In this document: positions 1-64,000 of the stretch, piece by piece
How positions within the stretch are numbered: the stretch's first letter is position 1
How the letters are laid out: the number at the start of each line of letters is the position of its first letter
Notes under the pieces: model-generated
The model's input: only the letters and a program-made list of their open reading frames with translations
Database searches by the model: none
What the model was told of the DNA's origin: nothing
IMG/VR virus record: IMGVR_UViG_3300021387_000994
Location: 32,001-96,000 of that record
Strand: one strand, 5' to 3'
Source: a virus
Lineage: Duplodnaviria; Caudoviricetes
Length of the DNA: 64,000 nt
Program-made: the position numbers and the translations under genes

Positions 1-642
1 TATGTAGTTCTGAACTTTTTCTAAAAATTCATCCTCATCTATATATAATGTATCTGCTTCATCTTTTGATAGATAAATAGATTCAGCAAGAGAAGTCTTT
101 AAATACTCATTCAGTTTTGTATTCAATTCTCCGGATGATATTCTATTATTGGTCTCAGACCTTACCTCATTAATTGAATTTGCAAGTCTGTCACAATAGG
201 CATAAAGATTTCTGTTTGAAGTTTGTAAACTTTTTATATCTTCTATAAGGGATAATGGTTCATCTAACAAACCAAATTCTTCTTTGGTAAGAAGATAGTT
301 TTTCGAATAGTTTTCAAGAGCTTGTTTTGTTATGATATTCTCAATTGGAGAACCTATTATATTCACAAGTTCATCTACAAGTGACAAATTTGTCACATAG
401 TCATGTTCGGCGAGCCAAGCGTTAAGTTCAGACTTTTTTACAACATCTTTAATATTGCTATCGGAAGCGAACACAGATAGTTTGTGTCTCCTATTATTCC
501 AATCGAAATAAAACTCATTGGTATCACTCGTATGGTATAATCTTCCGTTTGAGGGTGTTTTTATGTTACATAATTCTTCATAAGTACATGTTATAACTTC
601 CAAATATTCAACAGCAAGATTTGTGTTGTCTTGTACGTTCAT
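1..642 (-). CDS. hypothetical, probably virion/tail-fibre-associated protein (3' end runs off the window)
   Basis: Open frame from ATG at 642 (MNVQDNTNLAVEYLEV...GRLYHTSDTNEFYFDWNN...) to the window edge; late-promoter motif CATAAATA at 665-672 (-). Confidence 0.6.
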   Translation of the reverse strand, partial: MNVQDNTNLAVEYLEVITCTYEELCNIKTPSNGRLYHTSDTNEFYFDWNNRRHKLSVFASDSNIKDVVKKSELNAWLAEHDYVTNLSLVDELVNIIGSPIENIITKQALENYSKNYLLTKEEFGLLDEPLSLIEDIKSLQTSNRNLYAYCDRLANSINEVRSETNNRISSGELNTKLNEYLKTSLAESIYLSKDEADTLYIDEDEFLEKVQNYI

Positions 643-718
643 ATAAAGTTCTATTTGTTTTATATATTTATGATTTTTTTGTTATATTTAATACATAGAA
701 ACAATTAAAATAATAACT

Positions 719-1147
719 ATGGATTTAAACGAAAGATTTAATGTATTGGTGCAAGGTGTTGAAATTGCACAAAAAAGTGGAGTTCTTACTTTAGATGATG
801 CTGCTAAAGCAAAAACTGCAATTGATTCCATTCAAAAAGGTGAAAATTTAAGAGACGAATTATTCAAACTTTCAGAGATTTGTGAATTTGCTCAAAAGAA
901 AGGTGTGTATAATCTTGCAGATGCACATACAATTTTCCTTGCCGCTGACCAGATTGGTGCAGAAATTGATAAATTCTTGATTAGTCAAGAGAAACCACAC
1001 GAAGTGCCAGATAATGATGTGGAAAAAGAAGAAAGTGAATCTTGGGTAATTCCAAATGGAACCAAAGATGTAGAAGATTGTGAAAAACAAGAGGAAAACA
1101 AGGAATCAGACGGAAAAAAGAAACCATCTAAGAAAAAGGGTAAATAA
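719..1147 (+). CDS. hypothetical protein
   Basis: 142-aa ORF preceded by TTTGTTATATTTA (678-690) and followed by a terminator. Confidence 0.7.
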   Translation: MDLNERFNVLVQGVEIAQKSGVLTLDDAAKAKTAIDSIQKGENLRDELFKLSEICEFAQKKGVYNLADAHTIFLAADQIGAEIDKFLISQEKPHEVPDNDVEKEESESWVIPNGTKDVEDCEKQEENKESDGKKKPSKKKGK

Positions 1148-1163
1148 AACACCAATAGGAACG

Positions 1164-1196
1164 AAAAAAAGGAGGTCTCTAAGACCTCCTTTTTTT
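1164..1196. terminator. bidirectional intrinsic terminator
   Basis: A-tract, GGAGGTC/GACCTCC stem, T-tract, between convergent genes. Confidence 0.75.
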
Positions 1197-1258
1197 ATTT
1201 TTGGATAAAGTACCCACAAAAAGAAAAAGGAGCCAAAATAGACCCCTTTCCGTAAGTT

Positions 1259-1798
1259 TTACATACCATCGGCGACCATTGCCATTGCACCGAGAATTGC
1301 TCTCGTGTGTTCTTTGAGTTCGACATCGTTTTCAACAAGATTTACGACAACCTCATCGTCTGTTGCAAGTGATGTCTGTACATCTACATCCTTCCATCTA
1401 CGGAAACCCTTTTCACAAGTCACCACAATTCTTTCATACCAGTCGAGAGGAAATCTCTTCTTTATTCTCTCTATGTATCTTCCAAGTTCATAGAAACAGA
1501 TTGGTTGGTCTGATTCCAATGTGTTTGCAAAGTACATTGAGAAAATATCACATTTTTCCAACATCTCAAACTCCCACTTGATTTGTTCATCGGCGGCCGA
1601 TGGGTCGTGAATCGGGAAATTTGGTCTCCTTGGATTCATAAGATAGACATCAATATCAGATTCCATTTCAACATTTGTGAAATTTTTAATGATTCTGTCT
1701 TGCCACATAGGACATTTCTGAATACCACCGGCGAGAAAAATCTTTATTGATTTTTTTGAGAAATCTACCTTTTCGGGTGCAGTAACCACTTTTATCAT
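1259..1798 (-). CDS. nucleoside 2-deoxyribosyltransferase-like protein
   Basis: Motif series IFLAGGI..WQ..NPRR..QIKWE..LEKCD..QPI..ELG. Confidence 0.8.
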   Translation of the reverse strand: MIKVVTAPEKVDFSKKSIKIFLAGGIQKCPMWQDRIIKNFTNVEMESDIDVYLMNPRRPNFPIHDPSAADEQIKWEFEMLEKCDIFSMYFANTLESDQPICFYELGRYIERIKKRFPLDWYERIVVTCEKGFRRWKDVDVQTSLATDDEVVVNLVENDVELKEHTRAILGAMAMVADGM

Positions 1799-1817
1799 AT
1801 TTCAATGTTATTTTGTA

Positions 1818-2657
1818 TCAATTCCAATATAAACTTTCGAACACATCCTTGTTTGTCCTACCTTCTTTTGTCCTACGGAACGAACTGTTCTTACTATCTA
1901 TATATACCTTGTTAATATAGCAATCAATCGGTACGACAAGAGAACCATTTGACTTACCATCAAAACTTAAAACAAATTTAATATCCATCGTGTTCAATAG
2001 TCTTAACTGATTGAAAAAATCATCGAAAACTACTCTACCAAAATATCTGTTTATCCGTGTGTTGTCATAAGGAGGGTCAAGATAAAGAAAGTCTCCTTCT
2101 TCAATTTCTTCAAATATGTCTTTATAATCACAACATCTGAATGTCACCTCATTTACATTTAAAAGTTCACTCCAATCCATAATCACCGGTTGAAGTCTTT
2201 TTGGCTTTATTCCGTCACGAGTCAAATGAAGGGTTCCATTGAACTCTTTATGTTTGTTGTACCTTGGTATTCCGTTTGTACAAGTTCTCATTATGAAGAA
2301 AAACAACATAGGATTTCTCGTTTTATTAAACTCATTTCTGATTTCCTCGAAATATGCACGTTTCATCCCTTTGTTGTCTATAGACTGCATTTTTGACCAC
2401 ATTCTGCTGTACTCATCAAACAGTTCTTCCGGATTATCCTTTACAACATTCCACAAATCAATTAAATCCGGATTTGTATCTGAACATACAAAATCACGAG
2501 CAAACTTCTCATCAGACACCATAAGTTGATACAAGACCGAACACCCTCCACAAAATGGTTCATAGTATGTTCCCATATATTTTGGAAAATAGGATATTAT
2601 CTGCTCACTTTGTATTCTTTTACTTCCAGACCATTTTATAATTGGTTGAAAATCCAT
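1818..2657 (-). CDS. Dam-family (D12) DNA adenine methyltransferase 1
   Basis: KWSGSK, YYEPFCGGCSV and YLDPPY motifs. Confidence 0.9.
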   Translation of the reverse strand: MDFQPIIKWSGSKRIQSEQIISYFPKYMGTYYEPFCGGCSVLYQLMVSDEKFARDFVCSDTNPDLIDLWNVVKDNPEELFDEYSRMWSKMQSIDNKGMKRAYFEEIRNEFNKTRNPMLFFFIMRTCTNGIPRYNKHKEFNGTLHLTRDGIKPKRLQPVIMDWSELLNVNEVTFRCCDYKDIFEEIEEGDFLYLDPPYDNTRINRYFGRVVFDDFFNQLRLLNTMDIKFVLSFDGKSNGSLVVPIDCYINKVYIDSKNSSFRRTKEGRTNKDVFESLYWN

Positions 2658-3767
2658 TTAAAATCCTATTTTTTTCTTTTCTTCGACAAATTTGTTTTCA
2701 CCGGAAAATAATTCTGCAAGTGATATATCTTTATCAGGTTCTTTCAAACCAAGTTTCTTTGCCGCCTCGATAGCACGTTCCTTTTTCAATTTACCGAAGT
2801 CGTACTTCATTCTGCAACGGCCAGGTCTAAGTAGAGCGTTATCAATATTTTTTTCATTTGTATTAAATGTACAGATAAATTTTATGTTGAGGGCATCGGC
2901 AAGTAGACCATCACTCATATTCAACATGTCTGCAACTGCTGAACTTCTCGTATTATTTTTTGTAACGACTAAATTCTCACAATCCTCAATTACAAATACA
3001 CAATTTCTATTACCCATAAGAAACGATAAAAATTGTGGACTAGTTATATCATTCACAAGATTTGACGGGACATAGACAAACTTCTTATTATTCTTTAGTT
3101 GTTTAATCAAATGTCTTATATATGTGGTCTTACCTGTACCTGCATCACCATGTAAGATATACAATCCATTGTCATCTTCCTTGATACTTCTCACGATTTC
3201 TTTGTTAATTTCCTCAAACCCTTCGTTATACAGTCCGAAATCCAATTCCCCTTTCAATTTTATTTCAAAAGGTTCCATGTAAAAATCATGTGCATGTGCT
3301 ATAATATTGCACATAACCTTGTTATTGTCACCAACATAATCTAAAAGATATTTATTTACTACGGATTTAATAATATCTTTATTCTTATGTGTATGTATTT
3401 CTATACCAGGCCAATTATTTCCAAAAGAAATCAAACACTCGTCATTAAACACAATAAAACCAGTGATAAAAATATCATTCAATATAATTTCTTCTTCGTG
3501 TTCGTCAAACATATCATTCTCATCTGTATTTGAATATCCAACACAAAAATTGGTAAATCCGTCAGCAATTAATTTATCATAAAGACTTTCCACTTTTTTT
3601 AGTCTATCATTACGACCATTATAAGAAATACTAAACGAACAATTTATAGTTGGGTAAAATCCAAAAATAGAAGAGTATATATTCTTCTCATCATCAAGAT
3701 GTGCTCTCATAACGGTCGTGTTTTCTATAGTTTTATCCGTGCCGTATAATTTAAATATTTTTCCCAT
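2658..3767 (-). CDS. AAA+ ATPase
   Basis: Walker A GDAGTGKT, Walker B VIEDCE, SRH-like DNALLRPGR. Confidence 0.85.
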   Translation of the reverse strand: MGKIFKLYGTDKTIENTTVMRAHLDDEKNIYSSIFGFYPTINCSFSISYNGRNDRLKKVESLYDKLIADGFTNFCVGYSNTDENDMFDEHEEEIILNDIFITGFIVFNDECLISFGNNWPGIEIHTHKNKDIIKSVVNKYLLDYVGDNNKVMCNIIAHAHDFYMEPFEIKLKGELDFGLYNEGFEEINKEIVRSIKEDDNGLYILHGDAGTGKTTYIRHLIKQLKNNKKFVYVPSNLVNDITSPQFLSFLMGNRNCVFVIEDCENLVVTKNNTRSSAVADMLNMSDGLLADALNIKFICTFNTNEKNIDNALLRPGRCRMKYDFGKLKKERAIEAAKKLGLKEPDKDISLAELFSGENKFVEEKKKIGF

Positions 3768-3787
3768 TTGTAAATTTTAATCTTTTT

Positions 3788-5134
3788 TTATACTAAATGA
3801 CTTAATGTATCTACCATATCACTTCTTTCAAAAAGTTTCATCTTATTATAATTAGCATCGATTTTGAACTTAGTATCACGACCCTCACCCTCACGTATTT
3901 TCAATATCTTCAAATAATAAAACGGAACACAAGTACCATCTTCATCTTCATTTCCAACACCCATTCTCATATCATCTGTCTGTATGATACCGAAACAAGT
4001 ATCAACCGTATGTAGAAGACCCATAGATTCGGCAACATCTTCCATATTGATATCAGAACCATTTAGGGCACTACGACCACACTGTGTGGCGGTAATAATT
4101 GAAAGGTTATACTTTACTGCAATACCCCTCAAATCTTCTGCTATCTGTTTGATTTTGAGATATGTGCTCTCACTATTTGGAAGACGGTAGTTTGACATAA
4201 TGTTGATATAGTCAATGATGACCACATCAACCTTGAACTTCTGTGTTTCCTCTACTTCCTTAATATATCTCTCAACATCCAACACGGTACCTTGTCCGGT
4301 AGGGAACTCTTTGATAAAAAGTTTTCCGAGTGGCATTATCGAACTCATTGAAAGATTATTTAGTTTTTTTCTTACCTTGTTCGAATCTTCCACTATAGAA
4401 TCATAATCTTCCAATGTTATATCAAAAAGGTTTGCACCGATTCTTCTTGTAACCTTTGCTGCCGACATCTCACAAGTAATGTAAAGAACATTTTTTCCTT
4501 TACGGACAAACTCAGCAGCATCATTACAAAGGAACACAGACTTACCGGCATTTGTTGCACCGATATAGCACGTAAGTGTTTTAAGGTCGAGACCACCTTT
4601 AGAAATCTTATTAAAATATTCCCAAGTGTATGGTATCTTATAATCTTTTACTGATTTATGAGAATCAACGTCAAAGAAATTACTACCCAAATCTGTATCG
4701 AAAGAAATCAATGAAGTATCGGCGACCATACCCGTGGCTTTATGAACCACATCGACAACATTGTCAAGTGTAATATCGGTTGTCTTAACGTATGTTACTG
4801 CCTTAACTATATTGACATTCAAAGCTCTCCATTGTATCCACCCCTCAGTAGTACCTTTTAACCACTCGTCGTCGTATGAACCTATCTCAACATCATATAT
4901 AGAACGAATGGTTTCAACCGATATTTTCTTATCGTCATCTTTCAAAAGTGAAATCATCTGCTCACAAGACGGAGATTCTTTATACTCTTTGAAGAAATTT
5001 TTGGAAGTAAGTGCAACATACTGAATATCCTCATTGGTAAAGAAATCACCACCTATCGAAAGAAGATAGTTCGGATGTTTCAACATGTAAGCAAATATGA
5101 CTTTCTCCTGTTGTATGCTCGACTTTAATCCCAT
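3788..5134 (-). CDS. gp41: T4 gp41-like replicative DNA helicase (SF4)
   Basis: GATNAGKS, YITCEMS, IKEFPTG, IIDYINIM, TATQ, AESMGL motifs. Confidence 0.9.
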   Translation of the reverse strand: MGLKSSIQQEKVIFAYMLKHPNYLLSIGGDFFTNEDIQYVALTSKNFFKEYKESPSCEQMISLLKDDDKKISVETIRSIYDVEIGSYDDEWLKGTTEGWIQWRALNVNIVKAVTYVKTTDITLDNVVDVVHKATGMVADTSLISFDTDLGSNFFDVDSHKSVKDYKIPYTWEYFNKISKGGLDLKTLTCYIGATNAGKSVFLCNDAAEFVRKGKNVLYITCEMSAAKVTRRIGANLFDITLEDYDSIVEDSNKVRKKLNNLSMSSIMPLGKLFIKEFPTGQGTVLDVERYIKEVEETQKFKVDVVIIDYINIMSNYRLPNSESTYLKIKQIAEDLRGIAVKYNLSIITATQCGRSALNGSDINMEDVAESMGLLHTVDTCFGIIQTDDMRMGVGNEDEDGTCVPFYYLKILKIREGEGRDTKFKIDANYNKMKLFERSDMVDTLSHLV

Positions 5135-5412
5135 ATCGTTTTCACAATTTTATATGAACTACCACTTTTTTCTATAAACCCTTCACCAAGTAAAGTGTTT
5201 ATTATTTTATCTATTCTATTATTAACCAACTCATCGTCTGTTTCATTGGAGAAATATCTATTTTTAATTTTATCCCTTGAAAACAACTTATCATCCAATG
5301 AAATTGTACATGAGTCATAAAGTACATCCAATGGAGTAGGATAACCGAACAAAGTCTTATTTATTCCAGTTATATATCTTACTTGTATTTTATTTTTGTC
5401 TAATTCTCTCAT
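5125..5412 (-). CDS. hypothetical protein
   Basis: Start placed at MRELDK (5412) because a promoter-motif variant lies at 5419-5431. Confidence 0.6.
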   Translation of the reverse strand: MRELDKNKIQVRYITGINKTLFGYPTPLDVLYDSCTISLDDKLFSRDKIKNRYFSNETDDELVNNRIDKIINTLLGEGFIEKSGSSYKIVKTIWD

Positions 5413-5452
5413 ATAACTAAAATATAACAAAAAAAGGTGGAGATTATCCACC

Positions 5453-5524
5453 TTTTAACAAAATATCAGGTATATACTTGATTTTTTTGTTAAAATCTAT
5501 AATATACCTGATATTTTGTTAAAA
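5453..5524. repeat. 23-bp perfect inverted repeat downstream of uvsX
   Basis: TTTTAACAAAATATCAGGTATAT (5453-5475) pairs with ATATACCTGATATTTTGTTAAAA (5502-5524). Confidence 0.85.
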
Positions 5525-5527
5525 ATG

Positions 5528-6187
5528 TTATTCCTCAATGAGTTGTGTTTTGATTTGGTCATCAATGGTTTCTTCTTCCTCCTCAAACAAATCATCTATT
5601 TTTACACCGTCTGCATACTTGAATTCCTCTTGTATGTATCTGTCGAGTCTTTCAAGTCTTTCCTTGGTAAATGCCTTTGATGTGAAAAGTTCCTTTGGTG
5701 TGATTGTCTCACCGTTGTCAAGACAATAGTTTCTTGAAGTTTCACTTGGAACGAAGTACAAAACCTCACCGTCTTTCTTTTCAACACGGATGTACTCATC
5801 ATTTGGTGACTTATTGTATTCTTTTTCTGTGATAAATTTCCCTTTTTGAATACCACATCTCTCAAATGAGATATATTCCTCAAGACCGACATATGGGTTC
5901 ATACCAGAAACATAGGATATATAAAATTTAACAGTTGTTGGTTTACAGAACCTGTTCTTTTCCGGTTTTGCTGTAACAATGATGCCAGTCTGCAAATTGT
6001 CAGAACCCTCCTTGAGTTTTGCCTTTGTCAAATTAAGTATTATTGATGCACCATACACCATACCAGAATTATGGTTCACAACACCATTTTCTGTTACATA
6101 ATGTTGGACATCTTCAACAGTAAGGTCATAAACATCAGTACAACAGTTTTCTTTTACACTTTTTACTTTTAATGTCTTCAATTGCAT
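5528..6187 (-). CDS. uvsX: UvsX/RecA C-terminal fragment fused to split intein C-part (IntC 6068-6187)
   Basis: 40-aa IntC with VYDLTVE..H.Y..NGVVNHN, then +1 Ser and the RecA-type SGMVYGAS...KNRF. Confidence 0.9.
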   Translation of the reverse strand: MQLKTLKVKSVKENCCTDVYDLTVEDVQHYVTENGVVNHNSGMVYGASIILNLTKAKLKEGSDNLQTGIIVTAKPEKNRFCKPTTVKFYISYVSGMNPYVGLEEYISFERCGIQKGKFITEKEYNKSPNDEYIRVEKKDGEVLYFVPSETSRNYCLDNGETITPKELFTSKAFTKERLERLDRYIQEEFKYADGVKIDDLFEEEEETIDDQIKTQLIEE

Positions 6188-7145
6188 ATTCTATATCTTT
6201 TATTATTTTTTCAATATTGTTGTTTTTAAAATATTTGTCACCGATACGAATTATTCCAATAATATCTTTTCTTTTTGATAGAATAATATTATCTCTTATT
6301 TCATCATATTCAATATCATGCCAAAAATTACCATCATATTCAAACAATATTATATTGTTTTCAAATTCAATATAACCATCGGTAAGGACATATTGTTTTC
6401 CATATTTTGAATATAATTCTGTATTTTGTACATTTATTCCTAAATGCAAATGTTTCAAACCACATAAATGTTTTGAAATTTCATTAAAGAAACACAACTC
6501 CTCTTTGGATTCATAACCTAAATTTTTCTTCCAGTATTTTTCCGGATTTAATCTGTATAATTCTTTTTGTCTTTCTGATTGTTTCTTAATTGCAGATTCA
6601 TACTCATCATCACTTTTATAATTTTCACGACACATTCCGTTTAACTTGTGAACTTGAAATATAGCATCATCCTCTGAAAATCCATTTTCAATCCAATATT
6701 GTTTTGACCACTTACATTTTTTCAGTCTTTCTTTGTATGAATATTTCTTAATCATTTTATCGGAACGTTCTTTTTGTATTTTTTTAATTGTTTCTATATA
6801 TTCCGATTCCGAAACACCCTTATCAATATAATACTCCTTACATAATGGTGACCTTTTTCTCTGTTCAAAACTTATTTTTTCATATATTTCTTCACAATTT
6901 TCCCAACCCATTGATTTCCAATAATCTGTTGACAACACAGATGATGATTTTCCACACCTCAAAGATTTTAGGTATTTGCTAATATCATCAAATTTATTCC
7001 TAATTCTATTTGACTTTGTGTTTAGAAAAACCTCATAGCATTTTTGAACAAGAGATTCATTGTTTTCATTTATGTTTGGAAAACTTTGTTTTAGAAATGA
7101 TTTGAATATTTCAATACAATATATATCCGATACCCTATACTTCAT
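6135..7145 (-). mobile_element. free-standing Vsr-like/PD-(D/E)XK homing endonuclease between the split-intein halves
   Basis: N-terminal repeated Y(W/Y)xxxG motifs; C-terminal ESKEE..DGY..FEYDGNFWH..DEIRD..IIRI; own late promoter at 7165-7172. Confidence 0.8.
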
Positions 7146-7198
7146 TGTTTTTCATATTTTTTATTATTTATGAAAAAAGCAGAGTGGTGGATATGGTA

Positions 7199-8164
7199 TC
7201 ACAATTTCTTTATCTCATTCCCTTCAACCAAATCGGAAGCCTTTATCCATTTTGAATCATCCAATATATCATCAAAATTTTCACCTATAAAGAATCTATG
7301 GTCTTTTGAACAAGTAATTTTACTTCCATCTTCAAACTCTATATCCAATGTGTCTTTTTTAAATCTCCACGTGTTCATAATTTCTTTGTCACCAACAATC
7401 GTCTTCACTTTGTCACCAACACGGATGTCTTCTATATTCTTTAATTCGCCATTTGACATAATAACTTTTGAACCACCAACTAAACATCCTCCAGATTGTA
7501 CGGATGTTGGTATATATGTGTTTGTTGATTCATATACGTGGTTTGACAATGCCATTGTTGCACCGATAATACCCATCTTCATAGAAACAATTCTGAACAA
7601 AGACCTTAATTTCTTTGCTTTTGTCATATCCGCTTTGTCACTCCCTGATTTTGCATCATCAATTTCCTTTTCTGTTGGGAGTCCACCTAATGAATCAAGA
7701 ACAAAAAACACTTTTGGAATTTCCATACCAGATTCTTTCTTTTCAATAAGAAGTTCTATAATCTGTGTAATTGATGTTCTAAATTCCTCAACACTTGTCA
7801 CTGGTTCATATCTGAATTTTTCCGGATTGATACCAAATTGAATTAACATCTTTTTTTCAACAGCATTCTCAGAATCATACCAAATAACAAAATATTCCTT
7901 TTCTATCGCCTCTCTTGCAATATTAAGAAGTAAATATGTTTTTCCAACACCACTAACACCAGACAATGCCGTTATTCTATTATTTGGAATACCACCAAAA
8001 ATACTTCCAGATAAACTTGCATTACAAGCATAATTACCAACTGGAATATAATCAGTAATTTCTGATACTCCAGCATCTTCCGACATCAAACCACCCCATT
8101 TTGAGTTTTTTGACATTTCTTTGTTTAAATCACTAAAACTAAAAATTCCACTTTGTTTAGCCAT
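7199..8164 (-). CDS. uvsX: UvsX/RecA N-terminal fragment fused to split intein N-part (IntN 7202-7486)
   Basis: GGIPNNRITALSGVSGVGKT, YDSENA, LDSLG; intein begins at QSGG|CLVGGSKV, has block B TCSKDH, and ends in a stop after 95 aa. Confidence 0.9.
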   Translation of the reverse strand: MAKQSGIFSFSDLNKEMSKNSKWGGLMSEDAGVSEITDYIPVGNYACNASLSGSIFGGIPNNRITALSGVSGVGKTYLLLNIAREAIEKEYFVIWYDSENAVEKKMLIQFGINPEKFRYEPVTSVEEFRTSITQIIELLIEKKESGMEIPKVFFVLDSLGGLPTEKEIDDAKSGSDKADMTKAKKLRSLFRIVSMKMGIIGATMALSNHVYESTNTYIPTSVQSGGCLVGGSKVIMSNGELKNIEDIRVGDKVKTIVGDKEIMNTWRFKKDTLDIEFEDGSKITCSKDHRFFIGENFDDILDDSKWIKASDLVEGNEIKKL

Positions 8165-8250
8165 ATACTATAAAATTTATTTTGTTGTACTCTAAATATA
8201 ACAAAAAATATGTCAGGTTCCATAAATATTTTAAACACAAAATTTTTGTA

Positions 8251-8823
8251 ATGATTGATGAAAAATTACCAAAGAAAATAACACTCAATGATATTTTAAA
8301 TCGTAAAAGATGGATATTGGAACTTGTCGATAAATTCGGAATGGATATACCCGATGATATAGATGGTCACGATTTCAAGAAAGTTTGGGACAGATGGGTA
8401 GATAAAGGTGGTGAATCCAACTATTACTTTGCAGAAGAATTAAGAAAAGGATTGAACAAATACCTTATAGAAAAAAATAAAGAAGTGAATGAGTGTGGTG
8501 TTCAAGGTGGTGCAACACCGACAAATGTCGGTGGAATGGGCAACATAGTTTTACCTGGTGGTGAACCAGGTAGCGGTTCACCTGGTTCAGGTGACATTCC
8601 TTTACCATCTCCAACAGGAAAAGTGTATACACAAGTTCAACCATTTGACCAATTTATAAAGAAAAATTGGAAAAATAAGAAAATGAAAAAATCAAAAAGA
8701 AAACGTAGATTGGAAAAAAACAGTGATGCAGAACATACACCAAATGATTCTGTATATGATTATGTTGATGATTTTAGAACATATATACAAAGAACACATA
8801 ATGAAATACTATGGGTATATTAA
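8251..8823 (+). CDS. late hypothetical protein with Gly/Pro-rich segment
   Basis: CATAAATA at 8221-8228; VNE site followed by GATPTNVGGMG...GSGD. Confidence 0.65.
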   Translation: MIDEKLPKKITLNDILNRKRWILELVDKFGMDIPDDIDGHDFKKVWDRWVDKGGESNYYFAEELRKGLNKYLIEKNKEVNECGVQGGATPTNVGGMGNIVLPGGEPGSGSPGSGDIPLPSPTGKVYTQVQPFDQFIKKNWKNKKMKKSKRKRRLEKNSDAEHTPNDSVYDYVDDFRTYIQRTHNEILWVY

Positions 8824-8833
8824 AAACTATTAT

Positions 8834-8956
8834 ATGTTTAACTATGCTACATCATTTAATCAAGATTTATCAGAATGGGATTTAACTAAAAAAAATACAA
8901 TAGATATGTTTAAAGATTGTCCTATCAAAGACGAATACAAACCTAAAATGAAATAA
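8834..8956 (+). pseudogene. remnant of BspA/DUF285-type repeat protein
   Basis: MFNYATSFNQDLSEWD...DMFKDCPIKDEYKPK: one repeat unit plus C-terminal cap only. Confidence 0.6.
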
Positions 8957-9021
8957 AGAGTGATTATTAAATCATTCTTTATTTTTTTCATAAATACTAT
9001 AAATATATAAAATATAATAAC

Positions 9022-10803
9022 ATGGATTATACTAATAAAGGATATTCCCCATTGAACGAAAGTAAAAAGGCATCCGACATTCAAATTGTTTTTTTGAGTT
9101 CAAGAGCAGAAAAAACAGCAAAAAGTTCAAATTCAATGTTTTTCTTTGAAGATGCTGCAAAGAAAGCCGGCCTTAAAATGATAACAATAGACCCAAGTTC
9201 ATCTACTATAAAGAGAAACAGTGAGGATTCATATACGGTTGTGGAAGACAATGGTGGTAAAAAAACTTATGTTTTGAAACCATCAAATACAATTATTGTT
9301 CCAAGACGTACTGTTTTGAAAAACAGTGAGTCGAAAGAATTTATACAAGACTTGCAGACTTATGGATTTTTCTGTTTGAACACACTCGACTCAATAGAGA
9401 CTTGTGAAGATAAGTTTTTGACATATAAAAAACTAAAAAACGCTGGTGTTCCAACACCAAAGACAACCGTTATTACATCATCTTCAATGAATAAACTCGA
9501 TGACAAGATAGACAATATCGGAGGAAAGTTCCCAATTGTTTGTAAGATTCTGAATGGGACACAAGGTGTAGGTGTATTTATCATCGACTCAAAGATGAGT
9601 CTTCGTTCCACTCTACAAACTATGTTCAAACTATCCCCAAAGTCTGACATCATTCTTCAGGAGAAGATTGATTCAGATTATGATTTGAGGGTTCATGTTA
9701 TGTATAATGGATTTGAAAGAATGACATCGGGACTAGATGGTTTTGAAATCATTGGTTGTATGAAAAGAAACCAGCTTGCTGGTGACTTCAGAAGTAACTA
9801 TTCACTCGGTTCAACTGCTGAAAAAGGAACTCTTACACCGGAACAGGAAAAGATTGCAAAGATGGCTGCCAAGGCAACTGGATGTAGATGGTGTGGTGTT
9901 GATTTGATTGTTTCAGCAACAACAAAACAACCTTATGTCATCGAAGTCAATTCATCACCAGGAACAAAAGGTATCACTACAGCAGCAGGTGACGATGTTG
10001 TCGGAACACTCTTCAATATGTTCAAAGACTTCAAATACACCAAGTATGAGTCAGAACAAATCGGTAGTTATGAAACAATAACCATCAAGGATATTTCGAA
10101 AGAAACATCTGCTCTTGATACGGCAATAAAATTTGACGACAATAAGACATTCACAGAACTTGAGTGTTCGTCGGTCAATGCAAAAGATGAAGACGTTTCA
10201 TTTGTTTTCAATGGAGTCACCTATAACCGTGAATTGGTTGGTTTGAAGAAAAACGACCCAATGGTGGAACTCAACTTGAAATTTAACGGAACTGTCTATA
10301 AAAATGAACTCGTTGTGTTGAAACAAGTCAACGACAATATTAATAAGAATCATATGGTTGGTGGTACAAAACTTATCAATCGTGTAGCAAACAACGCTGT
10401 CATCATAGATAAACCTTTCTATCTGACAGACAACACGACAAACTTCGATATACCTAAAAAAACGGTGGAAGAAGGTCTTTTGACAGAGGGTAAAAACTGG
10501 GTGTTCAAAGTCAACGATGAAGAAATTAAACTTGCTGGTTTAAGACAAGTTATTAAATCTTTTGTCGATGGAACAAGGAATAAATATTCAAGAGGAAAAT
10601 GGTCGATTGAAGCAGAAGATTCCAATAATTGGGAACTTATGTACAATGAACAAAAGTTCATCGAATGTAAGGATGCAGAGATAAAGTTCAAACACAATTA
10701 CATGCCGTATAATTTGGCATGTAAAATCTCCGGTGTAATCGAATCAATCATAGAAGGTGCCATTGTCGATATGAGTGTATATCCAGAAACAAAAGAAGTG
10801 TAA
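9022..10803 (+). CDS. rimK: RimK-family ATP-grasp ligase with degenerate RimB-like domain and C-terminal extension
   Basis: DKFLTY..VPTPKT, FPIVCK..GTQGVGV, QEKI..DLRV, FRSNYSLG, GVDLI..EVNSSPG; late promoter at 8989-8996. Confidence 0.85.
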   Translation: MDYTNKGYSPLNESKKASDIQIVFLSSRAEKTAKSSNSMFFFEDAAKKAGLKMITIDPSSSTIKRNSEDSYTVVEDNGGKKTYVLKPSNTIIVPRRTVLKNSESKEFIQDLQTYGFFCLNTLDSIETCEDKFLTYKKLKNAGVPTPKTTVITSSSMNKLDDKIDNIGGKFPIVCKILNGTQGVGVFIIDSKMSLRSTLQTMFKLSPKSDIILQEKIDSDYDLRVHVMYNGFERMTSGLDGFEIIGCMKRNQLAGDFRSNYSLGSTAEKGTLTPEQEKIAKMAAKATGCRWCGVDLIVSATTKQPYVIEVNSSPGTKGITTAAGDDVVGTLFNMFKDFKYTKYESEQIGSYETITIKDISKETSALDTAIKFDDNKTFTELECSSVNAKDEDVSFVFNGVTYNRELVGLKKNDPMVELNLKFNGTVYKNELVVLKQVNDNINKNHMVGGTKLINRVANNAVIIDKPFYLTDNTTNFDIPKKTVEEGLLTEGKNWVFKVNDEEIKLAGLRQVIKSFVDGTRNKYSRGKWSIEAEDSNNWELMYNEQKFIECKDAEIKFKHNYMPYNLACKISGVIESIIEGAIVDMSVYPETKEV

Positions 10804-10876
10804 AAGATAGAATAAGACTCATAAAACAAAAATAGAAGTTAATTGAAATTAACTTCTATTTTTTCATAAATATAAT

Positions 10877-11047
10877 ATGGGATGCAACTGTAACAAAAAC
10901 GATTCTATACCACTTTCAGTTAAGAAGGAAAAAAGAAGAAAACTGAAAGAAAAAATATCAGATATAAAACAACTTTGGAAAGAAAGTGAGACAACTGGAT
11001 TGTCTGGTAGTGCTACCGTAACAAAAGACGAATTAGGATTTAAATAA
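10877..11047 (+). CDS. small late protein, 56 aa (MGCNCNK...)
   Basis: Not in the ORF track; ATG lies just after CATAAATA (10865-10872) and the ORF fills the gap before 11060. Confidence 0.6.
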   Translation: MGCNCNKNDSIPLSVKKEKRRKLKEKISDIKQLWKESETTGLSGSATVTKDELGFK

Positions 11048-11059
11048 AGGAATAAAAAA

Positions 11060-12010
11060 ATGCAACAAATAAAATCATTCGACGAATTTATAAACAACGT
11101 CACAGAATCTAAAACCGATTCAAAAAAAGAAATCGCTGGATTCAAGGAGGCAATTGAAATTGTAGGTCTCGGAACAATCAAGGCAAAACTTGATACCGGA
11201 AACACAACAAAATACAACGCTCTAATAGTTCAAGACTATTTCGAAAAAGATGGAAAAGTAAAATTTAATTTCAACGGTAAGGACTTGGAGTATGATGTCG
11301 AGAAACATGTAAGAATATGGCACCACGGAAAATCAACTGAACGTCCAATTATCAAAGTTGATTTGATTTTCAATGGAAAAAAGTACAAAGACGAACTCAT
11401 TGATTTAAAAATTTCAGATTTGACCGGTACAAAGAACTATAGATGTCGTATGTTGATATGTAAAAAATTTATGGAAGAGGCAAATATTATCATAGACCCG
11501 TCCAAAGAATTTAACATCACTAAAAAACATCAAATTGACAAACCAAGAAAAAAGAAAGTCAATGAATCAAAAGATAGTGAAAACCAAGTAATAATGAGTA
11601 CAAACAAAAACTTGGACGCTACTGACATTGATTTCATACTCGGTGGAAAAACCATTGGTGGTGCAATTCTGACAAATCAATATATTGATGGAATAATAAG
11701 TGAATATAAAGACTCTGTGGATGATTTCGACGAAAGCATATTCAGAAAATTTGACGACAATGAAAAACTATATAACCTTGAAGACTTTTGGATAAACAGA
11801 GAATATCGAGGAAAAGGTTATTCAAAATTGTGTCTAGAAAAATTGATGGAAAAATATGGTGATAAACAAATGGTATTGAGAGCGTTTCCTGATGGTGGAG
11901 TAGATGAAGACACTCTTGTGAAGATATATAGCAGATATGGTTTTGTAGTGCTTCAACCAACAAAATCTGATGGAACGATAATGGGTAAATATAAAAATAA
12001 AAAAGAGTGA
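11060..12010 (+). CDS. capsid-targeting leader + RimB-like retropepsin (DTG) protease + GNAT acetyltransferase fusion
   Basis: IKSFDEFINN; AKLDTGN..ERPII..MLI..FM..IIIDPS; FWINREYRGKGYSK..LVKIYSRYGF. Confidence 0.8.
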   Translation: MQQIKSFDEFINNVTESKTDSKKEIAGFKEAIEIVGLGTIKAKLDTGNTTKYNALIVQDYFEKDGKVKFNFNGKDLEYDVEKHVRIWHHGKSTERPIIKVDLIFNGKKYKDELIDLKISDLTGTKNYRCRMLICKKFMEEANIIIDPSKEFNITKKHQIDKPRKKKVNESKDSENQVIMSTNKNLDATDIDFILGGKTIGGAILTNQYIDGIISEYKDSVDDFDESIFRKFDDNEKLYNLEDFWINREYRGKGYSKLCLEKLMEKYGDKQMVLRAFPDGGVDEDTLVKIYSRYGFVVLQPTKSDGTIMGKYKNKKE

Positions 12011-12045
12011 GGTTTTCCCCACTCTTTTTTTTTATTTTACTCTTC

Positions 12046-12765
12046 TTATTCACATTCATCACTCCAATCACAATCAAGTGCTTCATTAATATAAGTAAAT
12101 GTTGAAAAATCAGCAAATTTACTCTCTGATACATGAGTTGGTGTAAATTTAGCATGTTCATCGATAACACCCAAAAATCTTTCTTCTGCAAAACATCTGA
12201 ATGACATCTTTTCTATATCAAAATAGGTGACAAAACCTTCTCTTGCAGGTCTTTTTGTTCCAGAAGATGAAGTTGATGGACCAAGTACTCTTGCAATTAT
12301 ATCTCTATTTCTTGTTCCGTATGCAACTCTTATTGAACCATCCTTTTTCTCAAATTTAAACGAGACAATATCTGCTCTTAGCATTTCTATAAATGTTGAA
12401 ATTGGAACCATTTTTGGTTTTACTGCCATTGTAGTAGTTTTGATTTCACCAGTAGGAGTCTCAACAACACCCTTTGACACCCTAATCTCACCACTAGGAA
12501 GTTCAACGACACCTTCCGGTGTATCAATTTCTTCTTTGGTTTCTTCGGTTTTTGTTGTCTCTGGATTATCACTTTCCCAGTTATACCCCTCTTTAATCAA
12601 TTTGTCCCATAATTTATCGAAATAACTATATGCTTCAGACGATGCTTCGGATGGCCATGTTCTTCTAACATCATCCAAATTCATCAATACAGTATTGAAT
12701 GGATTTTCTTCACGGAATCCCTCTGTAGAACCGTCCCATGATTCATTTACTTTTTTCATAAACAT
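12046..12765 (-). CDS. DUF2693/WYL_2-like SH3-fold protein
   Basis: VSFKFEKKDGSIRVAYGT..TYFDIEKMSFRCF; late promoter at 12780-12787. Confidence 0.7.
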   Translation of the reverse strand: MFMKKVNESWDGSTEGFREENPFNTVLMNLDDVRRTWPSEASSEAYSYFDKLWDKLIKEGYNWESDNPETTKTEETKEEIDTPEGVVELPSGEIRVSKGVVETPTGEIKTTTMAVKPKMVPISTFIEMLRADIVSFKFEKKDGSIRVAYGTRNRDIIARVLGPSTSSSGTKRPAREGFVTYFDIEKMSFRCFAEERFLGVIDEHAKFTPTHVSESKFADFSTFTYINEALDCDWSDECE

Positions 12766-12778
12766 TTTAAATTATATA

Positions 12779-13606
12779 TTATTTATGAAAAATAATGTTA
12801 TTCATTATATTGTCACTTAATTTTTGAATATATCTAATTTCATATGAACCGTCGTCTTTCAACCAGATAAGTCTTCTGTCGATGATTTTCAAACCGACAC
12901 TTTCAAACATTTTCTGATATAAATTGAACTGAAGTGTATAATGTGACAACGCCGTGTCTTGAAAATCACCCATAGGTGGTTTCATTCTGATATCGTTTCT
13001 GACTGTGAAATCTTTTTCAAGTTCCTTGTTTGTTTTCCAGTCTCCTATAACAAAACCACTCTCTTCAGGAAATATTTGGTTTTCTTCATAGAAAAGAATA
13101 TCGGCTGTACCACATATCGGAAGTACATTATCCATATATTTTGTAGAAAGTTTAAACTCAGCACCAATCACATATAATCGTTTACATGGGTCGAAGTTCA
13201 TTTCATTGTAGAATTTCACAATAGCTTCCTCTTTCGGATATGTCGGAAGAAGGACTTTGTATTCTTCATCCCATTGTTTCTTGTTTGATTCACAGATAAG
13301 TTCAGGATGACCAGCCATAACATTTGTATAACTCTCTCCAAACTCATGTGTCCTAGAACCAGATATTGTTGATTTACGATTCAACAACCTCCAATTTCTT
13401 AAAACATCATATTGTGTCAAACCAACTTTCTCTGCATATGCTCTCGATTTTGCATCCTCATCAAATGGTTGCTCATATTTCTTGATGATATTGGAAACTG
13501 GAGTGTACTCTTTTTTGTCGATGAAATATTGATGACTCTCTTCAATGAAATTGATGTCACCAAATTTTTCATTCAACAACTCTCTTGTTTCTTCTATAAT
13601 TTTCAT
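12779..13606 (-). CDS. PD-(D/E)XK exonuclease
   Basis: FIEESHQY, GSRTH, CGTADIL..IGDWKT, YTLQFNLY. Confidence 0.8.
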   Translation of the reverse strand: MKIIEETRELLNEKFGDINFIEESHQYFIDKKEYTPVSNIIKKYEQPFDEDAKSRAYAEKVGLTQYDVLRNWRLLNRKSTISGSRTHEFGESYTNVMAGHPELICESNKKQWDEEYKVLLPTYPKEEAIVKFYNEMNFDPCKRLYVIGAEFKLSTKYMDNVLPICGTADILFYEENQIFPEESGFVIGDWKTNKELEKDFTVRNDIRMKPPMGDFQDTALSHYTLQFNLYQKMFESVGLKIIDRRLIWLKDDGSYEIRYIQKLSDNIMNNIIFHK

Positions 13607-13881
13607 ATTTTTCCTATTACCATTTCTTTACTTATAACAACATATTCAATATCATCCACTTTGATGTATAACCCACCCATATCACAGAAAGCGATATGGT
13701 CTCCGACATGATATTCATCATTAGGAACACCAATGCTGTCTATTATACCGGTATATGGTGGTGGAATTTCCATTATATTTTCAGATTTCAATGGTTCTGG
13801 AAGGATTATCCCACCTGCAGATTTATATTCGCCATGGTCTTTAATAACCATCATTACATCATTTACTGCAACAAGTCTCAT
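13603..13881 (-). CDS. groES: GroES-like co-chaperonin
   Basis: SAGGIILP mobile loop, VGDHI, EYVVISKEMVIGKI. Confidence 0.8.
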   Translation of the reverse strand: MRLVAVNDVMMVIKDHGEYKSAGGIILPEPLKSENIMEIPPPYTGIIDSIGVPNDEYHVGDHIAFCDMGGLYIKVDDIEYVVISKEMVIGKI

Positions 13882-14930
13882 AGTTTTTCTTTATAGTTTG
13901 TATATAATTCCATCACTGTGTCGAATCTCTTTCCCTCAACATCGTTGTCTTTAAGCCATTCCTCTATATATTGTTCTTGTGTCTTTTTGTCAACAGAATT
14001 TTCATCTTCATTCAACAATACAATATCTTCGTTATTTTCAGAATGTATGTTAAACTCTTTGAAGACTCCGTTCAACTCATTCATCAAATCATCAAACTTA
14101 CATTGTATGACATCATTTCCGTTAATGTGCAAATCAACAAAACAATTTTTCCACATATCCTTTAATTCACCAACAGTCTTATCAAGTATCTCATATATAG
14201 AAAATTTTTTAAATTTTGGTGAATATGTATTTTCAAAAAATGTTATTTCACCCGTCTTTACATCAAGTACGGTTATTCCGTTCATACCATCCATCTCACC
14301 ACGTGTCATCTGATACGGTGTTCCGACATAATGAACATTTTTCATATCTTGTTTCTTATGAATATGACCTGCATATACTACAGATTTCTTAAAATCTTTT
14401 GAGTCTATTGAATTACTTGACATTGACTTTATACCACTTTTGTTCAATTGACAACCGGCAACATCTAAATGTCCAAAGATATAATCGACATCGACTGACT
14501 CCAATAATTTTCTCTCGCTTTCTAATTCGTTAATCCAAGGGTTAAAAAGAACACTTTTTCCACTTATGACCTCAACCTCTGGTTTCTTATATACCGTAAC
14601 ATTTGGTATATTCTCCAACATTCTTATTGATGTGATGTCATTTGACGATTTATTGTAAATATCATGGTTTCCGACTATAATACGAATATCATCAAATATT
14701 TTAGACAAACTATTGAATATATCAATCGTTCTGCACATCGTATTAAGACCGACTGTACTTCTATTATCAAATACATCACCAAGATGGACAAGTATATCAC
14801 CGTCCTTATGTTCTTTCTTCATCAAAGGTATAACGACATCATTGAAATATCCTGTAAAATCGTTTAACCAATTCTCATTGTCGTTTTTCACACCAAAATG
14901 TGTGTCTGCTAAAAACCATATTCTACTCAT
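13878..14930 (-). CDS. gp47: Mre11/SbcD-like recombination endonuclease (T4 gp47)
   Basis: ADTHFG, LGDVFD, GNHD, FGH, GHIH metallophosphoesterase motifs; start moved to MSRIWF. Confidence 0.9.
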   Translation of the reverse strand: MSRIWFLADTHFGVKNDNENWLNDFTGYFNDVVIPLMKKEHKDGDILVHLGDVFDNRSTVGLNTMCRTIDIFNSLSKIFDDIRIIVGNHDIYNKSSNDITSIRMLENIPNVTVYKKPEVEVISGKSVLFNPWINELESERKLLESVDVDYIFGHLDVAGCQLNKSGIKSMSSNSIDSKDFKKSVVYAGHIHKKQDMKNVHYVGTPYQMTRGEMDGMNGITVLDVKTGEITFFENTYSPKFKKFSIYEILDKTVGELKDMWKNCFVDLHINGNDVIQCKFDDLMNELNGVFKEFNIHSENNEDIVLLNEDENSVDKKTQEQYIEEWLKDNDVEGKRFDTVMELYTNYKEKL

Positions 14931-15010
14931 ATTTAAAATATAACAAAAATAAAAAAGGTGTGATTCTTTTTTCACACCTTTCTAAAAAAACAATATGAAC
15001 TTTTACGATA

Positions 15011-15892
15011 TTAAGAAAACATAATTGGACCAATGACAACACTTGTTTTTACACAATTTTCTTCATCAAACGAAGAGAACTTAATTCTGTTACTATGAAA
15101 CTCAATAGTATACATCTTGTCATTGTCAATATACGAAAAATGCTGCTTATTGAAGCAACCAAGGAACGAATCACTTCCACTGAAGTTTTCATAACCAATA
15201 TTGGTTAATCTTTTGTTATATACCTTTTCATAATTTACAAACTCCTTAAATGCATCTTCATCACCTTCACGATAACGATTGATGATTTCGTTTATCTCGG
15301 AACGAACATTTTCGTCGGTAGGTTCAATCTCGGAAACAAACACATCATCACCATTTTTATAGAAGAATACACGAGCAAACTCCTTATATAGACTGAAAAG
15401 GTTTTGTATATACTTAAACTCATTCTCATTGATATCAATAGAGAACTGTAAATTTGACGTATTGTCGAAAACGTTTTTCTTTTTGTCTTCCTCCATTGTA
15501 AGGAAATCAACAGCCTCTGGGTCTGCACAAACAACATTCAACTCGAATCCGTCTGTGTGAATTGACATCTTCTTTGCAAAGTTGTTGTCCTCAACATAGA
15601 ATGTGATATTGACATTTTCGGAGCCAATGAGTGGAAGGGCGGAGATAATCTTACTAGCATCACTAAACTGAATCTTCACACACTCATCATCACACTCGTT
15701 TTCATAACTTTCACAAATCTTTTCTAAATCTGACTCAACAGCCTTGACGGCGGTTTTTTGTTTGTTATAGGCAATAGATTCATACTCACTACCCCTAACT
15801 GTGACGAACATCATTCTGTCCATACTCGAACTTCTCTTGACGAGATTAAGGAAACGCTTGGTCTCCACATTTTTTAATGAAATCTTTCTCAT
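15011..15892 (-). CDS. putative sliding clamp (gp45-like)
   Basis: 293 aa with two alternating beta/alpha halves, next to gp47; no diagnostic motif. Confidence 0.45.
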   Translation of the reverse strand: MRKISLKNVETKRFLNLVKRSSSMDRMMFVTVRGSEYESIAYNKQKTAVKAVESDLEKICESYENECDDECVKIQFSDASKIISALPLIGSENVNITFYVEDNNFAKKMSIHTDGFELNVVCADPEAVDFLTMEEDKKKNVFDNTSNLQFSIDINENEFKYIQNLFSLYKEFARVFFYKNGDDVFVSEIEPTDENVRSEINEIINRYREGDEDAFKEFVNYEKVYNKRLTNIGYENFSGSDSFLGCFNKQHFSYIDNDKMYTIEFHSNRIKFSSFDEENCVKTSVVIGPIMFS

Positions 15893-16052
15893 AAAATAAA
15901 ACTGAATTAAAAATTAACTTCTTGAATTAAATATAACAAAAAATTACAACAATTGTAACATTTTTTTTCATTTTTTTCAATAATTGTGATACAATTCTCG
16001 TTATATTCTAACATATACTAAATATAACAAAAAAGGATAAACCTCCTTTTAA

Positions 16053-16919
16053 TTACCACAAACCATTATCATAATTTAAGTAAAGACTCTCATATACAAT
16101 TGCATTTTTATCTTTACCGATTGTTCTCTTGAAAGATGAGTTTCCACTTTTAATATAAAGATGTCTTCTATAACAGTTTTCGGGAACGGAATATGTATTG
16201 TCAATATCTCCGGATTTCCCATTAAATGAAAGTGCAAACTTCACATTCTTTTTTGAAACATCTTCAAGGAAAACAAAAAAAGACTTGAAGTTTATCCCTC
16301 CGAAATAATACATTCCCTTTGTGTTGAAATACGGTGGGTCCATATAAATGAAATCACCTTTCTTTATCTCACCGAGTATTTCTTCATAGGAACGATGTAC
16401 AAACTCGACGTTGTTTTTTCTCAATTTGTCACTCCACTCATTTAATATGGGTTTCAACAATTCTGGTTTTATTCCATTTCTTGTTATGTGAAAACTATTG
16501 TTGAACTCACCCATCTGATTATATCTCGGCATACCGTTTGTGGTTGTTCTCATTATGAAGAAAAACACAAGTGGGTCGTGGTTCTCGTTGTATATCTTCC
16601 TTTGTTCCTCAAAAAATTTCCTCTTACGGTCTATATCGTTGTCTTTGTTCAACTCTTCCCACAATTTCACATAAGACTCATATATCTCATCCGGTGAATG
16701 CTTTACTTTTTTCCACAATTCAATAAGGTCTTGGTTTATGTCAGAACACACATATCTCTTCACAAATATTCCAGAGTTAATCAAACCCATAAGCATCGAA
16801 CAACCACCACAGAAAGGTTCGTAGTATGTGTCGATTGTCTGTGGGAAATACTGAAGTATTTCCTCACACTGACTTCTCTTGGAACCACTCCATTTTATAA
16901 CCGGTTGAAATTTCACCAT
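16053..16919 (-). CDS. Dam-family DNA adenine methyltransferase 2
   Basis: KWSGSKR, YYEPFCGG, YMDPPY; clear paralogue of 1818-2657. Confidence 0.9.
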   Translation of the reverse strand: MVKFQPVIKWSGSKRSQCEEILQYFPQTIDTYYEPFCGGCSMLMGLINSGIFVKRYVCSDINQDLIELWKKVKHSPDEIYESYVKLWEELNKDNDIDRKRKFFEEQRKIYNENHDPLVFFFIMRTTTNGMPRYNQMGEFNNSFHITRNGIKPELLKPILNEWSDKLRKNNVEFVHRSYEEILGEIKKGDFIYMDPPYFNTKGMYYFGGINFKSFFVFLEDVSKKNVKFALSFNGKSGDIDNTYSVPENCYRRHLYIKSGNSSFKRTIGKDKNAIVYESLYLNYDNGLW

Positions 16920-16964
16920 TCTAAAAAAGTTTTATTGTATTTTTCACTGTCCCAACAGTCACCA

Positions 16965-17204
16965 TTAAATAACCTCGTACTCACCATTCAAATATAAGTA
17001 TTCTACTTTACATTTTTCACAAGTTTCCCATTTAAGCCATTCGAGTGCATTTTCAAGCGTGTCAAATTCAACATAGTCACTCCATTCACCGATATGTCCA
17101 AAATAATGCCACCAACTCCACCAATGCTTATGTTGTGGGAAATAAGTAACCGAAATCTTTCCGTCGATTCCCTTTGATTCTACTTTCTTAATTCTATATT
17201 TCAT
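16965..17204 (-). CDS. hypothetical protein
   Basis: 79-aa ORF in operon; YRIK..YFPQ..W..F.TLE.A pattern. Confidence 0.6.
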   Translation of the reverse strand: MKYRIKKVESKGIDGKISVTYFPQHKHWWSWWHYFGHIGEWSDYVEFDTLENALEWLKWETCEKCKVEYLYLNGEYEVI

Positions 17205-17205
17205 C

Positions 17206-17952
17206 TTAAAACAATGTTTCGTTATTAAGTAATTCTATTATTCTAACATTTGCAATCTTGAAATATTTCTCCTCAATCTCAAACCCTATGAATTTTCTGT
17301 TTGTATTGATGCAAGCGACAGCGGTCGTTCCACTACCCATACAGTTATCCAGCACCAATCCACCCTCCGGACAATATGACTTCACGAGAAATTCAATAAG
17401 TTCAACAGGTTTTTGGGTTGGATGTATCTGGTCCTGTCTTCTCCATTTCTGTGGAAAGTCCAAAACAGTAATTGGATGACGTGTTCCTTTGTTGTCGGTC
17501 TCGACACCTTTTATCCCATATCCAAGATTATTCACTTTGTTTGGAGTATACTTTCTTTTGTACGGAGTTCCTTTTGACATCTGTGGTTCATAGTAAGCAG
17601 CTGGTTCTCCAAACACAAGAACCATCTCATGTTTCTTTAACGGCATATACTTTGCCGTAAGAGGAGACCCACACTTCGATTTCTTCCAAACCATATCATA
17701 TCTGAAAAGTTTCTCATTTGAGAGGGCAAGTTTAAATGCAAAAAGACCGGAACCGAAAAGAATGATATTTCCTTTCGGTTTGATTATCCTCTCATATTGT
17801 CCCCACAACTTATCGACTGGGAGTTGAACATCCCAATTCATTGATGTTGATTGATAAGGTGGGTCACAAATGATACAGTCAACAGAATGGTCGTCAATCT
17901 TCTTCATCCCTTCAAGACAATCCTCGTTATATATTTTATTGATTTCTAACAT
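17206..17952 (-). CDS. N4/N6 DNA methyltransferase (beta class)
   Basis: DCLEGM, CDPPY, HPTQKP, VLDNCMGSGTT. Confidence 0.9.
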   Translation of the reverse strand: MLEINKIYNEDCLEGMKKIDDHSVDCIICDPPYQSTSMNWDVQLPVDKLWGQYERIIKPKGNIILFGSGLFAFKLALSNEKLFRYDMVWKKSKCGSPLTAKYMPLKKHEMVLVFGEPAAYYEPQMSKGTPYKRKYTPNKVNNLGYGIKGVETDNKGTRHPITVLDFPQKWRRQDQIHPTQKPVELIEFLVKSYCPEGGLVLDNCMGSGTTAVACINTNRKFIGFEIEEKYFKIANVRIIELLNNETLF

Positions 17953-18043
17953 ATTAAAATACTTTTACTTCATATAGATTATATAATTTCATACACTAAA
18001 TATAACAAAAACAACTTTACATAAATAACATAAAAAAAAGATT

Positions 18044-18598
18044 ATGATTAAGAAATTTGAAGAATACGTCACAGAAAATATCAACTACGGATTCGGAAAA
18101 ATCAAGTTCGACGACAAAGAATCTGAATCACGATATAAAGAAATCAAAAAAGAAAAAGAGAAAAAAGAATTTGAGAAGTTAAAGAAATATGAAAAATACT
18201 TCGGAGAACTTGACGATAATGATGTCAAAAAAATAAACAAAGAAGACCTAAAAGATGTTTTGAATAATATTTTAAAATATTTGAAAACATTCAAAACTCC
18301 ACTTGAACGTTTTATCAAAGACGATGATAAAATAGGTGATGAATTTATGAATATGGCATTTAATATTCATAAATTGTATATTCCTGAAAGTATACGTCAA
18401 AACGGAAAAATAATTCCTAGTGAAATAAAAAAGACAGATATTTATAATGATATAAAGACATTTCACAAATATATTGTAAAAGATTTTATTGGAATAGAAG
18501 ACGTGTTAGAATCATCGGATAAAGAACACGATGACGTTGTGAAAACATTTTACAAATATTTGATGTTCGTTGACAGAGTGTATAATATATGGGATTAA
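18044..18598 (+). CDS. putative head-internal protein
   Basis: N-terminus MIKKFEEYVTE; CATAAATA at 18020-18027. Confidence 0.65.
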   Translation: MIKKFEEYVTENINYGFGKIKFDDKESESRYKEIKKEKEKKEFEKLKKYEKYFGELDDNDVKKINKEDLKDVLNNILKYLKTFKTPLERFIKDDDKIGDEFMNMAFNIHKLYIPESIRQNGKIIPSEIKKTDIYNDIKTFHKYIVKDFIGIEDVLESSDKEHDDVVKTFYKYLMFVDRVYNIWD

Positions 18599-18638
18599 GT
18601 CATATAATGACTGAATGATATGTTATATAAATCAAAAT

Positions 18639-18666
18639 AAAAGGAGGTAAAAAGACCTCCTTTTTT
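18639..18666. terminator. bidirectional terminator
   Basis: AAAAGGAGGT-loop-ACCTCCTTTT between convergent genes. Confidence 0.75.
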
Positions 18667-18670
18667 ATTT

Positions 18671-19348
18671 CTACCATAACGGAATGTCATCAGTCTTTCC
18701 ATCAAATCTTTCCATTTCTCCAGTGTCCCAGTTCATTATTTTAGCGGGAATTTCAGTTTCAGGAAGGCACATTGTCACACCGTCCATCCTGAAAAGGTTA
18801 TAAGAGACGATTTCTGCCCATTTTTCCACCTCTGTGGGGTCTTTACCGAACTTTGTGGTAAAACTCTCCACAACGGCAGAAAAAACGTTCATACGGGCAA
18901 GAAAAAGAGAATCTTCCTGCCACTCGTATCCATAAGTTGATTTAAGTGCAAGTTCCACCAATCGGTACCATTCTTTCTCATCGTCTGTGGTTATTCTCTG
19001 CAATTTTCTATCGAGAAGACCGACACGTTCAACAATCTTTATGGGTCTTCCACTTGAAGTGTCATACCTTGTTGTAAGAAACGGACCCTCACCACAAGTA
19101 ACTTCAAGTACACGTCTCTTTATATAATCTTCATCGGAACCATTGAAATCCTTATCAACAGAGTCATTCATTTTCTTGACAATCTCAACTGGAGTAAAAA
19201 CCTCCGCTTTCTCTTTCGTCCTTGCAGTCTGTACATCAACATTCTTTGAGTAACGTGGAACAACTTCATCTACATTTACATTGAGTTTTCCACTATTTGT
19301 GTGCTCTTCGAGTAGAATTTCCTTTATCTTAAAATCATTAATATACAT
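18671..19348 (-). CDS. N6-adenine methyltransferase N-terminal (SAM-binding) half, Eco57I-like
   Basis: AEVFTP, VLEVTCGEGPFL, YGYEWQEDSLFLARMN; no NPPY motif. Confidence 0.8.
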   Translation of the reverse strand: MYINDFKIKEILLEEHTNSGKLNVNVDEVVPRYSKNVDVQTARTKEKAEVFTPVEIVKKMNDSVDKDFNGSDEDYIKRRVLEVTCGEGPFLTTRYDTSSGRPIKIVERVGLLDRKLQRITTDDEKEWYRLVELALKSTYGYEWQEDSLFLARMNVFSAVVESFTTKFGKDPTEVEKWAEIVSYNLFRMDGVTMCLPETEIPAKIMNWDTGEMERFDGKTDDIPLW

Positions 19349-19408
19349 ATATTAAATATAACAAAACAACTTTTACATAAATAACATATATATAAAAAAA
19401 AAAGAAAC

Positions 19409-19619
19409 ATGATTAAAATTCAGTAGAACAAAAATTGAACCAAAATTATACAGTGGTATATTACAATACAGTGGTGAGGAAACCACAGGACAACTTATAG
19501 TGTTCAACAACAATATGTACATATTGTCGGATGAAAATATTTTTGAAGGCAACAACACAATTTTAATCGGTGCCGACGAAGAGACATTGGTAGACCCTAA
19601 CACAGTAAAAGAACTATAA
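19409..19619 (+). pseudogene. frameshifted small late gene (69 aa if one A is removed at codon 3)
   Basis: ATG ATT AAAA TTC AGT...GAA CTA TAA; span 211 nt = 3n+1; late promoter at 19376-19383. Confidence 0.6.
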
Positions 19620-19667
19620 GTGATAAACTATAAAACATAAATAACATATATAAATAAAAAAAAAACT

Positions 19668-20141
19668 ATGATTAAGGATTTTGAAAATTTCATTAATGAA
19701 GAACATCAACACAGTAGTATTGATATGTTTCCAAAAATAAACCAAAAAGGTTTTGAAAGTATGTTAAAGAACATTATTCTTAGAAAGGATGATAATCTTT
19801 ATATACCAACACTTTTTATAGATAATCGTAACGGTAATCTTTCAAAATTAGAAGAACACAAGAAAGATATATTATTTATAGATATGGATAATGTTGATAC
19901 CGATAGTGAATTTAAACAAATTGAAAATGAAATAGAAAAAGAAAAAGAAAAAATAATTGTTTTTGTAGGAAATCTTGGTTTTGGAGATAGTAGGCTTTTT
20001 AATAGTTTTTCAAAACTTATTATGAAAACAATAAAAAATAAAAAAGTATATATTTTCATAGAATCGGAATTTAAAGATGTTCATAAACTTGAAAAAAGTA
20101 TGATATATAATTTCGCTATTCTAAATATAGAAAAAGAGTAG
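19668..20141 (+). CDS. putative head-internal protein
   Basis: MIKDFENFINE leader; late promoter at 19636-19643. Confidence 0.65.
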   Translation: MIKDFENFINEEHQHSSIDMFPKINQKGFESMLKNIILRKDDNLYIPTLFIDNRNGNLSKLEEHKKDILFIDMDNVDTDSEFKQIENEIEKEKEKIIVFVGNLGFGDSRLFNSFSKLIMKTIKNKKVYIFIESEFKDVHKLEKSMIYNFAILNIEKE

Positions 20142-20183
20142 GAATTGGTTACATAAATAACATATATATATAAAAAAAAATAT

Positions 20184-20738
20184 ATGGAAAATAGAATTAA
20201 AAAATTTGAAGAGTTCATAAAAGAGAGTTCTTACGGGAACGACCGTTTCACCTCTACGTTAACCGAAGAGTTCAATATAAAATCTAAAAATGAGATATCT
20301 GAACTTTTTAAGGCAATGTGTGATGAAAACAAGAAAAAAATAAAAACAATTTTGGGAAACAATGAAAATGTGGCTATTACAAACTGCAATGATAATTTTA
20401 TTGAGTATTTGAAACGTATGTACATATACGATAACCCAGATAATTTTTATTTTGTCGAAGATATTGAAAACCCAGAACAATTGGAAGATATTATTATAGA
20501 AAATATCGACAAAAACATCATAATATCAAAAGAGGTTTCTTCCAAAATGATAAAAGAATACAACTTTTACAGGATACTTGAAAACGAGTATGTGAGAGTT
20601 AAAGAAGAAACCGGAGAACGTAAGAATTTTGACAAAAAAATAGTTGTACTGTTTGAAGAATCTATGGATGAAATAAAAAGAATTTCACCAAAAAACTGGA
20701 GATACTTTTTTGCAAGAATATATTGCATTGAATTATAA
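20184..20738 (+). CDS. putative head-internal protein
   Basis: IKKFEEFIKE leader; late promoter at 20152-20159. Confidence 0.65.
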   Translation: MENRIKKFEEFIKESSYGNDRFTSTLTEEFNIKSKNEISELFKAMCDENKKKIKTILGNNENVAITNCNDNFIEYLKRMYIYDNPDNFYFVEDIENPEQLEDIIIENIDKNIIISKEVSSKMIKEYNFYRILENEYVRVKEETGERKNFDKKIVVLFEESMDEIKRISPKNWRYFFARIYCIEL

Positions 20739-20743
20739 AAAAC

Positions 20744-20772
20744 AAAAAGGAGGTAAAACGACCTCCTTTTTT
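20744..20772. terminator. bidirectional terminator
   Basis: AAAAAGGAGGT-loop-ACCTCCTTTTT. Confidence 0.75.
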
Positions 20773-21131
20773 TATTGTATTTGTTCCTTCCAAACCTTCC
20801 CACACTTCCGGCAAGTGTAAACTCGATAAGTGTTGTGGACTTTATGTTTTCCGAACTCTGTCTTGTTTCCGTTCTCATCAAGATATTCTTCATCATACGA
20901 AATTGATGAGTTCTTGTAACAGTTGTGGTATATCTTATCAGGTAGTGAAAACTCACCATTTATTATCATAAGTATCACAAGTACCCACGACATAAAGACC
21001 GACAAATATATACCGAGTATCAAAAAGAACTTCGGATGGTCATAGTGTTTATACTCACGAATTTTTTCGTTACCGAGCAAAGCGATAATAATACCGATTG
21101 TCCAAAAGATTATAAGTGCAAGTATGTTCAT
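20772..21131 (-). CDS. small membrane protein with C-terminal CxxC
   Basis: Two hydrophobic helices; CRKCGK. Confidence 0.65.
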   Translation of the reverse strand: MNILALIIFWTIGIIIALLGNEKIREYKHYDHPKFFLILGIYLSVFMSWVLVILMIINGEFSLPDKIYHNCYKNSSISYDEEYLDENGNKTEFGKHKVHNTYRVYTCRKCGKVWKEQIQ

Positions 21132-21451
21132 ACGAGTTCATCAATTCTTTTCTGTTCTTTAAAATAATTTTCAACAAGTGAAGCAACAAACGACTCACTG
21201 TCCTTGAATGGTACACCAGAGAATAACATTGATGAATTGATTTTGGTGTTCATCGGAATGATTTTACCATCTCTTTTGTCTTTCAGTTCGGATGTAAAAA
21301 CAAGTGTTCCGTCTTTTTCTTCAGATACCTTGAACGAAAAATCTTCAGTCATACATCTATAATGGAGTTCAGATTCATCTTCTTTCTCCAACACAAACTG
21401 AAGATGTTTGTAATCCTTGATTTGTTCTTTGAGTTTTAACAGATTTTTCAT
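21128..21451 (-). CDS. hypothetical protein
   Basis: Start MKNLLK downstream of promoter motif 21475-21487. Confidence 0.6.
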   Translation of the reverse strand: MKNLLKLKEQIKDYKHLQFVLEKEDESELHYRCMTEDFSFKVSEEKDGTLVFTSELKDKRDGKIIPMNTKINSSMLFSGVPFKDSESFVASLVENYFKEQKRIDELV

Positions 21452-21480
21452 ATTTACAAATTTTTTATATACTGTAAATA

Positions 21481-22485
21481 TAACAAATTCCATTTCAGAA
21501 TATAGAGTTAAACATTTTATCTCCGAGTAGAATAACCGATTCCATTTAAGAATATAGTATTAAAATACCAAAAGGTCTAATTTTATAAAAATCCAAATTA
21601 CGATTCCATTTCGGAATATAGGGTTAAATGTTGCAGACGGCGAAGTGATTGTAGCTTTCGTATTATGATTCCATTTCAGAACATAGGGTTAAACACCGCT
21701 TCGGTGGTTTTGGTTGAACTGTGTCCATTATGATTCCATAACAGAACATAGGATTAAATAATCATTCGTCCCACGTCGGACCATTGACGTAATTACGATT
21801 CCATTTCAGGTAATAAGGTTAAATAATACTTTCCGTTTTGTGGTATAATTATGGAACATTATGATTCCATTTCAGAATATAAGTTTAAACACTTGAAGAA
21901 TACGTCAAGAAAGCCGAGAAGAAATTATGATTCCATTTCAGAACATAGGGTTAAACACTATACTGTCTAAACATTGGCAATACCGTATAATTGTGATTCC
22001 ATTTCAGAACATAGGGTTAAACACTTGACTTACCATTCTTTCTTGCAACAAGTATATTGTGATTCCATTTCAGAACATAGGGTTAAACACTTCGTACCAG
22101 ATGGTTCAGATATATGTGTGCATTGTGATTCCATTTCAGAACATAGGGTTAAACACTACGATTACCTACATAGCTAACAAGACCTCCATTGTGATTCCAT
22201 TTCAGAACATAGGGTTAAACACTATACAATGTACTGAGAATACAACAGATATAATTGTGATTCCATTTCAGAACATAGGGTTAAACACTCAGAATCTGAA
22301 TCATTACGTGCAGATTTAATTGTGATTCCATTTCAGAACATAGGGTTAAACACTTGATTTGGTAACACAAAGACTTTTCCTGTATTGTGATTCCATTTCA
22401 GAACATAGGGTTAAACACTTCACAAATTTAAATCTCGTTGTCACACTTCATTGTGATTCCATTTCAGAACATAGGGTTAAACACT
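21481..22485. CRISPR. CRISPR array: 16 repeats (36-nt consensus ATTGTGATTCCATTTCAGAACATAGGGTTAAACACT) and 15 spacers, mostly 29-30 nt
   Basis: Repeat starts at 21481, 21533, 21597, 21662, 21727, 21792, 21858, 21924 (degenerate or variant) and 21990, 22056, 22122, 22188, 22254, 22319, 22384, 22450 (identical); AT-rich leader-like stretch 22486-22524. Confidence 0.97.
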
Positions 22486-22524
22486 ACGATTTATATATAA
22501 GTAAATATATCAATACTTTAACAA

Positions 22525-23694
22525 CTATTCATCAAAAATTTTTTCATATGTGTCTTTGTAGTCAGTATCATAAAGAATTGTATCAATTTCAACACTACAT
22601 ATACCACCCTCAAGACACCTACACACACCAGAATTTTCTTTTATTGCTTTAATCACTTTATCGTCGTCTGTTTCTATTATAATTGTTGCATCAAATACAA
22701 GTTTGTGTGTGTCAACACCTCTCTTATTTAATAGATAACATTTTCCACCAAGACCCTTATCACTATTCTGCATTTGTGGGTATATTTTTTTGTTTTTTCT
22801 AATAAAAAACAAACCATCACCATTACTTCGATTTGGAAAATCAACATTGAATATGGCACACATCCAAGGTCTGTAAAAGTTTCCAGAAACAGTTGTCAAC
22901 TCATTTTTCCAACCATCCTCGATACTTTTTACAAAATCTATTGTTCTCTCAATCAAGTCGTTATCATTTTTTAATTTCTCATATATTTCCTTACACATTT
23001 CTGAAAAAGTAAGATATTTTCTAACATCATCATACCCCAAAATTTCATTTATATATGAAAAAAGTCTTCTATATGTTTCAGTTTCTTTGTTCTCAAATGT
23101 ACGTAACAATTGGTCATAACTATAATAACCAAGCATCGTCTTCATCTTATTACCATTTTCATCTGGTTCTTCAAGTTCAAAAAAACTTTGTTTATATGAA
23201 ACATTACTGTTTATAGAAAGTTTTTCACTTTTAATAAGTTCCATATCGAGAAAAATCTCATTACCACTTTTAAATTCTGGTTTGTATATATGATAATACT
23301 CACCATCTGAACCAATGACTGTTTTGATGTAATTTGATGAATCAATAGGAGTGTTAAATTTTATATATGCTTTCTTTGCAAGATTTACACATATTTCTGG
23401 ATATGTTAAAATATCTTCATACAAATATCTATTACGTCTCTTTGGTTTTGTTGGTGTTGGGACACCGTTCATAAGACTTGTCATCAAGTTACAAACATCA
23501 GTCCAAGCAAGCGGTTTTCGAAAATTATGACCTCTTTTAATCCAACTCAACGTCACTTTTTCGTTTGGAAATTCTTTCTGCAAATCAGCAAGTATTTCTT
23601 TAATTACTGGATTTCTTCCATCGGTTTTTGGGTTCAACGACTCTTTCAATAGACCAGCGTTTTCAATATTCAAATATAGATAATACATAATCAC
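22525..23694 (-). CDS. cas5: Cas5fv-like (large Cas5 replacing Cas8)
   Basis: Position after cas7; RAMP-like N-terminal strand and helix (LAWTDVCNLMTSLMNG); C-terminal DATIIIE..IKENSGV..LEGG resembles Cas5fv as I recall it. Confidence 0.6.
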   Translation of the reverse strand: MIMYYLYLNIENAGLLKESLNPKTDGRNPVIKEILADLQKEFPNEKVTLSWIKRGHNFRKPLAWTDVCNLMTSLMNGVPTPTKPKRRNRYLYEDILTYPEICVNLAKKAYIKFNTPIDSSNYIKTVIGSDGEYYHIYKPEFKSGNEIFLDMELIKSEKLSINSNVSYKQSFFELEEPDENGNKMKTMLGYYSYDQLLRTFENKETETYRRLFSYINEILGYDDVRKYLTFSEMCKEIYEKLKNDNDLIERTIDFVKSIEDGWKNELTTVSGNFYRPWMCAIFNVDFPNRSNGDGLFFIRKNKKIYPQMQNSDKGLGGKCYLLNKRGVDTHKLVFDATIIIETDDDKVIKAIKENSGVCRCLEGGICSVEIDTILYDTDYKDTYEKIFDE

Positions 23695-23703
23695 ACAAAT
23701 TTA

Positions 23704-23735
23704 GTCCTGTGATGATGGATTAAACATCACAGGAC
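23704..23735. promoter_or_regulatory. 11-bp hairpin between cas7 and cas5
   Basis: GTCCTGTGATG-N10-CATCACAGGAC. Confidence 0.6.
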
Positions 23736-23745
23736 AAATTATTAT

Positions 23746-24837
23746 TTATTCATTATCATTTTTATTTTGAGAGTTTTTCCACTTCTCTCTCTCTTGTTGT
23801 TTCTTGTCCTTTTTTTCTTTTGACTTTTTATCCTTCTCTTCAATATGTTTCTTTCTATTTTTCCAACCTTCAAAAGAATCCTCAACATAAAATTGCTCAA
23901 TTTCAAAAGTCAAGTCATTTACATTATCTTTCGTAACAACAATTTCTTTACCTTTCGTACCACCCTCATATATCAATTCGATTTTAAGTTCATATGCTTC
24001 CACCTCTCCACGACGACGGTGAATATTTAATTCAAGAAGTCCATTTAAAGCTTTGTTTATAAGTGTGTTCACATACTCATCATCAAAAAGAAGACCATAT
24101 TCTGCACCATAACCTTCACCAAAAACATCTTGTGCATCTTTTGGTTTGAAAAACCCTACTTTATATGGTACTCTGCCATAACGCTTGAGAAATGCCTTTT
24201 CGAGAGAACTCCCACAAGGGATTCCACCATCTTCAATGTTTTTTTCATCAGAACCTTCAAAATACTCTTTATCTGCACCAAGTCTACCGGAATATAAATC
24301 AAGTGACAAAAATTGGGCTTCCTTAACACTAAAAAAACCATTCACATAATATTCCGTTTCTCCAAGTTGTTCTTCTGTAAATAAAGAATTACAGTCACGA
24401 TAACCAGATTTTGTGTCTTGGTCTACAATTATTTCAGATTTTGTTTCGATTGCATCATATGGTGTCAAACAAGATGCTTTTCCAAAACCATTTCCACTAG
24501 GTGCAGAACCATCAGCACACATATACCCCCTCATAAATCCCATAGGACTTGAGATAAAATTACAAGCATTTGTTATAAAACCCCAAGTAGAAGAATCACA
24601 TTTATTCGTACCTTTAAACAATGCATAACGAATACAACCAGATGAAATTTTGGCATGCTCATCATATGATACATTACCATACTCATCCATAACTTTCTGT
24701 TTTATTTTTTTAAGGCGGTTTATTGGTTTTGTACCTTTTAATTCACTGTCGTATACATTTTCGACACCATTATAATTCACACCACCTTGACCTTTTAATT
24801 TAAGATGAAACTTAAATCCTTTTAACTTATTATTCAT
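23746..24837 (-). CDS. cas7: Cas7fv-like (type I-F2/I-Fv backbone subunit)
   Basis: GQGGVNYNG, ISSGCIRYALF, GFMRGY, GYRDCNSLF..LGETEY..QFLSLD, EYGLLFDD: collinear with the Shewanella Cas7fv motifs as I recall them. Confidence 0.8.
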   Translation of the reverse strand: MNNKLKGFKFHLKLKGQGGVNYNGVENVYDSELKGTKPINRLKKIKQKVMDEYGNVSYDEHAKISSGCIRYALFKGTNKCDSSTWGFITNACNFISSPMGFMRGYMCADGSAPSGNGFGKASCLTPYDAIETKSEIIVDQDTKSGYRDCNSLFTEEQLGETEYYVNGFFSVKEAQFLSLDLYSGRLGADKEYFEGSDEKNIEDGGIPCGSSLEKAFLKRYGRVPYKVGFFKPKDAQDVFGEGYGAEYGLLFDDEYVNTLINKALNGLLELNIHRRRGEVEAYELKIELIYEGGTKGKEIVVTKDNVNDLTFEIEQFYVEDSFEGWKNRKKHIEEKDKKSKEKKDKKQQEREKWKNSQNKNDNE

Positions 24838-24856
24838 ATTTTACTAAAATTAAAAA

Positions 24857-25552
24857 TTATTCATAATCACATTTAAGACCAGCGAATCCAAAACCATATC
24901 CAGTGGATTGACCAAACCCCATTGATGTCAATTTTTCCCTAACATCACGCTTACCCTTTAGAATGATTTGAATACAAGATGTCTTTATACAATTTTCTTG
25001 TTTTGTTCCAGCCTTAACTTTACACCATTTAACTTTCCAATTTTCTTTATGAAATGGTTCTATTTTTATAGTCGCTGCATCACTCTCTGAGACACCACTT
25101 TTAATAAGTTTCTTAACCGTGTGTGAGCGAAGTATATCAATAAAATGCTCTTCATCTTCAAAAGTGATGTTTTTATCATCAATTTTTAGGCGAAGACAAT
25201 TTATTCTTACAATATCAAATCTTGGCATTGAAGTTTGCTTATACGTATCAAAATCCTCAAATATCATAGTTTGAACCATACCATTATCCCAAATATCCAT
25301 AATATTATTAGATAACGTTTTGATAAAATCATTATCATCAGAACTAACTATTATATGACCACCATTGGGATATTGAATCAACCCATTCTTATCTAAAACA
25401 CCACCCCTCATTTGTGAAATAGAATAATTTGAAGTACCATTGTGCCACTTATTATTATTTCCAAGGCATGTGTGAATATATCCAACAACATAATCTATCG
25501 TTGGTTTTGTAAATGGTTCACTGTTTGGTTTAAATTTTATTTTAAGTCTCAT
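24857..25552 (-). CDS. cas6: Cas6 endoribonuclease (classical G-loop type, not Cas6f)
   Basis: MRLKIKF, YSISQMRGG, C-terminal GFGQSTGYGFG loop. Confidence 0.9.
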   Translation of the reverse strand: MRLKIKFKPNSEPFTKPTIDYVVGYIHTCLGNNNKWHNGTSNYSISQMRGGVLDKNGLIQYPNGGHIIVSSDDNDFIKTLSNNIMDIWDNGMVQTMIFEDFDTYKQTSMPRFDIVRINCLRLKIDDKNITFEDEEHFIDILRSHTVKKLIKSGVSESDAATIKIEPFHKENWKVKWCKVKAGTKQENCIKTSCIQIILKGKRDVREKLTSMGFGQSTGYGFGFAGLKCDYE

Positions 25553-25572
25553 ATAATAAACTTCATTTTTTA

Positions 25573-25603
25573 CAAAGATACTATTTTTTTTTCAAATATC
25601 AAA
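25573..25603 (-). promoter_or_regulatory. Bacteroidota sigma-A type promoter for cas6-cas7-cas5
   Basis: TTTG-N19-TATCTTTG on the minus strand. Confidence 0.75.
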
Positions 25604-25610
25604 ATAAAAA

Positions 25611-28025
25611 TTAAGAAACTGGATAAAGACCAAGTTCATCATTATAATTGTGATTAAACAAAAGAGTTGGTCTGTCTGAACGATATGAAAGTTCTGATGA
25701 ACTTTTAATATCACACACACCAGTTATACCATAAACTCTTTTTAAAGTTCTTTTATCTGGAAAATCAAATGGAGTTTTGTCTAACATAAACATATATCTC
25801 TTTCTTGCTTCATCTGATGGGTCTTTTGATATATCATTTTCTCTCTTCAAAATGAAATCAGAACAAGCAATTGGTTCAAGAAAACCATCTAGTGTTTTAA
25901 CTGTTATGAAAACATTACCATTAGTACCACGATAAGTACAACCCCTTGAAACCATCTTGACACCATCATATTTTTTATTATTTGAACTACCAACAAGAGT
26001 TATATTCATAAGACCATCCATACCGTTGTTATAAAGGTTTGTATAATATCTAACGAATATACTCTCATTATCTTTATAAAAATTATGATATAACTCATAA
26101 AATTTATTTTTAGTGATTGTTTTTCCTTCAAGTGATTTCAAAATACCAATCCAATTTTTGTAAAGTTTAACAATATCAGAATCATTTGTTTTTATTGAAG
26201 GATATGTCCAAGGTTCGTATCTATACATAATATATCTCAAACCTTCTTCACTTAAATCATAAAAAACATTATAATCCACCTCACCATATTCATTAAATCT
26301 ACTGAGACGACCACAAGCGTGTTGAATTGTATCATCCGGTAAAATACAAAAGTCATTCATAGATTTTGCCGAAATATCCCAACCAGTACCTATCAAACTT
26401 GTAGACACAACGGCTTTCTTATCTTTTGTTGATTCTTTACCATACATATCAAATACTTCACTACTAATATCTTTACGACGATTTTCACGAAATATAGAAT
26501 GTACTAAAATTTTTGGATTTTCTGCTTTCAAATATATATCTCGTGCATCATCGACAGTTTTACATATAGTAAAACTATTTTGTTTAACAAGTTCAATAGG
26601 AATATTACCATCAGAACAATCGTATGTTTTAATGTTTATTTTAACATCACCTGAGTGTATTGGTATATCATTGAAAAAATTTATTTTATCGGAATCACCA
26701 AACCAAAGATTCTTAAAATCTGGTGCAGTGGCACTCATAAGAAGACATTTTCCCTTTGTGTAATGCATAATATTTAACATAGAATTTATAAATGCTGGAA
26801 ACATAGGGTGTCCACATCTAAAATCTTGATATTCATCAAATATAACATTTCCAAAATAATTATAAACAAGAAATTTCGAAAAGTTATTCTTTGAATTTCT
26901 ATTAAGATAATTATCTATATTTGTAATAATAATATCACAATTTTCAAGTCTGCAATCTTTATGATTTGAGTCCTTTATCTCCCCTGTTGTGAAAGAACAA
27001 ACTTTTATAATATCATTGAGACCCATTTTCTCAAGTTCACGAATAACACTTTTATATGTAGATTCTGTTAAAGAATTTGTCGGAAGAACCCATAAACCCT
27101 TTTCTTTATTTTCAATTAGCCATAAAATTGCCATAAGTGTTTTTCCAAAACCAGCCGATGCTGTTAAAACATTTACACGAACCTTATTATCAACAATCTT
27201 TTTAATTATTTCTAATTGGGTATCAAGTCTTTTTGTGTCATATCTTGACAAATCAGTATCTCTTTTGCAAAAATTAGATTTTTTTGAATCTAAAAATGAA
27301 GAGTAAACACAACTTGATGCTGTACGGTCAGACCAATTTAAGATTGCATGATTTATTGATTGATATGAACTTAATTCAACCTCTTCTCTTGTTTCCTTTA
27401 TTTTTATATCTGGTCTAAATTTAACACAACTAAAAAGACACTCATCACAAACCTTTCTATCATAAAAAAATTTTTTATCAAGAATCATTCTATAATTATC
27501 ATTATGAGATAAATCTGTACCATATTTTAAATCAACATATTCAATCATATACATATAAAAATTCTTCATATCTTCAAATGTGTCTGGTTCATCCTCAAAA
27601 ATACTCTTCATAATATCCTTTGAGGATTTATTTTTATCAGAACGAACAATATGATGAAACAATATGGGTGAAGTAATGTCACTCATAGAGTATACACGAT
27701 TCAAACAAGATACGGTAAATGCCCAAGAAATTGTGTTATGATATTCCTTTGTGTTATCACAACCATCATATTTTATAGACTCAAGACTATCTTCGTCAAG
27801 TTCACTTTTTTCTTCAATAAATTTTTGAAAACTTTTTGTAAACTTTCCGATGTCGTGCAATATAATTGTTAAGGCGATATGTTCTTTAAACTCCTTTGTA
27901 CACTTTGATTCTTCCATCAAATCTATAAAAGACATACCCAATTCAATAACATCTTTCGTATGTTCCACAATGGTTTTTCCACCATACTTTTTACTTTTTG
28001 CAAATTTATTCTCAAACATATACAT
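25611..28025 (-). CDS. cas3: Cas3 HD nuclease-helicase without Cas2 fusion
   Basis: EH..LHDIGK..H..HH..SD HD domain; ASAGFGKT, DEYQ, MSAT, Q..GRLSR helicase motifs. Confidence 0.92.
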   Translation of the reverse strand: MYMFENKFAKSKKYGGKTIVEHTKDVIELGMSFIDLMEESKCTKEFKEHIALTIILHDIGKFTKSFQKFIEEKSELDEDSLESIKYDGCDNTKEYHNTISWAFTVSCLNRVYSMSDITSPILFHHIVRSDKNKSSKDIMKSIFEDEPDTFEDMKNFYMYMIEYVDLKYGTDLSHNDNYRMILDKKFFYDRKVCDECLFSCVKFRPDIKIKETREEVELSSYQSINHAILNWSDRTASSCVYSSFLDSKKSNFCKRDTDLSRYDTKRLDTQLEIIKKIVDNKVRVNVLTASAGFGKTLMAILWLIENKEKGLWVLPTNSLTESTYKSVIRELEKMGLNDIIKVCSFTTGEIKDSNHKDCRLENCDIIITNIDNYLNRNSKNNFSKFLVYNYFGNVIFDEYQDFRCGHPMFPAFINSMLNIMHYTKGKCLLMSATAPDFKNLWFGDSDKINFFNDIPIHSGDVKINIKTYDCSDGNIPIELVKQNSFTICKTVDDARDIYLKAENPKILVHSIFRENRRKDISSEVFDMYGKESTKDKKAVVSTSLIGTGWDISAKSMNDFCILPDDTIQHACGRLSRFNEYGEVDYNVFYDLSEEGLRYIMYRYEPWTYPSIKTNDSDIVKLYKNWIGILKSLEGKTITKNKFYELYHNFYKDNESIFVRYYTNLYNNGMDGLMNITLVGSSNNKKYDGVKMVSRGCTYRGTNGNVFITVKTLDGFLEPIACSDFILKRENDISKDPSDEARKRYMFMLDKTPFDFPDKRTLKRVYGITGVCDIKSSSELSYRSDRPTLLFNHNYNDELGLYPVS

Positions 28026-28036
28026 ATATTTTTTTG

Positions 28037-28067
28037 CAAAGATACTATTTTTTCACCAATAAACAAA
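28037..28067 (-). promoter_or_regulatory. Bacteroidota sigma-A type promoter for cas3
   Basis: TTTG-N19-TATCTTTGCA on the minus strand. Confidence 0.75.
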
Positions 28068-28102
28068 AAAAAAATGAACGGAAATTTTTCCGTTCATTTT
28101 TA

Positions 28103-28369
28103 TTAGAAATTATATGTCCTACAATCCTCCGGTGGATATTTTGCTTCCGGAAGTCCCAATACAGACCTTACATTTTTTGATGCTTTCACAGTCTCATCGT
28201 AATTGTCATAAACCTCCCATTGATTTCCACCACGTACAACTTCCATTCTTTCGACCGTCATATCGTATCCACAGTCGGCGAGATTCTCCACAAGGAAATC
28301 GAGGTCTCTCAAATACCACCAGTTCCCATATTTCTTTACAAATCTTTCTTTATTATTTTTCGGTATCAT
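28103..28369 (-). CDS. hypothetical protein
   Basis: 88-aa ORF followed by hairpin AAAATGAACGGAA/TTCCGTTCATTTT. Confidence 0.55.
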   Translation of the reverse strand: MIPKNNKERFVKKYGNWWYLRDLDFLVENLADCGYDMTVERMEVVRGGNQWEVYDNYDETVKASKNVRSVLGLPEAKYPPEDCRTYNF

Positions 28370-28400
28370 AACATAAATAAGTTATATAAATAAAAAAACT

Positions 28401-28748
28401 ATGATTAAAAAATTTGAAGAATTTGTAAATGAATCTCTCAACCAATTAGATTTTGAACCAATTTTGTGGGGTGTTGAAATCTTTGATGATGAGATGGAGG
28501 ATGACAAAGGTATTTCCGTAACTCTTGAAAGAGGTGCTGGTGGTGGTAGAGAACTTATTGAATCACATTGGAAAGTATATGCAATTGAGGATTTGGATGA
28601 CAGATGGAACGTAAAAGCCATCTGCATCGATTCCGAAGATAGAAGATACCAACCTGATGATGAGATTGATTTTGAAATCAATAAAGACGATGATGTTTGG
28701 GACCTTGAATCTTTATTGCAAGATGCTCTTGATGAAGAAGGATTCTAG
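28401..28748 (+). CDS. acidic putative head-internal protein
   Basis: MIKKFEEFVNE leader; late promoter at 28372-28379. Confidence 0.65.
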   Translation: MIKKFEEFVNESLNQLDFEPILWGVEIFDDEMEDDKGISVTLERGAGGGRELIESHWKVYAIEDLDDRWNVKAICIDSEDRRYQPDDEIDFEINKDDDVWDLESLLQDALDEEGF

Positions 28749-28793
28749 TATAAAAAGACAACTATGTGTTGTCTTTTTTGTTATATTTAATAT

Positions 28794-29561
28794 ATGTTAG
28801 AAATTAATAAAATATATAACCAAGATTGTCTTGAAGGTATGAAAGAGATAGATGACAAGTCAATCGACTGCATCATCTGTGATTTACCTTATGAGGTTCT
28901 CAATAAATCGAATGAAAACGCCAAATGGGACGTTGTGATACCTTTTGACAAACTATGGGAACAATACAACAGAATAATCAAGGACAACGGTGCTATATTA
29001 CTTTTTGGACAAGGTATGTTCACTGCACAGTTGATGATGAGTAATTCTTCAATGTGGAGGTATAATCTTATATGGAAAAAAGGAAACCGTTCCACAGGTT
29101 TCTTGAATGCAAAAAGGATGCCTCTTCGTAACCACGAAGACATTGTTGTATTCTACAAGAAACTTCCAACATATAATCCACAGAAGGTCATTGGTGCAAA
29201 GAACCACTCTCGTGGTAATGTAAAAAAACAGAAAAACCAATGCTATGGTAAATTTGATGCTTCAGTCACCCAAGATGATTTTTCTGGAATGAAATATCCG
29301 ACGAGTATAATAGATGTTGAGAAAGAACATTGTAAGACATTCCACCCGACACAGAAACCGGTTGAACTTATATCATACTTGATAAAGACTTATACAAATG
29401 AAGGAGACTTAGTTCTAGACAATTGCATTGGAAGTGGAACGACTGCAATCTCTTGTATAAAAGAAAATAGAAATTTTATCGGATTTGAAACAAACGAAGA
29501 ATATTTCGAGAAAGCAAGTAAAAGAATAAATGATGAAAAATCAATAATAAAATTGTTTTAA
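28794..29561 (+). CDS. N4/N6 DNA methyltransferase (beta class)
   Basis: DCLEGM, CDLPY, HPTQKP, VLDNCIGSGTT; paralogue of 17206-17952. Confidence 0.9.
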   Translation: MLEINKIYNQDCLEGMKEIDDKSIDCIICDLPYEVLNKSNENAKWDVVIPFDKLWEQYNRIIKDNGAILLFGQGMFTAQLMMSNSSMWRYNLIWKKGNRSTGFLNAKRMPLRNHEDIVVFYKKLPTYNPQKVIGAKNHSRGNVKKQKNQCYGKFDASVTQDDFSGMKYPTSIIDVEKEHCKTFHPTQKPVELISYLIKTYTNEGDLVLDNCIGSGTTAISCIKENRNFIGFETNEEYFEKASKRINDEKSIIKLF

Positions 29562-29576
29562 CAAAAAAGGTTGGAG

Positions 29577-30455
29577 TCATCTTCCAACCTTTTTTGTTTT
29601 CCAACCATATTTTTTCATTTTCTCGTGAATATACTCCATGTCTTTTTTTGACAGTCCAAACTCGTCCATCAACGACTCATCCGAATAGTCCATATTATTA
29701 GGTTGTGATGGAATCATTTTCAACAGAGATTTAGGACATTTTGTAGATTTTTTGAAAAACATTACAACAAAGAGAACCAAGTCTGTGTTCAACCATTCTA
29801 TGAACTTTTTACAGGAATCCTCACTCGAGAATGTGAAAACGTTCCACTGTCCGTCTGATATTTCCTTACGTGGTGAAAGATTTTCTTGTGTGAACAAAGT
29901 TGGCCAGTCCCATTCGTAATTCCCATCATCACGGACATGACCACGATGAACCGATAGAAGACAATGCCAACCGGATGGTATATTGTATATTTTCTTAACT
30001 CTTTCCTCTCCATGTATGTCAGCGAGTGACATAAATGACATCTCTTTTAAATCCAAACTTTTATGTTTGGAAATCTTTTCAATAATCTTCTTGTTTTCGA
30101 AATGTTCCCCACCAAACCTGATGTTCTTTACAAAGTCACTCGTTATTCCATATTTTCCTTTCTTTGAAAATGTGAAGATACCGACACCACGTATGATGTC
30201 AACCGTTCCGAATATATTCCTCAAACCTTCATCATATTCAAAACCAGATAGCATCAACGACGAATATTTCTCACAGAATCTTTTATAATGTGGGTCTTTT
30301 TCGTTCATATTGTCGACTACCGATGTAGGATTTATCAAACACATGATGCTTTCATCATCCATATTGTTATCGTATATAGATTTGGTTATCTGTATATACA
30401 AAGGGTCCCAGTGACCTTGGTATGGTGGATTGCCTACTATAATATCAAATATCAT
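29577..30455 (-). CDS. Eco57I-like methyltransferase C-terminal (catalytic NPPY + TRD) half
   Basis: Begins directly with MIFDIIVGNPPY; ends with FGLS..DMEYI; no SAM-binding motif I. Confidence 0.8.
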   Translation of the reverse strand: MIFDIIVGNPPYQGHWDPLYIQITKSIYDNNMDDESIMCLINPTSVVDNMNEKDPHYKRFCEKYSSLMLSGFEYDEGLRNIFGTVDIIRGVGIFTFSKKGKYGITSDFVKNIRFGGEHFENKKIIEKISKHKSLDLKEMSFMSLADIHGEERVKKIYNIPSGWHCLLSVHRGHVRDDGNYEWDWPTLFTQENLSPRKEISDGQWNVFTFSSEDSCKKFIEWLNTDLVLFVVMFFKKSTKCPKSLLKMIPSQPNNMDYSDESLMDEFGLSKKDMEYIHEKMKKYGWKTKKVGR

Positions 30456-30502
30456 ATATTAAAAATAACAAACGGAAGATTTTTTTAGTCTTCCGTTCTT
30501 AT

Positions 30503-31642
30503 TTATTTCAATTTTTCATGATTACCATAAACTGTCTTTGGTATGATTGCAAGTGTGATTGGGAGGATGGATGCAACACCCCATTTCTGAAGTTCAAGAC
30601 AAATGTCATCAAGTGTTGCACCTGAAGATATGTTGTCGTCGAATACGACAACATGTTTTCCTTTAAGTTTAAGTCTCATATCTTTCAATTTTGGATTTAT
30701 TACAAAAAGACCTTCGATAGACCTTCTGTGTTTATCATCCAAAGACTTGATTTCAAATTTCTTTGCCCTTCCGTTTTCGTCCTTTGTTTTATCTTTACCT
30801 CTTCTACCAAAATTATGTCTCCTAATTTTTATGAGTTCCTCTATGGCCTTTATCTCATTTTTTTTATCCGTCACATCCCGTGTAGGTCTTCCTCTTTTTC
30901 CGATTGCATATGCAATAGAATCATTCAGTTCATCAACCCTGACCCTTAAATTATAAATGTCTGCATCGAATTGCCAATTCTCAATATCTTTTTGAAGTTT
31001 ATGTATCTCCATGTCTGTAAGACCGATACTCTTTGCAACATCTGTATTAACAACAACATTTTTTATATCTTTAATAAGTAAGTCTGGAATACACTTGATA
31101 CCAGGTGAATCCTTATATCTCTTCATTATATAATTGACCATATCCTTGTTGAAATCACTAGAACTCTGTGGAAAAGTTATTATATCTATGGGGTTGTCTT
31201 TTAAAAGATGATATATGTACAAAGATGTCCTCTTCATAAATCTATCGATTGAATCAAAGTCTATATTTCTCTTTTCTATATTCTTGAACTTACTTGGGTG
31301 TTTCAATGCCATAGAAACTCTCATATCAGATATTTTATATAGGTTGTATGACATCACGTTACTTTTTGGTAGAAGCACTTCGTGATATTCGAATTTTTTA
31401 TCGTCATTGAATATTTCTGTAGATGTTGAATCTGTATCATTCTTACCTGGTGTAAATCTAAAAGTTCTGTCACTTGAACGACCACGTGACCCGAAAGACC
31501 ATCCTTCATTGCATAAATCAATTTTATCATACCCCATCTCATGTTCCTCTTCCATAAGGAGTTCGATAAAATCAAATATAGACAATGAATCTTCAATTAC
31601 AACATTATCTACAAATTCATCATATGTTTTTATATTATTCAT
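30503..31642 (-). CDS. phosphoribosyltransferase-fold protein with capsid-targeting-like leader
   Basis: PRPP loop VVVFDDNISSGATL; PQSSS; N-terminal IKTYDEFVD; late promoter at 31667-31674. Confidence 0.75.
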   Translation of the reverse strand: MNNIKTYDEFVDNVVIEDSLSIFDFIELLMEEEHEMGYDKIDLCNEGWSFGSRGRSSDRTFRFTPGKNDTDSTSTEIFNDDKKFEYHEVLLPKSNVMSYNLYKISDMRVSMALKHPSKFKNIEKRNIDFDSIDRFMKRTSLYIYHLLKDNPIDIITFPQSSSDFNKDMVNYIMKRYKDSPGIKCIPDLLIKDIKNVVVNTDVAKSIGLTDMEIHKLQKDIENWQFDADIYNLRVRVDELNDSIAYAIGKRGRPTRDVTDKKNEIKAIEELIKIRRHNFGRRGKDKTKDENGRAKKFEIKSLDDKHRRSIEGLFVINPKLKDMRLKLKGKHVVVFDDNISSGATLDDICLELQKWGVASILPITLAIIPKTVYGNHEKLK

Positions 31643-31713
31643 ATCATTAAAATAATCATTTTATAATATTTATGAGAAAGGACTTGGAACAAAAGTCCCA
31701 AGTCCTTTCAATA

Positions 31714-34656
31714 TTAAAACAGCGGAACATCGTGTGACATGCTTATGTCGATTGGTGAATATCCCATAGCTTCTATTATTCTGTTCATTGGACTGAGAAT
31801 AAGCAAGTCGAACATTTTATCATAGTCGATTTCAAAACCACTTGCCATATCCATCGGGTATTGACCAGATGGATAACTAAATGCTTGTATCGGTTCTTGA
31901 ACTTGACAGTCTGTATAATAATCAACACCATTACGTTTTTCAATAATACCACCTTTTATAAATCTAATCTCTTGATGTTTCATTATAGTAGGAATATCAG
32001 AAACTTTTATATCACAACATTTCCAATAAGTATACTTATTACTTGGTTTGATATACAGAACACAGAGTTTATCACTATCCACTAATGTCGTATATTTTTT
32101 CTTATATTTCTCACTATTATTGAGAAGCCAATTATAAAATGCTGCTCCTTGAACTGTAACCATCGCCTTACCAAATAGTTCAACTTCATTTGTATCATTA
32201 AGAACATAGTCTGAATATTTATTCATACCTTTATTAACCGACACAGTTTCATAATTTTGTAACATAAAATTTTTCTTAACTTCTTTCATCTGTTTAACAA
32301 AACCCTCGATTGTGAATTTCTCTTGTTTGAATATCCACTTAATCAAATCCGTCATCTGCTTCTTGACCCAAGTCGAACTAGATGTCTGTGCAATCTCAAT
32401 ACCGGTCGGTTTGATTTTAGTGCAAGAATCATAGTAAACATTTGGCTCAGCCCAAGTGGTATTCTTCACATACTTTTTCTTAGCGAGCCAGATACCAGCC
32501 TCATTGTATGCCTCCAACTCGAAGTCGAGAATATTAGGTGTTCCCTGCTTGGCAGCATAGTCCTCGTGTATCTTCTTCAAGAAGTCCTTCATAAACACAC
32601 GGTCAAGAGTAAGACAGAACTCACGACCTGCTGGTTCTATTTTATCAATCTCAAAATCATACTTTTCTTTATCGATTGAATCGACATCAAAATATTGTCT
32701 TGCATCATCTTCAGTCGGATAACCACCCGAAGACACATACACGAATTCTTTCTGGTCATTCGACTTGTTAATCTTGGTGAGTCTCCACACGTCGTGCAAC
32801 ATCCAATCAGTTGAATTTACAATCTCATAAAATGAACAGTATACGCTATCCGTATCTATGTATCTACTTATAGGTGAGATAGTTACATTTTTATCTGGGA
32901 TACAAACACCCATTTTTTTATGTGTTTTTTCATCAATAAGCCAACCTTTTTGTGCCCATAGATTCATAAGTCTCTCGGCGTTCAAGATGGCGTGCTTACC
33001 TTGTTTTGTAACAGATTCAGCAATATTCTTGTTATAGAAGTAGAAACCGGAGAATCCGAAAGCACCATAGATACCGTTAATTACAACCTTTGTACCAAGT
33101 TGATAGTTATTGTAGATGTCTGCTTGTGTGGTACAGAAAGTAAGAACATCATCCATCTGTTTACCAATCAAATCACCAAGGTCGTTCTTTTTCATATAGT
33201 CTTCTATCTCTTCTTGACTTGCACCATTGTGCATAAGGTCTTTCAAGTCATAGTAGCACTGTGTGTATTTGAACGATGTCTTCTTGTATGCCTTTCTTTT
33301 GAAGTAAAGGTCTGTGATAATTTTTTTCAAATTACCATCCTCTTTTTCATATACTGCACCAGAAGCACATACAATATAACCCTTATCTCTCCACTGTTGT
33401 TTCAGTTCCTCATCATCTTCGGGAAGCATCTTGACAAGTGTTTCCGGACCGATATTGAACTGTCTCATCAAAGACGGATAAAGTGAGGCGTAGTCGTTAC
33501 ATGTGCAATACTTGTGAAGACCTGGAACAGGCTGCTTGACGAATGCCCCCTCATATTTCTCACCATCACCTTTCTTCTTTGGCTTTGAAGAAACTGCAAG
33601 GACACGACCTTGTTCAGCAAACTTCTGTCTTAAAAGATTTTCAGGAATATATGTAGTAGAGAAACAATCCATTGCACGGATATGACCCAACCATGCAGTG
33701 GTGATACCACAAGTCAATGCATTACATTTTTCGTGGATGAGTTTTACGAGACCACAGTCGATAGCATTATAATACACATACTTCTGAAAGTTGTTGTTGA
33801 ACATATCATCGAGACTCTCACTGTGCTGTACTTTTTTGATACCACAGAGTTTCTCACCGATATAGTCGAGTTTGTAATTCTCATTGGAGTTCCAAGTCCA
33901 TTTCTTGTATGCTTTCAAATAGTCGATAAGACCGACGTGACATGGACGCTCAAACTGACCAGTCATTTTATGAGTAGGTGACGAAATGTTTATGTTTATT
34001 TCAAGTTTTTTCGCCCTGTTTATGATATACCTCCAGTCATATTCCTCAAAGTTCCAACCGGTCATCATGGCCATATTCGGAACAAGTTTGTTCAAGAAGA
34101 AATACAACATGTCATATTCCGTATTGAAACAACGGAAAGCAAACTTGAACTTACGGTTTACTTGTGCAAAATGGTCGTCGATTTGCTTTTGAATATCCTC
34201 GATTTGTTTTCTATTTAAGTTCTTTCCACCAGAAAGAACCATAATAGTATCATTTGGGCAACACACACCAATGACAGTTATCGGCTTATCCGCCTTTTCT
34301 GGGTCAGGTTTTCCCTCTTGCATCAAGTTCTCAATATCTATGAAAAACATTTCAGGAAGATTGTATGAGAATATCCTTTCCTTTACATCTTCCGGAAGAT
34401 TGTCAACAATCTCATACATCCTATATCTATTCAAGACATGTTTTGGATTTGTGAGATTCAACTTATGTTTCCATACTTTGTCTTTGTTCCAGTTCTTGAC
34501 TGTTCCACCAGGTTCATCTTTTTTGTCGATGGGTTCTGTGAGCCAAGTGTACCAATCCTTTTCTTGAATTGGAATCACATCGATGTGTGTCTTGTGGTCA
34601 TCTCCCCAATAGGAAATTTCCAAGTTTGTTCCGTTTTGTACTAAATCTAATAACAT
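31714..34656 (-). CDS. gp43: family B DNA polymerase (gp43-like)
   Basis: Exonuclease FIDIE, GWNFEEYD, YNAID; polymerase DYASLYPS, KVVINGIYG, YIDTDS, KKKY. Confidence 0.95.
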   Translation of the reverse strand: MLLDLVQNGTNLEISYWGDDHKTHIDVIPIQEKDWYTWLTEPIDKKDEPGGTVKNWNKDKVWKHKLNLTNPKHVLNRYRMYEIVDNLPEDVKERIFSYNLPEMFFIDIENLMQEGKPDPEKADKPITVIGVCCPNDTIMVLSGGKNLNRKQIEDIQKQIDDHFAQVNRKFKFAFRCFNTEYDMLYFFLNKLVPNMAMMTGWNFEEYDWRYIINRAKKLEININISSPTHKMTGQFERPCHVGLIDYLKAYKKWTWNSNENYKLDYIGEKLCGIKKVQHSESLDDMFNNNFQKYVYYNAIDCGLVKLIHEKCNALTCGITTAWLGHIRAMDCFSTTYIPENLLRQKFAEQGRVLAVSSKPKKKGDGEKYEGAFVKQPVPGLHKYCTCNDYASLYPSLMRQFNIGPETLVKMLPEDDEELKQQWRDKGYIVCASGAVYEKEDGNLKKIITDLYFKRKAYKKTSFKYTQCYYDLKDLMHNGASQEEIEDYMKKNDLGDLIGKQMDDVLTFCTTQADIYNNYQLGTKVVINGIYGAFGFSGFYFYNKNIAESVTKQGKHAILNAERLMNLWAQKGWLIDEKTHKKMGVCIPDKNVTISPISRYIDTDSVYCSFYEIVNSTDWMLHDVWRLTKINKSNDQKEFVYVSSGGYPTEDDARQYFDVDSIDKEKYDFEIDKIEPAGREFCLTLDRVFMKDFLKKIHEDYAAKQGTPNILDFELEAYNEAGIWLAKKKYVKNTTWAEPNVYYDSCTKIKPTGIEIAQTSSSTWVKKQMTDLIKWIFKQEKFTIEGFVKQMKEVKKNFMLQNYETVSVNKGMNKYSDYVLNDTNEVELFGKAMVTVQGAAFYNWLLNNSEKYKKKYTTLVDSDKLCVLYIKPSNKYTYWKCCDIKVSDIPTIMKHQEIRFIKGGIIEKRNGVDYYTDCQVQEPIQAFSYPSGQYPMDMASGFEIDYDKMFDLLILSPMNRIIEAMGYSPIDISMSHDVPLF

Positions 34657-34785
34657 ATTACTTTTTATTTTTATGTGTCCGTTTAGAAGCGGGCAAGTTT
34701 AATCAATCTAAATATAACAAATGGTCGTATAAAAAATATTATTTTTTTTTGTTATATTTAGACTATAAATAAGATAAAAAAATAT

Positions 34786-35394
34786 ATGTGCAATACATAC
34801 GAAGACTGGTATGAAAAAGAATTTAACAAACACGAATCATTATTAGACGAAGAGATTGTCCTAAGAAACCACAAACTTGTTGACGAAAATGGTGTAGATA
34901 TTTCAAAAAAGAAAAGTTCAGAAAAGACTGTAGAGGAAAGAATAAAGACATCAAGGTCGTTAAAAATCAAATATAACAAATGGAACCAAGTAGACTTCAC
35001 AGAAGACAACTACCAACAGGACAAGATAGCAATAGACAAAGACTATTCTGAACAAAGAATGTCATCCTTCGATGATGTTGAGTTTGAACAGAAGTTCCAT
35101 GAGATAATCAAAAATTCAAAATATAAAGCGATACTGCTTGATGATGATTGTGAAAAGGTGGTCATCAATTATCAAATTATAAATGACATACTTCTATACA
35201 TTTATGCAAGGATGAAAAACGAATACACCTTGTCAAAAATATTTGTAATGGTATGTGAATATTGTGGAATCAATATACAGACAATGTGGAAAAGACTAAG
35301 TTCATACATACAAAAAACCATACTTGAAGAACTATCGGAATACAGTCCGTTGGCAAGTTTGGAATTAGATAAAGAAGAAAATCAATTATTTTAA
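34786..35394 (+). CDS. hypothetical protein ending NQLF
   Basis: 202-aa ORF; promoter motif at 34748-34760. Confidence 0.65.
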   Translation: MCNTYEDWYEKEFNKHESLLDEEIVLRNHKLVDENGVDISKKKSSEKTVEERIKTSRSLKIKYNKWNQVDFTEDNYQQDKIAIDKDYSEQRMSSFDDVEFEQKFHEIIKNSKYKAILLDDDCEKVVINYQIINDILLYIYARMKNEYTLSKIFVMVCEYCGINIQTMWKRLSSYIQKTILEELSEYSPLASLELDKEENQLF

Positions 35395-35399
35395 AAACT

Positions 35400-35657
35400 A
35401 TGGAAGATATAAAATTTTTTTCAGTAACAGTAAAGTTGGAAGAAGAGACCGACATGGTAGACAAGGTCGGTAATCCAAAAATCAAAAAGTGGTCGGAAGA
35501 CTATCTTGTAAGAGCAACGACATCACACGAAGCAAACGAAATCGTCAAGAAAGAGATGGACGGAGTTACCGCCGAATGGAGAATCTCAAAAATTGCCGAA
35601 ACAAAATTTCTTGCCGTACTTGATGCAAATGGAGAAGTTGAATGTAACATTCAATAA
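35400..35657 (+). CDS. DUF4494-like protein
   Basis: FFSVTVK..KKWSEDYLVRA.T..EA..V..EM..WRI..I.ET pattern of this Bacteroidota-associated family. Confidence 0.6.
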   Translation: MEDIKFFSVTVKLEEETDMVDKVGNPKIKKWSEDYLVRATTSHEANEIVKKEMDGVTAEWRISKIAETKFLAVLDANGEVECNIQ

Positions 35658-35658
35658 T

Positions 35659-35690
35659 AAAAAAGACCGTGAATCATCACGGTCTTTTTT
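35659..35690 (+). terminator. intrinsic terminator
   Basis: AAAAAGACCGTGA-ATCA-TCACGGTCTTTTT. Confidence 0.75.
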
Positions 35691-35732
35691 ATTTTAATTC
35701 ATAAATATAAATAGAATAAATCACTATCAATT

Positions 35733-36218
35733 ATGAATAATCTAAAAGATTTTGAACAATATGTCAATGAGGCAAAATCTGTGAGAGAGATTGTGAGAGA
35801 CCTTGCCCGTCGTTTGTCTTTTGACAAAGATGTTATTAAATTCTTGAACACTTCGAGAGCAAAAAGAACGATGGGTTGGAGAGAACTTCTTCAAAGTAAA
35901 CTACATGGTAACAATCTAGATTACATAAACTATATCACAAAAAACATGGTCGCCGACTATAACCCACAGATTACCGGTTATATAAATGTAAAAGACGAAG
36001 ATGAAGGAGATTTCGATGAAGAAGAGGAAGAAAAGAACAAAGAAAGAAAAGGTGTCTTGGGTGATGATTTAGACGACATAGAAAGCAGGGTTGAAGACAT
36101 TGAATATGTATTGGGGATAGACCCTGACGACAGAGACACCATTGAAATTGCAAAAGATAAACTTGGTTTAAACACCGATGACAGTGACGATGACGAAAAC
36201 ATCGTTGAGGAGGAATAA
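35733..36218 (+). CDS. putative head-internal protein with acidic C-terminus
   Basis: LKDFEQYVNE leader; late promoter at 35700-35707. Confidence 0.65.
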   Translation: MNNLKDFEQYVNEAKSVREIVRDLARRLSFDKDVIKFLNTSRAKRTMGWRELLQSKLHGNNLDYINYITKNMVADYNPQITGYINVKDEDEGDFDEEEEEKNKERKGVLGDDLDDIESRVEDIEYVLGIDPDDRDTIEIAKDKLGLNTDDSDDDENIVEEE

Positions 36219-36220
36219 CA

Positions 36221-37138
36221 ATGAACGAATACAATAACAAATACAACAAAGATGACGTATTTATCAGAAATATGATAGTATGTTTCCTTGCTGAATTAAA
36301 CAAAAAAATTTATTATTATAACAGAGTCGACAACAATACGTTGAATAAAATAAATGTTCCTTGTATGTATTCCATCACTGGACAGGAGAAATTTTTAAAA
36401 GATGAATTTTTTTATGACCCAATAAACATGGGAATGGCAATTGGTGACTATGAGAGACTTCCACGTGTTATTGTAAATCTTTCTGGACTCAATATCAATA
36501 CGGCGGAACAGACCAACAAATATAACCATACAAAAATTGTACGTGAGTCGAATGGAAAGATGAGAACATGTTATTTGAACGTGGAATGGATTCCTGTCCA
36601 GCTTTCATTCGACTGCAATCTTGTTTGCTCAAACAACATAGAGTTATTTAAGATAACCGAATGTATCATTTCAAAAATTTACAAAAATCCAAATTACTTC
36701 AAAGTTGATTTGGGGATGTGCAATGTCGATGGTGCATTTGAGGTACAAGAGAATTATTCAAACGAAATCCCAACGGAATTCGGTCTTAATGAAAAAAAAG
36801 AGTTCAGAATGAATTTCTCAATGGAAATGAAAAGTTTCATACCGGCGTTCGAACATGGACTCCTTCTATGTGAGATTGACGAAATGCTCTCAAAGATACC
36901 GAAAGAAAACAATGGTATTGTCATGTTTCGTGCTGATGACTATGGAAACATGGGAATGAGAACTGGTGGTGTCTTGGAAACTTTCCGTGTGTCTGAATAT
37001 GCTTACAGGATAGAACCACCAGAACTATTGTCTAACACACATAAAGTTCCAATGCAAGCCTTTACAGAAGAAGAATTGGAACAAAAAGATATAAAAGAAG
37101 ATTTAGTTGTTCGTTTTTACTATTCTCCAGATAAGTAA
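36221..37138 (+). CDS. T4 gp15-like tail sheath stabiliser/terminator
   Basis: INVPCMY..EKFL..LPRVIV..PVQLSFD..ITECII pattern. Confidence 0.65.
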   Translation: MNEYNNKYNKDDVFIRNMIVCFLAELNKKIYYYNRVDNNTLNKINVPCMYSITGQEKFLKDEFFYDPINMGMAIGDYERLPRVIVNLSGLNINTAEQTNKYNHTKIVRESNGKMRTCYLNVEWIPVQLSFDCNLVCSNNIELFKITECIISKIYKNPNYFKVDLGMCNVDGAFEVQENYSNEIPTEFGLNEKKEFRMNFSMEMKSFIPAFEHGLLLCEIDEMLSKIPKENNGIVMFRADDYGNMGMRTGGVLETFRVSEYAYRIEPPELLSNTHKVPMQAFTEEELEQKDIKEDLVVRFYYSPDK

Positions 37139-37179
37139 AATCCACATAAATACTATTATAACACATAAAAAGAAAGATA

Positions 37180-38934
37180 ATGTTAACTCTACAAAATATC
37201 TTGAACACAGAAGGTCAAGAATTTATAAACAATCTTTTAAATAAGGAAGTTGTAGTTATCGAGAAATTAAATGCTGCAACATTATCGTTTAAAAAGAAAC
37301 AATCGTCCGATATGGACTTGAATAGAAAACTCACATTCTATAAAGGTTCCGGTTCAAACAAGAAAGAGATAACCATTGCCGACAAAGTGATGACTACGTT
37401 CTATTCAAACGGGATGACTTACTTGAGTAATATGAGTAAACTAATCATAGACAGAATACCGGCTAACTGGACATTCGTTTGCAGATATTTTCCTAACCAC
37501 CAACCAAGTTTCATCAACTATTCTGTACTACCGAAAAACAACTTGGTTCTTTCGTGCATTATAACAAACGGAGGTACCAAGATTGACGACGTTGACGATT
37601 TGAGAAGTTGGGCAGAAATGTTTGATATCGCTTATCAAGAACCAGTTTTTAAAGGATTTCTTTCTGAGTATCAGAAAGAAAGATTAACAGACTATATTAA
37701 AGATGGTTCAAACAACAAAGACTCTTTTGCAAGATTTGTAATCACTTTGTTGAACCCAAGTCTAACACATTCCATCTATCAAGATGATGGATTTGAATCG
37801 CCAATCGACGGATTTATTTTCAAATTCATATCAGATGATGGAATAACAAAACCAATCTCGGCTAAACTCATAGACCCATATATGTCTGGACTCATCGCCA
37901 AAAACAAAGCCAAAAAGGGATTTAACGACAACAAGGACGTACTTCTATCCGATTTCACTATTTTTATGATGGGTCAGGATTTAAATTCTATCATACTTAC
38001 GAGCAATTCAAACGAAGACAGGTATCTAGAACTTTTCTATATATTGTTCAACAGATACATCAAGTATAAGAAAGCACAACTCGAAGACTTCGATATTGAT
38101 ACAAACGATGTTGTTAAAGAAAGTATTGAAATAGATTTTTCAGTAGATTTAGATAAAATCTCAAATGAAACAACAAAAAAACTCTTGACTGAAAATCCAG
38201 AATATCGTAATATATTCAAAACACTTCTTGGAAGTTTCCGTACAAAGAAACCGGAAGATTACAAATCTCTCGTCATGGCACCAAATGTTGTCAGAATGTT
38301 TAATAGCATGGTTGATAGTATTTCGGAAAAATCAAAAGTCGGACATAAAAGTAAAAACATGACATTTTCAGATTATCTGTCTGCAATCAAACCAAAAGAT
38401 ATCAACACATTGGATATAAATAACGCTCCAGATGAAGTAAAGGATGAGATGGGAATTTCAGAACCAGAACCACAGAGGGAACCTTTGTCGTTTGCAGACT
38501 TCAAGAAAAAAGACGAGAAAGAAGAAAAGAAAGAAAAAACCGATAAAAGGTTGATGAACATAGAAGATATGATTAAACAACTTAAAGATTCGGTGAAAGA
38601 CATCACAGACGATGTTAAAAAGACAAGAGACGAGGAAGAGAAACAGTCAGAGGATATTGAAAATTTAAAAGATAAAGAAGATAAAGAAGAAAAGGACACA
38701 GAAAAAAAGGACGAAAAAGAAGAAAAGAAATCTGATAACCATTCATCTAATAACGACCACGAATCAAAGTCAGATGAAAAAAATGAAGATGATGGTTCTG
38801 AAGAAGATGATAGTTCTGAAGACGACGAATCAAAAGACGAAAACAAAGACGACGAATCAAAAGAAAAGAACGAAAAGGATGATTCTTCAAAAGAAGATGA
38901 TAAAAAAGATGTCTCCCAATTCGGTGGTTTCTAA
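37180..38934 (+). CDS. late protein with degenerate RNA-ligase-like domain and long charged tail
   Basis: IEKLNA (motif I-like), IDGFIF (motif IV-like), AKLIDP; D/E/K/S-rich C-terminus. Confidence 0.5.
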   Translation: MLTLQNILNTEGQEFINNLLNKEVVVIEKLNAATLSFKKKQSSDMDLNRKLTFYKGSGSNKKEITIADKVMTTFYSNGMTYLSNMSKLIIDRIPANWTFVCRYFPNHQPSFINYSVLPKNNLVLSCIITNGGTKIDDVDDLRSWAEMFDIAYQEPVFKGFLSEYQKERLTDYIKDGSNNKDSFARFVITLLNPSLTHSIYQDDGFESPIDGFIFKFISDDGITKPISAKLIDPYMSGLIAKNKAKKGFNDNKDVLLSDFTIFMMGQDLNSIILTSNSNEDRYLELFYILFNRYIKYKKAQLEDFDIDTNDVVKESIEIDFSVDLDKISNETTKKLLTENPEYRNIFKTLLGSFRTKKPEDYKSLVMAPNVVRMFNSMVDSISEKSKVGHKSKNMTFSDYLSAIKPKDINTLDINNAPDEVKDEMGISEPEPQREPLSFADFKKKDEKEEKKEKTDKRLMNIEDMIKQLKDSVKDITDDVKKTRDEEEKQSEDIENLKDKEDKEEKDTEKKDEKEEKKSDNHSSNNDHESKSDEKNEDDGSEEDDSSEDDESKDENKDDESKEKNEKDDSSKEDDKKDVSQFGGF

Positions 38935-38967
38935 TTTTTCATAAATATATTAAAGTAAATTTATAAA

Positions 38968-40563
38968 ATGGATAATTTAAACAAAAATATGCTCAATTTG
39001 ATTGCAAGTTTCAAGAAAACAGGTCAATCAGATGAAGTTATTAAACAGAGTTTATGGCAGATGGGTATGATTCCCGAATTGATAGATTCTCATATCGACT
39101 ATTACAATTCACATCAATCAGATGTCTATAAACCTTATGTTGGTCCGATAGTAAAAGAAAACAATAACAATATGGAATTGACGTTAGAAAATTTGTACAA
39201 AAGTACACTTAAAGCAATAGACGCTTTAAAAGAAATGAGGAACGATGATAAGTTCGGATTCTCGGCAGCTACAGCACAATCCATCATTGAGAACAATCTT
39301 TCTAAACTAAATATCTCAAATGATAACGAGGTTATTCTTAAAGAATGTATCAAAGAGGGAAAAGATATTGAAGACACACTTGTAAATCCAGTACTTAAAT
39401 ATTCTGTTGCAGAGAATATGTTCTATGATTTGACACAATATGACTGGATTATGCCTGTCTCAGACCTCCGTGAGTCTTTGTTTGAGACGTTCAGTGGTGA
39501 CAAATGGGGTTATGTTGCAGCAAAATTTGCAAAGAAAATTGCAAAGGATACAAGTAACAAAGCATTTGAAAATCTATACGAGTCACTCATTGACACTTTG
39601 ATTGACGAAGATAACAAGAGACTCGCCCTTAAAAATGTCTTGATGGAAAATACTTGGAATGGTGATGCAAAGGGAATCCTTATGTCAATCATTGCTGAAG
39701 AGAAAGAAGAACAAGGTCAAGTTGACACAAGAATCTATGAGAACAACAACTGTTCAATCCGTAAAAATATTTCCCCTTGTATTGTTGATGGTGAAAACAA
39801 AGTATTCTTCTTGAATGGTAAGAACTATATATTCAATGGAAAAGAACTCAAAGAAGCAAAGGTTACTGACAGAAGATACCTTAACGTACTCGAGGGTCTT
39901 TCTTTAATGAAATATGAAGAAGATAAGAATCGTTTTGTATACTATGGGAAGAACAATATGCTTCTCGAATATAATTGTGATACAGACAAATTCAATCTTA
40001 CCGGTGTAGAGAATTTCTCAGACATGAGTCTTATTGATATGAACGAAACTTTGAAGAGATGTGGTATCTTTGACCGTGAGACAATTCAAATTTGTGAGAA
40101 ACTCATCAAGTTCTACGAAAGCAAAGACCTTCTCACAGAAATCGACACTATCACAACAATAAGTAGAAACGATGTCGCCGGTGTTATGGTAAGTATCATC
40201 AATGTTGAAGAAGGTATCATTGTCAATAAAGTAAATCTCCCATTCAACTATAACGAATTAGTTTCTTGCAAAACTGCAACAGAGGCATGTAAGGTTATTA
40301 AGGAGTTCATTAAATACGATGCAACATCTATTCTTGAAGAGCAATTGAAGAAAGAGGGTGAAGAAAGAGCAATCATTGAGTCAAAAAGAAACGAAATTAA
40401 AGATACTCTTGCATTTTTGACAGAAAAGAGAGCAGAACTCATCAGTGCAATCCAAGAAACTGACAACAATGAGCAACTCAAAGAAGCATTGAAACTTGTC
40501 GAAGGTGAGATTCGTAAATTTGAAAAAGAACTTCAAGAATCTTACATCGAAAAAAAAAATTAA
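38968..40563 (+). CDS. late structural (head/core-like) protein with C-terminal coiled coil
   Basis: Late promoter at 38940-38947; many (I/L/V)xE sites; ends in an A10 run. Confidence 0.65.
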   Translation: MDNLNKNMLNLIASFKKTGQSDEVIKQSLWQMGMIPELIDSHIDYYNSHQSDVYKPYVGPIVKENNNNMELTLENLYKSTLKAIDALKEMRNDDKFGFSAATAQSIIENNLSKLNISNDNEVILKECIKEGKDIEDTLVNPVLKYSVAENMFYDLTQYDWIMPVSDLRESLFETFSGDKWGYVAAKFAKKIAKDTSNKAFENLYESLIDTLIDEDNKRLALKNVLMENTWNGDAKGILMSIIAEEKEEQGQVDTRIYENNNCSIRKNISPCIVDGENKVFFLNGKNYIFNGKELKEAKVTDRRYLNVLEGLSLMKYEEDKNRFVYYGKNNMLLEYNCDTDKFNLTGVENFSDMSLIDMNETLKRCGIFDRETIQICEKLIKFYESKDLLTEIDTITTISRNDVAGVMVSIINVEEGIIVNKVNLPFNYNELVSCKTATEACKVIKEFIKYDATSILEEQLKKEGEERAIIESKRNEIKDTLAFLTEKRAELISAIQETDNNEQLKEALKLVEGEIRKFEKELQESYIEKKN

Positions 40564-40814
40564 GTGAATCGTTCATAGATGAACCTTCAGACCCGAGTCA
40601 ATTGGACTTTAACAAAAAGAAAATGTTAAAAAACGGATATATGGAAATGGTTGTAAAGATTCCAGTTGAAGGACTTAAAGAAGGTGATGTAGTATTTGCT
40701 TTGACAAATGAATTTGGACAGATAGGTGATGATGCTTCAATTAAAGTATGGAAAAACGAGAAAGATGATAAAGGTATTATAATACCGGTCAAAAATCTCG
40801 AGATAAAACAATAA
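40557..40814 (+). CDS. probable -1 frameshift extension of 38968 (or small separate gene)
   Basis: The -1 frame is open from the A10 run (40550-40559) through ORF 40602-40814. Confidence 0.55.
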   Translation, partial: KLSESFIDEPSDPSQLDFNKKKMLKNGYMEMVVKIPVEGLKEGDVVFALTNEFGQIGDDASIKVWKNEKDDKGIIIPVKNLEIKQ

Positions 40815-40877
40815 AAACTGGGAATTAAAAACAATTCCCAGTTTTGTTATATTTATATATATAATAAAATTTAGTCT

Positions 40878-41258
40878 ATGGGTAAGTCTAACACAAAGAA
40901 GTACTACCTGGACAACGATGAGCTAAAAACAGAAATTCTAAAATGTAAAGACAGTAAGGTTGCAAGTGAAAAATTAGGACAAATGTTCTTTAAAATAGTT
41001 GAGAATGTTTCTAGAAGTTTCTATTGGGAGAATAAAGACGATGGTGATGACTGTAAAGCAAACGCCTTGTTTGATTTATGTAAAAACTTCTGGAAATATG
41101 AACCAGAAAACGGAAATGCATTTGCTTTCTGCACACAAATAGCTTACTTCGGAATAGCAGGCGGGAAAAGGATTCTGTACCCCAAAAAGTATGAAGGTAC
41201 AGTTTCACTAACTTGTATAGATGATGACGGTAACAATTTTGAAATGTACAACATTTAA
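40878..41258 (+). CDS. gp55: gp55-like late sigma factor
   Basis: YYLDNDEL..LGQMF.KI..S..F..NAFAFCTQIAY, matching the gp55 pattern. Confidence 0.75.
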   Translation: MGKSNTKKYYLDNDELKTEILKCKDSKVASEKLGQMFFKIVENVSRSFYWENKDDGDDCKANALFDLCKNFWKYEPENGNAFAFCTQIAYFGIAGGKRILYPKKYEGTVSLTCIDDDGNNFEMYNI

Positions 41259-41322
41259 AGAGACAACAAAAGTTGTCTCTTTTTTTTTATAACCATAAAT
41301 ACAATATATATTATATTTTATT

Positions 41323-42612
41323 ATGAGTAACAATTTGTTTCAAAACGACAACATAGTAGGAAATTCATTAATCGGTTTTGAATTTAGAGCAATTTTCGAT
41401 ATGGACGACAATTCATTAATTGAAAAATTGAAAAATGTTCTAAATAGAGAAATCTCATTTTCAAATATAGAATATAAGTTACTTGAACCAACTAATAGTA
41501 CGGCTATCTTAATGAAAGACGGACAATATTCTATCATAAAAACCGCCCTCTATAATTATTATGAGGCGGTTTATGTAATGCCTAAGATTATAGAACTTCT
41601 TAAAGAGATAAAAGAAGTAAGAAACACATACATACATTTCGATATTGGTTTCAATGAAGATTTCTGTGAAGTAAAAAATTTAAATATTGTTAAATTTATT
41701 TTGGAATTAAATGAAGACAGTATTTTGAAAAATATAGGTGATGTTACACAAAATGGTGAATTTAAAAAACTTACAGACATTAAACCAACTTCATACAATG
41801 ATTGTACAGATAAAGTTCAAAAACAAATAGAATCACTAAAACAACTTGATGAAGATGATTCAATATACGGAATAGACTTTTCAAAAGTAAATACCGGTAT
41901 CATAACTTTTAAATATAGTGAGAATATAGACTACAGAAACAAATGGGAAGGTATTCTGAAATCATTAAACCATACGATATCCACACTATATAATTCTACA
42001 AAATACAACGAACTCACAGATGAGCAAGTAAAAAAGATAGATGATTGGAATGAGCAGTACGATGAATATGAAAAATCATTCAGATGTTTTGAACTTTTCA
42101 AAGAAAGATTCAAATCAATAAAAATAACAGTAGATTTAAACGACGATAAATCTGTTATTGATGTGATATTTCCATCTATAAAGGAAAAATTATTTGACAT
42201 AGTTATCTGCAATAACATCCGTACAGCAGAAATAAACTACGACTCGGATGTATCCAAACTACAAGTTAAAGACATAACTCTAAAAGGTTGTTACCATTTA
42301 AGAGATGTAGATATAGTCGATAGTGAGATACAAAATTCAAACATCAGAAAATGTGACATCTATGATACAAAGATTACAAATAGTAATATCATAGAATGTA
42401 ACTTATTCGGATATGCAAACTGCAAAGACTCAAAATTCAAAGATTGTTTTATCAGTCGAAACATAGAATTAAAAGATTGTGAAGTTACTGGCAAACTAGG
42501 AAAATTTGGTGGTACGATGAAAGGAGGTACCTTGAAAAACACAACTGTTTTGGTAGATAGTGCAGACATACACGATGATGTTGAAAAAATAAATGTAAAC
42601 GAGATAATGTAA
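41323..42612 (+). CDS. degenerate amidoligase-like domain + beta-helix repeats
   Basis: IGFEF, IHFDIG; C-terminal 5-residue periodic repeats (DSEIQNSNIRKCDIYDTKITNSNI). Confidence 0.5.
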   Translation: MSNNLFQNDNIVGNSLIGFEFRAIFDMDDNSLIEKLKNVLNREISFSNIEYKLLEPTNSTAILMKDGQYSIIKTALYNYYEAVYVMPKIIELLKEIKEVRNTYIHFDIGFNEDFCEVKNLNIVKFILELNEDSILKNIGDVTQNGEFKKLTDIKPTSYNDCTDKVQKQIESLKQLDEDDSIYGIDFSKVNTGIITFKYSENIDYRNKWEGILKSLNHTISTLYNSTKYNELTDEQVKKIDDWNEQYDEYEKSFRCFELFKERFKSIKITVDLNDDKSVIDVIFPSIKEKLFDIVICNNIRTAEINYDSDVSKLQVKDITLKGCYHLRDVDIVDSEIQNSNIRKCDIYDTKITNSNIIECNLFGYANCKDSKFKDCFISRNIELKDCEVTGKLGKFGGTMKGGTLKNTTVLVDSADIHDDVEKINVNEIM

Positions 42613-42613
42613 T

Positions 42614-42973
42614 ATGTTGAAAGAAATATATTCAATTCCAAACGGAGAAACTCGATATAAAAAAGACGTGATGGAATTGACAAGTGAATTAGATGTGATA
42701 ATACAGCAAGTTGACCTTTTACTATTCACAAATAAAGGTGATGTGTTGATGATGCCGGAATTTGGTTGCAATCTAGAACAATATCTATTCGAGACATCAT
42801 TCAACGAATCTGTCATAAAGTCGATAATTATGAACCAGATAAATACTTTCATTTATCTTAAAGGAACATATACGGTCGATGTAGATGTCAGTTTCATTAA
42901 ATGGGATTTCAATGTCGCCATGGTGGTAGATTTGAAAATAAACAATAAGGTAATTTCATCATACTTGGTGTAA
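42614..42973 (+). CDS. gp25: gp25-like baseplate wedge subunit
   Basis: LLFTNKGDVLMMPEFGCNLEQYLFE. Confidence 0.85.
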   Translation: MLKEIYSIPNGETRYKKDVMELTSELDVIIQQVDLLLFTNKGDVLMMPEFGCNLEQYLFETSFNESVIKSIIMNQINTFIYLKGTYTVDVDVSFIKWDFNVAMVVDLKINNKVISSYLV

Positions 42974-43032
42974 ATTACCTTTTCTTATTATAGTCATCCA
43001 TAAATATACTATATAATCAATTATAGAATTTT

Positions 43033-44808
43033 ATGTTCTTATCGAAAGCAAGACTTAAAGCGTCAGAATTAATTGAACAGGCAGTTACATTTTTAGTTTC
43101 AAAATATGAGCAAGCAGCCCACGTTTTCACGCCGGCATCACCATTCGGACAATTGTTGATTGTAATATCAAATATGGCCGAACTTATTTTCACGTACATC
43201 ACACACTCGGCAGAGGAATTGAATATATCAACTGCACAGAACGTCGAGAGTATTCATGGTCTTGCAAGACTTACCGGACACGATGCTTATCGTGGTGCTT
43301 CTGCATATGGTGTAATGCAGATAAAATTGAATAATTCATCACTTGATTATATTAAAGGAAATTATTTGACAATTAATAATTTCACAAAGTTTTCAATAGC
43401 AGAAACAAGTGCAAACTATTTTTTAAATCTTCCTAATGACTACATCCGTATTTCAAAATCTGAAGACAATTTTATAAATATAAACTATATTCAAGGTGAG
43501 ATTGATTCCCAAACATTTATTTCAGACGGAACACCTCTCCAAACATTTAACCCAGTTGTAAAAAATATGACTGACAATGATAATGTCACAGTCACAGTAA
43601 ATGGTAAAGAATGGAGAAAAGTTGAGAGTCTATATGACATGCCTGCTGACGACGGATATAATGAAGATTGTGAATGTTTTATGGTAAAGTCATCTGTAAA
43701 TGTAGGATTGACAGTTATATTCGGAAACGGACATTTTGGAAAGATTCCAGAGACTGGTTCAAATATAGAAGTCACATATATCAAGACGGTCGGATATGCT
43801 GGTAATGCACATTCAGACAATCTCACATTTGAATTTACGGACACTGGTATAGACGAGATGGGTAACGAAGTAGATTTGAATGAAGTACTCTTGATAAAGA
43901 GTGTGACACCACCGACGATGGGTTGTGACTATGAAGACCCAGAATTTACAAAACTTATTGCCCCAAAGACAAGTAAGTCATTCGTTCTAGCAACACCAGA
44001 AAACTATGTCAGTTTTCTTTCAAAGTATAATCAGTTCTCATTTATAGATGCTTATAACACAAAGGATGATGGAAATCTTGAAGATGATAATATTGTTTAT
44101 TTGAGACTCATTCCCAATATTAAAAAGAAACTATCTTCAACAGAAGACTATTTCCAACTTCCGGAAAAGGAATACTTCTTGACTGATGATGAAAAATCAG
44201 CGGTTATACAAGCAATAGAAGACTCTGGTCAAATGTTGATTTCATCTGAGGTTTATATCGTAGACCCAGTTATTAAAAGATTTGCAATCAATGTAATTAT
44301 CAGATATTTCGAAAATGCAAACAAAACTGCAATAAGAACCGACATCAGAAATATTTTCGGAAAGTATTTCTTGAATATAAACAGAAGGGACATCATACCT
44401 TTGTCGGATTTGATTTCTATTGTAGAAGGTGTTGAAGGAGTTGATACATGTGATGTTTTCTTCACAACAGAAGAAAACGAGAACGCCATCAAATACGGAT
44501 ACTACACAACAACCAAACAAAGATGGAATAACTACACACTAAGATACGAAAGTGTCGATACAAGAATATATGTGAATACGGGTGAAGACCCACAAGTAGG
44601 ATTCGACAGTTTCGGAAACATAATGGTACCAGAAAACTGCATCTACATACCAAAAGGTGGTTGGAGAGACAGAAACGGTAACTACTACACTGAAACACCG
44701 GAAACAGGAAAGCTTGGTCCGTTGAACATATTCTTCACCGATGAAGTTAATGACACAATATATAATCAGACAATGCAAAAAAGATTTGCAAAATTATTGA
44801 ACAAGTAA
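43033..44808 (+). CDS. gp6: gp6-like baseplate wedge protein
   Basis: TAQNVESIHGLARLTG, VTVNGKEW, VIFGNGHFGKIP..IEVTY..T.G..GN. Confidence 0.8.
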   Translation: MFLSKARLKASELIEQAVTFLVSKYEQAAHVFTPASPFGQLLIVISNMAELIFTYITHSAEELNISTAQNVESIHGLARLTGHDAYRGASAYGVMQIKLNNSSLDYIKGNYLTINNFTKFSIAETSANYFLNLPNDYIRISKSEDNFININYIQGEIDSQTFISDGTPLQTFNPVVKNMTDNDNVTVTVNGKEWRKVESLYDMPADDGYNEDCECFMVKSSVNVGLTVIFGNGHFGKIPETGSNIEVTYIKTVGYAGNAHSDNLTFEFTDTGIDEMGNEVDLNEVLLIKSVTPPTMGCDYEDPEFTKLIAPKTSKSFVLATPENYVSFLSKYNQFSFIDAYNTKDDGNLEDDNIVYLRLIPNIKKKLSSTEDYFQLPEKEYFLTDDEKSAVIQAIEDSGQMLISSEVYIVDPVIKRFAINVIIRYFENANKTAIRTDIRNIFGKYFLNINRRDIIPLSDLISIVEGVEGVDTCDVFFTTEENENAIKYGYYTTTKQRWNNYTLRYESVDTRIYVNTGEDPQVGFDSFGNIMVPENCIYIPKGGWRDRNGNYYTETPETGKLGPLNIFFTDEVNDTIYNQTMQKRFAKLLNK

Positions 44809-44809
44809 T

Positions 44810-45094
44810 ATGGACACAAGTAAGAACACAGATATAAACATTATTAAATACAAAGGGTTTGATTCTATTTACGACCAAATTAATACAAGTAGATGGAAAC
44901 TAAAAAACCTTGGATACAAATATGAAGACACACTCTTTGAAGACAATACAAGTAAGTATCTCCAAAGAAACACAATGATGGTAAGTATGTTCAAGTATCT
45001 CAACAAAATAATGTCACATTTAATTAACAGTGTTAAATATCTGAGAAACTATAACAATTACGCCGTACCAAAAGATTATAAATTTATAAACTAA
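44810..45094 (+). CDS. hypothetical baseplate-region protein
   Basis: Tightly coupled to both neighbours. Confidence 0.65.
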   Translation: MDTSKNTDINIIKYKGFDSIYDQINTSRWKLKNLGYKYEDTLFEDNTSKYLQRNTMMVSMFKYLNKIMSHLINSVKYLRNYNNYAVPKDYKFIN

Positions 45095-47943
45095 TGAATG
45101 TAAAAAATTTAGTATTTTTCGACAATAGTGGATACAATTTGAACTTTGAGTGGAATAATTCACTAAAGTTATGGGAAGGAAATATCTATTTTCCAAAGGT
45201 GAGTGTTGGTCTGTATTCAAACACCAACATATATATCATGGAAAAAATCACTGAATGGTCTGATTCAGACATTGAAGAGTATTACTATTTCCCACAAAAA
45301 GATGAGTCCGACAATACTCTGACATTTTCGTGGGATATACTGAATACGTTTGTTGATGAATTTTTTATGTTCGATTTCGACACGACATACTATGCCTTGC
45401 ACGACTATGAAACTTCGGCTTTAGAATATACACCAAACAACGGTCCAGAACTCGAGACATTGATTGTAAAAACATTTGACAAATATGAAGTGGAGTTAGA
45501 TGACAATTTTTCGACAAAGTCTCTACCTTTACATATTGCATTCTCGTCACCGGCCAAATTTGATGCAACAACATTCAAAAGAACATTGGATATTTCTTAT
45601 GGTTCAAGAAAAATTGCAAGAATAACATTTTTTGCCGAAACAATAGAGGAAGACGAGCGTCTTAAAGTACTAAACAAAAATTTAGGGTACAATATCAAAC
45701 CGGAAGATACAATAATCTTTAAAGATGCAGACATAAAAGAAATATATCCAGACTATAAGTTATTGAATGAAAAAAGAAAAGAACTTATGATAGAGGGACA
45801 TAACATTTACCCATACATAGGTTCATATAAAGCAATCATAAACGTAATCAAATATTTCGGTTATGAGAATCTGAACATAATAGAATATTGGAGAAACGTT
45901 GATTTCCAGAGTGAAAACTTCGGTAAGATATTTGCAACGTCAAAATACAAACTCACGAACAAAGAAACTATAAACGTGAGTGGTAAAATTATACCCATTC
46001 CAAACAAAAATTACAGGAAACTCAACAATATATCGCTTGTTTATACTATAAACCATCCGACAAAAGAATTCGACTATCTTGAACTTCCACTTGTTAAAGA
46101 AGATTTCGACTTTACTATGGAAGAGGTACTGATTAAACTTTTCACCCTCCGTAGAAAATTGAATGCAGAATTTATGCCATCATCATCAAGAATAGTCGAC
46201 ATTATTGGAGAAGGTTATTATTTTGGACTAGAAGATGTCATAAACAATGCAGTTACACCGGATGATGAGAAAACGTTTGAAAAGAAAAGACTTCATCATC
46301 CAAGTATATCTATTTTTCCAAGCACTAAAGTATTCACACCAAAAATCAAAGAGGTTGATTTTGTAGATTCTGATTCTGAACATTTCGACTATGTTGAAGA
46401 CTTAACTGAGAACTTACCAGATGGGTTTGAATTTAACACATGTACAACACATATAACAGACAACAGGCAATTCAGACAATATGCAATAGAACAATACTAT
46501 GATATTGAAATAGAACCAAATTTCTATAAAATAAATTTGGAAACTCCAATATCAAATGTAGGTGATGTCCCAATCGAATCAGTGGAAGAAGAATATTTAG
46601 GTGGAGACTCTGATTCAGACATATTGAATAATATATATTCATTTGAAAACATTCCTATCGTCAATGACATATCTGACGATGAAAGTGATAGTGAATATTT
46701 CAAAAAAGGACTCACAGACTATTATGAAGAATACTACAACAAAGTAATGTCTGGAGAACTTCCAGAGATAGAGTTTGAACCAAATTTTCACGATGATGAA
46801 ATGGATATAAAACCATCAGCAAAAGTCATCCTCGAAAATACATCATTCGACACAGTTAAATTCAGACAAATTTTGGACACATTCGGTGACTCTAATTTAA
46901 ACGGAATGACATTTGGAAACATAGACACCACATATTATGGATTTGAAGAAATAAGATGGGTTGTAAAAACATCCGAAAACCAAGATGACGAGGATTTAAA
47001 AAAGATTGGTGTGAATTACACATTTGAAGCACGTGATTTCACATTCGACACCAATTTTCAAAGTATATACGATTTCAGAAAGATACTAGTTGAACTTCCA
47101 TTTGTTGGATATTATGATGTAGAAATGACATTCAAAAACGATGATGGAACCGTAAAATATATTTTTGAGAAAGCAATAAAGGTAGAACCATATAATCTTG
47201 ACATACGTGGTTTTTACTATGATGCAAGAAGTCTTCCTGAAGATTTACAATATGATTTTAAATCTTATGACATAGAAGTAGTTGATGGTAGTGACAGTGA
47301 TATTACAAACGACTACATCGACTTCATTCGTAGAAGACTAACCGATATGTCGAACTTTGCACTCACTGAAAGACTTTATGAGACAGACAGAGATAAATCG
47401 ATGCCATTGTATGGTATAGATGATGATGGTTTAAGATATACTATCAATTCTGGTCCGTATGGTGGTGGTTATATCAATGAAAGTTGGTATCTACTAGACA
47501 ATCTAAATTATGACATAACTTCACTTAATCCAGAATTAAATATTGAAAGTGCAAGATACATTAAAAATGCAGTGGATGTAAAACCATACACATGGTTCTT
47601 GTTAGGATTTGATGAGTCAAAAATAACAAGTGTTGTCAATCCAAAATGGAAACTCACAAACCTCACAAGGGGAGAATCCGTTGAACATGAAGGAAGATAC
47701 TTTACACTTCTTTTGAAAAAGGAAGGTGACTACATGATTGAACTCTCATTGGAAGACACTAACGGTAATAAATATAGTACAAAGAGAAATATCATCATAG
47801 TCGATAAAGATGCAAACTATAAGTTATACAAGTTATTCAAAGAAGACTACGATGCATCTGTAAAAGAAAACGAACAAAGAGATGCAATGTTTTATCAGAA
47901 TCTTGCACGACTAAGTACATCGATGACAATAGACGATGAATAA
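45094..47943 (+). CDS. large baseplate/virion structural protein
   Basis: 949 aa after gp6; GSYKAIINVIKYFGY; Ig/PKD-like GYYDVEM and GDYMIEL segments. Confidence 0.6.
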   Translation: MNVKNLVFFDNSGYNLNFEWNNSLKLWEGNIYFPKVSVGLYSNTNIYIMEKITEWSDSDIEEYYYFPQKDESDNTLTFSWDILNTFVDEFFMFDFDTTYYALHDYETSALEYTPNNGPELETLIVKTFDKYEVELDDNFSTKSLPLHIAFSSPAKFDATTFKRTLDISYGSRKIARITFFAETIEEDERLKVLNKNLGYNIKPEDTIIFKDADIKEIYPDYKLLNEKRKELMIEGHNIYPYIGSYKAIINVIKYFGYENLNIIEYWRNVDFQSENFGKIFATSKYKLTNKETINVSGKIIPIPNKNYRKLNNISLVYTINHPTKEFDYLELPLVKEDFDFTMEEVLIKLFTLRRKLNAEFMPSSSRIVDIIGEGYYFGLEDVINNAVTPDDEKTFEKKRLHHPSISIFPSTKVFTPKIKEVDFVDSDSEHFDYVEDLTENLPDGFEFNTCTTHITDNRQFRQYAIEQYYDIEIEPNFYKINLETPISNVGDVPIESVEEEYLGGDSDSDILNNIYSFENIPIVNDISDDESDSEYFKKGLTDYYEEYYNKVMSGELPEIEFEPNFHDDEMDIKPSAKVILENTSFDTVKFRQILDTFGDSNLNGMTFGNIDTTYYGFEEIRWVVKTSENQDDEDLKKIGVNYTFEARDFTFDTNFQSIYDFRKILVELPFVGYYDVEMTFKNDDGTVKYIFEKAIKVEPYNLDIRGFYYDARSLPEDLQYDFKSYDIEVVDGSDSDITNDYIDFIRRRLTDMSNFALTERLYETDRDKSMPLYGIDDDGLRYTINSGPYGGGYINESWYLLDNLNYDITSLNPELNIESARYIKNAVDVKPYTWFLLGFDESKITSVVNPKWKLTNLTRGESVEHEGRYFTLLLKKEGDYMIELSLEDTNGNKYSTKRNIIIVDKDANYKLYKLFKEDYDASVKENEQRDAMFYQNLARLSTSMTIDDE

Positions 47944-47963
47944 AATAAACAAAATAAAAAAAT

Positions 47964-48599
47964 ATGGAAGATATTATTTTTAATAAAAGAGAAGATGAAA
48001 CACCAATTATGGTAACAGAACCAGAAACAACAGAAGTAGTTCCATCAGTTGAACCAAATGACATTGTGATTCCAGAATCACCAGAAGGTTGTGAAGGTGC
48101 ATTACCTTGTGATTGTCCAACTTGTGATACCCCAACTTGTGATACCCCAACTTGTGATTGTCCAACTTGTGATTGTTACACGGAAAAAAATTTAACCATT
48201 GGTGAATTTTTTGGAACACTTATAGAAAGTATTCCAATTACTTGGAGATACCATCTCAAATCAAGAAAGCATTCTGAACATGTTATTCTTGAAGAGTATT
48301 ATGAAGATGCACAAGAAATAATAGACAGAATCATTGAGAGTTATCAAGGTAAATTCGATGTGATACTTGAATATGGAAACCGTATATTCGACAATGGAAA
48401 AGAAGATATACTATATCTGTCAGAACTTAGAGATTTTGTACAGAATGGTAGAAATATGTTTGGTGACATTGTATCGTCATCTGAAATAATGTCCGAAATT
48501 GACACACTTTTAAGTTTGCTTGATTCAACATTATACAAACTAAAAAATCTCACAGAATCAAAAAAACCATTCAAAACATTTGAAGAGTTTGTAAAATAA
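47964..48599 (+). CDS. ferritin-like (DUF5856-type) protein with Cys-rich repeat
   Basis: HLKS..HSEH..LEEYY..IDRIIESYQG..LYKL. Confidence 0.65.
   Translation: MEDIIFNKREDETPIMVTEPETTEVVPSVEPNDIVIPESPEGCEGALPCDCPTCDTPTCDTPTCDCPTCDCYTEKNLTIGEFFGTLIESIPITWRYHLKSRKHSEHVILEEYYEDAQEIIDRIIESYQGKFDVILEYGNRIFDNGKEDILYLSELRDFVQNGRNMFGDIVSSSEIMSEIDTLLSLLDSTLYKLKNLTESKKPFKTFEEFVK
48107..48177 (+). repeat. 15-bp tandem repeat encoding CD(C/T)PT
   Basis: TTGTGA(TTGT/TACC)CCAAC x4 plus a partial copy. Confidence 0.9.
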
Positions 48600-48629
48600 A
48601 AAAAAAGAACCCAAATGAGGTTCTTTTTT

Positions 48630-49196
48630 TTATACTCTTGATGGTTCCATTTCTATGTTTATCTTGTTGGCTGCCCAACTTGTAGTGATAATTTTCTGGT
48701 CTATTGTATTTGAACTGAAATCAAATTCAAGACCTGACACACCAGTAAAAAGCAAATTGACGAAACTTATTCTATACAACACTTTATTATTGCAATCAAG
48801 TATTTCCATACCAGGTGGTTTTGGAAGATATTTATCCTTGATTTCATAATAGTATATGAACAAATCACACAAAATACTCCAGATAATATACGATTGGTCT
48901 AATTCAAATGTTATCGTCATCTCTTTCCTGAATAGATAGTCTGGATATGCATCAGAACGTGAAATTCTACCGTATGGAGTTCCGGAATCTACTTGAACAA
49001 TAGGGTCATAATTCTGTGGATTGACTTGAAGTTCAACTGACTTAATTTGAAGATTTATAAAATCTATTACTGTATCACACATAATACCTGGTATCCTTTT
49101 CAGAATAGGTCTATATTTTTCTTCAATTTCATCGGGTACGAAAATTTTTGGAAAATGAAAACGAAAATTGTTATTTTTCCCAGATAGAAATGCCAT
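48630..49196 (-). CDS. tail-tube-fold protein (gp3/gp19-like)
   Basis: ITFELDQSYIIW..EILDCNN....ISF.N...T.VSGLEFD; late promoter at 49218-49225. Confidence 0.6.
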   Translation of the reverse strand: MAFLSGKNNNFRFHFPKIFVPDEIEEKYRPILKRIPGIMCDTVIDFINLQIKSVELQVNPQNYDPIVQVDSGTPYGRISRSDAYPDYLFRKEMTITFELDQSYIIWSILCDLFIYYYEIKDKYLPKPPGMEILDCNNKVLYRISFVNLLFTGVSGLEFDFSSNTIDQKIITTSWAANKINIEMEPSRV

Positions 49197-49287
49197 ATTT
49201 AATATCTAATTTTAATATATTTATGATATATAAAAAGGGTGTGGAATATTTCCACACCCTTGAAACAAAACAAGAAAGAGTACTCTT

Positions 49288-50469
49288 TTAATCCGTAATA
49301 ATCCTAACGGTCTTTTTCACAGTATCGACATTCGATACACCGAATTGTACTTCCTTACCAATCTCAACGTTGTTCATATCGATAACTTTTCTTGACAAAA
49401 AGAATGTGATATTATTGAAATTTGGAGCAGAAACCACAACACCGTTATCAAACGTATTCTTGATGACACCTGTAAGGACATACTTATTATCCTTATCGAC
49501 AGCTTCCTTCAAATTGTTCCAACCTTCACTCTTACTGTTTGTCTGAGTTATAGTAACCCTGTCGTTAACGACACTCTCGACATAGAATTTAATCGATTCA
49601 CCAACTTTGATTTCACCATTCTTGAATTTATTCTCAGTCTCCTCATTCATCTCACTTACAGACAAAAGTGTAGGGACACATTCGTCAATTAAGATGAATA
49701 CACCGAAAGGTTTGATGGATGAAACAATACCTTCCGTAAGAGATGCCTTATCCGTATTTTCAAGATTATAAAGCACATCACCTTTCTTTGTATTCAAGAA
49801 CTCCTTGTGTGATACTACAATACTATCTTTCACTTTAGAAACAGGCATAACATACATTGACTGACCAATCAAAGTATTATAATCTTCTAGAGGTACAACA
49901 TCAGATTCACTTCCTGGCATGAAACACTTCAAACCACTGACATCAACAATGAATCCGTTGAACACCTTGGAAGAATTGAACACAATATCCTTGACAACAC
50001 CGACATATGCTGAAGTTGGTGTTTCAATCTGCTTTATTAGTTCAATACGAAGTCTTTCCAACTGAGCACTCTTAGAAGCAGCGTCGGCGATAATCTTACC
50101 ATCATGTTTGGTTACTACAACTTCAATTGTTTTACCAATCTCCATCTCATCCTTGATGGAAGATGTGTTCTTTGACGAAAGGTCAATTGTTGTAGAATGT
50201 TTTTTGGAAAGTGAAATGTCTGCAACATTGTCGTTAAATGAATTTACGACACCTGTACAAATACCCTTGTATGAAGAACCGTCATAAGATGAAATCACAT
50301 TAATATCATCTGAGTTAAATGAAGTATCATACATCTTCATCAAATCCAACACATACGGTTCTTTACAAAGAATTTTTTGATGTCCGTTGATTGGGACAAC
50401 CACTTTTTTAGATTCAAGTGGATTTTCCGGATTTATAATTTCAATAGTTTGAGTCTTTATTTTACTCAT
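49288..50469 (-). CDS. rpsA: ribosomal protein S1-like protein (about four S1 domains)
   Basis: GFIVDVSGLKCFMPGS, IVVSHK, EGIVSSIKPFGVFI..LLSVSE, GVIKNTFDNGVVV. Confidence 0.8.
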   Translation of the reverse strand: MSKIKTQTIEIINPENPLESKKVVVPINGHQKILCKEPYVLDLMKMYDTSFNSDDINVISSYDGSSYKGICTGVVNSFNDNVADISLSKKHSTTIDLSSKNTSSIKDEMEIGKTIEVVVTKHDGKIIADAASKSAQLERLRIELIKQIETPTSAYVGVVKDIVFNSSKVFNGFIVDVSGLKCFMPGSESDVVPLEDYNTLIGQSMYVMPVSKVKDSIVVSHKEFLNTKKGDVLYNLENTDKASLTEGIVSSIKPFGVFILIDECVPTLLSVSEMNEETENKFKNGEIKVGESIKFYVESVVNDRVTITQTNSKSEGWNNLKEAVDKDNKYVLTGVIKNTFDNGVVVSAPNFNNITFFLSRKVIDMNNVEIGKEVQFGVSNVDTVKKTVRIITD

Positions 50470-50562
50470 TTAAAAAAAATTTATGTGTCTTTCGACACTG
50501 GTTAAACACTACAAGTTATTTATGATTGGTGTGTTTAAAACCAAAACACACCAATCACACAA

Positions 50563-51351
50563 TTAAAGTTCAGCAGAAACCTCTTCCTTTGTAGTCATTT
50601 CTTCAGGAATATCATTCTCACTCTGAGAAAACTCAGTGTCAATATTCTGCAAATACTTTGCATACTCACGAGCAGTCTCATACTCCTTCTGAATCTGACG
50701 GACAGTTTCACCGATGTTCTTACCACAGTTTGCCCAACAAGAAAGGAACTCCTTGGCGGTATTCCAACCCTTACCCTCAATCTTGTTCAACATGAAATCT
50801 TGCAATGCAAGTACGTTACCTGAACGTAGCATAATAACACCATCAAAATCTTTTGAACGGACGAAACCACGATTCTCTTCAAGATTCTTTGTAAGTGTCA
50901 TAAGTGCAGGAGCAGTCTTGGAAGTCCACACCATAGAATGGTTGCAGAAGTCAAGAAGTTGATTGAACGTCTTACTGTTAACAATATTAATATGATACTC
51001 ACGAGACACTTGTGCTGTTCTTTCATTGTCAAACAACTCAGTTGCTGCATCAAGATATGGTTTCAACTCAGACTGTTTAAAAGACAAAGATGTAATCTCA
51101 TCCTCAAGTTTCTTCAGTTCAGAATCAGCGATTTCAACAACACCTTTCTTTGCTTCAAACTGTTTAGATGTCTCACCATAAAGAGTCTTTATACTCTCAA
51201 GGTCTTTAAGATGAACATCGAACTCACTTTGTTTTGTTTCGAGTTCTCTTCTTTTCTGATTAAGAGTCTCGATTCGATTAGAAACCTCTTCTATTTGTTC
51301 CTTAGTAATTTTTTCGACCTCTGTCGTTTCTTTTTTGATTTCTTCACTCAT
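50563..51351 (-). CDS. coiled-coil hypothetical protein
   Basis: 262-aa ORF; promoter motif at 51379-51391. Confidence 0.7.
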   Translation of the reverse strand: MSEEIKKETTEVEKITKEQIEEVSNRIETLNQKRRELETKQSEFDVHLKDLESIKTLYGETSKQFEAKKGVVEIADSELKKLEDEITSLSFKQSELKPYLDAATELFDNERTAQVSREYHINIVNSKTFNQLLDFCNHSMVWTSKTAPALMTLTKNLEENRGFVRSKDFDGVIMLRSGNVLALQDFMLNKIEGKGWNTAKEFLSCWANCGKNIGETVRQIQKEYETAREYAKYLQNIDTEFSQSENDIPEEMTTKEEVSAEL

Positions 51352-51397
51352 AGTTTAAAATATTAAAAAATTCTATATTAAATATAACAAAAATTTA

Positions 51398-51649
51398 TTA
51401 CTTTCCTTTTAAAGATTTGACCAATTCATCCAAAGTTTTGTATAAATCACCAGGATGATAATCTGCATAACCAGCTAATTTGTAAGTTTCCTCTTCTATG
51501 ATTCTATCATTAAAAAAAACTCCTTTAAAAGAAATTCCTTTCAATTTTCTCTTCGTAAATGATACAGATTCTATTTTCCCTTTTCTAATTTTATTGTCCA
51601 AAAGAAAATAGACAATATCACCCAAATTAAAAGTCGTATTATATGTCAT
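51398..51649 (-). CDS. small SH3-like phage protein
   Basis: TTFNLGDIVYF..Y.T.DEL..SL; paralogue of the next gene. Confidence 0.6.
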   Translation of the reverse strand: MTYNTTFNLGDIVYFLLDNKIRKGKIESVSFTKRKLKGISFKGVFFNDRIIEEETYKLAGYADYHPGDLYKTLDELVKSLKGK

Positions 51650-51654
51650 AATTC

Positions 51655-51888
51655 TTAAAAATTTTTTATCAAAGAGTTAATAAGTTCATCTTTTGTATCA
51701 AACACATCTTTATCATACACCTCTATGTTATACCCACAACCACACCTAATACCTACATATTTTACAGAGCGTCTACTAGATTGTAACGTAACAAACACTT
51801 CTATTTTTTCAATGAGTATCTCTACCGGCATATTATTAACCATACACCAACATTTATCACCAATATCGTATTTTGTACTTATTTCCAT
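51655..51888 (-). CDS. small SH3-like phage protein
   Basis: TKYDIGDKCW..VFDTKDELINSL. Confidence 0.6.
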   Translation of the reverse strand: MEISTKYDIGDKCWCMVNNMPVEILIEKIEVFVTLQSSRRSVKYVGIRCGCGYNIEVYDKDVFDTKDELINSLIKNF

Positions 51889-51890
51889 AA

Positions 51891-52367
51891 CTAAAACAAT
51901 GTTTCTTCCTCTTTTTTATTTTTTGTTACTTTTTTATTTGTCTTTTTAACTATGACACAATCATTATTATCAAAAAAATTCTTTTTTATAAGGTCAAGTG
52001 TTTTAGTAATAGTTTCTTCGTCAAACATATACGCCTCCTCCAATTCTCTCATCCCAATCTCGTTTATCTCCATATATTTCTCCAAAACACAATCCTCATA
52101 TTCACTGAGTATCTTATCCTTCTTTTTCTTCTGTGAAATTTTCAATTTCAAGAAAGGAGGTAAATCCGTGTATCTTGTAGCAAGCATTGCCACAAGATTT
52201 GAGGAAAGTTCTGGGTCGGAATCAAGATTATTTACAAGATTACACTGAATCGGATATTGAGCACTGAATAATCTCTTTAACATAAACGAGTGCTTTCTTT
52301 TGTCTACACTCGATACTGCACCAGAATTTCTGTGACAAAAATAATTTAATATTTCGAATAGTTCCAT
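51891..52367 (-). CDS. hypothetical protein ending ETLF
   Basis: 158-aa ORF; promoter motif at 52372-52384. Confidence 0.65.
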   Translation of the reverse strand: MELFEILNYFCHRNSGAVSSVDKRKHSFMLKRLFSAQYPIQCNLVNNLDSDPELSSNLVAMLATRYTDLPPFLKLKISQKKKKDKILSEYEDCVLEKYMEINEIGMRELEEAYMFDEETITKTLDLIKKNFFDNNDCVIVKKTNKKVTKNKKEEETLF

Positions 52368-52387
52368 GTCTTAAATATAACAAAAAA

Positions 52388-53569
52388 TTAATCGTGAATA
52401 AAAGATAAATCACCATCATCCTTAACACCTTTTAAAGCGTTTATCTGAATGGTACTTTTATAGTCTTTGAATCTCGATTTTGAGAATATTTTCTCTTTCG
52501 TTATCTTTGAAACAACAGCATTGTTTTTCAACATCTCTTCATTTATGTTTGCATCCATGTCTTTAATGATATAATCAGGAATACTTTCCTCAGTCAAAGC
52601 GACAAGTTTTGCATTTGTCTTGATGTTTTCAAAAAGCATCCTCTTTGTGAAATTATCATCCTTTATCTTTGCAATATCATATATAACATTACAGAGTATT
52701 TTCAATGCTTCATCGTTTGAATAGATTGTATAGTTGAACTTACATCCTAGTCTCTTTACAAATTCATCATATATTTTTTCAGTGGTTTTGATACCGATAC
52801 CCTTAGACCTTGTTGTCCCGTCACCTTGTTTATAATACACCGGATAGATATTGTCAGACTGGTCTCCGGAAACGACTTTTGTAAATCTAACGACCTCTGG
52901 TTCCACAACCTCAACATTCACACTCGATACAAACTTTCTAAATGGGTCACTCTCAATGGAAACTGCAAAAACTTCACCAAACAAATTCTCAGACGAAAGG
53001 TTTGTCTTTTTTTCCAAATCTTTGATAAAGTCATCACTTTCTTTGCTAACATATAACTTGTTTGTCAATGGAGCATATTGAATTATTTGCACACCATCAA
53101 CACATTTAACCAATTGGGTTAAATCCCTATCTGTTGAAAAAATTAGAGACGACTTTCCATTTTTAAAAAGAGACTCACTCCATACATAAATCAAATCGTC
53201 ACCCTCACTATGCTCAACTTGTGAAACCTTAATTCCAAGACTCTTTATAGTTTCAGTAAAAGAATTTGTTACCTCACCGAAACTTTCTTTATTAATATTG
53301 TCTTGAACTTTCTTACGATTTCCTTTATATTCTCTTTGTAACAATAAGTCTTTTCGCCATGGATGTGGTGAATCCTTCACGAATACTATATCGTTGATAA
53401 TCGGATTCATCTGTTTAACAATATTACAGAAATCTAGCATCAGTTTCTTCTCATAAGCGTCTTTGTCTTTCTGTGTGTTCAAAACTTTGGTATTTCCTTG
53501 TTTGAACACTCCCCACAGACTTCTGAAAAAAAAGTTGTGTCCATCTATTATCAAAGTAAATCTTTTCAT
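52388..53569 (-). CDS. rnh: T4 RNase H-like 5'-3' exonuclease (FEN family)
   Basis: IIDGHN, WRK..YKGNR, EGDDLI, STDRDLTQL, GDQSDNI, GIG. Confidence 0.9.
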   Translation of the reverse strand: MKRFTLIIDGHNFFFRSLWGVFKQGNTKVLNTQKDKDAYEKKLMLDFCNIVKQMNPIINDIVFVKDSPHPWRKDLLLQREYKGNRKKVQDNINKESFGEVTNSFTETIKSLGIKVSQVEHSEGDDLIYVWSESLFKNGKSSLIFSTDRDLTQLVKCVDGVQIIQYAPLTNKLYVSKESDDFIKDLEKKTNLSSENLFGEVFAVSIESDPFRKFVSSVNVEVVEPEVVRFTKVVSGDQSDNIYPVYYKQGDGTTRSKGIGIKTTEKIYDEFVKRLGCKFNYTIYSNDEALKILCNVIYDIAKIKDDNFTKRMLFENIKTNAKLVALTEESIPDYIIKDMDANINEEMLKNNAVVSKITKEKIFSKSRFKDYKSTIQINALKGVKDDGDLSFIHD

Positions 53570-53591
53570 ATAATTAAATATAACAAAACTT

Positions 53592-54281
53592 TTATAAATC
53601 AATATAATTTGTAATAAGTCTTACTTTTGGTTTATGTTGTGTCACAATCGTTGGAAAACTTGTCAAAAAATCAATCCCGTCTTCTCCTATTACTTGTATA
53701 AAATCAGAATTATTAGAAAGCACCATATTCATAAAACTAACATAATCATCAAAATCAAAATCAACATAAAACTTCCTGTTCATATAATCATTTGGAATAT
53801 ACCCATAGAAAATAAACATATTGTTAAAAAAATCAACAACATTCTTATCCAACGAATCACTCAGATACATTTCTATCTTTGTAACTGTGTAAGTCTGGTT
53901 AAAAAAATCTTGCTTTTTTTCATTATCTAAATCAGATAAAGCATTTTCAAACAATTCAAAATAATTTTCATCATTTATAAATGTAAATGTCACATTCCGT
54001 AAATTACGGAAAACATTGAAAATACTAAAAATACATTCCAATCCACTAGTTTTAATTTTTTTCTCTTTACAATAATTAAAGCATTCCATCAAAATATTAA
54101 CAACATCATTGGAATGTAAACTCATAATTTTCTTACAATAATCATCTTCAGATATAGTATTTTCAATCCCACTTTTTTTTAAAAAAATATAAAAATTAAA
54201 GATTCCCTTATCCTTTAAAGGAAGTTTTAAATCTATCTCAAAAATTTGAAGCAGTCTAAAAGCAAACTTATTTTTTTCCAT
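53592..54281 (-). CDS. hypothetical protein
   Basis: ORF with promoter motif at 54329-54341; start uncertain (54281 or 54302). Confidence 0.6.
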   Translation of the reverse strand: MEKNKFAFRLLQIFEIDLKLPLKDKGIFNFYIFLKKSGIENTISEDDYCKKIMSLHSNDVVNILMECFNYCKEKKIKTSGLECIFSIFNVFRNLRNVTFTFINDENYFELFENALSDLDNEKKQDFFNQTYTVTKIEMYLSDSLDKNVVDFFNNMFIFYGYIPNDYMNRKFYVDFDFDDYVSFMNMVLSNNSDFIQVIGEDGIDFLTSFPTIVTQHKPKVRLITNYIDL

Positions 54282-54344
54282 ATTAAAATATTTTTTATCC
54301 ATAAATATCTAATAAAACTATTTACTCTTAAATATAACAAAACT

Positions 54345-54833
54345 ATGGATATAAAATCATTAAAACCGGTTGCTTACGGAAAATTCAGACAAGGATACTA
54401 TAATCCGATTCATCCAGAAAAATATGTAACAAATAAGAATCAAATCATTTATAGAAGTTCATGGGAACTTCGTTTTATGAAATGGTTGGACACATGTATT
54501 GATGTTATCGAATGGGCATCAGAACCGGTTTCAATAAAATATTTCTATACCATAGACCAAAGAATACATACATACTATCCAGACTTTTATTTTTCGTACA
54601 AGAAGCAAGACGGAAGAATACTAAAATATATAGTTGAGTGCAAACCATCTAATCAATTAAAAGAACCAGAACCTCCAAAAAGAAGAACTGTAAAATCAAT
54701 AAAAAACTATAATTACTTAATGGAATGTTGTATTAAGAACTCTTGTAAGAGAATAGCGGCTAAAAAATGGTGTGAAGAAAATGGATATCACTTTGTATAC
54801 TTAACTGAAAAATCAAATTTAAACTTCTTGTAG
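54345..54833 (+). CDS. gp4: gp4-like head completion nuclease (TnsA-like)
   Basis: P..PEKY..I.YRSSWELRFM.W.D..WASE..I.Y..YYPDF..ECKP..Q; late promoter at 54300-54307. Confidence 0.85.
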   Translation: MDIKSLKPVAYGKFRQGYYNPIHPEKYVTNKNQIIYRSSWELRFMKWLDTCIDVIEWASEPVSIKYFYTIDQRIHTYYPDFYFSYKKQDGRILKYIVECKPSNQLKEPEPPKRRTVKSIKNYNYLMECCIKNSCKRIAAKKWCEENGYHFVYLTEKSNLNFL

Positions 54834-54919
54834 AAACTTTTATATTATGATATAAACAAATGAGCCATAAATTTTGTTTATATCAATCATAAATATATTA
54901 CATAAAAACAATCATTTAG

Positions 54920-57900
54920 ATGCCAAAAGCAGTAAGTTTGAACGATGTTGCCGGTATGTTGTCTACTAGGGGTGACATATCTACAATAGGTGGTGCAATC
55001 GGATGTATGTCGGCAATGATAAGTGGTGATGCCAGGGATAAAGAAAACACCACTAGTAACGACATTAAAAAAATACAGGAATTTATTCTCGGTGACGGTG
55101 GAAGTCTGTCATCGATGATTGATAGTATACATGAGGCTATAGCAGACCAAACTATTGAAATTCAAAAAATAATTGAAGGAAACAAAGAAAAGAAACTTGT
55201 AAAGTCTGACATTTCTAAGATGATTAAGACTGCAACCGATGGTCTTGAAAAAAGACTTGACAGAATTATAGATTCGTTAAGAAAGATTGGTAAAGACCAA
55301 GGTGGGAGTATGAAATGGGGTAAAACAAAAAGAGAAAGGGATTCTATCGAACAATTCAGACTTTCATTAAACGATAAGAAAAAAATGAAAGAAAGTAAGA
55401 TAGGAAAACTTGTTTCTATGCTCAGTGAATTGAAAGCGGTTTCTCTTAAAGACCTTTTGACATTCAGACCGAAAATTAAACTTCTTGACAATCTTAATCC
55501 ACAGATTAATTCACTCGCTAAGAATATAAATTCAAAAAATGTTGCAAAGGTTTCTGACTTTTTGGAGAAAAGTCCAAAGATGTTCGAGAATTTAAATCTT
55601 TCGATTAGGTTGGCGAGATTTATAAAACAGAAAGAACTTGATAAGTTTTATGACATACTCGGTGTAGATGATAAGAAAAAACCAAAAAAGAGGTCTATTT
55701 TAGGCCTTCTGACGAGTTTTAGTGAGTTGAATGAGGCAACATTAAACAAATCCAAAAAGAACGTCGCCATGGTCTTTAAAATGGTCCGTGACATTTGTTC
55801 GGGAGTTGCAGTGTTGGTTGTTGCCACACCTGTGATACTCGCCGCCGGTATTTTGTCAAAACCTTTAGAATGGGCTTTCTTCGGTTTCAGTAAGAGTGGT
55901 GATGGTGGAATAATGGGATTGTTAACTAAACTTTCAAAGAAAAGAAAGACTATACGTGACGCTAATGAAGCCATCGTGTCGATGAGTCTTGGATTTGTTG
56001 CACTCGGTGCTGGTCTCGGTCTGTTGTTCTCACTTACCAAGAAAATAGAGTGGGTGCAACTTGCAAGAGTTGCTGCTACAACTGTTGTCTTTGGTACACT
56101 TACTACTTTACTAGGTAAGTTTAAGAAACCTATTAAAACGGGTGTAGAGTCAATGTTGATGTTGTCGGCCGGTATAGTCAGTCTTGGAATCGGTCTTGGT
56201 TTGTTGTTTAAATTGACCAAAGGTGTCGATTGGGAGCAGATGTCTATAGTCGGAACATCGGTTCTCGGATTCGGTCTTATCGCTGCAACATTCGGTAAGT
56301 TTGATAGAACTATACAGAAAGGTTCCATTGCAATGGTTATGATGAGTCTCGGTATTACAACACTGGGTCTCGGTATGGGTGTCTTGTTTGGATTGACAAA
56401 GAATATAACATGGAAACAGATGTCCGTCGTTGGTGCAAGCATGGCAATGTTAGGTGTCGTGACACTTGGTCTCGGTGTAATAAACAAGACCGGTATGGTT
56501 GTTGAGGGTGCAATCGCTATGGGTGTTCTCGGATTGGCCTTAATACCATTTGGTCTTTCTATGAAACTTCTTATGAGTTCTGTGAGAGGTTTGAAGTGGA
56601 GTGAGTTCGGTGTGTTTGCATCAACAACACTTCTACTTGGCAGTGCAGTCATAGGACTTGGTGCATTAATGTGTACCGGTGTCGGTGCAATCGCTTGGAC
56701 GGCTGGTCTTGCTGCAATAGGAGGTCTAGGTTTGGCACTTATTCCTTTTGGTAAAGGAATGCAGCAAATTTCAAGAGCAGCAAATGGAGTAGACAACAAG
56801 GCAATTGAAAATTTGGTAGATTCTGCCAAAAAGATAATAGTTACATTGAGTAGTGCAGCAACGAGAAAAGAAAGACGTAATGCAAGAAAGAATGCAAGAT
56901 TGATGAAGTCAATAGGTGGAAGTCTCAACGGTGTTGCTAAAAGTCTTAAAACATTTAACGAAGTATCTTCATCATCAATAGAGAAAGCAATCGATTCTAT
57001 CAAGAAAATATCTGAATTTTTCTTTGGTGAGAAAGGTATGTCAAAATATGGACTTGATTGGAAAAAGAGAATAAAGTCTAAAAAAGAAGCAGACACAATT
57101 GGACAAGTTTCTAGTATAATGCACAGACTTTCAACTGGATTAAAGATATTTAATGAAGTTGCACCAACATCTATAGACAAGGCCATGGATGCAGTCAAGA
57201 AGATTGCTGAATTTTTCTTCTCACCGAACAGTGGGTTGAACAAACTCAATGCAAGTTGGTCTAACAGACGTAAGGCAAAAAAGACATCAGATACCATCGT
57301 TCAAATATCAAACTGCATTTTCAAACTCTCCAAGGGATTGAAAGATTTCAATGAAGTGAGTGAGAGTTCTATAAGTAAAGCAAAGAAAGCAATACATAAT
57401 ATTGCACATTACTTTTTCTCACCAAGTAGTTCATTGAATAAGATGAATGTCGATTGGATGAAGAGAAAGAAGGGTAAGAAAAATGCAGACGCCATCGGTG
57501 CAATCGGTGATTCGATGTATAAAATATCAAAGGCATTGAAAGAATTTAATGAGATAGGTGATAAGGCGGTTAATAGAATGATGGAAACCGTCGATAAGAT
57601 TGCAAACTATTTCTTCGATAGCAAGAAAAAAGTAAATACCGGAAAGTCTTGGAAGATTCAACGTTCTATGGAATATATTGCAGACGGACTCAGTTACTTC
57701 GACGATAAGACAAAAGATATTGATAGTAAGAGATTGATTGAAAACTTCGATGTATTCAATAAAGTGTCTTCACAAATTCTTGATAAATGGAAGACTGATT
57801 ATAGAGACACTGCAACTGACATTAATAAGAGTATGAGTATTCTTGTTAATTCTTTCAATGATGCTGGTAGTAAATACAGAAAGAGTGTGAAAGTGACTAC

Positions 57901-58381
57901 GACTCTTTTTAAACAGATGTCTAACCCTAATTTCGCCGCTTCAGGAAAGACTATGAGGATTGCATCTAACTTTGTCAGAAGTGTAAATGCAGTTGATATT
58001 GATAGAGCGTCTTCATTAACTGACATGTTTAAGTCGTTTGCTTCAATAGGTAAAGCGGGAAATGTTTTCAGTAGGTTTGACAAACGAGTAAAACAATTTA
58101 CAGAGGCATGCATCGAACTTGTAAATGCAATTAATGGTAATACTGAAGCTTTGAACAATAGTGATGAAGTTGTCACTATTAAGAATGAGTTCGGAGAACA
58201 AGAAACAGTGAAGAGAAAGGATGCAGAACTTATGCCTAAACAGATGGTCATATTGAATGTCGAAGACCTTGCAAACGCTATTGCAGACCAATTGAATAGT
58301 TTAAGTGTTGATTGTGATGCAAATATCAATCTCCAAATCAATAGTGAATCTGGAAATGAGTGGAGAATTTCAAGAATGTAA
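54920..58381 (+). CDS. tape-measure-like protein with repeated hydrophobic helices
   Basis: 1153 aa, helical; repeats GLGLLFxLTKxxxWxQ and LKxFNEV; late promoter at 54888-54895. Confidence 0.6.
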   Translation: MPKAVSLNDVAGMLSTRGDISTIGGAIGCMSAMISGDARDKENTTSNDIKKIQEFILGDGGSLSSMIDSIHEAIADQTIEIQKIIEGNKEKKLVKSDISKMIKTATDGLEKRLDRIIDSLRKIGKDQGGSMKWGKTKRERDSIEQFRLSLNDKKKMKESKIGKLVSMLSELKAVSLKDLLTFRPKIKLLDNLNPQINSLAKNINSKNVAKVSDFLEKSPKMFENLNLSIRLARFIKQKELDKFYDILGVDDKKKPKKRSILGLLTSFSELNEATLNKSKKNVAMVFKMVRDICSGVAVLVVATPVILAAGILSKPLEWAFFGFSKSGDGGIMGLLTKLSKKRKTIRDANEAIVSMSLGFVALGAGLGLLFSLTKKIEWVQLARVAATTVVFGTLTTLLGKFKKPIKTGVESMLMLSAGIVSLGIGLGLLFKLTKGVDWEQMSIVGTSVLGFGLIAATFGKFDRTIQKGSIAMVMMSLGITTLGLGMGVLFGLTKNITWKQMSVVGASMAMLGVVTLGLGVINKTGMVVEGAIAMGVLGLALIPFGLSMKLLMSSVRGLKWSEFGVFASTTLLLGSAVIGLGALMCTGVGAIAWTAGLAAIGGLGLALIPFGKGMQQISRAANGVDNKAIENLVDSAKKIIVTLSSAATRKERRNARKNARLMKSIGGSLNGVAKSLKTFNEVSSSSIEKAIDSIKKISEFFFGEKGMSKYGLDWKKRIKSKKEADTIGQVSSIMHRLSTGLKIFNEVAPTSIDKAMDAVKKIAEFFFSPNSGLNKLNASWSNRRKAKKTSDTIVQISNCIFKLSKGLKDFNEVSESSISKAKKAIHNIAHYFFSPSSSLNKMNVDWMKRKKGKKNADAIGAIGDSMYKISKALKEFNEIGDKAVNRMMETVDKIANYFFDSKKKVNTGKSWKIQRSMEYIADGLSYFDDKTKDIDSKRLIENFDVFNKVSSQILDKWKTDYRDTATDINKSMSILVNSFNDAGSKYRKSVKVTTTLFKQMSNPNFAASGKTMRIASNFVRSVNAVDIDRASSLTDMFKSFASIGKAGNVFSRFDKRVKQFTEACIELVNAINGNTEALNNSDEVVTIKNEFGEQETVKRKDAELMPKQMVILNVEDLANAIADQLNSLSVDCDANINLQINSESGNEWRISRM

Positions 58382-58420
58382 TTTTTTTGTTATATTTAAT
58401 TTAATAATAAAAATATTTTT

Positions 58421-59416
58421 ATGGAAGATAATTTGACTTACGAAGAACAAGTAGAAAGAGAGTTTAACTTGACACAAGAACCACAACAAAATGATATTAT
58501 AAAAGATTTGGGTAAGGTGGATATTACAAGAGGAACTCATAGTGATGGTGTACAAGATGATGAGAATGTTAAGAGAATTAACAATATGATTGGTTATCTA
58601 AACATTCCATTGGAAACACTTCCTTCACAGGGAAGATACTATCCAGAAAATACAAGAATCAGTATCAGAGCAGCACGTGTCGGTGAGATACGTGAGTTCT
58701 CAACTATTGATGAGGAAGACCCAAAAGATGTCGCAGACAAACTTACATATATCATATCACAATGTTGTAAGATTTATTATGGAAATGTACCAGGTCATTA
58801 TAAAGACATTATTGTCGCTGACCGTATTGTATTAATTTTCAAGATTCGTGAATTGACATTTGTAGATGGTCAGTCATCAATTAAAATTCCTGTTCCAAAT
58901 GGGGCATGTAAGACTGTTGGTTGTAAACCACAGGAATATATTTTGTTTAATTCAAATATGTTCAAATTTATGAAACCCGATGAGGAACTTGAAAAGTATT
59001 ATGACCCAATCAATCGTTGTTATAACGTACACACAAAAAGCTTTGGGATGATTACTCTATACATCCCTACAATTGGTACTTGGACTGCTGTGTCTGATTA
59101 TGTGAGAAATGAATTGCAGAATAATCGTAAGATTGAGGAGACGGTTTCAGAAATGGTTCAGTTTCTTGTAAAGGATTGGAGGGGTCTTAATGATAGGTCA
59201 ATCTTTACAAAGATTTCAGAAATTTCAGGATGGGATACGAAGAAATTCAATCTCGTATATCGTCTTATTGAGAAAATAAATGTCGGTATCGAGTTTGAGG
59301 TTACTGATACTTGTGAAAATTGTGGAGGTGAAATAAAGGTTCCTATTTCCTTTCCCGACGGATATAAATCAATATTTGTTCAGACAATTTCAGATATCGG
59401 AGACGAACTTCTATGA
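58421..59416 (+). CDS. baseplate hub/tail assembly protein (gp26-like)
   Basis: LPSQGRYY, DRIVLIFKIR, C-terminal CENCG..VPISF. Confidence 0.6.
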   Translation: MEDNLTYEEQVEREFNLTQEPQQNDIIKDLGKVDITRGTHSDGVQDDENVKRINNMIGYLNIPLETLPSQGRYYPENTRISIRAARVGEIREFSTIDEEDPKDVADKLTYIISQCCKIYYGNVPGHYKDIIVADRIVLIFKIRELTFVDGQSSIKIPVPNGACKTVGCKPQEYILFNSNMFKFMKPDEELEKYYDPINRCYNVHTKSFGMITLYIPTIGTWTAVSDYVRNELQNNRKIEETVSEMVQFLVKDWRGLNDRSIFTKISEISGWDTKKFNLVYRLIEKINVGIEFEVTDTCENCGGEIKVPISFPDGYKSIFVQTISDIGDELL

Positions 59417-59660
59417 TAACGTAATCATAGCAATGGAGAATCTTCACATGGACTATGCTACGATAATGAACCTTTGGATGTATGATTTTCAGAACATACT
59501 AGAAAGATATGGTAAGATGATTGAAGAAAGAAAGGAAGATGAGAAGAAACAAAATGAAGAATTTGAGAAATCTTATCCAATACCATCACCAGATAAGTAT
59601 CTGAAGGGATATGGTTCTAATTTTCCAAAGATTCCAAATATGAATAACGTAAAACTATAA
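59376..59660 (+). CDS. small partner of the hub assembly protein (possibly a +1 frameshift extension)
   Basis: Overlaps the upstream gene in the +1 frame; LH..Y..I.NL..Y....IL pattern. Confidence 0.55.
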   Translation: MFRQFQISETNFYDNVIIAMENLHMDYATIMNLWMYDFQNILERYGKMIEERKEDEKKQNEEFEKSYPIPSPDKYLKGYGSNFPKIPNMNNVKL

Positions 59661-59694
59661 AAAAAGAGAGGTGTTTAAAACACCTCTCTTTTTT
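59659..59694. terminator. bidirectional terminator
   Basis: AAAAAGAGAGGTGTTT/AAACACCTCTCTTTTT. Confidence 0.8.
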
Positions 59695-62600
59695 ATACTT
59701 TACCCAAATCATTTACATCTTTTGTCACTCTTTTCTTTTCAGAAAGTTTATCTAGTTTTTTCAAAACATTTCCAATCTTTTCACTCGTGTCAAGTTTTCC
59801 AAGATTTCTTACATTTTCTTGTGTTCCTTGATTTGGATATATATTCTCAATTTCTTCCACTATCGGTCTTGTTGTTTCATCCGGAGTCACATCACCGATA
59901 TATTCTTGTGTGTGTCTTCTGTTATCTGTAGGATAGATGTTTCCAAGTTGTGAGACATTCTGTCTTGTTGTTTCATCTTGTGTAACGTCACCGATATGTC
60001 TTTGAACAAGTGGAGTATCTTGTTGTGGATATATGTTGTCTATAACCTCCACTATCGGTCTGTTTGGGTCATTTGGCAACACATCACCCAAGTTACTTAC
60101 GTTTCTACTATTATTAACTGTCGGATAAACATTTCCAATCTGTGTAACATTTGGTACTTGTGGGTCGTTTGGTAGAACGTCACCCAAGTTTCTTACATTT
60201 ACACCCGATTGTTGATTTGGATATATATTTCCTATATTCGTTGTGTTTGGAACTTGTGGGTCGTTAGGTAGAACGTCACCAATATATCTTTGTCTTCTTG
60301 GTGTGGTAAGTGTCGGATAAACATTTCCAATCTGTGTAACATTAGGTACCTGTGGGTCGTTTGGTAATACATCTCCAATATAACCTTCTATCGGTGGAGT
60401 AGTATTTTGTGGATACACATTTCCTATATTACCGATTGGTGGAACTTGTGGGTCGTTTGGTAATACATCTCCTATATACCCTTGAATTGTTGTTCTTCTA
60501 TTTGGTGGATACACATTTCCTAAATTACCGATTGGTGGAACTTGTGGGTCGTTTGGTAATACATCATCTATTGTGCTGATTATATATGATGGATTGTCAC
60601 TCGGCAATACATCACCCAAACCAGTTACTATTCCGTTTGACATTGTTGTATTTACACCATTAACAACAACTCCACTTCCATGTTCCATAGGTACTGATTC
60701 CAAGTTGTCGTTATCATTGACATTACCTATTCGTTTTACATATCCGTTTGCAACGACAGATGTTACACCATTGAGTTGTGGAACGCCAAGATTAATTGTT
60801 GTGTTGTTTGTATCAGGAGAAGAGTTATAGTCTATTGTACCAACGGTACTTGTATTGTTGCCTGGGAAAACTATATGTTCTATTTCTTCCAAATATGAAC
60901 TATATACATTACCTCTATCTTGTCCAACTGATGCAGCCACACTTGTGGCGAGATATTTGAATAATCGTTCAAACTCTTTTCTTGACTCGGTTAAATTCTC
61001 ATTTACAGATTCAATTGCACCATGTGTTGCAATACCTTCCATATATTTGTCTTTCATTTCAACACCTCTGTTTCTATTTAACCTTAGTCTTCTATACTCT
61101 TCAAAATCGTCATTATTGACATTACCTAATGGAGACTTGTCAAAATATCCATGTTTAACAACTTCATAATTTTGTGAACCATTATCTTTTGGTGTATTTT
61201 CTAGTGGGTCGTTGATATTCACATTTCCAAGACTTGAATACTTGTTTCTTTTGGTTTTTGAAATGATTCCGAGTATATTTGGAACTTTTCTGTCATCTTT
61301 TATAGATTTTTCAAACTTGTCATTTTCATTCACATTACCTATGGATGAAACCATATAGTCTTGTACGGTTGAATTTATTCCATTAAGTTGTGGTTCGTCT
61401 ATCTGTGAATTAGAACGTTCTTTTGCTGGGTCGTTAAGATTGACGTTACCAAGTGGAGAGTTCAACATATAGTTCATCTTATTAAGCAAAGTTTCAGGAT
61501 GTTCTGATTTCTGTTGTGGAACAGTACTATGTCCGTCAAGTCCCTCCAAATCACCAGTAAATTCTATGTTGTTCTCTTGAACTTTAATTCTTCTATTGTT
61601 GTCATTGACGTTCAAAAGACCATTTAATTTTGGTTTTCTTGCATCAAATTTTTCAGAAGTCATTGTATATGCCTTTGTTCCAAGTGGATATTTTAACTCA
61701 TCAAGTTTTTTAGCATTTCTATTTGAAATACTAACCGATGGTCTATGTGGTCCTCTTGAAAGATTTCTTAGAAGATTATGTTTCATGTCTTCGAAAGGCA
61801 GATAATTTATCACACAGTCACTATAACTGAATGTGAAGTTTGTCATTCTCATATCACCACGGTCTGCATTAGAAATATTGTCGAAGATACTTCCGGTTTC
61901 TTCTGGTATAATTTCACATCCGAAGAATTTGAACTCGATTGCAGACATTGAATTGAGTGCAACTTCTACAATCTTTGGAATATTAAGTTGTCCACTTTTT
62001 CTTATTGCCCTACCCAATGATGTTGTCATCTTATAGAAGTTCCTTATGTCATGTACAAAAACAGAACAATTAAATCTTCTGAGATTGACTGGTACACGTT
62101 CTCGACGGTACTGTGCATCATATACTGCATTAAAGTATTTGTTGAACATTCCACTAACTTTTAAATCAAGTGATTCGTAGATTGTTATAGATATTTTATT
62201 ATCAATTGAACCACGAAAACTATCCTTTACACCATAATTGTTTTTGTATGCTTCGTCTAGACCGGTTATAGTCTGCATAAGATATGGGTACTCTGTTGTG
62301 AGTCTTGCCATACCACGAATAAAACCAAGCATGTCATATACGGTTTGTGGGGCATCTGGTATGGTTGTTTTGTTACTATTTTGGAATGTTTGGTCATCTT
62401 CTACTCCAGACGACACATCACCAGTATGGAGTCTTGCATCCTCACTTGCCCTTCTAGAACCATTATATTTAATTTCCTCGTCATCTTCTATGTCCGATAT
62501 TGATTCATTCACATCAATCAAATCGTTCTTTACATTTTCCAAATCCTTTTCTCTCTGTGAATATTGGTCATTCTCATATTTGGCAGTTGTCTCTCTTACT

Positions 62601-63994
62601 TTCTGTATCAACTCACGTTCTTTTGATTCAAGATTTTCAAGTTGTTTTTTATAATCTGAAAGTTTTGAAATAGTGTCTGATTCATTGACATCTACTGTTA
62701 CGGTTATTTTTATCTTTCTATATTTACCACCTTTTTTGTATGCTTCAGAACCATCGAAAGTAGACATGCTGTTATCTATTGGGAGTGCCGTATATGAACT
62801 ATAATCAGATGGTTCTTCTGTTGTTATTGTACATGATGTGACTTTTACTGTAGAGGAATCAACAGATGAAACAATAGACTGAACATTGTCTGGATTCCTG
62901 TCATATTGTGAAATTGTTGTCTGCAACATGGAATCCAACGATGAAATCGTATTGACAATATTGTTATATTGTTCCAATGAATGTGAAGACCTGTTTCCGG
63001 TTGGTTTGAGATTTATGACAGCATTGTCCATTCTGTTAAGAAGTTCTTTCAATTTATTACGGACGGCTGTTTCGAAAGTTTCTTTGTTGGCGGATGTTGA
63101 TTGGTTTTCAAGTGCTTTGATTTGTCTTCTTATTTTTGACATTTCGTCTTGAACACGTTTCAGTTCATTCTCTGCATCTTTCTTTTCGTTTTCAATCTGT
63201 CTGTGGGCAGCCTTGTTCTCTTCATTGTCTAAATATTCTTGAAGTTCAACTATTTGACCAGATAATAACGAAGCGTTTTCTTGCAAATCTTCTTTTGAAA
63301 CATAATCCGAAATCGACTTGGTTTCAGAACCGTCACCAAGTGAAAAGTGTCCACCTTTGTCTTGTGATGAACCAAAGTCCTTCACTTGTTTATCAACCAT
63401 GTAAATATACTCAGTTGCACCATATGGAAGTCCATCTACATAGACATTATGTTGCATCCCATATCCTATCTCGGAATTGTTCGGAAATTTTTCTTTGGTG
63501 AGTATGGCAGATATATCATACGAGTTGACGGAAGAACGAATCAATGCTGAATAGTTGTTTCTCAAACAGTTTTCTATTTCGTCAGCAATATTTCTGACAG
63601 AACTTCTATCGTCTGTTTTGGTTCTGCCGGATGCAATACCGTCATATTCTCCAATTGTATAGAACAAAGGAGAATTTAGTTTGTCGATGGATAATGTAAA
63701 TCCAGTAAAGATGGGGTCTTCGATGTCTGCATTTGAATTTCTGTATGAGAAATCATGTGAATACTGAGCACCCCAAAATCTTTCTCTGGCTTTATGACCA
63801 TTGGATGAAAACATAAATGTGTTGTCCAAATTTGAAAAACTCGGTCTGAAGTCTTCATCCAACATATCTCTATGTGATTCATCGAGATTTATGTTACCAT
63901 TAGGATTACTAACTGGTGATGGTTCGTCTATATTTGCTGTAGGATGAACATAAGTACCATTTTTTTGGTCATTATATTTTATATCTTCTGCCAT
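59693..63994 (-). CDS. 1433-aa virion protein with coiled coil and C-terminal GNV/GDV repeats
   Basis: Long ORF; beta-rich segments (ISITIYESLDLK, FKFFGCE); C-terminal repeats. Confidence 0.7.
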   Translation of the reverse strand: MAEDIKYNDQKNGTYVHPTANIDEPSPVSNPNGNINLDESHRDMLDEDFRPSFSNLDNTFMFSSNGHKARERFWGAQYSHDFSYRNSNADIEDPIFTGFTLSIDKLNSPLFYTIGEYDGIASGRTKTDDRSSVRNIADEIENCLRNNYSALIRSSVNSYDISAILTKEKFPNNSEIGYGMQHNVYVDGLPYGATEYIYMVDKQVKDFGSSQDKGGHFSLGDGSETKSISDYVSKEDLQENASLLSGQIVELQEYLDNEENKAAHRQIENEKKDAENELKRVQDEMSKIRRQIKALENQSTSANKETFETAVRNKLKELLNRMDNAVINLKPTGNRSSHSLEQYNNIVNTISSLDSMLQTTISQYDRNPDNVQSIVSSVDSSTVKVTSCTITTEEPSDYSSYTALPIDNSMSTFDGSEAYKKGGKYRKIKITVTVDVNESDTISKLSDYKKQLENLESKERELIQKVRETTAKYENDQYSQREKDLENVKNDLIDVNESISDIEDDEEIKYNGSRRASEDARLHTGDVSSGVEDDQTFQNSNKTTIPDAPQTVYDMLGFIRGMARLTTEYPYLMQTITGLDEAYKNNYGVKDSFRGSIDNKISITIYESLDLKVSGMFNKYFNAVYDAQYRRERVPVNLRRFNCSVFVHDIRNFYKMTTSLGRAIRKSGQLNIPKIVEVALNSMSAIEFKFFGCEIIPEETGSIFDNISNADRGDMRMTNFTFSYSDCVINYLPFEDMKHNLLRNLSRGPHRPSVSISNRNAKKLDELKYPLGTKAYTMTSEKFDARKPKLNGLLNVNDNNRRIKVQENNIEFTGDLEGLDGHSTVPQQKSEHPETLLNKMNYMLNSPLGNVNLNDPAKERSNSQIDEPQLNGINSTVQDYMVSSIGNVNENDKFEKSIKDDRKVPNILGIISKTKRNKYSSLGNVNINDPLENTPKDNGSQNYEVVKHGYFDKSPLGNVNNDDFEEYRRLRLNRNRGVEMKDKYMEGIATHGAIESVNENLTESRKEFERLFKYLATSVAASVGQDRGNVYSSYLEEIEHIVFPGNNTSTVGTIDYNSSPDTNNTTINLGVPQLNGVTSVVANGYVKRIGNVNDNDNLESVPMEHGSGVVVNGVNTTMSNGIVTGLGDVLPSDNPSYIISTIDDVLPNDPQVPPIGNLGNVYPPNRRTTIQGYIGDVLPNDPQVPPIGNIGNVYPQNTTPPIEGYIGDVLPNDPQVPNVTQIGNVYPTLTTPRRQRYIGDVLPNDPQVPNTTNIGNIYPNQQSGVNVRNLGDVLPNDPQVPNVTQIGNVYPTVNNSRNVSNLGDVLPNDPNRPIVEVIDNIYPQQDTPLVQRHIGDVTQDETTRQNVSQLGNIYPTDNRRHTQEYIGDVTPDETTRPIVEEIENIYPNQGTQENVRNLGKLDTSEKIGNVLKKLDKLSEKKRVTKDVNDLGKV
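59780..60620 (-). repeat. 96-bp (32-aa; 16-aa sub-period) coding tandem repeats GDVLPNDPQVP...GNVYP
   Basis: TGTGGGTCGT recurs every 96 bp between about 60160 and 60545. Confidence 0.9.
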
Positions 63995-64000
63995 TTTATT

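Follow-up and report, generated by a model that had tools for sequence, protein, structure and literature searches.

The locus described here lies in a 64,000-nt window (positions 32,001 to 96,000 of IMG/VR record IMGVR_UViG_3300021387_000994), where three adjoining open reading frames, all on the minus strand, encode UvsX-N-IntN, an endonuclease, and IntC-UvsX-C. The ORF listing of the window and the junctions read from it give the following features.

7199-8164, minus strand: UvsX-N + IntN ORF, 321 aa (226 aa of UvsX-N and 95 aa of IntN)
7487-8164, minus strand: UvsX N-extein, 226 aa, with Walker A GVSGVGKT and last residues VQSGG
7199-7486, minus strand: IntN, 95 aa, with Cys1 and block B S60-x-x-H63; TGA stop at 7199-7201 included
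7123-7194, minus strand: spacer hairpin enclosing the endonuclease start codon, with the CATAAATA motif at 7165-7172
6135-7145, minus strand: predicted free-standing homing endonuclease, 336 aa (residues 1 to ~207 helical, ~211-336 Vsr-like/EDxHD)
6135-6187, minus strand: dual-coding overlap of 53 nt (endonuclease C-terminal tail and IntC N-terminus)
5528-6187, minus strand: IntC-UvsX-C ORF, 219 aa, beginning MQLKTLKVKS
6068-6187, minus strand: IntC, 40 aa, with block F D21 and H29 and block G H39-N40
5528-6067, minus strand: UvsX C-extein, 179 aa from Ser+1 (SGMVYGAS), stop codon included

The upstream ORF reads ...VQSGG|CLVGGSK... and ends in ...EIKKL, and the downstream ORF reads ...NGVVNHN|SGMVYG... 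where IntC meets the C-extein; these two ORFs share a frame and the endonuclease occupies another. A preliminary description of this DNA, made from the sequence alone, had given the same coordinates, lengths (95-aa IntN, 336-aa endonuclease and 40-aa IntC) and 53-nt overlap, all of which match the ORF listing, and the QSGG|C and HN|S junctions appear in the translations just as it described them.

Both outer ORFs are recognizable as parts of a recombinase. In a PHROG profile search, the UvsX-N-IntN ORF matches PHROG 97 (UvsX-like recombinase, E 6.5e-45) and the IntC-UvsX-C ORF matches PHROG 18112 ('recombinase', E 3.5e-20, from profile position 1), and because both match recombinase families the split is not due to chance. 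As far as the GG junction, the N-extein is collinear with the UvsX proteins of LR756500 and LR756504, neither of which is interrupted, and the C-extein is 81% identical to the uninterrupted allele P0028. With the intein removed, the protein is collinear over its full length with uninterrupted UvsX (LR756500, LR756504 and P0028), and the Walker A ATPase core is present.

The interrupting segments carry the hallmarks of an intein in two halves. The Pfam families Hint, Hom_end_hint and Intein_splicing match at the IntN junction, and Hint and Intein_splicing match at both junctions with scores that fall below the curated cut-offs, as expected of half-domains; IntC covers positions 122-155 of the 155 in the Intein_splicing profile. 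The preliminary description had suggested a comparison with gp41-1; the nearest solved structure to IntN is the gp41-1 intein (6QAZ, E 6e-6), with ITCSKDHRF aligned to IICSEEHLF and ~38% identity over 52 residues. Searched alone against the PDB, IntC returned only a marginal match to PI-PfuI (E 0.63). Cys1 (C227 of the first ORF, ..QSGG|C227) directly follows the N-extein and is kept in all split alleles, the block B residues S60-K-D-H63 align with S-E-E-H of the gp41-1 intein and are conserved across split alleles, and IntC contains the motifs VYD21LTV..H29Y and ..NH39N40|S. Indeed, the hallmarks C1, S60xxH63, D21/H29 and H39-N40|S+1 are conserved in six of six distinct split alleles and in Lak phages, the IntC start M-LK-LKVK is conserved in the alignment of all loci, and the +1 residue is Ser or Thr in all split alleles and Lys in empty-site alleles. 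A contiguous homologue, P0061, aligns end to end with IntN plus IntC with a linker of only ~5 residues, and its model superimposes on gp41-1 with a TM score of 0.87 and 2.2 A rmsd. Judged from this homologue model rather than from the window's own halves, the two halves together are predicted to form one HINT fold broken at the canonical loop. The intein thus has the sequence features of a class 1 split intein, for which trans-splicing is predicted.

By sequence, the intervening endonuclease has no match in Pfam, PHROG, PDB phmmer or PDB profile searches. Its AF2 model (pLDDT 88.8) aligns with Vsr (1CW0; Z 9.2, 104 aligned residues, 2.5 A) and with I-Bth0305I (3R3P; Z 8.0, 93 of 98 residues), both among the top five of 48,161 chains, in agreement with the earlier call of a Vsr-like enzyme; this family link comes from VIA-align only, with a protein atlas as a lead, and Foldseek on the whole model returned weak PD-(D/E)xK-type matches only. 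Residues E216, D256, E269, D271, FWH274-276 and D285 are conserved in the homologue alignment, and the spacings from H to D (9), from D271 to H (5) and from E269 to H (7) are identical to those of I-Bth0305I and Vsr. For comparison, the catalytic residues are N208/H213/D222 in I-Bth0305I and F62/H64/H69/D97 in Vsr (PMC3239194), an equivalence drawn from motif spacing and not from residue-level superposition. The protein is therefore modelled as a Vsr/I-Bth0305I (EDxHD) nuclease fold with its putative catalytic residues in place. Residues 1-207 are all-helical in the model and include three YW..G(F/Y)SE..A-type repeats; such YW..G.SE..A repeats are common to hundreds of proteins, with DUF559 in two of ten sampled, and Pfam gave no NUMOD match in this N-terminal region. 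At the other end, the tail ...IKSKKCKRKLLY is conserved even in homologues that are just 45-50% identical overall.

A search with the endonuclease recovered seven IMG/VR loci, every one of which shows this three-gene layout, and the overlap measures 53-59 nt in L007-L012 and in Lak. Near-identical DNA was absent from the phage collection, and an IntN-only search recovered 50 phage records, 15 of them Lak. The preliminary description had proposed a candidate new orthogonal Cys1/Ser+1 split intein: the Cys1/Ser+1 assignment stands, and orthogonality would be a further property of what is still a candidate. The allele is not unique to the window; it occurs widely, both in metagenomic contigs of huge phages and in Lak phages, and T4-like phages have a homologous split at this site. 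Empty-site alleles (P0028, P0030 and P0033) read SGG|KGLIYGAS and are at most 81% identical to the C-extein; the uvsX of LR756500 is uninterrupted as well. P0061, P0076 and P0100 represent the contiguous intein and a second split intein. Related phages display four states of this site, namely empty (SGG|KG), occupied by a contiguous mini-intein, split with an EDxHD endonuclease, and split with a NUMOD3 endonuclease.

The Lak megaphages of Prevotella (MK250020-28) share the layout, a homologous EDxHD endonuclease and a strong upstream hairpin; in Lak-B5 the endonuclease is 29% identical (E 6e-22) and the overlap is 56 nt. They differ in that TAG encodes Gln, the endonuclease is 463 aa, the junction reads AMG|C, and the records are unannotated. 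Cultured T4-like phages, for example Salmonella phage SEA1 (OQ927978), Proteus phage Pm5461 (KP890823), Escherichia phage HY03 and Yersinia phage TG1, carry a uvsX that is interrupted at this very site (..SGG|C ... HN|T) by a homologous split intein, its IntN ~40% identical. The three-gene layout is again the same, and genes 40 and 41 come next, as they do in T4. Their intervening endonuclease is an unrelated NUMOD3-bearing protein of ~240-260 aa. Among the matches listed, ~20-25 T4-like phage records carry an IntN match in uvsX, RefSeq duplicates included. In searches of full-text literature outside subscription journals, we found no paper describing a UvsX split intein and none calling these T4-like uvsX pieces a split intein.

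The arrangement has clear precedents. Dassa et al. 2009 (PMC2677866) described fractured gp41, NrdJ, NrdA, IMPDH, DnaE, ligase and terminase genes with split inteins, gp41-1 included, and the likeness to gp41, NrdJ and IMPDH that had been recognized at the outset holds for every feature of that arrangement: a one-strand three-gene layout with each host half fused to an intein half, the canonical split point, which leaves roughly 90 aa in IntN and roughly 40 aa in IntC, a free-standing endonuclease between the halves (Vsr-like or GIY-YIG there), a hairpin and late-promoter-like element upstream of the endonuclease, and a phage DNA-metabolism gene as host. In 15 of the 26 loci described there, the 3' end of the endonuclease gene runs 6-69 bp into the IntC ORF (PMC2677866); the overlap here is 53 nt. 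The present locus is thus a genuine fractured uvsX of a kind already described (Dassa et al. 2009; PMC2677866). Unlike the earlier systems, the host is UvsX, which was not among the eight host types and appeared there only as a neighbour gene, and the promoter-like motif is CATAAATA rather than TATAAATA. The intein also differs from gp41-1 in its modest IntN identity and its GG|S junction.

A second precedent is I-Bth0305I, the prototype EDxHD homing endonuclease, from a recA group I intron of Bacillus phage 0305phi8-36 (PMC3239194; PDB 3R3P). The two endonucleases share the nuclease fold, the catalytic spacing, an N-terminal region (DNA-binding in I-Bth0305I) followed by a C-terminal nuclease, and a location in the L2 loop region of a RecA-family gene. 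However, I-Bth0305I is carried by a self-splicing RNA intron and not by a split intein, and it inserts and cuts within L2 itself, at the FGDP codons, which places its site several residues upstream of GG|S; between the two proteins no sequence similarity is detectable by HMMER. The mycobacterial RecA inteins (Mtu RecA and Mle RecA), which carry a nested LAGLIDADG-type endonuclease domain, likewise combine a RecA-family host with a HINT fold (ranks 21-34 in the structure search), but they are contiguous and cellular rather than split and from phage. The Mle RecA intein site has been reported in the L2 loop (PMC3239194).

The promoter-like motif CATAAATA lies 19 nt before the endonuclease ATG, inside the start-codon hairpin. 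With 21 copies where 6.4 are expected, the motif is enriched, and all copies but one (20 of 21) lie 4-47 nt upstream of an ORF start; the T4 late consensus TATAAATA is not enriched (10 vs 7.7 expected), and sigma-70 and terminator scans were at background level. A possible role of CATAAATA as a late promoter is argued by analogy with T4 TATAAATA and from a single copy that precedes a baseplate gene. In single-sequence folds the window's hairpin barely outperforms shuffled sequences (z -2.1), and the hairpins of homologous loci, in which the AUG falls within the 3' arm, score z -5.1, -7.1, -3.4 and -5.9.

We consider it very probable that this locus is a fractured uvsX in an uncultured huge phage of ~340 kb, in which a mini-intein was invaded and the two resulting polypeptides are joined by trans-splicing. 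An ancestral cis-splicing mini-intein would have occupied the C-terminal edge of the UvsX L2 DNA-binding loop (GG|S). A free-standing gene for an EDxHD (Vsr-like) homing endonuclease would then have invaded it at the loop where endonucleases canonically insert. The incoming gene would have supplied the stop of the upstream half, the start of the downstream half, and its own promoter-like motif and hairpin; the 53-nt overlap would follow from its having brought that start. Two polypeptides, UvsX-N-IntN and IntC-UvsX-C, would then be made, and their intein halves would associate into a HINT fold for class-1 protein trans-splicing, with a Cys1 acyl shift, attack by Ser+1 and cyclisation of Asn40. 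Splicing would yield a recombinase of 405 aa that reads ...SGG-SGMVYG... across the junction (junction peptide ...SGG-SGMVYGASIILNLTK), corresponding at the DNA level to the joined exteins ...TCTGGAGGA|TCTGGTATG.... The endonuclease most likely targets uvsX alleles that lack the intein, in related phages infecting the same cell, and cuts them close to GG|(K/T)G; such a cut would lead repair to copy the whole cassette of intein and endonuclease. The hairpin probably holds back endonuclease translation on read-through transcripts, with translation released on transcripts that start at the gene's own CATAAATA element.

It is exceedingly improbable that the split is an artefact, whether it be put down to an assembly or sequencing error, to stop reassignment, to an RNA intron, or to a frameshift in a contiguous intein that contains a nested endonuclease domain. 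The idea deserved scrutiny, as TAG is recoded in the Lak relatives and the preliminary description had itself named read error at the 7199-7201 stop and RNA splicing as possible refutations. Yet the frame shared by the outer ORFs contains dozens of stops between the halves, with TAA, TAG and TGA all present; the record uses all three stops, with ORF coverage of ~100% under table 11. Tables 4, 15 and 25 fail to rescue the frame and are not needed, and the window contains no tRNAs. The endonuclease starts from an ATG of its own, in a different frame, and belongs to the EDxHD type rather than being a nested LAGLIDADG or HNH domain. An error in the stop at 7199-7201 is countered by the identical layout in seven independent IMG/VR contigs and in Lak megaphages, and RNA splicing by the Rfam search over 5000-8700, where even at E<=1 no group I or II intron model matched and only chance microRNA and sRNA hits appeared. 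An artefact is already contradicted by the stops, the code, the endonuclease's own frame, the recurrence and the intron search; the split is neither recoding nor an assembly artefact.

Two biological alternatives concern what becomes of the two pieces. The halves could associate through their intein fragments without splicing, leaving UvsX a non-covalent two-chain enzyme, as has been proposed for the fragmented NrdA of phage Aeh1. Such non-covalent assembly of a fractured phage gene has a precedent (PMC3045599), and IntN (net charge -4) and IntC (net charge -2) show weak charge complementarity, in contrast to some fast split inteins. However, residues needed only for splicing (Cys1, the block B His, His-Asn and Ser/Thr+1) are kept while the endonucleases are 35-67% divergent, and intein-free alleles have Lys at +1, as expected if splicing constrains that position; we therefore regard a two-chain enzyme as improbable. 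It is less probable still that uvsX was broken by the invasion and is non-functional, or that the endonuclease is a decaying remnant. In P0007, the endonuclease-cluster representative and nearest relative (96% identical), Tyr replaces the putative metal-binding Asp256, which hints at endonuclease decay in this lineage. Against decay, purifying selection acts on each of the three genes (dN/dS 0.06-0.18): in comparison with L007, dN/dS is 0.105 for the N-extein, 0.114 for IntN, 0.063 for IntC and 0.179 for the endonuclease, and ~0.1 for both exteins and both intein halves. Internal stops are absent, the arrangement is kept in distant phages, and the window's own endonuclease retains all catalytic residues. 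Against the preferred reading itself stand the weak charge complementarity of the intein halves, the marginal fold of the window's hairpin and the analogy on which a late CATAAATA promoter depends. The 133.6-kb record contains no second uvsX; it covers only ~39% of the genome, and an intact second recombinase may lie elsewhere.

It is tempting to ask whether the fracture has also been co-opted for regulation, with the halves made on different schedules, trans-splicing serving as a timer or AND-gate, and GG|S acting as a landing pad for two endonuclease families. The cassette's CATAAATA element, perhaps a late-type promoter, lies 1 kb upstream of IntC-UvsX-C, and UvsX-N-IntN is without the motif; a single intein lineage at GG|S (the L2 edge) may have been invaded independently by two unrelated endonuclease families. 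We think this extension unlikely. If true, the empty, cis-intein and split states would constitute a natural series for the steps of the fractured-gene model.

On the reading we prefer, trans-splicing of a fractured gene, UvsX would join the essential DNA-metabolism genes that depend on protein trans-splicing, and the new gp41-1-like Cys1/Ser+1 split-intein family, with its many natural alleles, could be screened for ligation tools. Cultured coliphages, as well as phages of Salmonella and Proteus, carry the split state with a NUMOD3 endonuclease. Because four states of the site exist among related phages, an origin of split inteins by endonuclease invasion is testable in laboratory phages. For annotation, the finding gives concrete grounds against labelling uvsX fragments of this sort as pseudogenes; in the GenBank records of the T4-like phages, the pieces are annotated only as recombination proteins.

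The locus belongs to the fractured-gene class: the recombinase gene uvsX is divided between two open reading frames (ORFs), each carrying half of a split intein, with an endonuclease gene between them. An ORF listing returned three minus-strand ORFs within 5528-8164, exactly as in the preliminary description:

7199-8164, minus strand: ORF1, 321 aa; UvsX N-terminal part with Walker A, then the N-terminal intein half (IntN)
6135-7145, minus strand: ORF2, 336-aa endonuclease; own ATG, in a frame other than that of ORF1 and ORF3
5528-6187, minus strand: ORF3, 219 aa; C-terminal intein half (IntC), then UvsX C-terminal part

ORF1 reads ...VQSGG/CLVGGSK... at its junction (slash), and the next 95 residues end ...EIKKL before a TGA stop. 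ORF3 starts MQLKTLKVKS... and after 40 residues passes through ...NGVVNHN/SGMVYG into the UvsX C-terminal part, overlapping ORF2 by 53 nt. The UvsX-like recombinase family PHROG 97 matches ORF1 (E 6.5e-45, profile positions 17-271), and PHROG 18112 ('recombinase') matches ORF3 (E 3.5e-20) from profile position 1, so the IntC-UvsX-C protein family is already present among sequenced phages. Pfam Hint, Hom_end_hint and Intein_splicing match ORF1 residues 221-313, and Intein_splicing matches ORF3 residues 7-40 (profile positions 122-155 of 155), all scoring under the curated cut-offs, as expected of half-domains. The closest solved relative of IntN is the gp41-1 intein (6QAZ, E 6e-6), whose S-E-E-H aligns with S-K-D-H in block B of IntN. 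The class 1 splicing residues are all present (Cys1, S60xxH63, block F D21/H29, H39-N40 and Ser+1), and from this full set class 1 protein splicing chemistry is predicted for IntN/IntC.

ORF1 and ORF3 share one frame, and the gap between them, translated in that frame, contains dozens of TAA, TAG and TGA stops. These stops, together with a source record (an IMG/VR virus record; 133,579 bp; 33% G+C; 39% complete by CheckV estimate) that is fully coding under table 11 and uses all three stop codons, rule out recoding, an isolated read error and a contiguous intein disrupted by a frameshift. A read error at the ORF1 stop, raised in the preliminary description, is thus contradicted by stops throughout the gap frame, and its other alternative, RNA splicing, is without support, as no Rfam intron model matched the locus, even with the cut-off relaxed to E<=1. 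No second recombinase was found within the 133.6-kb record, itself partial. Downstream of the uvsX-C stop, a terminator-like 10-bp stem with a T-run (5432-5456, minus strand) overlaps the start of a 108-aa ORF in T4 gene-40 position.

A search of IMG/VR with the endonuclease profile recovered seven loci (longest contig 388 kb), and the UvsX-N-IntN/endonuclease/IntC-UvsX-C layout occurs in all seven with overlaps of 53-59 nt. In most of them a small ORF and then a gp41-type helicase come next, as in the T4 order uvsX-40-41. The same layout is present in Lak megaphage B5, in which TAG is read as Gln, with a 56-nt overlap and a homologous endonuclease (463 aa, 29% identity, E 6e-22). Between the window and L007, the closest locus, dN/dS was 0.105 for the N-extein, 0.114 for IntN, 0.063 for IntC and 0.179 for the endonuclease, values that are approximate because synonymous sites are near saturation. 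The endonuclease C-terminal tail is almost invariant among homologues only 45-50% identical elsewhere, the mark of a stretch that also encodes the beginning of IntC. All three genes are thus maintained by selection.

Expression of the endonuclease may be separately controlled. The window has 21 copies of the motif CATAAATA where 6.4 would be expected, and 0 of 100 shuffles gave as many. Of these copies, 20 are located 4-47 nt (mostly 19-27 nt) upstream of an ORF-opening ATG on the same strand, arguing for a genome-wide promoter-like motif. It resembles the T4 late promoter except at position 1, which is C rather than T; no enrichment in the window was seen for the T4 consensus TATAAATA itself. 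One copy lies upstream of a baseplate wedge gene. Examples of the 21 sites, and the hairpin discussed below, are:

8221-8228, plus strand: CATAAATA
8989-8996, plus strand: CATAAATA
43000-43006, plus strand: CATAAATA
7165-7172, minus strand: CATAAATA, 19 nt before the endonuclease ATG
7123-7194, minus strand: spacer hairpin containing the 7165-7172 copy; its 3' arm encloses the endonuclease start codon

Compared with shuffled sequences, the hairpin of the window has only a modest advantage (z -2.1); its counterparts in three IMG/VR loci (L008, z -5.1; L009, -7.1; L010, -3.4) and Lak (-5.9) have long, almost perfectly paired stems that end in the AUG, with an ATAAATA-type motif in the loop. We infer hairpin/internal-promoter control, in which read-through transcripts would hide the endonuclease start codon within the hairpin, and transcripts begun at the internal promoter would be without its 5' arm. 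T4 endonuclease genes follow the same logic. A hairpin with a promoter element upstream of the endonuclease has also been reported for fractured genes (PMC2677866).

Sequence methods found no family for the endonuclease. An AlphaFold model built from 15 homologues (pLDDT 88.8) is helical in its N-terminal region and forms an alpha/beta domain at the C-terminus, and in an exhaustive structural comparison its top match was E. coli Vsr (1CW0; Z 9.2, 104 residues, 2.5 A), bearing out the earlier suggestion of a Vsr-like enzyme; the I-Bth0305I catalytic domain ranked fifth (3R3P; Z 8.0, with 93 of the domain's 98 residues aligned). The conserved block FEYDG..FWH....D..RD holds E269, D271, H276 and D285. 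Measured from H276, the counterpart of I-Bth0305I H213/Vsr H69, the spacings are identical to those of I-Bth0305I and Vsr: E269 (7 residues away) corresponds to an acidic residue at the position of Vsr F62, D271 (5 residues) to I-Bth0305I N208/Vsr H64, and D285 (9 residues) to I-Bth0305I D222/Vsr D97, with D256 and E216 at the places expected for D196 and E170 (PMC3239194). Because the fold and these catalytic spacings match, the protein is assigned to the EDxHD family of enzymes. Its N-terminal region carries three repeats:

6531-7145, minus strand: helical YW..G(F/Y)SE..A repeat region, endonuclease residues 1 to about 205

A profile search reached 798 representative clusters, many having only these repeats in common, and the repeats, often in 2-4 stretches, occur in several hundred otherwise unrelated protein clusters. 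They have no Pfam model; two of ten sampled repeat-bearing clusters carry a C-terminal DUF559, and a modular DNA-binding role is plausible. P0007, which represents the cluster of the nearest relative and is 96% identical to the window's endonuclease, has Tyr at the putative metal-binding Asp256 position and may be a decaying copy.

Other states of the insertion site are also found. The nearest GenBank phage UvsX (LR756500, 52% identical) is uninterrupted, as is that of LR756504. Metagenomic proteins P0028, P0030 and P0033 (<=81% identity to the C-extein) read ...SGG/KGLIYGAS...; here the site is empty, and Lys stands at the position where the split allele requires Ser/Thr. In P0061, P0076 and P0100, a contiguous mini-intein occupies exactly the window's site and aligns end to end with IntN plus IntC, with about 5 linking residues; the modelled P0061 intein resembles gp41-1 (TM 0.87, 2.2 A). 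Cultured T4-like phages (Salmonella SEA1, Proteus Pm5461, Escherichia HY03, Yersinia TG1 and others) have uvsX split at the same GG/C...HN/T site by a homologous intein (~40% identity), but with an unrelated, NUMOD3-bearing endonuclease. Taken together, the empty, contiguous and two split states agree with the invasion model proposed by Dassa et al. 2009 (PMC2677866), whereby a free-standing endonuclease gene would insert into the loop of a cis mini-intein and so divide it.

I-Bth0305I, the EDxHD prototype, likewise targets a RecA-family gene at the DNA-binding loop L2, acting from a group I intron a few residues upstream of the window's site. P0061, P0076 and P0100 are UvsX C-terminal fragments that open with the IntC half of another, different split intein, followed by a 12-residue extein segment and the mini-intein, the second intein thus lying upstream within the L2 region. 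Given the nearby I-Bth0305I site and this second intein 12 residues off, L2 looks like an insertion hot spot.

The hosts listed by Dassa et al. are gp41, NrdA, NrdJ, IMPDH, DnaE, DNA ligase, terminase and one unknown protein, with UvsX only as a neighbouring gene (PMC2677866), and UvsX goes unmentioned in a recent study of huge gut phages that describes fragmentation by introns, inteins and endonucleases as frequent (PMC12880540). Our full-text literature search found no description of a UvsX split intein; homologous split-uvsX alleles are already in GenBank, unremarked. The fractured uvsX is real, well supported and useful, if not surprising to specialists.

Further intein-like sequences were seen in these phages. 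In L008 (4883-5581) and L010 (4898-5596), the gp41-like helicase ORF ends 36 residues past Walker A, with a tail beginning GK/CVC... that resembles an IntN of very small size. A search of the whole 192-kb record detected no more of this helicase than its N-terminal half, and the gene may be fractured at an atypical point. The helicase encoded in the window (3788-5134) is intact. Each Lak-B genome (e.g. MK250024) has a second IntN-matching locus, and therefore a related intein in another gene. Outside the window, in the whole phage record (G000:C1), an Intein_splicing-like match at 118155-118373 (minus strand; E 9e-6, profile positions 10-81) falls within a 1138-aa open frame and is probably a contiguous intein in another gene.

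Follow-up and report, generated by a model that had tools for sequence, protein, structure and literature searches.

The window, a stretch of 64,000 nucleotides from a rumen phage, carries a 16-repeat CRISPR array beside four class 1 effector genes and with no integrase gene nearby. This pairing of a class 1 module with a class 2-style array is real, and it recurs in related phages. We propose that the array supplies the guides of a phage-borne minimal type I module and that its spacers were most likely, though still tentatively, written in trans by the type II-C machinery of the bacterial host. The source record comprises 133,579 bases (133.6 kb) of a phage fragment rated 39% complete.

Cas Genes Beside the Array

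The array adjoins four minus-strand genes to its right, encoding Cas5fv-like, Cas7fv, Cas6, and Cas3 proteins (Table 1). The 231-aa Cas6 matches Pfam PF01881 (E 3e-7) and PADLOC Cas6b (E 2.6e-21) and is Cas6b-like, not Cas6f. Cas3 contains the HD and helicase domains only. The 363-aa protein matches NCBIfam NF040577 (E 1.5e-22, under the curated cut-off), PADLOC Cas7fv (E 5e-17), and PDB 5o6u_C, a Shewanella Cas7fv chain (E 5e-10), and it carries the precomputed Pfam assignment PF28157.

The 389-aa protein encoded next to the array has no sequence match in Pfam, NCBIfam, PADLOC, or PDB. In a Foldseek search with its AlphaFold2 model (pLDDT 64), the two best rows were the Cas5fv chains 5o6u_F (E 0.019) and 9g44_B (E 0.039). 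VIA-align gave Z-scores of 6.0–6.7, reaching 6.7 both to 5o6u_F and to Cmr3, so that its scores to Cas5fv are level with those to other Cas5/Cmr3 RAMPs. The gene is kept beside cas7fv in six loci. The modeled fold thus hints that this protein may be Cas5fv-like. Taken together, Cas3, Cas6, Cas7fv, and the Cas5-like protein support assignment of the effector to class 1.

Bacteroidota-type promoter-like sites precede both cas6 and cas3, which hints that the host belongs to this phylum. The site upstream of cas6 agrees at 23 of 25 positions with a promoter-like stretch inside a II-C repeat of Prevotella.

Table 1. Features of the CRISPR array, its spacers with protospacers, and the adjoining cas genes (positions in the window; 5' flanks are those of the protospacers)
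Feature	Position	Strand	Remarks
CRISPR array	21481..22485	-	16 repeats of 36 nt, 13 intact spacers of 29–30 nt
Identical repeats, 8 copies	21990-22485		decayed copies 21481-21989
Spacer W7	22026..22055	-	30/30 nt in G405, 25/30 in G407; 5' flank AAGTGTTT
Spacer W6	22092..22121	-	28/30 nt in G001; 5' flank CTATTTTA
Spacer W4	22224..22253	-	30/30 nt in related contigs G405–G407; 5' flank ATATTTTG
Spacer W3	22290..22318	-	26/29 nt in G001; 5' flank CTATTTTG
Spacer W2	22355..22383	-	28/29 nt in IMG/VR contig G001; 5' flank CTGTTTTT
Leader-side junction, 39 nt	22486..22524	-	15% G+C; between cas5fv-like stop codon and newest repeat
Cas5fv-like RAMP protein, 389 aa	22525..23694	-	putative; structure-based
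Cas7fv-like backbone protein, 363 aa	23746..24837	-	NCBIfam, PADLOC, PDB
Cas6 endoribonuclease, classical, 231 aa	24857..25552	-	Pfam, PADLOC
Promoter-like site, Bacteroidota-type, upstream of cas6	25573..25603	-	TTTG ... TAGTATCTTTG
Cas3 HD nuclease-helicase, 804 aa	25611..28025	-	no Cas2 fusion
Promoter-like site, Bacteroidota-type, upstream of cas3	28037..28067	-	17 nt common with cas6 site

The CRISPR Array

That other phages contain protospacers of its spacers marks the region as a working CRISPR array, as opposed to a tandem repeat that arose by chance. It also has the generic features of such arrays, with regular near-identical repeats and unique spacers of uniform length. Fuzzy matching located 15 repeat copies, and one further decayed copy near 21533–21568 brings the number to 16; the period is 65–66 nt throughout. 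The bases directly before and after the repeat vary among copies, so 36 nt is the true repeat unit (reference copy, 22450–22485). Relative to the reference, decay rises leftward from the identical block, from 1 to 9 mismatches. The repeat starts with ATTGTGATT on the plus strand, while on the cas strand it starts with AGTGT and ends with AATCACAAT. It folds weakly on either strand (-2 kcal/mol, z 0.9), and none of the CRISPR-DR families in Rfam was matched by it.

An earlier note on this DNA, made from the letters alone, had described a 36-nt repeat with 13 intact spacers of 29–30 nt, and our recount agrees (29 nt in five, 30 nt in eight). It had also placed identical repeats at the right end beside an AT-rich stretch, where we count eight such copies, and had concluded that the array grows at its cas-proximal end. 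The latter is borne out by the position of the identical repeats, by the leftward decay, and by a pair of sister arrays, described below, that differ at this end.

Identical copies of the array occur in two further phage loci (L009 and L011), giving three readable copies. These three arrays possibly derive from one data set.

Targets and the Adjacent Motif

We scanned IMG/VR for protospacers of the newest spacers, W1–W7. Five of these seven, which lie between the identical repeats, have protospacers there, in two phage groups: W2, W3, and W6 target a 38.5-kb contig (G001), and W4 and W7 target the G405–G407 group. W1 and W5 have no IMG/VR match, no spacer of the array has a protospacer among the INPHARED phages, and there are no self-targets in the phage's own 133.6-kb record. 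Among the target genes, only that of W4 had a functional match in PHROGs, a weak one to a tail fibre. Since the target contigs have no other sequence in common with the phage, we take the array to record conflict with other phages.

The earlier note had suggested that the protospacer adjacent motif (PAM) be derived from protospacers, and their 5' flanks, read in the minus-strand sense, carry TRTTTTN exactly in four of the five targets (W2, W3, W4, and W6). In the flank of W7, only the TTT next to the target is kept, and its motif is off-consensus or slipped. In G001, T[AG]TTTT has a frequency of 2.1e-3 per position, yet it stands at exactly -7 to -2 in four of the five protospacers. The 3' flanks contain no motif. 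The newest spacer of a related array (L012) was left out of this derivation; its match covers 24/30 nt, lies in a repeated gene, and is mismatched at the seed end. A T-rich motif of this kind is also compatible with type V-A (TTTV) or with an intrinsic type I TTN PAM.

Transcription Direction and crRNA Handle

Type I systems need the target motif on the 5' side. Transcription of the array on the minus strand, the direction that the earlier note had favored if the array is co-transcribed with the cas genes, is supported because the decayed repeats are cas-distal, the motif is 5' only in the minus-strand sense, and the 3' positions of the repeat are the best kept. For the last of these, 51 variants of the repeat, taken from four arrays, were compared; positions 27–32 and 34–35 (GAATCA.AA) are the best kept and cover the 8-nt handle expected from a classical Cas6. 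The predicted minus-strand 5' handle of the crRNA, AUCACAAU, which had been put forward from the window alone, would thus fall where the repeat is best conserved. No promoter-like site was found within the array. The accompanying expectation of a crRNA shorter than that of type I-Fv holds for the guide (29–30 versus 32 nt) but not for the untrimmed crRNA, which would be 65–66 nt long.

Distribution of the Cassette and Spacer Turnover

The same cassette, with the same repeat family, is present in six related phage loci. The Cas7fv relatives are 34–79% identical and are encoded with the same cassette on contigs of up to 383 kb. Wherever the DNA extends past the cas5fv-like gene, an array with a related 36-nt repeat follows it, at 5 nt from the stop codon in L012, L014, and L015 and at 30 nt in L016. 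The arrays of L012, L014, L015, and L149 have a 36-nt repeat and a 64–67-nt period, and the repeats of the relatives end with AATCACAAC or AATCAAAAC. Searches of IMG/VR with the exact repeat and with the family pattern found none besides the phage's own record, and a protein-based scan of IMG/VR for Cas7fv gave no matches. The family pattern gave three hits in the JGI metagenomes: L149, which has the full cassette, and two that either are likewise of this type or are too short to be assigned. As a related array follows the cassette and the pattern has no matches elsewhere, the repeat family travels with the cassette and is known only with it, in phage-like contigs.

Two sister lineages provide the evidence for turnover, the three copies of the window array being identical. 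L015 and L149 are 88–94% identical in their flanking DNA and have eight trailer-side spacers in common (93–100% identity), whereas their cas-proximal spacers, seven in L015 and six in L149, are unrelated. Because the old spacers are common and the cas-proximal spacers differ, there is polarised spacer turnover at the cas-proximal end within this array family. Such a pattern is what polarised acquisition usually leaves behind, here in loci with no integrase gene nearby.

Recombination and deletion are also at work in these arrays, as seen from hybrid repeats ahead of identical spacers and from the dissimilar repeats of some lineage-specific units in L149. For the dissimilar repeats of L149, recombination or great age fits better than recent first-repeat copying. 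These features could mean that no integrase acts now and that a captured array of II-C or VI-B type is changing only as units are deleted or exchanged by recombination with the arrays of co-infecting relatives, in which case selection by the effector would account for the T-rich motif. The identity of the arrays in three assemblies and the heavy repeat decay in the window, L015, and L149 would fit this explanation as well. We nevertheless consider it rather unlikely, because the eight identical cas-proximal repeats, and four near-identical ones in L015, are what first-repeat copying predicts, and because five of the seven spacers match extant phages at 26–30 of 29–30 nt and are therefore recent. 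Moreover, no donor array with the same repeat was found outside the cassette in IMG/VR or in the JGI metagenomes.

Absence of Adaptation Genes from the Locus

Adaptation genes normally adjoin the array. In six-frame searches, the 133.6-kb record contained neither Cas1 nor Cas2, and the called genes within ~10 kb of L009, L012, L014, L015, L016, and L149 include no Cas1 or Cas2. Polarised turnover requires some integrase, and this could come from an adaptation module encoded elsewhere in the phage or its relatives, with the II-C resemblance of the repeat being inherited or convergent. The record covers 39% of the genome, and longer contigs exist, of 250 kb for the same phage and 383 kb for a relative, so a distant cas1-cas2 pair could lie in the remaining 61%. 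Against this stand the absence of Cas1/Cas2 from 133.6 kb and from the surroundings of six cassettes, the usual position of adaptation genes beside the array, and the fact that huge phages are almost all without them (PMC7162821), so we regard such a module as unlikely.

With no integrase at the locus and with repeat ends, length class, spacer ruler, and polarity that resemble those of II-C and VI-B arrays, writing by a host II-C system becomes the most likely source of the spacers, and the host II-C machinery is the best-fitting writer, although we hold this at somewhat less than even confidence.

Likeness to Type II-C Arrays

For comparison, one genome per species was scanned for ATCACAAY at a spacing of 58–78 nt, which yielded at least 120 loci, a reference set that is selected on the 3' motif. 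Among the matches listed, at least 79 arrays end with AATCACAAC and have repeats of 47 nt or 36 nt. Cas9 is encoded in all seven of the tested loci with AATCACAAC-ending repeats, four of which also have a Cas1 match; no Cas match was obtained for two proteins, of 1152 aa and 1199 aa, encoded next to the II-C-like arrays L035 and L059. On the cas strand, the II-C repeats read NNTGT...AATCACAAC, the first repeat being perfect and the last, cas-distal one degenerate. The phage repeat shares with them its length class, the NNTGT start, and the AATCACAAY end, and the polarity of the repeat relative to the cas genes is the same in both. Spacers of 29–30 nt make up 93–95% of those in the at least 79 II-C arrays, and 13/13 in the window array.

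The interior of the phage repeat is not significantly similar to II-C repeats (400 of 2000 shuffled sequences score at least as high), and a candidate likeness to rumen II-C repeats such as that of L126 was rejected on this ground. A leader motif common to both was also rejected, the T-run that II-C leaders have near -55 being absent in L012 and L015. The 47-nt II-C repeats contain a TTTG...TAnnTTTG-like element. What links the phage array to II-C is its repeat ends, its spacer ruler, and its polarity.

The motif points the same way. In a control II-C array, that of Bacteroides cellulosilyticus (L093), two perfect protospacers carry ATGTACNN on the leader-facing side. This motif is long, has a two-base offset, and occupies the same side as the phage motif, which indicates that long, offset, leader-facing motifs are a product of II-C writing. 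The PAMs of Bacteroidota II-C systems are A-rich and offset, as in NNAAAG (PMC10309648) and N5TAAA (PMC8092290), and the phage motif reads NAAAAYA when reverse-complemented and is comparable to these PAMs, although no II-C system with the PAM NAAAAYA was found. Among the ~100 bacterial arrays in the matches listed, no spacer is directed against this phage or its target phages. A search of 401 Bacteroidaceae and 401 Bacteroidales genomes against the target-phage DNA, in which the best two candidates were kept for each of the 802 genomes, likewise returned no spacers and only tRNA-like or domain-level matches.

The earlier note had read the 36/30 geometry as a mark of II-C or VI-B. The 29–30-nt ruler and the II-C-like repeat ends uphold that assignment, but V-A arrays, found in 25 of 401 Bacteroidaceae genomes, also have 36-nt repeats, with spacers of around 28–29 nt, so the geometry alone is no pointer to II-C. 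A host V-A system, with Cas1, Cas2, and Cas4 acting in trans, could accordingly have written the array, and a T-rich 5' PAM would suit a type I effector; TTTA or TTTG lies directly 5' of the target in three of the five cases. It is the narrow spacer range and the repeat ends that separate II-C from V-A. The Bacteroidaceae V-A spacers span 26–32 nt and only 48% of them are 29–30 nt long, so that the likelihood of the 13/13 in the window array is ~5,000-fold higher with the II-C ruler than with that of V-A (0.93^13 versus 0.48^13). V-A repeats start with G[GT]C and end with TCTACT...GTAGAT, neither end being common with the phage repeat, and the T at -7 and the purine at -6, both conserved, fall outside TTTV. 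Writing by V-A is for these reasons quite improbable.

That the array instead works for a class 2 effector of the host (Cas9 with a tracrRNA, or Cas13b) and not the adjoining type I genes would be in keeping with the II-C-like repeat ends and with the host-like repeats that some huge phages have without effectors (PMC7162821), but it is very improbable, given that the repeat family is seen only alongside the cas6-cas7fv-cas5fv-cas3 cassette and has diverged together with it, that the repeat has no promoter of the kind present in the 47-nt II-C repeats and the 133.6 kb contain no anti-repeat (tracrRNA) longer than 12 nt, that the repeat interior is unlike every II-C repeat sampled, and that decay spares the 3' end expected of a Cas6-made handle. 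A search for the Cas9 RuvC_III domain matched nothing, with a control for the same search that was uninformative.

Thus, of the combination suggested at the outset, a class 1 effector fed by class 2 adaptation machinery, the first half stands; for the second, the lack of cas1 and cas2 in 133.6 kb and the II-C-like repeat are in agreement, and writing by the host II-C system is our tentative choice.

Proposed Function and Significance

We envisage that the array is transcribed together with the cas operon or just after it and that Cas6 would cut 8 nt from the 3' end of each repeat to leave the AUCACAAU handle. A complex of Cas7fv and the putative Cas5fv would then find TRTTTTN-flanked targets in co-infecting phages and recruit Cas3, with degradation of the target phage DNA. 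New spacers would be inserted in trans during infection by the II-C Cas1-Cas2 of a Bacteroidota host, whose Cas9 would pick the motif. A more specific version of this proposal, plausible but more doubtful, is that the type I phage module is fed by the Cas1-Cas2-Cas9 of a Bacteroidota host and has kept its repeat in the II-C/VI-B style for that purpose, while the opposite strand is read by its own Cas6 and the Cas5fv-like subunit has adapted to TRTTTTN, the reverse complement of the host motif NAAAAYA.

In-trans adaptation cross-talk within a chromosome occurs between types VI-B and II-C, III and I, and IV-A and I-E. If the proposal is correct, in-trans adaptation would extend to a virus that uses a host integrase across CRISPR classes, a cross-class and cross-genome borrowing of immune memory, and it would show a type I complex coping with a Cas9-style motif. 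Both in-trans adaptation (PMC8092290) and phage CRISPR loci without an integrase (PMC7162821) are already known, and their combination as seen here is absent from the literature searched. Adaptation genes are missing from nearly all CRISPR systems that phages carry, and for the question of how such arrays are kept current this family offers a concrete, testable case: a cassette of several rumen phage lineages with spacer turnover, identified targets, a motif, and a candidate donor in the host II-C system. The module may also have practical value, as it is compact, with four genes, and would use a 30-nt guide and a T-rich PAM.

Comparison with Known Systems

In the literature searched, there is no description of a cassette of Cas6, Cas7fv, and a Cas5fv-like protein, nor of a class 1 module whose array has a II-C-like repeat. 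The closest effector is that of type I-Fv (I-F2) from Shewanella putrefaciens CN-32 (PDB 5O6U; PMC4937334). Both have a Cas7fv-type backbone, neither has Cas8 or a small subunit, and the nuclease is Cas3 in each; the putative Cas5-like protein of the phage would correspond to the partner that replaces the large subunit in I-Fv. The two differ in that the phage Cas6 is of the classical, Cas6b-like kind and that of I-Fv is Cas6f, and in that I-Fv has Cas1 and a Cas2-Cas3 fusion, whereas the phage locus lacks Cas1 and its Cas3 is unfused. The 36-nt, weakly structured phage repeat contrasts with the 28-nt hairpin of I-Fv, the 29–30-nt spacers with 32-nt ones, and the T-rich motif with GG, and the system of the window is phage-borne.

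The closest precedent for the proposed writing is the VI-B system of Flavobacterium columnare, whose arrays were shown experimentally to be filled in trans by II-C Cas1-Cas2 (PMC8092290). These arrays are accompanied by neither cas1 nor cas2, their repeats are 36 nt long and have only the leader-distal GTTGT in common with the II-C repeats, which are ~11 bp longer, and the PAM end faces the leader (PMC8092290). The phage array resembles them in its lack of cas1/cas2, its 36-nt repeat, its ~30-nt spacers, and the GTTGT/ACAAC that its leader-distal repeat end shares with II-C repeats, often 11 bp longer. In both, as predicted in the case of the phage, transcription runs from leader to array, and the leader-facing motif is the reverse complement of a Cas9-type PAM. 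Unlike VI-B, the phage has a class 1 effector complex that includes Cas3, targets DNA, and must check the PAM for itself, and the phage array lies off the chromosome that carries the II-C locus; writing in trans is demonstrated for VI-B and proposed for the phage.

Among phage-borne systems, the survey of huge phages described I-C variant, type II, and type V systems, almost all without Cas1, Cas2, and Cas4 and with a median of six repeats, and the borrowing of host machinery was proposed for their arrays (PMC7162821). The phage studied here has the same arrangement of effector and array without Cas1/Cas2/Cas4, with spacers against competing phages, but its array is longer, at 16 repeats.

Finally, the II-C arrays of Bacteroidota and other phyla share with the phage array the NNTGT...AATCACAAC-type ends, the 36-nt subclass, the 29–30-nt spacers, the cas-proximal leader, and the cas-distal degenerate repeat. 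The phage locus differs from them in having no cas9, cas1, cas2, or tracrRNA and no promoter inside its repeat, the interior of which is unrelated to that of II-C repeats, and its functional transcript would be the strand opposite to the II-C crRNA.

Leader-side junctions and repeats of related arrays

Three phage loci that carry the same cassette and a related 36-nt repeat (L012, L014, and L015) have a gap of 5 nt between the stop codon of the cas5fv-like gene and the first repeat (see table), reading AATGT or AGTGT and thus resembling the repeat's own first five bases. Because only these five repeat-like bases separate stop codon and repeat, a leader signal, if there is one, must fall within coding sequence. 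In the sister arrays L015 and L149, repeats preceding identical spacers differ at up to 6 positions and, between shared spacers, units are absent or inserted. As identical spacers follow differing repeats and units are missing or inserted, the comparison suggests repeat-repeat recombination, within one array or between arrays.

Coordinates of the features discussed
Feature	Sequence	Position
5-nt gap, cas5fv-like stop codon to first repeat	L012	12226-12230
5-nt gap, cas5fv-like stop codon to first repeat	L014	12166-12170
5-nt gap, cas5fv-like stop codon to first repeat	L015	5821-5825
Sister array	L015	5826-6981
Sister array	L149	7430-8456
TGGAATCACAA	L138 (IMGVR_UViG_3300021387_000735)	~765-775
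Stretches similar to Bacteroidaceae genomes	L143 (target phage G001)	5400-5470, 6226-6276
Type II-C array	L093 (Bacteroides cellulosilyticus DSM 14838 contig_26)	5567-6647
Solitary type II-C repeat	OP172706.1	61798-61834
Site upstream of cas6	window	25573-25603
Site upstream of cas3	window	28037-28067

Target phages

Two short stretches of target phage G001 are 80-94% identical to many Bacteroidaceae genomes; they are probably tRNA-like genes, and these matches hint at a Bacteroidaceae host for this phage. In the target phage sequence L138, TGGAATCACAA sits about 33 nt 3' of the protospacer of window spacer W2; it is identical to the final 12 bases of the window's repeat without the terminal T, a likeness that may be due to chance.

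Similarities to type II-C systems

Two spacers of the B. cellulosilyticus type II-C array, our control, have perfect matches in MT836072.1 and MT836212.1, phage scaffolds from the human gut. In each of these targets the leader-facing flank is ATGTACNN, corresponding to a Cas9 PAM of about NNGTACAT.

In the cultured Bacteroides phage BS162P1 (OP172706.1), the Bacteroides type II-C repeat occurs once, and 15 repeats from the B. cellulosilyticus array all map to this site with 94% identity; this solitary repeat could act as an RNA decoy against Cas9. The Prevotella Lak-B megaphages (MK250020-MK250028), at positions ~216-223 kb, show 83% identity to 48 nt of the leader that immediately precedes the first repeat in the B. 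cellulosilyticus array, a weak match (E 9e-3) that may reflect low-complexity T-rich sequence.

Across the whole window, the pattern TTTG-N17-21-TAnnTTTG is not enriched (6 sites, 3.95 expected). The promoter-like sites upstream of cas6 and cas3 have in common a 17-nt block ending TAGTATCTTTG, and agree at 23 of 25 positions with the promoter-like segment inside a type II-C repeat from a rumen Prevotella (L039).
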